Assembly: GCA_022844165.1 (NCBI GenBank)
Contig: JALHMH010000056.1
Location: 1-20,144 of the forward strand
Direction of reading: 5' to 3'
DNA length: 20,144 nt
Origin: Lysobacterales bacterium
Lineage (GTDB): Bacteria > Pseudomonadota > Gammaproteobacteria > Xanthomonadales > SZUA-5
Shown here in pieces: positions 1-20,144 of this stretch (position 1 is its first letter; every line of letters begins with the position of its first letter). The translations under genes and the position numbers were made by a program. The notes beneath the pieces were generated by a model. It had not been told where the DNA came from. It worked only from the letters and a program-made list of their open reading frames with translations, and did no database searches.

Positions 1-279
1 TCCCCCGGCGGACTGGCCAACACGCTAACCGTGGATGCGCTGGAATCGCGCCAATACGTTCGCAACGACTTGATTGCCTCGCTGCTTGGTCGCATCGGCG
101 TCCCTGAGCGCGAAGGACTGGGCGTGCGCAAGTATCTTGAGCGGCGCGGCGATGGTGTACCCATCATTCTCGAACGCAGCGAGGCCCTTGCAGGCACACG
201 ACCGGAGTATCAGTTGATCGACGACGCCGAGTTGAAGCTCACGATCTATGCCGCGGCACCTGAGAACATCGACGCATGA
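1..279 (+). CDS. 5'-truncated C-terminal part of an HATPase_c_4 (GHKL-like, often annotated 'RecG C-terminal') protein; paralogue of 1958..3190, probably an AlbA_2/Schlafen-HATPase protein
   Basis: Frame 1 is open from base 1: SPGGLANTLTVDALESRQYVRNDLIASLL...ERRGDGVPIILERSEALAGTRPEYQL...LTIYAAAP. It aligns by eye with the C-terminus of 1958..3190 (SPGGLPNTMT...RNELLVGLL...GVQQILDRSTALSGRTPLYQL...LTIYAAP). The stop TGA overlaps the mod ATG (ATGA 276-279). The N-terminal part is outside the window. Confidence 0.8.
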   Translation, partial: SPGGLANTLTVDALESRQYVRNDLIASLLGRIGVPEREGLGVRKYLERRGDGVPIILERSEALAGTRPEYQLIDDAELKLTIYAAAPENIDA

Positions 280-1961
280 GCACGCGCAATCGTCTCGAAC
301 TCACGTGGGTTGGCAAGGACCAGCGCCCGCGCCTGGAGCCCCGCATCCTGCTCGAAGACCCGGCGATGAGTTACCACGCGCCGGCACGTCGGGGCGACGC
401 CGATCAGTTCGACAATCTGTTGATCCATGGCGATAACCTGCTGGCACTGAAGGCGCTGGAAGCGGAATACGCCGGCAAGGTCAAGTGCATCTTCATCGAC
501 CCGCCCTACAACACTGGCAGCGCGTTCACGCACTATGACGATGGACTGGAGCATTCGCTGTGGTTGACGATGATGCGGGATCGGCTGCTGATCTTGCGTA
601 GTTTGTTGCGGGAGGACGGGTCTATCTGGATTACGATAGACGACAATGAAATGGCTTATCTTCGAGTACTCTTGGATGAGATCTTTGGCCGACAACAGTT
701 CATTGCCCAATGTGTGTGGCAAAAGGTTTACTCACCGAAAAGCTCAGCAAAGTTTATTTCGGATTCTCACGATTACGTCATTTGTTATGCAAAGGATGTT
801 GGTCAGTTTTCGATTAACCTCTTGCCGAGGGGCGAAAAACAAGATAAAGCCTACAAAAATCCCGACCGCGATCCGAGAGGCAAGTGGAAAGCTGGCGATC
901 TTTCCGCCAGGAATTACTACTCGGAAGGTCGCTACGCCATAGTAACTCCTTCCGGCAGGGTCATCGATGGGCCTCCGCAAGGAATGTATTGGCGTGTTTC
1001 CAAATCAAAGCTAGACGAGCTCAATCGAGACGGGAGGATTTGGTGGGGATCAAGCGGATCGAATGTACCCGCAATCAAGCGCTTTCTTACAGAAGTCAAA
1101 GATGGAATCGTTCCGCAAACATGGTGGACATACGACGAAGTAGGACATAACCAATCGTCAAAGCAGCATTTGAAGCGCATCTTGCCTGACGAATCTGAGT
1201 TGTTCATCACTCCAAAGCCAGAGGAACTGATTGCCAGGGTGCTTGTTCTCGCCACAGGAGTCGGCGACCTGGTCCTCGACTCCTTCTCTGGCTCTGGCAC
1301 CACTGGCGCGGTCGCCCACAAAATGGGCCGCCGCTGGATCATGGTGGAGCTTGGCGAGCACGCAAAGACGCATATCATCCCGCGGCTACGCAAAGTTATT
1401 GATGGCACCGATCCCGGCGGCGTCACCGAGACCTGCGGCTGGAAAGGTGGCGGCGGCTATCGCTTCATGCGTCTCGCGCCCTCGCTGATGCAGAGAAACG
1501 CCTTCGGCCACTGGGTCATCAGCCACGACTACAACGCCGAAATGCTCGCCGAAGCCGTGTGCAAGCACCTGGGCTTCCACTACCAGCCGCGCCCGGAGTT
1601 CTGGTGGATGATGGGAAGGTCCACCGAGCGCGATTTCATCTGCGTTACCACCGCTTCTCTGACCCACGAAGAACTCCGGGCCATCAGCGATGAAGTCGGC
1701 AGCGAACGCACTTTGCTGATCTGCTGCAAGGCCTTCATGGCACGCACCGACGCGTTCGAAAACCTGACCGTCCAGAAGATCCCACAGACCATCCTGCATC
1801 GCTGCGAATGGGGCCGCGATGACTATTCGTTGCGCGTGGCCGCATTGCCCGAAGCGCCAACCGAAAGCGCTCACGAACCCTCGCCTGCCGTCAGGACATC
1901 GTCTGCAAAGACCGACGTTGGCACTGGGGATCTCTTTGCCGCCAAGGAGAAGGACGCATGA
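276..1961 (+). CDS. mod: Type III restriction-modification methyltransferase (Mod, beta-class N6-adenine MTase)
   Basis: 561 aa. It has the N-terminal LELTWVGK and NLLIHGDNLLALKAL segments, catalytic motif IV IDPPYNTG, a central variable region, then TPKPEELI and SAM-binding motif I VLDSFSGSGTT (beta order). It shares an operon with a Res-like helicase-nuclease. Confidence 0.93.
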   Translation: MSTRNRLELTWVGKDQRPRLEPRILLEDPAMSYHAPARRGDADQFDNLLIHGDNLLALKALEAEYAGKVKCIFIDPPYNTGSAFTHYDDGLEHSLWLTMMRDRLLILRSLLREDGSIWITIDDNEMAYLRVLLDEIFGRQQFIAQCVWQKVYSPKSSAKFISDSHDYVICYAKDVGQFSINLLPRGEKQDKAYKNPDRDPRGKWKAGDLSARNYYSEGRYAIVTPSGRVIDGPPQGMYWRVSKSKLDELNRDGRIWWGSSGSNVPAIKRFLTEVKDGIVPQTWWTYDEVGHNQSSKQHLKRILPDESELFITPKPEELIARVLVLATGVGDLVLDSFSGSGTTGAVAHKMGRRWIMVELGEHAKTHIIPRLRKVIDGTDPGGVTETCGWKGGGGYRFMRLAPSLMQRNAFGHWVISHDYNAEMLAEAVCKHLGFHYQPRPEFWWMMGRSTERDFICVTTASLTHEELRAISDEVGSERTLLICCKAFMARTDAFENLTVQKIPQTILHRCEWGRDDYSLRVAALPEAPTESAHEPSPAVRTSSAKTDVGTGDLFAAKEKDA

Positions 1962-3190
1962 ACATCAGGGCGATCATTGAGCATGTTCTGCGCGGCGAAT
2001 CGACGTTGGTTGAGGCCAAGTTGGTATCGTTGGATGGCGATCGCCTGAGCCCACACCCGGAGAGCCTCGCACGCACACTTGCCGCGTTCGCCAACGCGCG
2101 AGGCGGTCAATTGGTGCTGGGTGTCGATAGCGAACGGCAAATAATCGACGGCATTAAGCGGGATCAGTTGCAGGGAATCTTGCAGAAACTTGACGGCATT
2201 CTCGTCGATACCATCAAGCCGCCGCTGTACTTTTCGGCAGTCGATCATGGGCAGGTCGTCGATTCCGATGGCGTCGAACACACGATCGTCGTCGTCGATG
2301 TGCCCAAGAGCCTGTTTGTTCACGAGGTCAAGGGCAAGACCGTGATTCGCGTCGGCACCTCAACCCGCGAACTCTCCGGCGATGCCCGCTCGCGTCTGGA
2401 AATGCAACGCAGCCACAGCAAGCTCCTGCACTTTGATGAGATGCCAATTCCCGGCTGTAAGCTGAGCGATCTTTCGCCAGCGCTGGTCGAGTCCTTGCTC
2501 ACCAGCGCCCGCGTCAGCGATCTGCGCGCGCTCCGTTTGGTATCCCAGGTTTTCGATCTTGTGCAGCCTGTGGTAGGCGCAGTGCTTCTGCTGACCGCTG
2601 AGCCCTTCCGCTGGCTGCGCGGCGCGTATATCCAGGCGGAGATTTTTCGTGGTCGGGACAAGGACCCGTCGCAGCAGGTTGATGCCCAACGCTTCGAAGG
2701 CCCGCTTGACCAGCAATTGATCGATTGCTGGAAGTTCTGCAAGCGCTATACGCGCGTGCGCATGATCAAGGATCCGGCGCGACTGGACATCCCAGAGTAC
2801 GATGAAGTGGCGTTGTTCGAAGCGATCGCGAACGCGGTGGTCCATCGCGACTATTCGATAACCGGCTCGCCGATCATGGTGTCGATGTACGACGACCGCA
2901 TCGAAATCGTCTCGCCCGGCGGCTTGCCAAATACGATGACCCTCGAATCGATGCGCACCTTGCCGATGCCGCGCAACGAATTGCTGGTGGGACTGTTGTC
3001 GCGCTACTACCGCACTCGGTTGTTGGGGGCAGAGAGGCATCTGGTTGAAGGACGCTTGTTCGGCGTGCAGCAGATTCTGGATCGCTCGACGGCGTTGTCC
3101 GGCCGCACGCCCCTTTACCAACTGCGGGACGAACCGCCGATGGTGGGTCTGACGATCTACGCTGCACCCGGCCCAGAGCGTGATCCGTGA
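1958..3190 (+). CDS. Schlafen/AlbA_2-domain protein fused to an HATPase_c_4 (GHKL-like) domain; putative nuclease effector or regulator
   Basis: 410 aa. AlbA_2 signatures GESTLVEAK and LAAFANARGGQLVLGVD are N-terminal; HATPase_c_4 signatures EAIANAVVHRDY and YDDRIEIVSPGGL are C-terminal. RBS AAGGAG at 1944-1949. ATGA overlap with mod and GTGA overlap with res. Confidence 0.85.
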   Translation: MNIRAIIEHVLRGESTLVEAKLVSLDGDRLSPHPESLARTLAAFANARGGQLVLGVDSERQIIDGIKRDQLQGILQKLDGILVDTIKPPLYFSAVDHGQVVDSDGVEHTIVVVDVPKSLFVHEVKGKTVIRVGTSTRELSGDARSRLEMQRSHSKLLHFDEMPIPGCKLSDLSPALVESLLTSARVSDLRALRLVSQVFDLVQPVVGAVLLLTAEPFRWLRGAYIQAEIFRGRDKDPSQQVDAQRFEGPLDQQLIDCWKFCKRYTRVRMIKDPARLDIPEYDEVALFEAIANAVVHRDYSITGSPIMVSMYDDRIEIVSPGGLPNTMTLESMRTLPMPRNELLVGLLSRYYRTRLLGAERHLVEGRLFGVQQILDRSTALSGRTPLYQLRDEPPMVGLTIYAAPGPERDP

Positions 3191-5955
3191 ACCCCGTTCG
3201 CGAAATCTCCCAGCGCTTGTCGCTACGCGCGCCGTTGGCCGAGTCGCTGGGCCTGCTGGCCGAGTTGGTTGAGTCCGGCGCTTTGCCGTTGAGCAAAGAC
3301 ATCGACATGGCCGCCGCACTGGCTGCAGTGCAAGCGCGCATTCCGAGTTTCACCAGCTTCGAGCGCGACTTTCCGTCCTTGTGTTTTGCGCTGGCGACGG
3401 GCGTGGGCAAGACTCGGCTGATGGCCGCCATCATTGCATGGCTCTATCGGACCGGCCGCAGTCGTCACTTCCTTGTTTTGGCGCCGAACCTGACGATCTA
3501 CGACAAGCTCAAGCGCGATTTCGATCAGGGAAGCGACAAGTATCTGTTTCGCGGGCTGCCGGACTTTTCAGTTCAACCGCCGCTATTGGTAACGGGGGAC
3601 GACTGGGATAGCGGCAAAGGTGTGCGCTTTGAGGACGCGCTCCCGATGACGGTGCCCGGCCAGCTTTTTGCGCAAAGCGCGCCCGTCATCAACGTCTTCA
3701 ACATCGCCAAGATCAACAGTCGTGGCGCCGGTGCGGACCGAAGCGCCCAGCCCCGACTGCGACGCCTGCAGGAGTGCATCGGCAAAAGCTACTTCGACTA
3801 TCTCGCCGCTCTGCCCGACCTTGTGGTCCTGATGGACGAGTCGCATCGCTACCGAGCAGACGCCGGCGCGCGCAGCATCGACGAGTTGAAGCCCGTCTTG
3901 GGCATCGAAATGACCGCAACCCCCAAGACCACCGGCGCAAAAGCCGTCTCGTTCAAGAACATCGCCTACAGCTTTCCCCTCGGCCGTGCCCTGGAGGCAG
4001 GATTCGTCAAGGAACCCACGGTTGCAACGCGCAAGGACTTCAACGCGCAAGGCGTACCACCCGATGAGTTGGAGCGCATCAAGCTGGAAGACGGTGTTCA
4101 TGTGCACGAGGCCACCAAGTTGGCGCTTGAGCAATACGCACAATCCGGGTTTGGGCCATTGGTCCATCCGTTCATGCTTGTCGTGGCCAGCGATACGACG
4201 CACGCCGCGTCCATCAAGCAGCGCATCGAAAACTTGGATTTCTTTGGCGGGCGCTACCGCGGCAAGGTGATCGAGATCCACTCAAAAACATCGGCGGCCG
4301 AGAGTGATGAAAACACGGCAAAACTGTTGCAGATCGAGCATGACCCGAGCACCGAAATTGTCATCCACGTCGACAAGCTCAAGGAAGGCTGGGACGTCTC
4401 GAACCTGTTCACCATCGTTCCGCTGCGAACCTCTGCGGCAGAAATTCTGACCGAACAGACCATCGGGCGCGGGCTTCGCTTGCCCTTTGGCACCCGAACC
4501 AATGACAAGATCATTGATCGGCTGACGATCATTGCTCACGACAAGTTCCGCGAGATCATCGACAAGGCCAACGATCCAAATTCGTTGATTCGCGCCACAG
4601 TCACCGTCGGCGCGGGCGGTGACATCGACACGCACGCGCCCACTCCCATCGCGTCGGTGCCGATCTATCAACGATTCTTGGGCGTGCCGGTGTCGCCCGT
4701 GGTCGGTGTTCAGGACTCTCTGCTTGTCACTACCGACAAGCCTGCGCGCTCAAGTTCGGCACCGGCGACACCAGCGGCACCAGCGGCACCGGCGGCACCA
4801 GCGATAAGCACACAACTTTTTGAAGCCGTGCTTGACTCGATTGATCTGGAGGGATTGCGAATCGACTCCGCCAGCGCGCTCTTGTCGGCTGGCCACATCG
4901 ACAACGTTGCGCGAATGGTCGCCGCGCGGATGACAATCCCGCAGGAATCAACGCCTGCCGAAAACCGGGAACAAATCGAGAGAGTCATCGAGGCAGTGGT
5001 CAGGAGCTCGATCGAGATTCCGACAATCACGCTGGTGCCATCAACTGGAAGGCACTTTCGATTCGTGCCCTTCGAACTTGCGGGACTGCAGCGCATCCAG
5101 CTTCAGCCCATCGATAACGAGATCCTGCTGCAAGAACTGCGAACCAAGGATCGCGCACTGCTGTCGACGGCGGGTAGCGCGCGCCGCGAGCCCATCCCGG
5201 AAAATTATCTGGTCGCGCTGTTGATGGAACGCGACGAGATCGACTATGACACCCACGCGGAACTGCTGCACAACCTGGCGGCCCAGGTGGTCGGCAGACT
5301 GAAGTCATACCTTCCGGATGAAGACGATATTCACAACGTCCTTCAACATCATCGAAGGAGTTTGGCCGACCTGATCTGGACGCAGATGAAGGCTCATGTG
5401 CACGAGGAGCCAATCGACTTCACCGCCAAGATCACACGCGGTTTCACCGTGCTGCGCTCTCGGCCGCTGAACAGCGTCGATGGCGTCGTGCACCCCTTTG
5501 GAGAGCAACTTACTGATCGAGCGCGCATTCGCTCCATGGTCTTCGGCAATTTCTCGAAGTGTTGCTTCAGTACACAAAAATTCGACTCCAAGGAAGGCGA
5601 GTACGAACTCGTCCGCGTTCTGGAGCGGGACGACGATGTCCTTAAATGGCTCAAGCCCGCAGTCGGACAGTTCGTCATTGAGTACGACCACGGCAAGCGT
5701 TACTTCCCGGATTTCGTCGTGGAGACAAGGACCGAGCGCCTGATCATCGAACTCAAGCGCGAGGATTGGAAGGAAGATCCCACGGTAGAAACCAAGGCTC
5801 GCGCCGCTGCGCGTTGGTGCCATTACGCGACCTTGGTCTGCGCCGAGACGGGCGGTAAGCCCTGGGCTTACCTTCTGATATCGCACCAGGGTTTTGGGCC
5901 GCAATCAACCTTCGCCGCCCTTCGGGCGCAGTATGGGCGTGACGTTCACTACTGA
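3187..5955 (+). CDS. res: Type III restriction endonuclease subunit (Res): SF2 helicase/ATPase with C-terminal PD-(D/E)xK nuclease
   Basis: 922 aa, GTG start. Walker A LATGVGKT, motif Ia LVLAPNLTI, Walker B LMDESH, motif III MTATP, LKEGWD, motif VI EQTIGRGLR, and nuclease motif YFPDFVVE...IIELK. Confidence 0.9.
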   Translation: MNPVREISQRLSLRAPLAESLGLLAELVESGALPLSKDIDMAAALAAVQARIPSFTSFERDFPSLCFALATGVGKTRLMAAIIAWLYRTGRSRHFLVLAPNLTIYDKLKRDFDQGSDKYLFRGLPDFSVQPPLLVTGDDWDSGKGVRFEDALPMTVPGQLFAQSAPVINVFNIAKINSRGAGADRSAQPRLRRLQECIGKSYFDYLAALPDLVVLMDESHRYRADAGARSIDELKPVLGIEMTATPKTTGAKAVSFKNIAYSFPLGRALEAGFVKEPTVATRKDFNAQGVPPDELERIKLEDGVHVHEATKLALEQYAQSGFGPLVHPFMLVVASDTTHAASIKQRIENLDFFGGRYRGKVIEIHSKTSAAESDENTAKLLQIEHDPSTEIVIHVDKLKEGWDVSNLFTIVPLRTSAAEILTEQTIGRGLRLPFGTRTNDKIIDRLTIIAHDKFREIIDKANDPNSLIRATVTVGAGGDIDTHAPTPIASVPIYQRFLGVPVSPVVGVQDSLLVTTDKPARSSSAPATPAAPAAPAAPAISTQLFEAVLDSIDLEGLRIDSASALLSAGHIDNVARMVAARMTIPQESTPAENREQIERVIEAVVRSSIEIPTITLVPSTGRHFRFVPFELAGLQRIQLQPIDNEILLQELRTKDRALLSTAGSARREPIPENYLVALLMERDEIDYDTHAELLHNLAAQVVGRLKSYLPDEDDIHNVLQHHRRSLADLIWTQMKAHVHEEPIDFTAKITRGFTVLRSRPLNSVDGVVHPFGEQLTDRARIRSMVFGNFSKCCFSTQKFDSKEGEYELVRVLERDDDVLKWLKPAVGQFVIEYDHGKRYFPDFVVETRTERLIIELKREDWKEDPTVETKARAAARWCHYATLVCAETGGKPWAYLLISHQGFGPQSTFAALRAQYGRDVHY
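4759..4803 (+). repeat. In-frame 9-bp tandem repeat, 5 copies of RCACCRGCG, encoding APA-TPA-APA-APA-APA in the Res linker
   Basis: Read directly: gcaccggcg acaccagcg gcaccagcg gcaccggcg gcaccagcg. Confidence 0.9.
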
Positions 5956-5978
5956 ATCAAGCAGGAGAAGCATCGCCA

Positions 5979-7766
5979 TCAAAACCAACCGTCGCGCATC
6001 GTCAGTGCGCTGTCGTCGCTGACGACGATCTTGCACCAATGCCACACCTGCGGCAGTTCGGTGGCGAAGAAGAAGCGGCAGGTGGCGAGTTTGCCGGCGG
6101 CAAAATCTGCGTCGATGTCTGCCCCGAGCGCGATGCGGGCTTGTTTGAGCCAGATCCATGCGATGCAGACATGCCCTAAAGCCTGCAAATAGAAACTTGC
6201 ATTCGCCAGTGCTGCACGCACATCGCCGGCTCCCATGCGCTGCGCGGCGTGCTGGCTGGCGCGCAGGATTTCATCGCGCGCCAGTCCCAGCTGGTCGGCA
6301 AGTTCCTTGAGCTCCTCGAGCGCACGCGCGGCGTCGATGTCGAGATTGATTTCGTCGATCAGCGCTCTGAGCGCGGCACCGTTTTGCATCGTCACTTTGC
6401 GGCCCAGCAGATCGAGCGCCTGGATACCGTTGGTGCCTTCGTGAATCGGGTTGATGCGGTTGTCGCGATAGTACTGCTCGACGGGATAGTCGCGGGTGTA
6501 GCCATAACCGCCGAGCACCTGGATCGCCATCTCGTTGGCCCGCAGGCTGTAGTCCGACGACCAGGCTTTGACGATCGGCGTCAGCAGCTCCAGTAGCAAT
6601 GCGCTGCGGTCGCGTTGCAGTGGATCGTGCATCTGGTCGACCAGCCGTGCGCTATACAACGCCAGCACATGCGCACCTTCGACGTAAGCGCGCTGCGCCA
6701 GCAACATGCGGCGCACATCGGCGTGTTCGATCAGTGCAATCGGCATTGTGGCCGGATCTTTCTGATCTGGATGCCGGCCCTGCCGACGCTCGCGTGCGTA
6801 GTCGAGCGAGTACAAGTAGCCGGCGATTCCCTGAGAGATCGCGCCAACGCCAACCCCGATGCGTTCCTCGTTCATCATGTGGAACATGTAGCCCAGGCCC
6901 TGGTGCGGCTGGCCCACAAGCTCTGCATAACAATCGCCGTTTTCGCCGAACTTGAGAAAGGTATTGACGCTGCCGCGCTGGCCCATCTTGTGATTCAAGC
7001 CGGCCAATTGCACGTCGTTGCGCGCCGCACGCGTGCCGTCCGGGTCGACGCGAAAACGCGGCACGATAAACAAACTGATGCCGCGCACGCCAAGCGGCGC
7101 ATCGACGATGCGCGCCAGCACCAGATGGATGATGTTTTCGCCGAGTTCGTGATCGCCCGCGCTGATCCACATTTTCGCGCCGCTGAGGCGATAGCTGCCG
7201 TCGGCCTGCAATTCGGCGCGGCAGCGGATATCGGCCAACGACGAGCCGGCTTGCGGCTCCGATAAACACATCGTGCCGAAAAAGCGGCCATCGATGATCG
7301 GCTGCGCGTAACGTTCGATCTGCGTTGGCGTGCCGTAGCTGAGCAGCAGGTTCGCCACGCCGCGCGCAAGGCTTGGGTAGGCCACGGTGCCGGCATTGGC
7401 GGCGGCGAACAGGGTGTCGCACGCGGTGGTGACCATGAACGGCATCTGCATACCGCCGCGTTGCGCGTCGATCGAAGCGGCGGTGAAACCGGCCTCATTG
7501 TAGGCCGCTACCGCATCGCCGATCTCGGGAATCAACGCGACCTTGCCATCGACGAATAGCGGTTCGTTCAAGTCCGACTTGCGGTTGTGCGGCGCGAATT
7601 TTTCGAGTGCGATGCGTTGTGCTAAATCGAGCGCCGCATCGAAGGTATCGCGGCTGTGCATCGAAAAATGCGGCAACGCCGTGAGCCCTTCGGCATCGAG
7701 CACGTCATACAACGCAAAACGCAAATGGCGGGCATCGTTGATGCGGACGGAAACACTGCTGGTCAT
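5979..7766 (-). CDS. Acyl-CoA dehydrogenase (long, about 595 aa type)
   Basis: Motifs GTMCLSEPQAGSSL, GAKMWISAG, RGISLFIVP, HKMGQRG, AIQVLGGYGY and RINPIHEGTNGIQALDL. Start placed at ATG 7766 (MTSSVSV); the upstream ATG at 7799 is also possible. Confidence 0.92.
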   Translation of the reverse strand: MTSSVSVRINDARHLRFALYDVLDAEGLTALPHFSMHSRDTFDAALDLAQRIALEKFAPHNRKSDLNEPLFVDGKVALIPEIGDAVAAYNEAGFTAASIDAQRGGMQMPFMVTTACDTLFAAANAGTVAYPSLARGVANLLLSYGTPTQIERYAQPIIDGRFFGTMCLSEPQAGSSLADIRCRAELQADGSYRLSGAKMWISAGDHELGENIIHLVLARIVDAPLGVRGISLFIVPRFRVDPDGTRAARNDVQLAGLNHKMGQRGSVNTFLKFGENGDCYAELVGQPHQGLGYMFHMMNEERIGVGVGAISQGIAGYLYSLDYARERRQGRHPDQKDPATMPIALIEHADVRRMLLAQRAYVEGAHVLALYSARLVDQMHDPLQRDRSALLLELLTPIVKAWSSDYSLRANEMAIQVLGGYGYTRDYPVEQYYRDNRINPIHEGTNGIQALDLLGRKVTMQNGAALRALIDEINLDIDAARALEELKELADQLGLARDEILRASQHAAQRMGAGDVRAALANASFYLQALGHVCIAWIWLKQARIALGADIDADFAAGKLATCRFFFATELPQVWHWCKIVVSDDSALTMRDGWF

Positions 7767-7842
7767 GGCGATCGGACTGAAGTGGCAAACCCCGATCATC
7801 GCTGGGCACGGCGTACGAACGCCAGGGGTTTTCGTGATGCGA

Positions 7843-9891
7843 TCAACTGCGCTTGCGCGAGCGCCAGAAGCGAATGACGAACAACAGCACGATCAGCGGT
7901 CCACCGATCAGCGCAATTCGCCCGGCGAGCGCGATCCACTGTGCGCGCATCTGCTGCTCGACTTTGGCAAAATCCGGCGCCGGGCACTGTTGGCCGAACT
8001 GCGCGCCCCAGGGCACAAATGCACCGTGATTCAAATAGCGCCTGTAAATCGGCGCTGCCGTCTCCGGTTCGCGCACCAGCACAAAGCTGGACGCAGTGCA
8101 CAATACGGCGGCATAGGCCTGACTGCGTTGCGGCAGACGATCCGCCGCCTGTTCGGCGTGACGTGCGGCGATGCCACGATAGTGGAACCGCATCAGCGGA
8201 TCGGCACGCGATAAGGCAACGCGGTTGCGTTCGGCATCGCTGGTGTGCGGTCCTTCAACCGCAAGATCCTGACGCTTGTCGACAATGAGATTGTAGTTTT
8301 CGTCGTATCGATAAGGACTATTCAGATCGTAGTTGCCGCCGTATTCGGCGTAATCGGGATCGCCTTCGAAACCAGCGATTTCAAGGCCACGCGCGCGCAT
8401 CAGTTCAGCTGCCCGGAACCACGCGCGAGCTTGCCCGACTTTCGTCCAGGCGCCGGTGGCGTCGAGCGCAGCAACGTACTCTTGAGCGGCTGCACGCAGT
8501 TCAGGATCGTCGAAGTAGGCGATCGCTTCGGCGCCCTGGCCGGTGCGCAGCAAACGCCGTGCGAGCAGCCAACGCGCCTGCTGCGCGGGCATGGGTGTGA
8601 TGCGGTCTTCGGGTGTTGCCACGGCCTGCGGCGCGACGCGGTCGACGAAGGCGCGCAACTCAGCGACTGTGACCACACGTTCGGCCACGTAGGCGAAGTC
8701 CGTCCAGTGGCGTTCCGCACCGGCGTACAGCAGCTCTAACGCTTGCAGGAACTCGCCGCGTCCGAGCGCCAGCGTACCCGCCTCGGCGGACACGCGGCAG
8801 CGGACCGCGAGCCCTTCATCATCGCCGAACGGATTGCTGTCGACCCAGGTCTCGTCGGCTGGGAAACTGCGGGCCGCTTTGGCGTAGTCGCCAATGGCGT
8901 CGTCCAGGCGGCCTTGTTTCACCGCGAGTTTGGCGCGCACCCAGGCAGCCAGCGGGGTATCGCCTGCGGCGAACCTGGCGGCGCGCGCATCGTCGCCACC
9001 GCGGTACAGCACCGCCGCGAGGCGATCCGCATCGGGCACGTCGTTCACCGGCAGCGCGGCGAGGCGATCGAGCAACTCGACGTTGGCCAGTTCAGCATCG
9101 CGCGCAAACAGATAACCCACCAATATCCGGCGCCCCAGATCGTCCTGCAGGGCCGCGTCCGCCAGCGCCGGTGTCCGCGAGATCTGGCGTGCGACCATGA
9201 GTAACGAGGCTTGCCCTGAGCGCGAACCCAGCGCTGCCTGTTCGGCATACAGTTTCAGTGCGGTTGGCAGGTCGCCGCGATGCCATTCGCCACGCGCTTG
9301 CTCACCAAAACTTGCGAGCGCCAAACCGAGCGGATCGTCACCACCGGTGGTCGCGAAGTCGCGGGTTTGTTCGAAAGCGTTGCGCGCCGCGTCGATATCG
9401 TTCGATTGAACGGCAATGCGGCCGAGCATGTACGCCGCCCAGATCCCGCGCTTTCGGCGTTCTTCCGCAGGCAGCGCCACGACCCTTGCGAATCGCGACT
9501 GGGCTCGATCCCAAGCGCCGATGTGGTAGTCCACTGCACCGGCGGTGTACTCCCGTAGCTCAAGGGAAAGATCGGCCCCAAGCGCCCACGCGGCCTCGCC
9601 ATCGGCTGCGGCGCGCATGCGCGCCAGTGCTTGCGCTGCGTCCACCGACAACCCGGCGATCTCTGCTGCCTGTCGCGCCTCCAGCGGATCCGCCCAAGGA
9701 TCCGCGTCGGCGACCACGAAGCGAGTCTTGGGTATCGCCCAGCGTTTGCTCTCGAAGGCAAAGATCCCTTCAGGCATTTCCAGCAATGTGTGACTGCGTT
9801 GCGCAAGCAGCGCGACCGGGAAGTCGGGACCGCAGGCATGCACTTGGGCGCAGCCCAGGGCTACAGCGACAATCAGACTCAGATGGCGCAT
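7843..9891 (-). CDS. Exported helical-repeat (TPR-like) hypothetical protein with C-terminal membrane anchor
   Basis: From ATG 9891: signal-peptide-like MRHLSLIVAVALGCAQVHA followed by CGPDFP. TPR-like segments include WAAYMLGRIA...DAARNAFEQ and AKLAVKQGRLDDAIGDYAKA. The C-terminal hydrophobic helix IALIGGPLIVLLFVI is followed by the basic tail RFWRSRKRS. Confidence 0.75.
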   Translation of the reverse strand: MRHLSLIVAVALGCAQVHACGPDFPVALLAQRSHTLLEMPEGIFAFESKRWAIPKTRFVVADADPWADPLEARQAAEIAGLSVDAAQALARMRAAADGEAAWALGADLSLELREYTAGAVDYHIGAWDRAQSRFARVVALPAEERRKRGIWAAYMLGRIAVQSNDIDAARNAFEQTRDFATTGGDDPLGLALASFGEQARGEWHRGDLPTALKLYAEQAALGSRSGQASLLMVARQISRTPALADAALQDDLGRRILVGYLFARDAELANVELLDRLAALPVNDVPDADRLAAVLYRGGDDARAARFAAGDTPLAAWVRAKLAVKQGRLDDAIGDYAKAARSFPADETWVDSNPFGDDEGLAVRCRVSAEAGTLALGRGEFLQALELLYAGAERHWTDFAYVAERVVTVAELRAFVDRVAPQAVATPEDRITPMPAQQARWLLARRLLRTGQGAEAIAYFDDPELRAAAQEYVAALDATGAWTKVGQARAWFRAAELMRARGLEIAGFEGDPDYAEYGGNYDLNSPYRYDENYNLIVDKRQDLAVEGPHTSDAERNRVALSRADPLMRFHYRGIAARHAEQAADRLPQRSQAYAAVLCTASSFVLVREPETAAPIYRRYLNHGAFVPWGAQFGQQCPAPDFAKVEQQMRAQWIALAGRIALIGGPLIVLLFVIRFWRSRKRS

Positions 9892-10168
9892 GCGATGCTC
9901 GGTGCAGAATGGCGCTGCCAAGCATGCCACGGGTGCCGGGGCCGTTGACCGGAAACGACGACACGCAGGCACTCGTCGTGTTTGCGCGCGACGAGCGATT
10001 TCGGTTTCGAATCTGACGGCCTTACCGCTTCCATTGCGCGCCGCGGTATTACTGTGGCTGGCACCAACTTCCGTTCTGGCCTACGTTGCTGGCCTCGGGT
10101 CTGGTCCGCGCAGCCTCGGGCGAGGGCGGCGGACCAGATCGACCATCGGTATCAGTGACAATCGGCGC

Positions 10169-11374
10169 TTAGCGCTTGCGCTTCAGGCCTGCCGCGTCCT
10201 TTAGAGCCTCGGCTTTGTCGGTTTTTTCCCAGGAGAACGCGGTGTGCGTGCCGTTTGCGGTCTTCACTTCAACTGGCTTGCGACCGAAGTGACCGTAGGC
10301 AGCGGTCGCCTGATACATCGGGTGGATCAGATCGAGCATCTTGACGATGCCGTACGGACGCAAGTCGAAGTGCGCGCGAATCAGCTTCTCGATCTCTGCA
10401 TCGCTGATTTTGCCGGTGCCGAACGTGGTGACAGAGATGCTGGTCGGTTGCGCAACACCGATCGCGTAGGACACCTGAATCTCACATTTGCTCGCCAGGC
10501 CCGCAGCGACGATGTTCTTGGCCACGTAGCGGCAGGCATAAGCCGCCGACCGGTCGACTTTGGAGGGATCCTTCCCGGAGAACGCGCCGCCGCCGTGGCG
10601 AGCCATGCCACCGTAGGTGTCGACGATGATCTTACGTCCCGTCAGACCGCAGTCGCCGACCGGTCCGCCGATCACGAACTTGCCCGTCGGGTTGATATGG
10701 AACTTTGTGTTCTTGCCGATCCACTTCGCGGGCAGAACCGGCTTGATGATGTGTTCCATCACCGCGTCCTTCAGGTCCTTGTGCTTGATATCCGGATCGT
10801 GCTGCGTCGACAGAACCACGGCATCGATACCGGCCACATTGCCGTTCTCATAGCGCAAAGTGACCTGGCTCTTTGCGTCGGGACGCAGCCACTTGAGCTC
10901 GGAGTTTTTCTTCTTGCGGACTTTGCTCTGTTGTTCAACCAGCCGGTGGCTATAAAAGATCGGCGCGGGCATCAACTCCGGGGTTTCATCGCAGGCATAT
11001 CCGAACATCAGGCCCTGGTCACCGGCACCCTGCTCTTCCGGATTCTTGCGATCGACACCCTGTGCGATATCCGGCGATTGTTTGCCGATCAGGTTCAAGA
11101 TGCCGCAGGTGGCGCCATCGAAGCCGACTTCGGAACTGTTGTAGCCCACATCGAGAATCACTTTGCGTGCCAGGGTCTCCAAGTCCACCCAGGCGCTCGT
11201 GGTGATTTCGCCGGCGACAATCGCCACCCCGGTCTTGACCATTGTCTCGCAGGCCACACGGGCCGTTTTGTCCTGCGCCAGGATCGCGTCGAGCACGGCA
11301 TCTGAAATCTGGTCGGCGAGTTTGTCCGGATGACCTTCGGAAACAGACTCGGACGTAAAGAGATAGGCGCTCAT
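10169..11374 (-). CDS. metK: S-adenosylmethionine synthetase
   Basis: Motifs [40 protein letters not shown] and [25 protein letters not shown] precedes ATG 11374. Confidence 0.98.
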
Positions 11375-11406
11375 CAGCAATCCTCTAATGGTGGCAGGCG
11401 ATGGAA

Positions 11407-11420
11407 GGGCGCGGATCATA
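11407..11420 (-). promoter_or_regulatory. Possible sigma70 -10 element for metK with GC-rich discriminator
   Basis: TATGAT (11420-11415) followed by CCGCGCCC, about 40 bp upstream of the metK start. No convincing -35 element. Confidence 0.35.
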
Positions 11421-11518
11421 CGCGCGCTTTGTGGCGGCTGTGTTGTTTCGGACGTCTTTACGGCCGAGCTTGTTCAGGAAATCGATCGCGTGACGGCATC
11501 GATGATGAATCGCCGGGC

Positions 11519-11546
11519 AAAAAAAAACCCGGCGCGAGCCGGGTTT
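11519..11546 (-). terminator. Rho-independent terminator of the rpsF-rpsR-rplI operon
   Basis: On the - strand: AAACCCGGC-TCGC-GCCGGG followed by 9 T, 23 bp after the rplI stop. Confidence 0.92.
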
Positions 11547-11569
11547 CTTATGACCGCATGATGCGCAGA

Positions 11570-12019
11570 TCAGTTCTCGGCCTGCACCGCGACCTTGACC
11601 ATCGCATGCACATCGGCGTGCAGCGCAACTTCGATGGCGAACTCGCCGATCCGGCGAATCGGGCCTTCGCCCATGATCACCTCGGATTTTTCGAGCGGCA
11701 TGCCAGCTGCAGTGAAAGCATCGGCAATATCGCGCGGACCTACCGAACCGTATAGCTTGCCTTCGGTCGAGGCGTTGGCTTTGATCGTCACCATCGCGCC
11801 TTCGAGCTTCGCTTTGCGTGCACCAGCGGCCGTCAGCATCTCGCCCGCACGCGCTTCGAACTCCGCGCGGCGTTTTTCGAAGTCCGCCAAATTGGCGGCG
11901 GTGGCCGGAACGGCCTTGCCGTAAGGCACCAGGAAGTTACGGCTATAACCGGGCTTGACACGCACCTTGTCGCCCAGATTGCCGAGATTCTTGACCTTCT
12001 GAATCAAAATCACGTCCAT
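11570..12019 (-). CDS. rplI: 50S ribosomal protein L9
   Basis: [36 protein letters not shown]...EGKLYGSVG; 149 aa; RBS GGAG. Confidence 0.98.
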
Positions 12020-12032
12020 GTTGGCGCTCCGG

Positions 12033-12302
12033 TCAGTGGCTGTCGGTGTACGGGATCAGCGCCAAAAAGCGAGCGCGTTTGATCGCGTCGGCCAACTGGC
12101 GTTGGAAACGTGCACGCGTGCCGGTGATGCGGCTCGGGACGATCTTGCCGGTCTCGGACACGTACTGACGCAGCGTGTTGAGATCCTTGTAATCGATGTC
12201 CTTAATGCCTTCGGCCGTAAACTTGCAAAATTTCTTGCGGCGGAAGAAGCGCGACGCATTCGCGCCTGCGGCGCCTTTGGGTTTTTTGCTCTTCGGTTTC
12301 AT
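12033..12302 (-). CDS. rpsR: 30S ribosomal protein S18 with N-terminal extension
   Basis: [23 protein letters not shown]...[11 protein letters not shown]...[27 protein letters not shown]; the ATG overlaps the rpsF stop. Confidence 0.97.
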
Positions 12303-12703
12303 ACGCGGGCCTCCACAGGCTCATCTGCATCGCCAGTGCCGATCGCTTCGGAACCCTCATCGTCGCGACGGCGTGGCTTCTCGTCCTTGGTCTTCATGAT
12401 CAAGCTCATTTCGGTGGCCGCCTCGCGCATCTGGAGAATCAGATGGCGCAACACGGCGTCGTTGAAGCGGAATGCGTCCTGCAGTTCCTTCAACGCAGCA
12501 CCAGAACACTCGACATTCATGAGAATGTAGTGGGCCTTCAACAGGCGCTCGATCGGGTATGCCAACTGGCGTCGGCCCCAATCTTCTAATCGGTGGATTT
12601 TGCCGCCGTCGGTTTCGATCATCGCGCGATAGCGCTCGATCATGGCGGGCACTTGCTCGCTCTGGTCAGGGTGGACCAGAAACACCACTTCGTAATGACG
12701 CAT
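12299..12703 (-). CDS. rpsF: 30S ribosomal protein S6
   Basis: [25 protein letters not shown]...[12 protein letters not shown]...FRFNDAVLR with an acidic tail. RBS GAGG precedes ATG 12703. Confidence 0.98.
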
Positions 12704-12709
12704 GGTTTT

Positions 12710-12752
12710 CCTCATGGGGTCATGCTTCCGGGTCGCTGCCCGTGAAGCGAGG
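12710..12752 (-). promoter_or_regulatory. S6:S18 autoregulatory mRNA leader
   Basis: - strand CCTC-GCTTC-A-CGGG-cagcga-CCCG-GAAGC-atgaccccat-GAGG. CCTC pairs with the Shine-Dalgarno GAGG, GCTTC/GAAGC forms a stem, and an unpaired CC-rich loop lies between them. This matches the described S6:S18-binding leader layout upstream of rpsF. Confidence 0.75.
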
Positions 12753-12785
12753 TCGCCATCTGGCGTTGGGCCAAATGGGCCGCGG

Positions 12786-12814
12786 AGCATAGCCGCGCAA
12801 CGTCCTTGCGGCAA
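12786..12814 (-). promoter_or_regulatory. sigma70 promoter of the rpsF operon
   Basis: TTGCCG (12814-12809), 17-bp spacer, TATGCT (12791-12786), followed by the GC-rich discriminator CCGCGGCCC typical of stringently controlled promoters. Confidence 0.7.
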
Positions 12815-12883
12815 ATGCGTAGCGCAAGGCTGTTCAGCTACGCGGACGGCACAATTCGACAGGCGCGGTTCTTTGCACGATCG

Positions 12884-15586
12884 TCAAAGCTGCAACGCTG
12901 CCAGGGCGCGCGCTTGCACATTCCGCATTTCTGCCAGCGCCTCCTCGGAAATGTGGCCCTGCTGTTGCGCGCTGGCAACGGCGCTCTTCAGTCGCCAATA
13001 GTCTTCTCGCTGGGCGCGGGATGAGACCAATAACTGCGCCGCCAGGGCCAATCGCCCTTGACCCCACAGGCGTTGCGCCAGAACCAGACGTCTTTGCGGC
13101 CGTTCGCCTGCCAGACGCTCCATGTCCCGCCAATGGCCTGTGCGTGTGGACCCATCCGGCTGCTGCAGCGCTTCGATCCACCTGCGGGTTTCCAGTAGCG
13201 TTCGCGCAGCATCAGCGTTGCCAATCAACGCCGGCTCCATGCGCAGTGTCAGTGCGTGTGCATGCGTCAGCGCATCGGTTTGTCTCCCGACAAAATGCCC
13301 GATAGCCACGAGCCTCTCGATCGATTCCAAGGCCTTGACCAGGTTGTTTTGCTGCAAAAATCTCAGTGTCAGTGCCTGCATCCTGCCGATGCACTGATCA
13401 GCATCGATCCGGCAGCGGCTTTGTACGATCTGCAGTTCGGCCCTGGCGGCCAGATCGGGGCGAGTCAGCTTATCGGCGTCCGCCAAGGCGTGTTCGCCGA
13501 TGCTGATGGCTTGCTCATGCAGTCCGATAGCGCTCAGTTTTGCCGCAACGTTGATCATCGATGACAGCGCTGCGACCGGATCGCCCAGTTGTTGCCGCAA
13601 TCGCTGCGCACGTGCGGAGAGCTCAATCGTCAGCACCGCATCGTCTCGCGCGTCGGCAATCGCCGCGAGGTTGTGGACCGTTGCCGCTTCTATCCCGGGA
13701 TTGACGCCGCCCTCGCTACGCTCCAGCAACGTGCGCCAAACCTGCTCGGCCTGCGCGATTTCGCCTTTGCGATACAGCGCCATCCCACGGTTCTGCAAAA
13801 TCAGAAAGTGGTTGCGTTGGTTAGGAAACGTCTTGAGCTGTTGTTCCGCTCGCGTCAGATTCTCGAGCGCGGAATCGAAGCGCGCCAAGTCGATTTCCGC
13901 CAATGCGATATTGATATATGCCGGCACCGGAGAGACCGCGGGTGTTGCGGACGCCGACTGTACGATCGCCTGCCGGTTGGATGCGATCGCGTCCAGCGGG
14001 CGTGCCGTCCTGGTTTGCAGCACGCCCAAGGACAGCAGCGCCGAGCTGCGCAATGCAGGTTCCAGTCGGTCGCCCTCCAACAACGCCAGCAACCGCCGTT
14101 CGGAACGCTCGATTTCACCGATATCGAGTTCGGCGCGTGCCAACAGGACTCCCACGCGGTCCGACGGATACTGCTCGTATTGCTCGACCAGTTCGGCATG
14201 CGCGATGGCGGGTTTGCCTTCGATGCTTGCCACGCGTGCGCGCCACATTCGCGCGGTGGACGCGTCGATCGCGTCCAGGTCGACGCCGCTTAACAAGCGC
14301 TTCGCGGTGTCGGTTTCCCCGAGCCGAAGTTGAATCTCGACCAGCAGACCGATCAATTCCTGGCGAACATCCTGATGCAGGCTTCGGTCCGACTGGATTC
14401 GCGCGACGCCGGATTGGATCAACTCCCTGGCAGTCAAGTCGGGATCGGTACCCCGCGTCGGATCACCATCTTGAAACAGGCTGAGCAAGTAGTTCCTGGT
14501 GGCCTCGGAGCGCTCGGCCTGCGCGCGCGCGATGTCGCGTTGCGATTGTAGTTGAGCGTTGAACCAGACCAGCCCGGCCATGGCCAACACAGCGAGTGTC
14601 GCGCCCGTGGCGCTCGTCCAGGGATGCCGGCGTACCGCACAACGTAGGCTGTACATCAAGCCACTGCCCATCGCTTGCACCGGCAGATTGTCTTGCCAGC
14701 GCCGCAGATCGGCACTGAAGTCAGCCACCGAGCCGTAGCGCGACTCTGGCGACGGCGCGCAAGATTTCGCGACGATCGCCCTGAGTTCTGTGCGGCGTGG
14801 TTCGCCCACGCCGACCGATTTGTCTTTGCCAATGCTCAAGGCCATCGCGAGCAGGCGTCCGAGTTGAAACTGATCGGAAGCGGGTCCACAGGGCGCGAGC
14901 GACAGTTGCTCGGGACTTGCCCACGCCGGCGAATAGGCCTGCGCCACGGATCCGTCCGAAAGACCGGCAATGCCGAAGTCCAGCAGTTTTGCCATACCGT
15001 TGCGGTCGATCAGAACGTTGCTGGGTTTGACGTCGCGGTGAACCAACAAGCGCCCGTGGGCCGCGCTCAACGCGCTGGCAATCTGCTGCACGATCGCCAA
15101 CGTGGTCGGCAGATCCGGCTGAACTTGTGCCAGGTATTCGTCGAAGTGCCGGCCATCGATCATCTCCATCGCAAACCACGATAACAACAAGCACGTGGTC
15201 GGTTGCGCCACATCTGGTTCTGCGTGACCCCGCTGGTCGACCGGAAGCTCGGTGCTTCCCGCGTCCAGGAACAGCGCAATGTGCGGGTGCTTGAGTTCGG
15301 ACAACACCTGGCGTTCCCGGCGAAACGAGGCGAGCAGCGTTTCATTGCCGGTATTGGCGATGCACTTGATCGCTACCTGCTGATGGAACTCGCCGTCGAC
15401 GCGCTCCGCCAGATAGACAACGCCCATCCCGCCCCGCCCGATTTCCGAACGAATCGCAAAAGGGCCGAGGCGAAAGCCCGCTGGCAGTCGCAGCGGGGGT
15501 TCTGCCTGCGCCAACATGCTGCGAAAGAGCGCTCCTCCGAGCAGAGTGCCGGGCTCCAACAGCTTCAGGACTTCGTCGGGACGCAT
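12884..15586 (-). CDS. Membrane-bound Hanks-type Ser/Thr protein kinase with extracytoplasmic TPR region
   Basis: Motifs IGRGGMGVVYLA, VAIK, FRRERQVL, HRDVKPSN, LLDFGIA and ASPEQ, then TM segment ATLAVLAMAGLVWF and TPR-like repeats. The start is uncertain; ATG 15586 was chosen because the longer ORF overlaps the sigma gene. Confidence 0.9.
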   Translation of the reverse strand: MRPDEVLKLLEPGTLLGGALFRSMLAQAEPPLRLPAGFRLGPFAIRSEIGRGGMGVVYLAERVDGEFHQQVAIKCIANTGNETLLASFRRERQVLSELKHPHIALFLDAGSTELPVDQRGHAEPDVAQPTTCLLLSWFAMEMIDGRHFDEYLAQVQPDLPTTLAIVQQIASALSAAHGRLLVHRDVKPSNVLIDRNGMAKLLDFGIAGLSDGSVAQAYSPAWASPEQLSLAPCGPASDQFQLGRLLAMALSIGKDKSVGVGEPRRTELRAIVAKSCAPSPESRYGSVADFSADLRRWQDNLPVQAMGSGLMYSLRCAVRRHPWTSATGATLAVLAMAGLVWFNAQLQSQRDIARAQAERSEATRNYLLSLFQDGDPTRGTDPDLTARELIQSGVARIQSDRSLHQDVRQELIGLLVEIQLRLGETDTAKRLLSGVDLDAIDASTARMWRARVASIEGKPAIAHAELVEQYEQYPSDRVGVLLARAELDIGEIERSERRLLALLEGDRLEPALRSSALLSLGVLQTRTARPLDAIASNRQAIVQSASATPAVSPVPAYINIALAEIDLARFDSALENLTRAEQQLKTFPNQRNHFLILQNRGMALYRKGEIAQAEQVWRTLLERSEGGVNPGIEAATVHNLAAIADARDDAVLTIELSARAQRLRQQLGDPVAALSSMINVAAKLSAIGLHEQAISIGEHALADADKLTRPDLAARAELQIVQSRCRIDADQCIGRMQALTLRFLQQNNLVKALESIERLVAIGHFVGRQTDALTHAHALTLRMEPALIGNADAARTLLETRRWIEALQQPDGSTRTGHWRDMERLAGERPQRRLVLAQRLWGQGRLALAAQLLVSSRAQREDYWRLKSAVASAQQQGHISEEALAEMRNVQARALAALQL

Positions 15587-15630
15587 CGATGCCAACTCGC
15601 TTGCAAGGCCTAAGACCGCAGACCCGGTTC

Positions 15631-16200
15631 TTAGGGTGAGTCCGCCAACAGCTGTGCCAGCCGCAACTTGGCGTTGGCCTGGATGCGCTGCATGCTGCGC
15701 AATGGCAGGTTCAGTGCGAGCGCAGTTTCTTCGTCGGTCATGCCCGAGAACAAGCGACATTCGATCACTCGAACCGCGATGGCGTCCGTTTGCGCCAATT
15801 GCTCCAATGCCGTGTTTAGCGCGATCAGTTGTTCTGCTTCCTCGTTGGCTTGCTGCTCAAACGATGCCTGCGCATCGGCGCTCGCCAGCGTGGTCTGTTG
15901 CATCAGCCCGCCGCGCTTTTGCGCTACCCGGTCTCGAGCGTGGTTAAGCATCAACTGCCGCATCGCACGCGCGGCGAGCGCCAGAAAGTGCTGTCGGTTG
16001 GTCACCGCCCCAGCGCCAGCGCGCTCCAGCCGCAGATAACATTCGTGAACGAGGCTCGTCGCGTTCAGGCTTTGATCGCTGCGGCCAAGCACACCGCGTG
16101 CGATGTGTTTCAGGTCGGCATACACCAGGGCGACCGCCTGATCCCACGCAGAACTATCGCCGTCGCGAGCGCGTTCGAGAAGCAGTGTGACATCGCCCAT
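15631..16200 (-). CDS. ECF sigma factor of the kinase-associated ECF43 / TIGR02999-like type
   Basis: MGDVTLLLERARDGD...VYADLKHIA...LNATSLVHECYLRL...RQHFLALAARAMRQLMLNHAR...KRGG...VIECRLFSGMTDEETALAL. It lies directly upstream of a Ser/Thr kinase gene. Confidence 0.9.
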   Translation of the reverse strand: MGDVTLLLERARDGDSSAWDQAVALVYADLKHIARGVLGRSDQSLNATSLVHECYLRLERAGAGAVTNRQHFLALAARAMRQLMLNHARDRVAQKRGGLMQQTTLASADAQASFEQQANEEAEQLIALNTALEQLAQTDAIAVRVIECRLFSGMTDEETALALNLPLRSMQRIQANAKLRLAQLLADSP

Positions 16201-16415
16201 GAGCCGTCGTCGTGTGCAGCGTGCTGTATCGAGTCTAGCAGGCTGTGAGAAACAGCCTGCGGGCGCGAACCATGGATGGTTCGCACATGGGTCGAGCACG
16301 TAAGTGCTTGATCCATGCAGAAGGCACGCAACTGAAGCGGGCCTTGAATGCCGTGACTCGACAACCCCAAGGCGTGCAGGCGTGCGAGCACGGCGTCGAA
16401 CTTTTGGGCGAGGGC

Positions 16416-16838
16416 TTAAAGCGGGATCTTTGACCGCAGCTCCTTGCGGACTACCAGCTTGAGCCCGGACCAGACGTCCGAGACCGCGCAGACTTTGATG
16501 TCAACATAGCCCAGCGGTAGCGCAACCTCTCGTATGGTGTCCTCGGTAATGTCCGTCGCTACCTTGGCCGACTTCTTAGGCCACGAGACCCACACTGGGA
16601 CGGTCTCTCCGAGTTTGGCTCTAAGGGACGTGAGCTGCTCCATCAGCGCGTGCCGCTCAGTGGCAAACAAATGAACCAGGGTTGTGGTCTTCAGCAGCGC
16701 GGTCCCCAGGCGCGCTCCCTCGGGCAGGTCACCCAATAGTGACCCGTATTCCGCAGGCCTGTTCAGAATGGCGACATCCGCCCCGGCGCCGATGCCGAGT
16801 TTCTTGACCAACGGAGTTCCTGAGTAACCGACGGGCAT
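16416..16838 (-). CDS. DUF3052-like protein
   Basis: MPVGYSGTPLVKKLGI...WVSWPKKSAKVATDITEDTIRE...GYVDIKVCAVSDVWSGLKLV; RBS AGGAG. Confidence 0.8.
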   Translation of the reverse strand: MPVGYSGTPLVKKLGIGAGADVAILNRPAEYGSLLGDLPEGARLGTALLKTTTLVHLFATERHALMEQLTSLRAKLGETVPVWVSWPKKSAKVATDITEDTIREVALPLGYVDIKVCAVSDVWSGLKLVVRKELRSKIPL

Positions 16839-16899
16839 GGCTTCTCCTATTGTGGTCTTTTGCTCAGCATGAGCACCAGGTGTGTCGCTCTGTCGGCGA

Positions 16900-17619
16900 T
16901 CAGGTGCTCTCGAGCAGTCGCGCGATGGCGCCTGGAATGCCGTGCGCGCTTTTCACCGTCGCGACCCTGGGATGGCCGGCTTCCAGCGCATGTTCCGCTT
17001 CGAGCGCCCAGGTCACTACGTAGGGGACATGGACGCCGTATCCACCAAGACGGGCGACCGGTTCGATGTCCGACTTCAGCGAATTGCCCACCATCAGGAA
17101 CTGTTCGGCGCCGACGCCGAATTCTGCCAGCAGGCGCTGATAGGTTTCCGGGTCTTTCTCCGACACGATCTCGATACGCGAGAAGTGCTCGCGCAGCGCG
17201 CACTGGCGGATCTTGGCTTCCTGATGGAACAAGTCGCCTTTGGTAATCAAGACCAACGGATAGTCTGCCGCCACTTCGGTGACGGCCTGTTCGATGCCAG
17301 GCAGCAACTCCACAGGATGCGCCAGAATGGCCTTGCCCAGGTCGAGCAGACGCTGCACATCGAGCCCGCTCAGTGCATGGCCAGTGATCGCCAGCGCGGT
17401 CTCAAGCAGCGACAAGGTCATGCCCTTGGCGCCGTAACCAAACAACCGAATGTTACGCCGCTCGGTGCTCAGTAACGCGTCATGTACGCGTGCGTCGTGA
17501 AGATCGACATAAGCGCCAAGGATTCGTTCGAATTCGGCATGCGCTGCCTGGAAGTAAATTTCGCTATGCCAGAGCGTATCGTCAGCATCGAAGCCGATCA
17601 GCATTCGTCGGTCGCTCAT
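16900..17619 (-). CDS. HAD-superfamily hydrolase
   Basis: Motif I IGFDADDTLW, motif II LITKGD, K in SEKD, and motif IV MVGNSLKSDI. Start at ATG 17619 or 17604. Confidence 0.9.
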   Translation of the reverse strand: MSDRRMLIGFDADDTLWHSEIYFQAAHAEFERILGAYVDLHDARVHDALLSTERRNIRLFGYGAKGMTLSLLETALAITGHALSGLDVQRLLDLGKAILAHPVELLPGIEQAVTEVAADYPLVLITKGDLFHQEAKIRQCALREHFSRIEIVSEKDPETYQRLLAEFGVGAEQFLMVGNSLKSDIEPVARLGGYGVHVPYVVTWALEAEHALEAGHPRVATVKSAHGIPGAIARLLEST

Positions 17620-17699
17620 TGGACTTGCATTGCTTTCCACCGCGTTGGGATCGAAGCGGATCGCAGTGGGCCATGGGCCGACACCGCGCGATGAACCGC

Positions 17700-18617
17700 T
17701 TACCAGCTGCGCCGCAAGACCAGACCCGAGAATGCAGCCAACAGCAGTGCCAGAATCGCCAAACCTGCGGGCGAGAGCGTGGGAATTGCCGGCGGTGTGG
17801 GCTCTGGTTCTCCACTGGCGGTACACACGGGCGCGACGATGGCCAGGCTCTCGACACCAGCCAGAGTTGTCGCCACGCGTTCCGCCGCGCCGGTCGCTGG
17901 ATCGATGCGGAAAATGACACTGGGTTCGGCCGTTGTCGAAGAACCCGTCGAGTCGGCCACACCCCAAAGCGTGCCGTTGGAATCGAAATCGAGCCCCGCA
18001 TCTGAAAATCTCAGTCCAGCGCCCAACGGACCGATCAAGGTTGCCGCGCCGGTGGTCACGCTGATGGAATACAGGTTCTCCGAACCATCGACACCGATTC
18101 CGTAGAGTTTGCCGCCACGCGCCGCCAGGGCCGTGATGGGCGCGCCAAGCGCACCTTCTGCGCCGACGACCACGGCCGCGCCGGTGTTCGGATTGACTTT
18201 GTACAACGACCGACGTGTGTCCGAACTCGCATACAACGTGCCGGAACAATCGAATGTCAGTCCAAAATCGAAAGCCGAGGTACGCGGCAATCCCGTGTTC
18301 CCTTCACGCCCATCGACCGGCACGGTACGGCCTGTCATGCGATCGAGGATGAGCAAGGTCTTGGTGGCATCATCAATGCCGTACAGCACACCGGCCTCAC
18401 TCAGCGCGAGGCCTTCGATGTCGAGATAAGGGGCATCATTCTCGGATGCACGCGCCTCACCGATCTTGACCCGTTCCCCGGTCGGCAACGTGACACGATG
18501 CAGCGAATCAAAGTCGCGCGGGCTGGGATCGTCGGAATTGACAACATAAGCCGACTGCGCCAGCGCGCTGGAGCACGCCAGCACCAGCGGTGCCAGGAAA
18601 AGGGCGGTCGACTTCAT
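17700..18617 (-). CDS. Secreted beta-propeller-like protein with IPTL-CTERM sorting signal
   Basis: Signal peptide MKSTALFLAPLVLACSSALA. Repeated blades (GLALSEAGVLYGI, GLTFDCSGTLYAS, ALAARGGKLYGI, GLDFDSNGTLWGV), each followed by a LY.V...TGAA-like segment. C-terminus PPAIPTLSPAGLAILALLLAAFSGLVLRRSW. Confidence 0.85.
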   Translation of the reverse strand: MKSTALFLAPLVLACSSALAQSAYVVNSDDPSPRDFDSLHRVTLPTGERVKIGEARASENDAPYLDIEGLALSEAGVLYGIDDATKTLLILDRMTGRTVPVDGREGNTGLPRTSAFDFGLTFDCSGTLYASSDTRRSLYKVNPNTGAAVVVGAEGALGAPITALAARGGKLYGIGVDGSENLYSISVTTGAATLIGPLGAGLRFSDAGLDFDSNGTLWGVADSTGSSTTAEPSVIFRIDPATGAAERVATTLAGVESLAIVAPVCTASGEPEPTPPAIPTLSPAGLAILALLLAAFSGLVLRRSW

Positions 18618-18746
18618 CGTTGTTATCGTTGTTTGAATCGCTCGAAGGCAAGTGTATCAAGGCCTTAGACAACGGTCAAAGCGGGCTGAGCAAAGAATCT
18701 GCGGTAATCCGCTAGTCTCCGCGCACTTTCAGGCGCAGACATCACC

Positions 18747-19787
18747 ATGGATATCGACACCGACGTAGTCATCATCGGCGCAGGGCCGGTAGGTTTGTTT
18801 CAGGTCTTCGAGCTTGGACTACTCGGCATCAAAGCCCACGTGATCGATGCCCTGGCGCAGCCCGGCGGTCAATGCATCGAACTGTACCCGGACAAACCCA
18901 TTTACGATATTCCCGCGTTGCCGGTGTGTACGGGCAAAGAACTCACCGACAATCTGCTCAAGCAAATTGAGCCGTTCCATGCAGAGTTTCATCTGGGCCA
19001 GGAAGTGAGCGAGGTGCGTGCGCTCGATGCGGATCGATTCGAGGTCGTCACCAGCAAGGGCACGACGCTGCGCTCACGGGCTGTCATCGTGGCCGCTGGT
19101 TTGGGCGCTTTTCAGCCGCGCCGCGTGGCGCTGCCCGGCGCTGACGCCTTCGAAGGGTCGCAGTTGCACTACGCTGTGCGCAAGCCTGAGCAGTTTCGCG
19201 ATCAGGATCTGGTCGTTCTGGGCGGCGGGGACTCTGCGCTCGACTGGGTTTTGGCTCTGCAGCCGATTGCCCGCAGCGTGGTTCTCGTGCACCGCTCCAA
19301 CGAGTTCCGGGCGGCGCCAGCGTCCGTCGCAAAAATGCGTGCGCTGGTGGACGCGCAGCAGATGCAAATGTTGATCGGCAACGTCAACGCGCTCGACATC
19401 GCCGACGGTCGACTCCGAGGCGCAAGTGTGCAGTGTAGCGATGGTGTGACCAGAGCTTTGACGTTCCATCATCTGTTGGCGTTCTATGGCCTTTCGCCAA
19501 AACTCGGGCCGATTGCGCAGTGGGGATTAGGTATTGAACGCAACCAGATCGTGGTCGACCCCGAGAAGTTCCAATCGAGCACACCGGGTATTTTCGCGGT
19601 GGGCGACATCAATACCTATCCAGGCAAGAAAAAGCTGATCCTGTGCGGCTTCCATGAGGCCGCATTGGCGGCTTTCGCGATCAAAGCACGCCTGTACCCC
19701 GGCGAAAAAGTGCATCTTCAGTACACCACCACCAGCCCTATCATGCATAAACGGCTGGGCGTTGCGACGCCGACCATGGAGCCCTAG
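18747..19787 (+). CDS. Thioredoxin-reductase-type ferredoxin-NADP(+) reductase (FAD/NAD(P)-dependent oxidoreductase)
   Basis: Motifs [38 protein letters not shown] and [17 protein letters not shown]. It has no redox CxxC, which distinguishes it from true TrxB. Confidence 0.85.
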
Positions 19788-19862
19788 CAAGGCTTCGCCT
19801 CAGACCGCCGAGCATTGCTGGCTTCGCCAGACACCGTACTTGCCAAAACCCCGCGCTCCGCA

Positions 19863-19987
19863 TTTTCGCGCCCAGCGGCGCAGCCGCCGGGCGTTCGACT
19901 CGGCACACGCCTGCGGCGTGTCGGCGCCGAGTCTCACCCCCCTTGTACTCAAGGGGGCTTCAACAGCCAAAGCCGCTCCGACGAAAA
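19863..19987. repeat. Cluster of three GC-rich hairpins (REP-like or structured RNA element)
   Basis: Stems at 19869-19893, 19897-19933 and 19938-19957, bracketed by TTTTCG (19863-19868) and CGAAAA (19982-19987). Confidence 0.55.
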
Positions 19988-20026
19988 CTTGACTCAAATG
20001 ACAAGATCCGGCTCCGTCAAGGACTC

Positions 20027-20144
20027 TAGTGTGGTGTTCCGTCATTAAGTTGAACAATATTTCCGATGGATTTCGGCGTCAGGCAAGGCGCGACGAGGGT
20101 GAAAGTCGGTGGCTTTCGCGGCATGCCGCGAGCCGACTTGAACG
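20027..20144. mobile_element. Possible left part of a palindromic MITE-like element, truncated by the window end
   Basis: Begins TAGTGTGGTGTTCCGTCATTAAGTT, an AT-richer TIR-like end after TA. It contains the perfect 16-bp palindrome TCGCGGCATGCCGCGA (20116-20131) nested in AAGTCGG/CCGACTT. The second end is not visible. Confidence 0.35.

Follow-up and report, generated by a model that had tools for sequence, protein, structure and literature searches.

Schlafen/GHKL genes as probable passengers in two variable slots of an SNF2-associated type III restriction-modification operon of a Lysobacterales bacterium

PrrC consists of an ABC ATPase and a HEPN-like nuclease, and its gene lies in the order hsdM/S-prrC-hsdR within the type Ic restriction-modification (R-M) system EcoprrI. 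It is listed among the ABC ATPase defences. Among type III systems, Eco86II/BspHIV (PMC8259958) and EcoR22I (10.1101/2023.04.06.535777) carry a gene for an SNF2/DrmD-like ATPase 5' of mod-res; the SNF2-type III trio is placed there in '>500 genomes', and the present survey includes eight such loci. Schlatpase/pSlfn proteins, which combine AlbA_2 with PF13749, are found in defence contexts and carry an E-x4-(E/D)-x-K motif and a GHKL E-x3-N motif (10.64898/2026.05.29.728809; 10.1101/2025.07.24.666596; PMC13462974). The first of these motifs was defined as catalytic by Taboada et al., who tested seven pSlfn genes and found two protective (10.1101/2025.07.24.666596). The bioRxiv report on the SLFN-pAgo protein RzAgo describes ATP-driven tetramerisation and tRNA cleavage, with oligomerisation through the GHKL and SLFN domains and two protomer conformations per dimer (10.64898/2026.05.29.728809), and a further paper describes CbCash as a tRNase (PMC13462974); related prokaryotic Schlafens are reported to be phage-triggered tRNases. 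Another relative, trlG, is required for heat-induced growth arrest in Photorhabdus (PMC7554251). Two surveys associate Schlafen-HisKinase proteins with R-M and propose that they serve BREX/BR loci as back-up effectors (PMC12839542; 10.1101/2024.01.29.577857). We found no published experiment on any stand-alone R-M-embedded Schlatpase.

The window analysed here is a stretch of 20,144 nt (contig JALHMH010000056.1 of assembly GCA_022844165.1), the start of which is a contig end. In a contig comparison, the terminal 119 nt of contig C26, read as its reverse complement, proved identical to window positions 1-119, and the first 60 nt of the window occur in no contig of the assembly other than C26. 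The joined contigs form a ~9.9-kb island, with window positions 1-5955 as its larger part, that encodes a DrmD-like SNF2 ATPase, a first Schlafen/GHKL protein (copy 1), a type III Mod, a second Schlafen/GHKL protein (copy 2) and a type III Res (Table 1). The open reading frames, domains and all three 4-nt overlaps of the initial annotation were confirmed by ORF list, Pfam, PADLOC and direct reading. Its four-gene order is likewise correct, but the operon comprises five genes, since a 933-aa SNF2 gene was found 5' of copy 1, and its "paralogue 1" is a fragment of a whole AlbA_2 + HATPase_c_4 gene, because the window edge joins contig C26. The overlaps consist of ATGA between copy 1 and mod (276-279), ATGA between mod and copy 2 (1958-1961, with AAGGAGA ahead at 1944-1950) and GTGA between copy 2 and res (3187-3190), and the SNF2 gene overlaps copy 1, which alone separates it from mod, by 19 nt. 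Start/stop overlaps of this kind are frequent within operons. Scans for promoters and terminators returned matches no more frequent than in shuffled sequence. The island is bracketed by a 175-bp direct repeat that corresponds to the 3' end of an acyl-CoA dehydrogenase gene (5979-7799, minus strand); a clean empty site was not found in the same-genus genome G008, where the island flanks lie on separate contigs. As part of the explanation favoured below, the five-gene island was probably acquired horizontally. In a search for expression, no RNA run carrying the locus was listed. Exact pieces of the island, with the two copy-2 junctions among them, are present in contigs from three sequencing runs of one study. 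A run of another study covered mod and res and left 1927-3210 uncovered, with a weak, 36-nt-sided joint, and these data were taken as no evidence for expression.

Table 1. Features of the joined island, with layouts of related islands (window positions unless a contig or locus is named)
Feature	Position	Strand	Remarks
175-bp direct repeat, left copy	C26:4005-4179		directly upstream of SNF2 gene
SNF2/DrmD-like ATPase gene, 933 aa	C26:1094-3895	-	SNF2-rel_dom 126.7 bits; PADLOC DrmD 625.5 bits
Copy 1, first 370 codons	C26:3-1112	-	overlaps window 1-119
Copy 1, 3' end, last 92 codons	1..279	+	ORF open at 5' end; HATPase_c_4 46.6 bits in 92-aa fragment
Type III Mod methyltransferase, 561 aa	276..1961	+	N6_N4_Mtase 149.5 bits (Pfam); PADLOC MTase_III 722.6 bits
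mod segment without DNA similarity to closest relative L005	692..1261	+	flanking parts 87% identical
Swapped cassette	1856..3187	+	last ~35 mod codons and all of copy 2; L005 interval holds 915-aa TrlF/Ppl-like ATPase gene
Copy 2, 410 aa	1958..3190	+	SLFN_AlbA_2 46.4 bits; HATPase_c_4 60.8 bits
Type III Res, 922 aa	3187..5955	+	ResIII 65.8 bits; PADLOC REase_III 771.2 bits
175-bp direct repeat, right copy	5978..6152	.	brackets island; 96.6% identical to left copy
Copy 1 orthologues	L005:4215-5486; L090:7207-8475; L092:6159-7430		
Layout in G003			SNF2, copy 1, mod, TrlF-like, res, then GmrSD-like gene
Layout in G017			SNF2, copy 1, mod, res
Layout in G010			SNF2, copy 1, mod and res, the last two decayed
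Layout in G020			SNF2, IetA (340 bits), IetS (1273 bits), mod, res

The core of the island resembles the SNF2-associated type III systems. Mod presents DPPY followed by FSGSGTT, the motif order of beta-class amino-methyltransferases, and Res combines the SF2 helicase motifs ATGVGKT and DESH with a C-terminal PD-x(n)-ExK signature (FPDF...IELK), so that both the beta-class Mod and the SF2/PD-(D/E)xK Res of a type III system are present, and a helicase-like ATPase gene is located 5' of mod, with copy 1 intervening. Likened by description, Eco86II/EcoR22I and the island described here share this arrangement and are both mobile, whereas the present locus has two extra genes, at the SNF2/mod and mod/res junctions. 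Assignment to DISARM class 1 or ARMADA was considered and rejected: no DUF1998 or YprA-family helicase is found among the five genes, and Res fits type III models. We consider it fairly probable that SNF2-Mod-Res forms the conserved machinery of the island and belongs to the published Eco86II/EcoR22I subclass of type III R-M systems, with predicted methylation-dependent restriction in which host DNA would be methylated and unmethylated invading DNA cut. Compared with L005, Res is 96% identical, its GTG start aligning with the ATG start of L005 res, and Mod is 70% identical at the protein level. The mod segment lacking similarity to L005 is probably the target-recognition region, and a different specificity is therefore implied.

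Both Schlafen/GHKL genes encode an SLFN_AlbA_2 domain followed by a PF13749 GHKL domain. The complete copy 1 has ~423 aa (SLFN_AlbA_2, 51.2 bits; HATPase_c_4, 45.4 bits), in line with the 423 aa of its L005 orthologue. For copy 2, the same domain pair, already proposed in the initial annotation, was upheld by Pfam, by an AF2 model with a pLDDT of 91.5 and by Foldseek searches with this model, which retrieved DIP2311/3LMM, SLFN5/11/12/13/14, the SAMD9 tRNase and PDK/histidine kinases; the PADLOC SLFN-pAgo model aligned to residues 35-396. Judged by sequence, both copies appear to be TrlG-like Schlatpases of the pSlfn HisKinase class lacking a C-terminal HTH, and, unlike SLFN-pAgo, pSlfn and CbCash, the locus includes no Argonaute, Csx15 or Ig-like sensor domain. 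The ~415-aa family is shared with TrlF-TrlG (temperature restriction locus, Photorhabdus laumondii; PMC7554251), a likeness drawn from the description in that paper and from NCBIfam TrlF matches of neighbouring genes. A TrlF-like gene lies directly upstream of the family member in 20 of 26 neighbourhoods, and other members are stand-alone or reside within Hma/DUF499-DUF1156, type I or type ISP loci. In contrast to TrlF-TrlG, a tblastn search with seven queries (E 1e-5) found no TrlF/Ppl-like gene anywhere in the window genome, and the cassette order, in which a TrlF/Ppl-like PHP-ABC ATPase gene immediately precedes a Schlatpase gene, does not occur at this locus; the sister island of G003 has a TrlF-like gene in the slot of copy 2, on the other side of mod from copy 1. 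The back-up Schlafens of BREX, BREX-related and Hma loci (PMC12839542; 10.1101/2024.01.29.577857) similarly place a Schlafen with a minimal histidine kinase in a variable slot of a methylation-based operon; here, the host system is a type III R-M, no wHTH is present and the operon has two copies. Homologues in the source databases are named "predicted HTH transcriptional regulator" or "transcriptional regulator", as would suit DNA-binding regulators of the R-M operon. Such a role is nonetheless very unlikely: copy 2 has no C-terminal HTH, because the protein ends directly after the GHKL domain, the nuclease and ATPase motifs are conserved across the family, most loci of this R-M clade manage without such a gene, and the relatives that have been characterised are RNases.

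Catalytic motifs were compared across 134 sequences, comprising 8 members of the copy-2 clade, 4 copy-1 sequences and 122 other homologues. The E-x4-(E/D)-x-K motif is present in both copies, as E14, E19 and K21 in copy 2, in agreement with the initial annotation, and as E/D/K in copy 1, with Asp at the E19 position; it is kept in at least 119 of the 122 other homologues. The GHKL residues E288 and N292, equivalent to RzAgo E314 and N318, are also retained in both copies. The position that corresponds to D248 of rat SLFN13, where GVDD has its second Asp, was mapped by profile alignment to 5yd0 and the residue list of Yang 2018; it is Asp in 120 of the 122 other homologues and in all four copy-1 sequences but Ser58 in all eight members of the copy-2 clade. 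The "GVD" aspartate first put forward for copy 2 (D57) is hence not the catalytic equivalent, because the family-invariant Asp sits one position later; D57 and E59 flank the lost residue. Similarly, the glycine at position 367 is found in 122/122 other homologues and in the three complete copy-1 orthologues and in none of the copy-2 clade (Leu367 in copy 2), across which R/K365 has likewise been lost. By analogy with other GHKL ATP lids, G367 may be part of a glycine-rich R-R-G-x-G-V element with an ATP-lid-type role. Copy 1 has, by these alignments, every conserved catalytic residue. Copy 2, differing from its Schlatpase relatives in lacking the D248-equivalent Asp and the G2-type glycine, probably has an altered, weakened or lost RNase and ATP switch, since Ser has taken the place of the third catalytic Asp and the GHKL glycine is gone, and it may not be an RNase at all.

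These substitutions raise the alternative that copy 2 is a non-catalytic or re-tuned Schlatpase, which would serve copy 1 as its partner in a hetero-oligomer, as an inhibitor or as a sensor subunit instead of being an independent second RNase. The Asp-to-Ser change at position 58 and the loss of G367 and R/K365 are fixed throughout the copy-2 clade, which is small and divergent and appears to be under constraint, because its mean column identity is 72%; the unequal protomers of the Schlatpase dimer, the several mammalian SLFNs that, according to PMC13462974, lack catalytic residues, and the presence in the G003 slot of TrlF, the usual partner of the Schlatpase family, all suit such a role. We nevertheless consider it improbable, given that copy 1 is present without copy 2 in G003, G017 and G010, and that E14, E19, K21, E288 and N292 are intact, with D57 and E59 beside the lost Asp. 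A stronger version, in which the copy-2 clade is a pseudo-enzyme forming an asymmetric hetero-oligomer with copy 1, gating or aiming its tRNase and filling the role that the TrlF-like partner has for this family elsewhere, the sister island included, is more doubtful still. If true, it would parallel in bacteria the inactive-lobe/active-lobe asymmetry seen in mammalian Schlafens, and the cargo of both slots in one R-M operon would be a single system.

Because copy 2 shares 38% identity with copy 1 and is missing from the four other islands, it is, on sequence grounds, not a recent in-place duplicate of copy 1. The best trees place the two copies in separate clades; independent acquisition was dropped as a conclusion and only the narrower statement is made, because a tree with a joint clade was not rejected (p-AU 0.155, for a group named post hoc). 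Searches for the copy-2 clade yielded just two loci, 28% identical, in metagenomes, none in viral sequences, nothing closer than ~40%-identity relatives in a phylum sample, and 15 plasmid records with a best identity of 39%.

The conservation of the arrangement was assessed in 80 loci encoding Res relatives, of which 72 could be evaluated for the mod-res junction and 56 for the gene upstream of mod; related genomes among them are non-independent samples. Mod directly abuts res in 69 of the 72 loci, the three inserts being a TrlF/Ppl-like gene (L005), a 432-aa ORF without an assigned family (L011) and a further insert in L081, and in none of the surveyed loci besides the window does a Schlafen gene lie between mod and res. 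SNF2 is located directly upstream of mod in 8/56 loci, six of them without a Schlafen or other insert and with an SNF2-mod spacing of 6-10 nt in six relatives. A Res of this kind is encoded in 5/25 genomes of the family, and their islands differ in slot content (Table 1). The TrlF-like gene of G003 scores 554 bits with NCBIfam TrlF (cutoff 350) and 443 bits with PADLOC Ppl. The proposal that the accessory genes are built into the mod/res clade is thus not supported, as slots elsewhere contain other cargo or nothing, and the lack of conservation with this clade is the very outcome that the initial annotation had named as refuting its PrrC-like model.

In that model, one or both Schlafen/GHKL proteins would be held latent on Mod-Res or SNF2, and a phage anti-restriction protein that disables the enzyme would free the RNase. 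The order mod, copy 2, res does resemble hsdM/S-prrC-hsdR, as in both loci a latent RNase-type gene, here a predicted one, separates the modification gene from the restriction gene in an ATP-dependent R-M system, which is the logic of layered defence; copy 2 overlaps each of its neighbours by 4 nt, copy 1 keeps its place immediately behind SNF2 in four genomes from four different genera, and PrrC, PARIS and retrons are cited as anti-anti-restriction back-ups. The proteins themselves are unrelated, however: the ABC ATPase-anticodon nuclease fusion is absent from both copies, and Pfam, PADLOC and NCBIfam gave no PrrC match for the locus. The same protein family also occurs without an R-M partner, stand-alone or with TrlF, and the slot contents are exchangeable with unrelated systems (TrlF-like, IetAS), the mod-res junction being usually empty. 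Since PrrC itself is optional cargo, this non-conservation lowers the standing of the guard model but does not refute it, and we regard the model as unlikely. The EcoR22I preprint bears on both sides, for this SNF2-linked system answers Ocr with cell death, but an extra effector is unneeded there because Mod and Res alone suffice for Ocr-triggered death (10.1101/2023.04.06.535777). A back-up role as such for proteins of this type near R-M and BREX genes, also suggested by the initial annotation, matches published surveys (PMC12839542; 10.1101/2024.01.29.577857).

The exchange of slot contents is most evident from comparison with L005, with which the window genome shares 86-91% DNA identity across SNF2, copy 1, the greater part of mod, and res, and no similarity in the interval that contains copy 2; in L005, the TrlF-like gene is followed by a short spacer, and this showed no residual similarity to the copy-2 3' end. 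The Schlafen/GHKL genes are thus probably swappable passengers in two variable slots, SNF2/mod and mod/res.

The reading that we favour, with reasonable though limited confidence, is that the R-M operon carries two abortive RNase genes as passengers, the RNase activity being assigned by homology. If they work like their homologues SLFN-pAgo, Cash, pSlfn5 and TrlG, each Schlafen/GHKL protein would be a self-contained latent toxin; oligomerisation would build the Schlafen RNase site, tRNA would be cut and the infected cell arrested, supplying a second, abortive layer once restriction fails. Overlap-coupled co-expression would keep the two layers together, yet as separate enzymes. Gene content, domains, motifs, the variability of the slots and the exchanged cassette are observed directly; RNase activity, ATP gating, abortive outcome and trigger we infer by analogy with these relatives. 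Two observations on the locus run against this reading of passenger RNases, besides the protection by only two of the seven pSlfn genes in the tests of Taboada et al.: Ser58 and the loss of G367 render the RNase status of copy 2 doubtful, and the 4-nt overlaps that link copy 2 to both of its neighbours, with the conservation of copy 1 after SNF2, would also fit a functional tie to the R-M proteins.

Layered defence by R-M and Schlafen proteins has already been described, and no component of this locus is new in kind. Nature offers here a clear case of layered immunity, with putative abortive-infection genes in fixed slots of an SNF2-assisted type III R-M system. Near-identical islands, distinguished solely by what fills their slots and by the predicted specificity of Mod, make a handy comparison set, which bears on whether embedded Schlafens operate on their own or by way of the restriction enzyme, on the trigger of stand-alone Schlatpases and on the effect of the Asp-to-Ser change.

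The initial annotation had described a type III restriction-modification operon with Schlafen/GHKL genes set between its components, and had proposed a PrrC-like guard. Its four reading frames and their junctions were recovered as the same ORFs, and the overlaps can be read directly in the sequence as ATGA at 276-279 (copy 1/mod), ATGA at 1958-1961 (mod/copy 2), which is preceded by an AAGGAGA ribosome-binding site, and GTGA at 3187-3190 (copy 2/res). The window is one contig of a 59-contig genome and begins at the contig end; its positions 1-119 are identical to the 119-nt end of the reverse complement of an adjoining contig, C26, and its first 60 nt were found on no contig of the genome besides C26. 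The first gene had been annotated as a HATPase paralogue, and that domain was indeed detected, but the whole gene is a ~423-aa SLFN_AlbA_2 + HATPase_c_4 gene lying across the C26/window overlap (370 codons on C26 and 53 further in the window; Pfam SLFN_AlbA_2 51.2 bits, plus HATPase_c_4), a length that agrees with the 423-aa orthologue in L005, the sister island of genome G003. Upstream of copy 1, with a 19-nt overlap, lies a 933-aa SNF2-family gene (PADLOC DrmD, 625.5 bits). Given the contig overlap and this upstream gene, the unit therefore consists of SNF2, copy 1, Mod, copy 2 and Res.

Features of the window, with strand and supporting matches
Feature	Position	Strand	Evidence and remarks
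Copy 1, 3' end	1-279	+	ORF open at its 5' end; 92-aa fragment with Pfam HATPase_c_4
Mod	276-1961	+	Pfam N6_N4_Mtase; PADLOC MTase_III, 722.6 bits
Copy 2	1958-3190	+	Pfam SLFN_AlbA_2 and HATPase_c_4
Res	3187-5955	+	Pfam ResIII; PADLOC REase_III, 771.2 bits
709-aa ORF	7843-9972	-	No family assigned; 3' of the island, surrounded by housekeeping genes
Ser/Thr protein kinase, 958 aa	12884-15760	-	TPR repeats; likewise 3' of the island, with housekeeping genes around it

The five-gene island spans ~9.9 kb and is flanked by housekeeping genes, with a carboxyltransferase and SpoT on one side and an acyl-CoA dehydrogenase and MetK on the other. A direct repeat of 175 bp (96.6% identical; C26:4005-4179 and window 5978-6152), a duplication of the acyl-CoA dehydrogenase gene's 3' end, brackets the five genes and resembles an att-type target duplication; no integrase was found within the island. 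In G003 and G017, two other genomes of the family, the island and the acyl-CoA dehydrogenase homologue are located on different contigs. The last 60 nt of the window (20085-20144) recur on 13 other contigs of the genome; a multi-copy insertion sequence probably has its edge here, and this would account for the contig break.

The conservation of the type III core was surveyed in 80 loci anchored on Res, taking one genome per species and mapping the five island proteins by tblastn. The initial annotation had proposed looking for the same gene order around Mod/Res homologues, and the survey did not support its conservation. The mod-res junction was evaluable in 72 loci (in the other eight, mod or the start of res lay off the contig or was undetected), and mod is directly followed by res in 69 of them, with inserts in L005, L011 and the distant L081; Schlafen/GHKL matches were obtained in only two of the 80 loci, between SNF2 and mod in L005 and downstream of res in L018. 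Of 56 loci evaluable for SNF2, 8 have it directly upstream of mod, and these 8 all belong to the closest relatives of Res; six of them are bare SNF2-mod-res trios (one from Comamonas, three from Polynucleobacter and two from Clostridia). This trio is the same arrangement as in the published Eco86II/BspHIV and EcoR22I systems. Murray et al. (PMC8259958) describe, "in more than 500 genomes", type III systems (Eco86II, BspHIV) whose mod gene is preceded on its 5' side by an extra helicase-like ATPase, dispensable for cleavage in vitro and given there as of unknown role, and Silas et al. (10.1101/2023.04.06.535777) report that EcoR22I has a drmD-related SNF2 gene and that its Mod and Res alone restrict phage and, when Ocr is present, kill the cell. 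Membership in DISARM or ARMADA, both described as defined by a YprA/DUF1998 helicase, was rejected, since that gene is absent from the island. In L011, a scaffold of Brachyspira sp. CAG:484, the SNF2-mod-res trio carries a 154-aa ORF (3091-3555) at the SNF2/mod junction and a 432-aa ORF (5613-6911) at the mod/res junction, neither with a Pfam or PADLOC match, which makes them candidates for cargo defence genes of an unknown kind; res is followed by a DUF1016/YhcG nuclease gene.

Within the window's family, the island is present in 5 of 25 genomes, representing five of eight genera; the only further genome of the window's genus gave no match to it. The family islands differ from one another at exactly two junctions, SNF2|mod and mod|res. 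The order is SNF2, copy 1, mod and res in G017, and SNF2 and copy 1 followed by decayed mod and res in G010, while G020 holds a complete IetA-IetS pair between SNF2 and mod (L091:4908-8248; PADLOC IetA 339.7 and IetS 1273.1 bits), with res after mod. In G003, whose Res, SNF2 and copy 1 are 96%, 93% and 89% identical to those of the window's genome, the order is SNF2, copy 1, mod, a 915-aa PHP/ABC ATPase, res and a GmrSD-like gene. The 915-aa protein scores 554 bits against the NCBIfam TrlF family, above the cutoff of 350, and 537 bits against NCBIfam Ppl, under the cutoff of 1000 (PADLOC Ppl, 443 bits). The gene directly 3' of res in this island (L005:12814-14529) is GmrSD_N/HEC-05-like, that is, type IV restriction-like, at the place where the window has the acyl-CoA dehydrogenase gene.

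DNA of the window's genome and of L005 is 86-91% identical over SNF2, copy 1, window positions 1-691 and 1262-1855, and res from its second base on, and shows no similarity over two intervals, 692-1261 and 1856-3187. The first, inside mod, is presumably the target-recognition region, and its divergence within a mod that is otherwise 87% identical is consistent with a swapped target-recognition domain. In a wastewater run from another study, the region of 692-1261 occurs at ~99% identity (5 differences in 856 nt). The second interval comprises the mod tail and the whole of copy 2 here, and the mod tail and the TrlF-like gene in L005, and is a clean cassette exchange between islands. A search of all 25 family genomes found copy 2 in none of the others, yielding only copy-1 orthologues and two 31%-identical matches elsewhere. 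We consider it somewhat probable that the island is an Eco86II/EcoR22I-type restriction system carrying two autonomous abortive effectors as operon cargo, with copy 1 fully equipped and copy 2 altered. The PrrC-like guard, physically tied to Mod/Res, appears unlikely in view of the interchangeable contents of the two junctions, the occurrence of the Schlafen/GHKL family in many other contexts and the Ocr-triggered death that EcoR22I itself provides, even though being optional would not prevent cargo from being wired to its host system.

The reading of the two genes as cargo effectors draws on a family described in several publications. The AlbA_2 (Schlafen) plus HATPase identity first given to copy 2 stood, as its Pfam domains, AF2 model (mean pLDDT 91.5, pTM 0.66) and Foldseek matches in the PDB all agree; the latter were DIP2311/3LMM over the whole length (E ~1e-19), with the N-terminal domain matching mammalian SLFN5/11/12/13/14 and the SAMD9 tRNase domain, and the C-terminal domain matching pyruvate dehydrogenase kinases and histidine kinases. 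A PADLOC pAgo model with a Schlafen domain also matches residues 35-396 of copy 2 through its N-terminal positions 55-432. A 2026 preprint (10.64898/2026.05.29.728809) names the Schlafen + GHKL unit "Schlatpase", counts it in 60,692 of 103,533 prokaryotic Schlafen proteins, and reports that tetramerisation assembles the Schlafen nuclease, leading to tRNA cleavage and abortion of infection. That the two proteins act as DNA-binding regulators is, in our assessment, very improbable. Taboada et al. (10.1101/2025.07.24.666596) define the motif E-x4-(E/D)-x-K and give Schlafen-HisKinase (34%) and Schlafen-HisKinase-HTH (19%) as the commonest architectures.

Copies 1 and 2 are 38% identical. Seven close relatives match copy 2 at 56-65% identity, and all others at no more than 42%. 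Each copy falls in its own long-stemmed clade (quick ML tree and FastTree), and a tree forcing the two clades together was not rejected (p-AU 0.155). Residue conservation was counted in a 134-sequence alignment that includes 122 homologues beside these clades. All members of both clades, and at least 119 of the 122 others, have E14, E19 (Asp in copy 1) and K21, which upholds the E-x4-E-x-K noticed in copy 2; the GHKL residues E288 and N292 are invariant throughout the alignment. At the Asp of G-V-x-D, 120 of the 122 others and all four copy-1 sequences have Asp and all eight members of the copy-2 clade have Ser, while the glycine of R-R-G-x-G-V is kept in 122/122 others and 3/3 complete copy-1 orthologues, and in 0/8 copy-2-clade members. 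In the family profile alignment, the G-V-x-D Asp corresponds to the second Asp of GVDD in rat SLFN13 (5yd0), which is D248 when counted from E205 and E210 and is the third active-site residue; mutation of the adjacent E249 is reported to be harmless (PMC5862951). The "GVD aspartate" of copy 2 (D57), listed initially as retained, is thus the neighbour of the D248-equivalent position, which holds Ser. Mean column identity in the copy-2 clade is 72%, and the Asp-to-Ser change is therefore fixed rather than a sign of decay. The change may abolish, weaken or re-tune the predicted RNase of copy 2. We regard as improbable a role in which copy 2, itself non-catalytic, partners or regulates copy 1.

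A TrlF-like partner recurs outside the island. Homologues of ~40% identity were collected in 26 neighbourhoods, from 8 of 399 other genomes in a class sample (11 loci) and 15 of 400 in a phylum sample (15 loci); where genomes within a sample are related, they do not count as independent. In 20 of the 26 (L107, L109-L111, L113, L116, L154-L156 and L158-L168, in other genomes), a ~415-aa Schlatpase is immediately preceded, on the same strand, by a TrlF-like (PHP-ABC ATPase) gene. These pairs stand alone or lie inside Hma/DUF499-DUF1156 or type I loci, and are seen across several Schlatpase clades. The other six comprise one case each of a Schlatpase after a DEAD helicase, before a type ISP enzyme, after a type III Res, standing alone, in a longer 590-aa form and in a neighbourhood where no TrlF-like gene was found. 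Conversely, a Schlatpase comes next in 6 of the 7 close TrlF-like loci of the class sample and in none of eight more distant, Ppl-like loci. No TrlF/Ppl-like gene was detected by tblastn in the window's genome. By the published description and NCBIfam TrlF matches of the neighbouring genes, the pair is TrlF-TrlG of Photorhabdus, with copies 1 and 2 putatively TrlG-like; there trlG, misannotated as recG, is reported to be mutated in nearly all temperature-tolerant clones (PMC7554251), a pattern consistent with a growth-arresting effector.

The Cash paper (PMC13462974) describes ATPase-bearing Schlafen clusters as "tightly associated" with R-M and BREX, and a BREX survey (PMC12839542) counts at least 1017 taxa with embedded Schlafen + minimal histidine-kinase genes, which it calls "backup suicidal effectors"; the general idea of the initial annotation is therefore already in print. 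All components and the embedding principle have been described, and this arrangement may already stand in the supplementary tables of these papers. Particular to this island are the two Schlatpases that fill both junctions, the exact swap of copy 2 for a TrlF-like cassette between near-identical islands and the Asp-to-Ser replacement and glycine loss that together mark the copy-2 clade as fixed changes.
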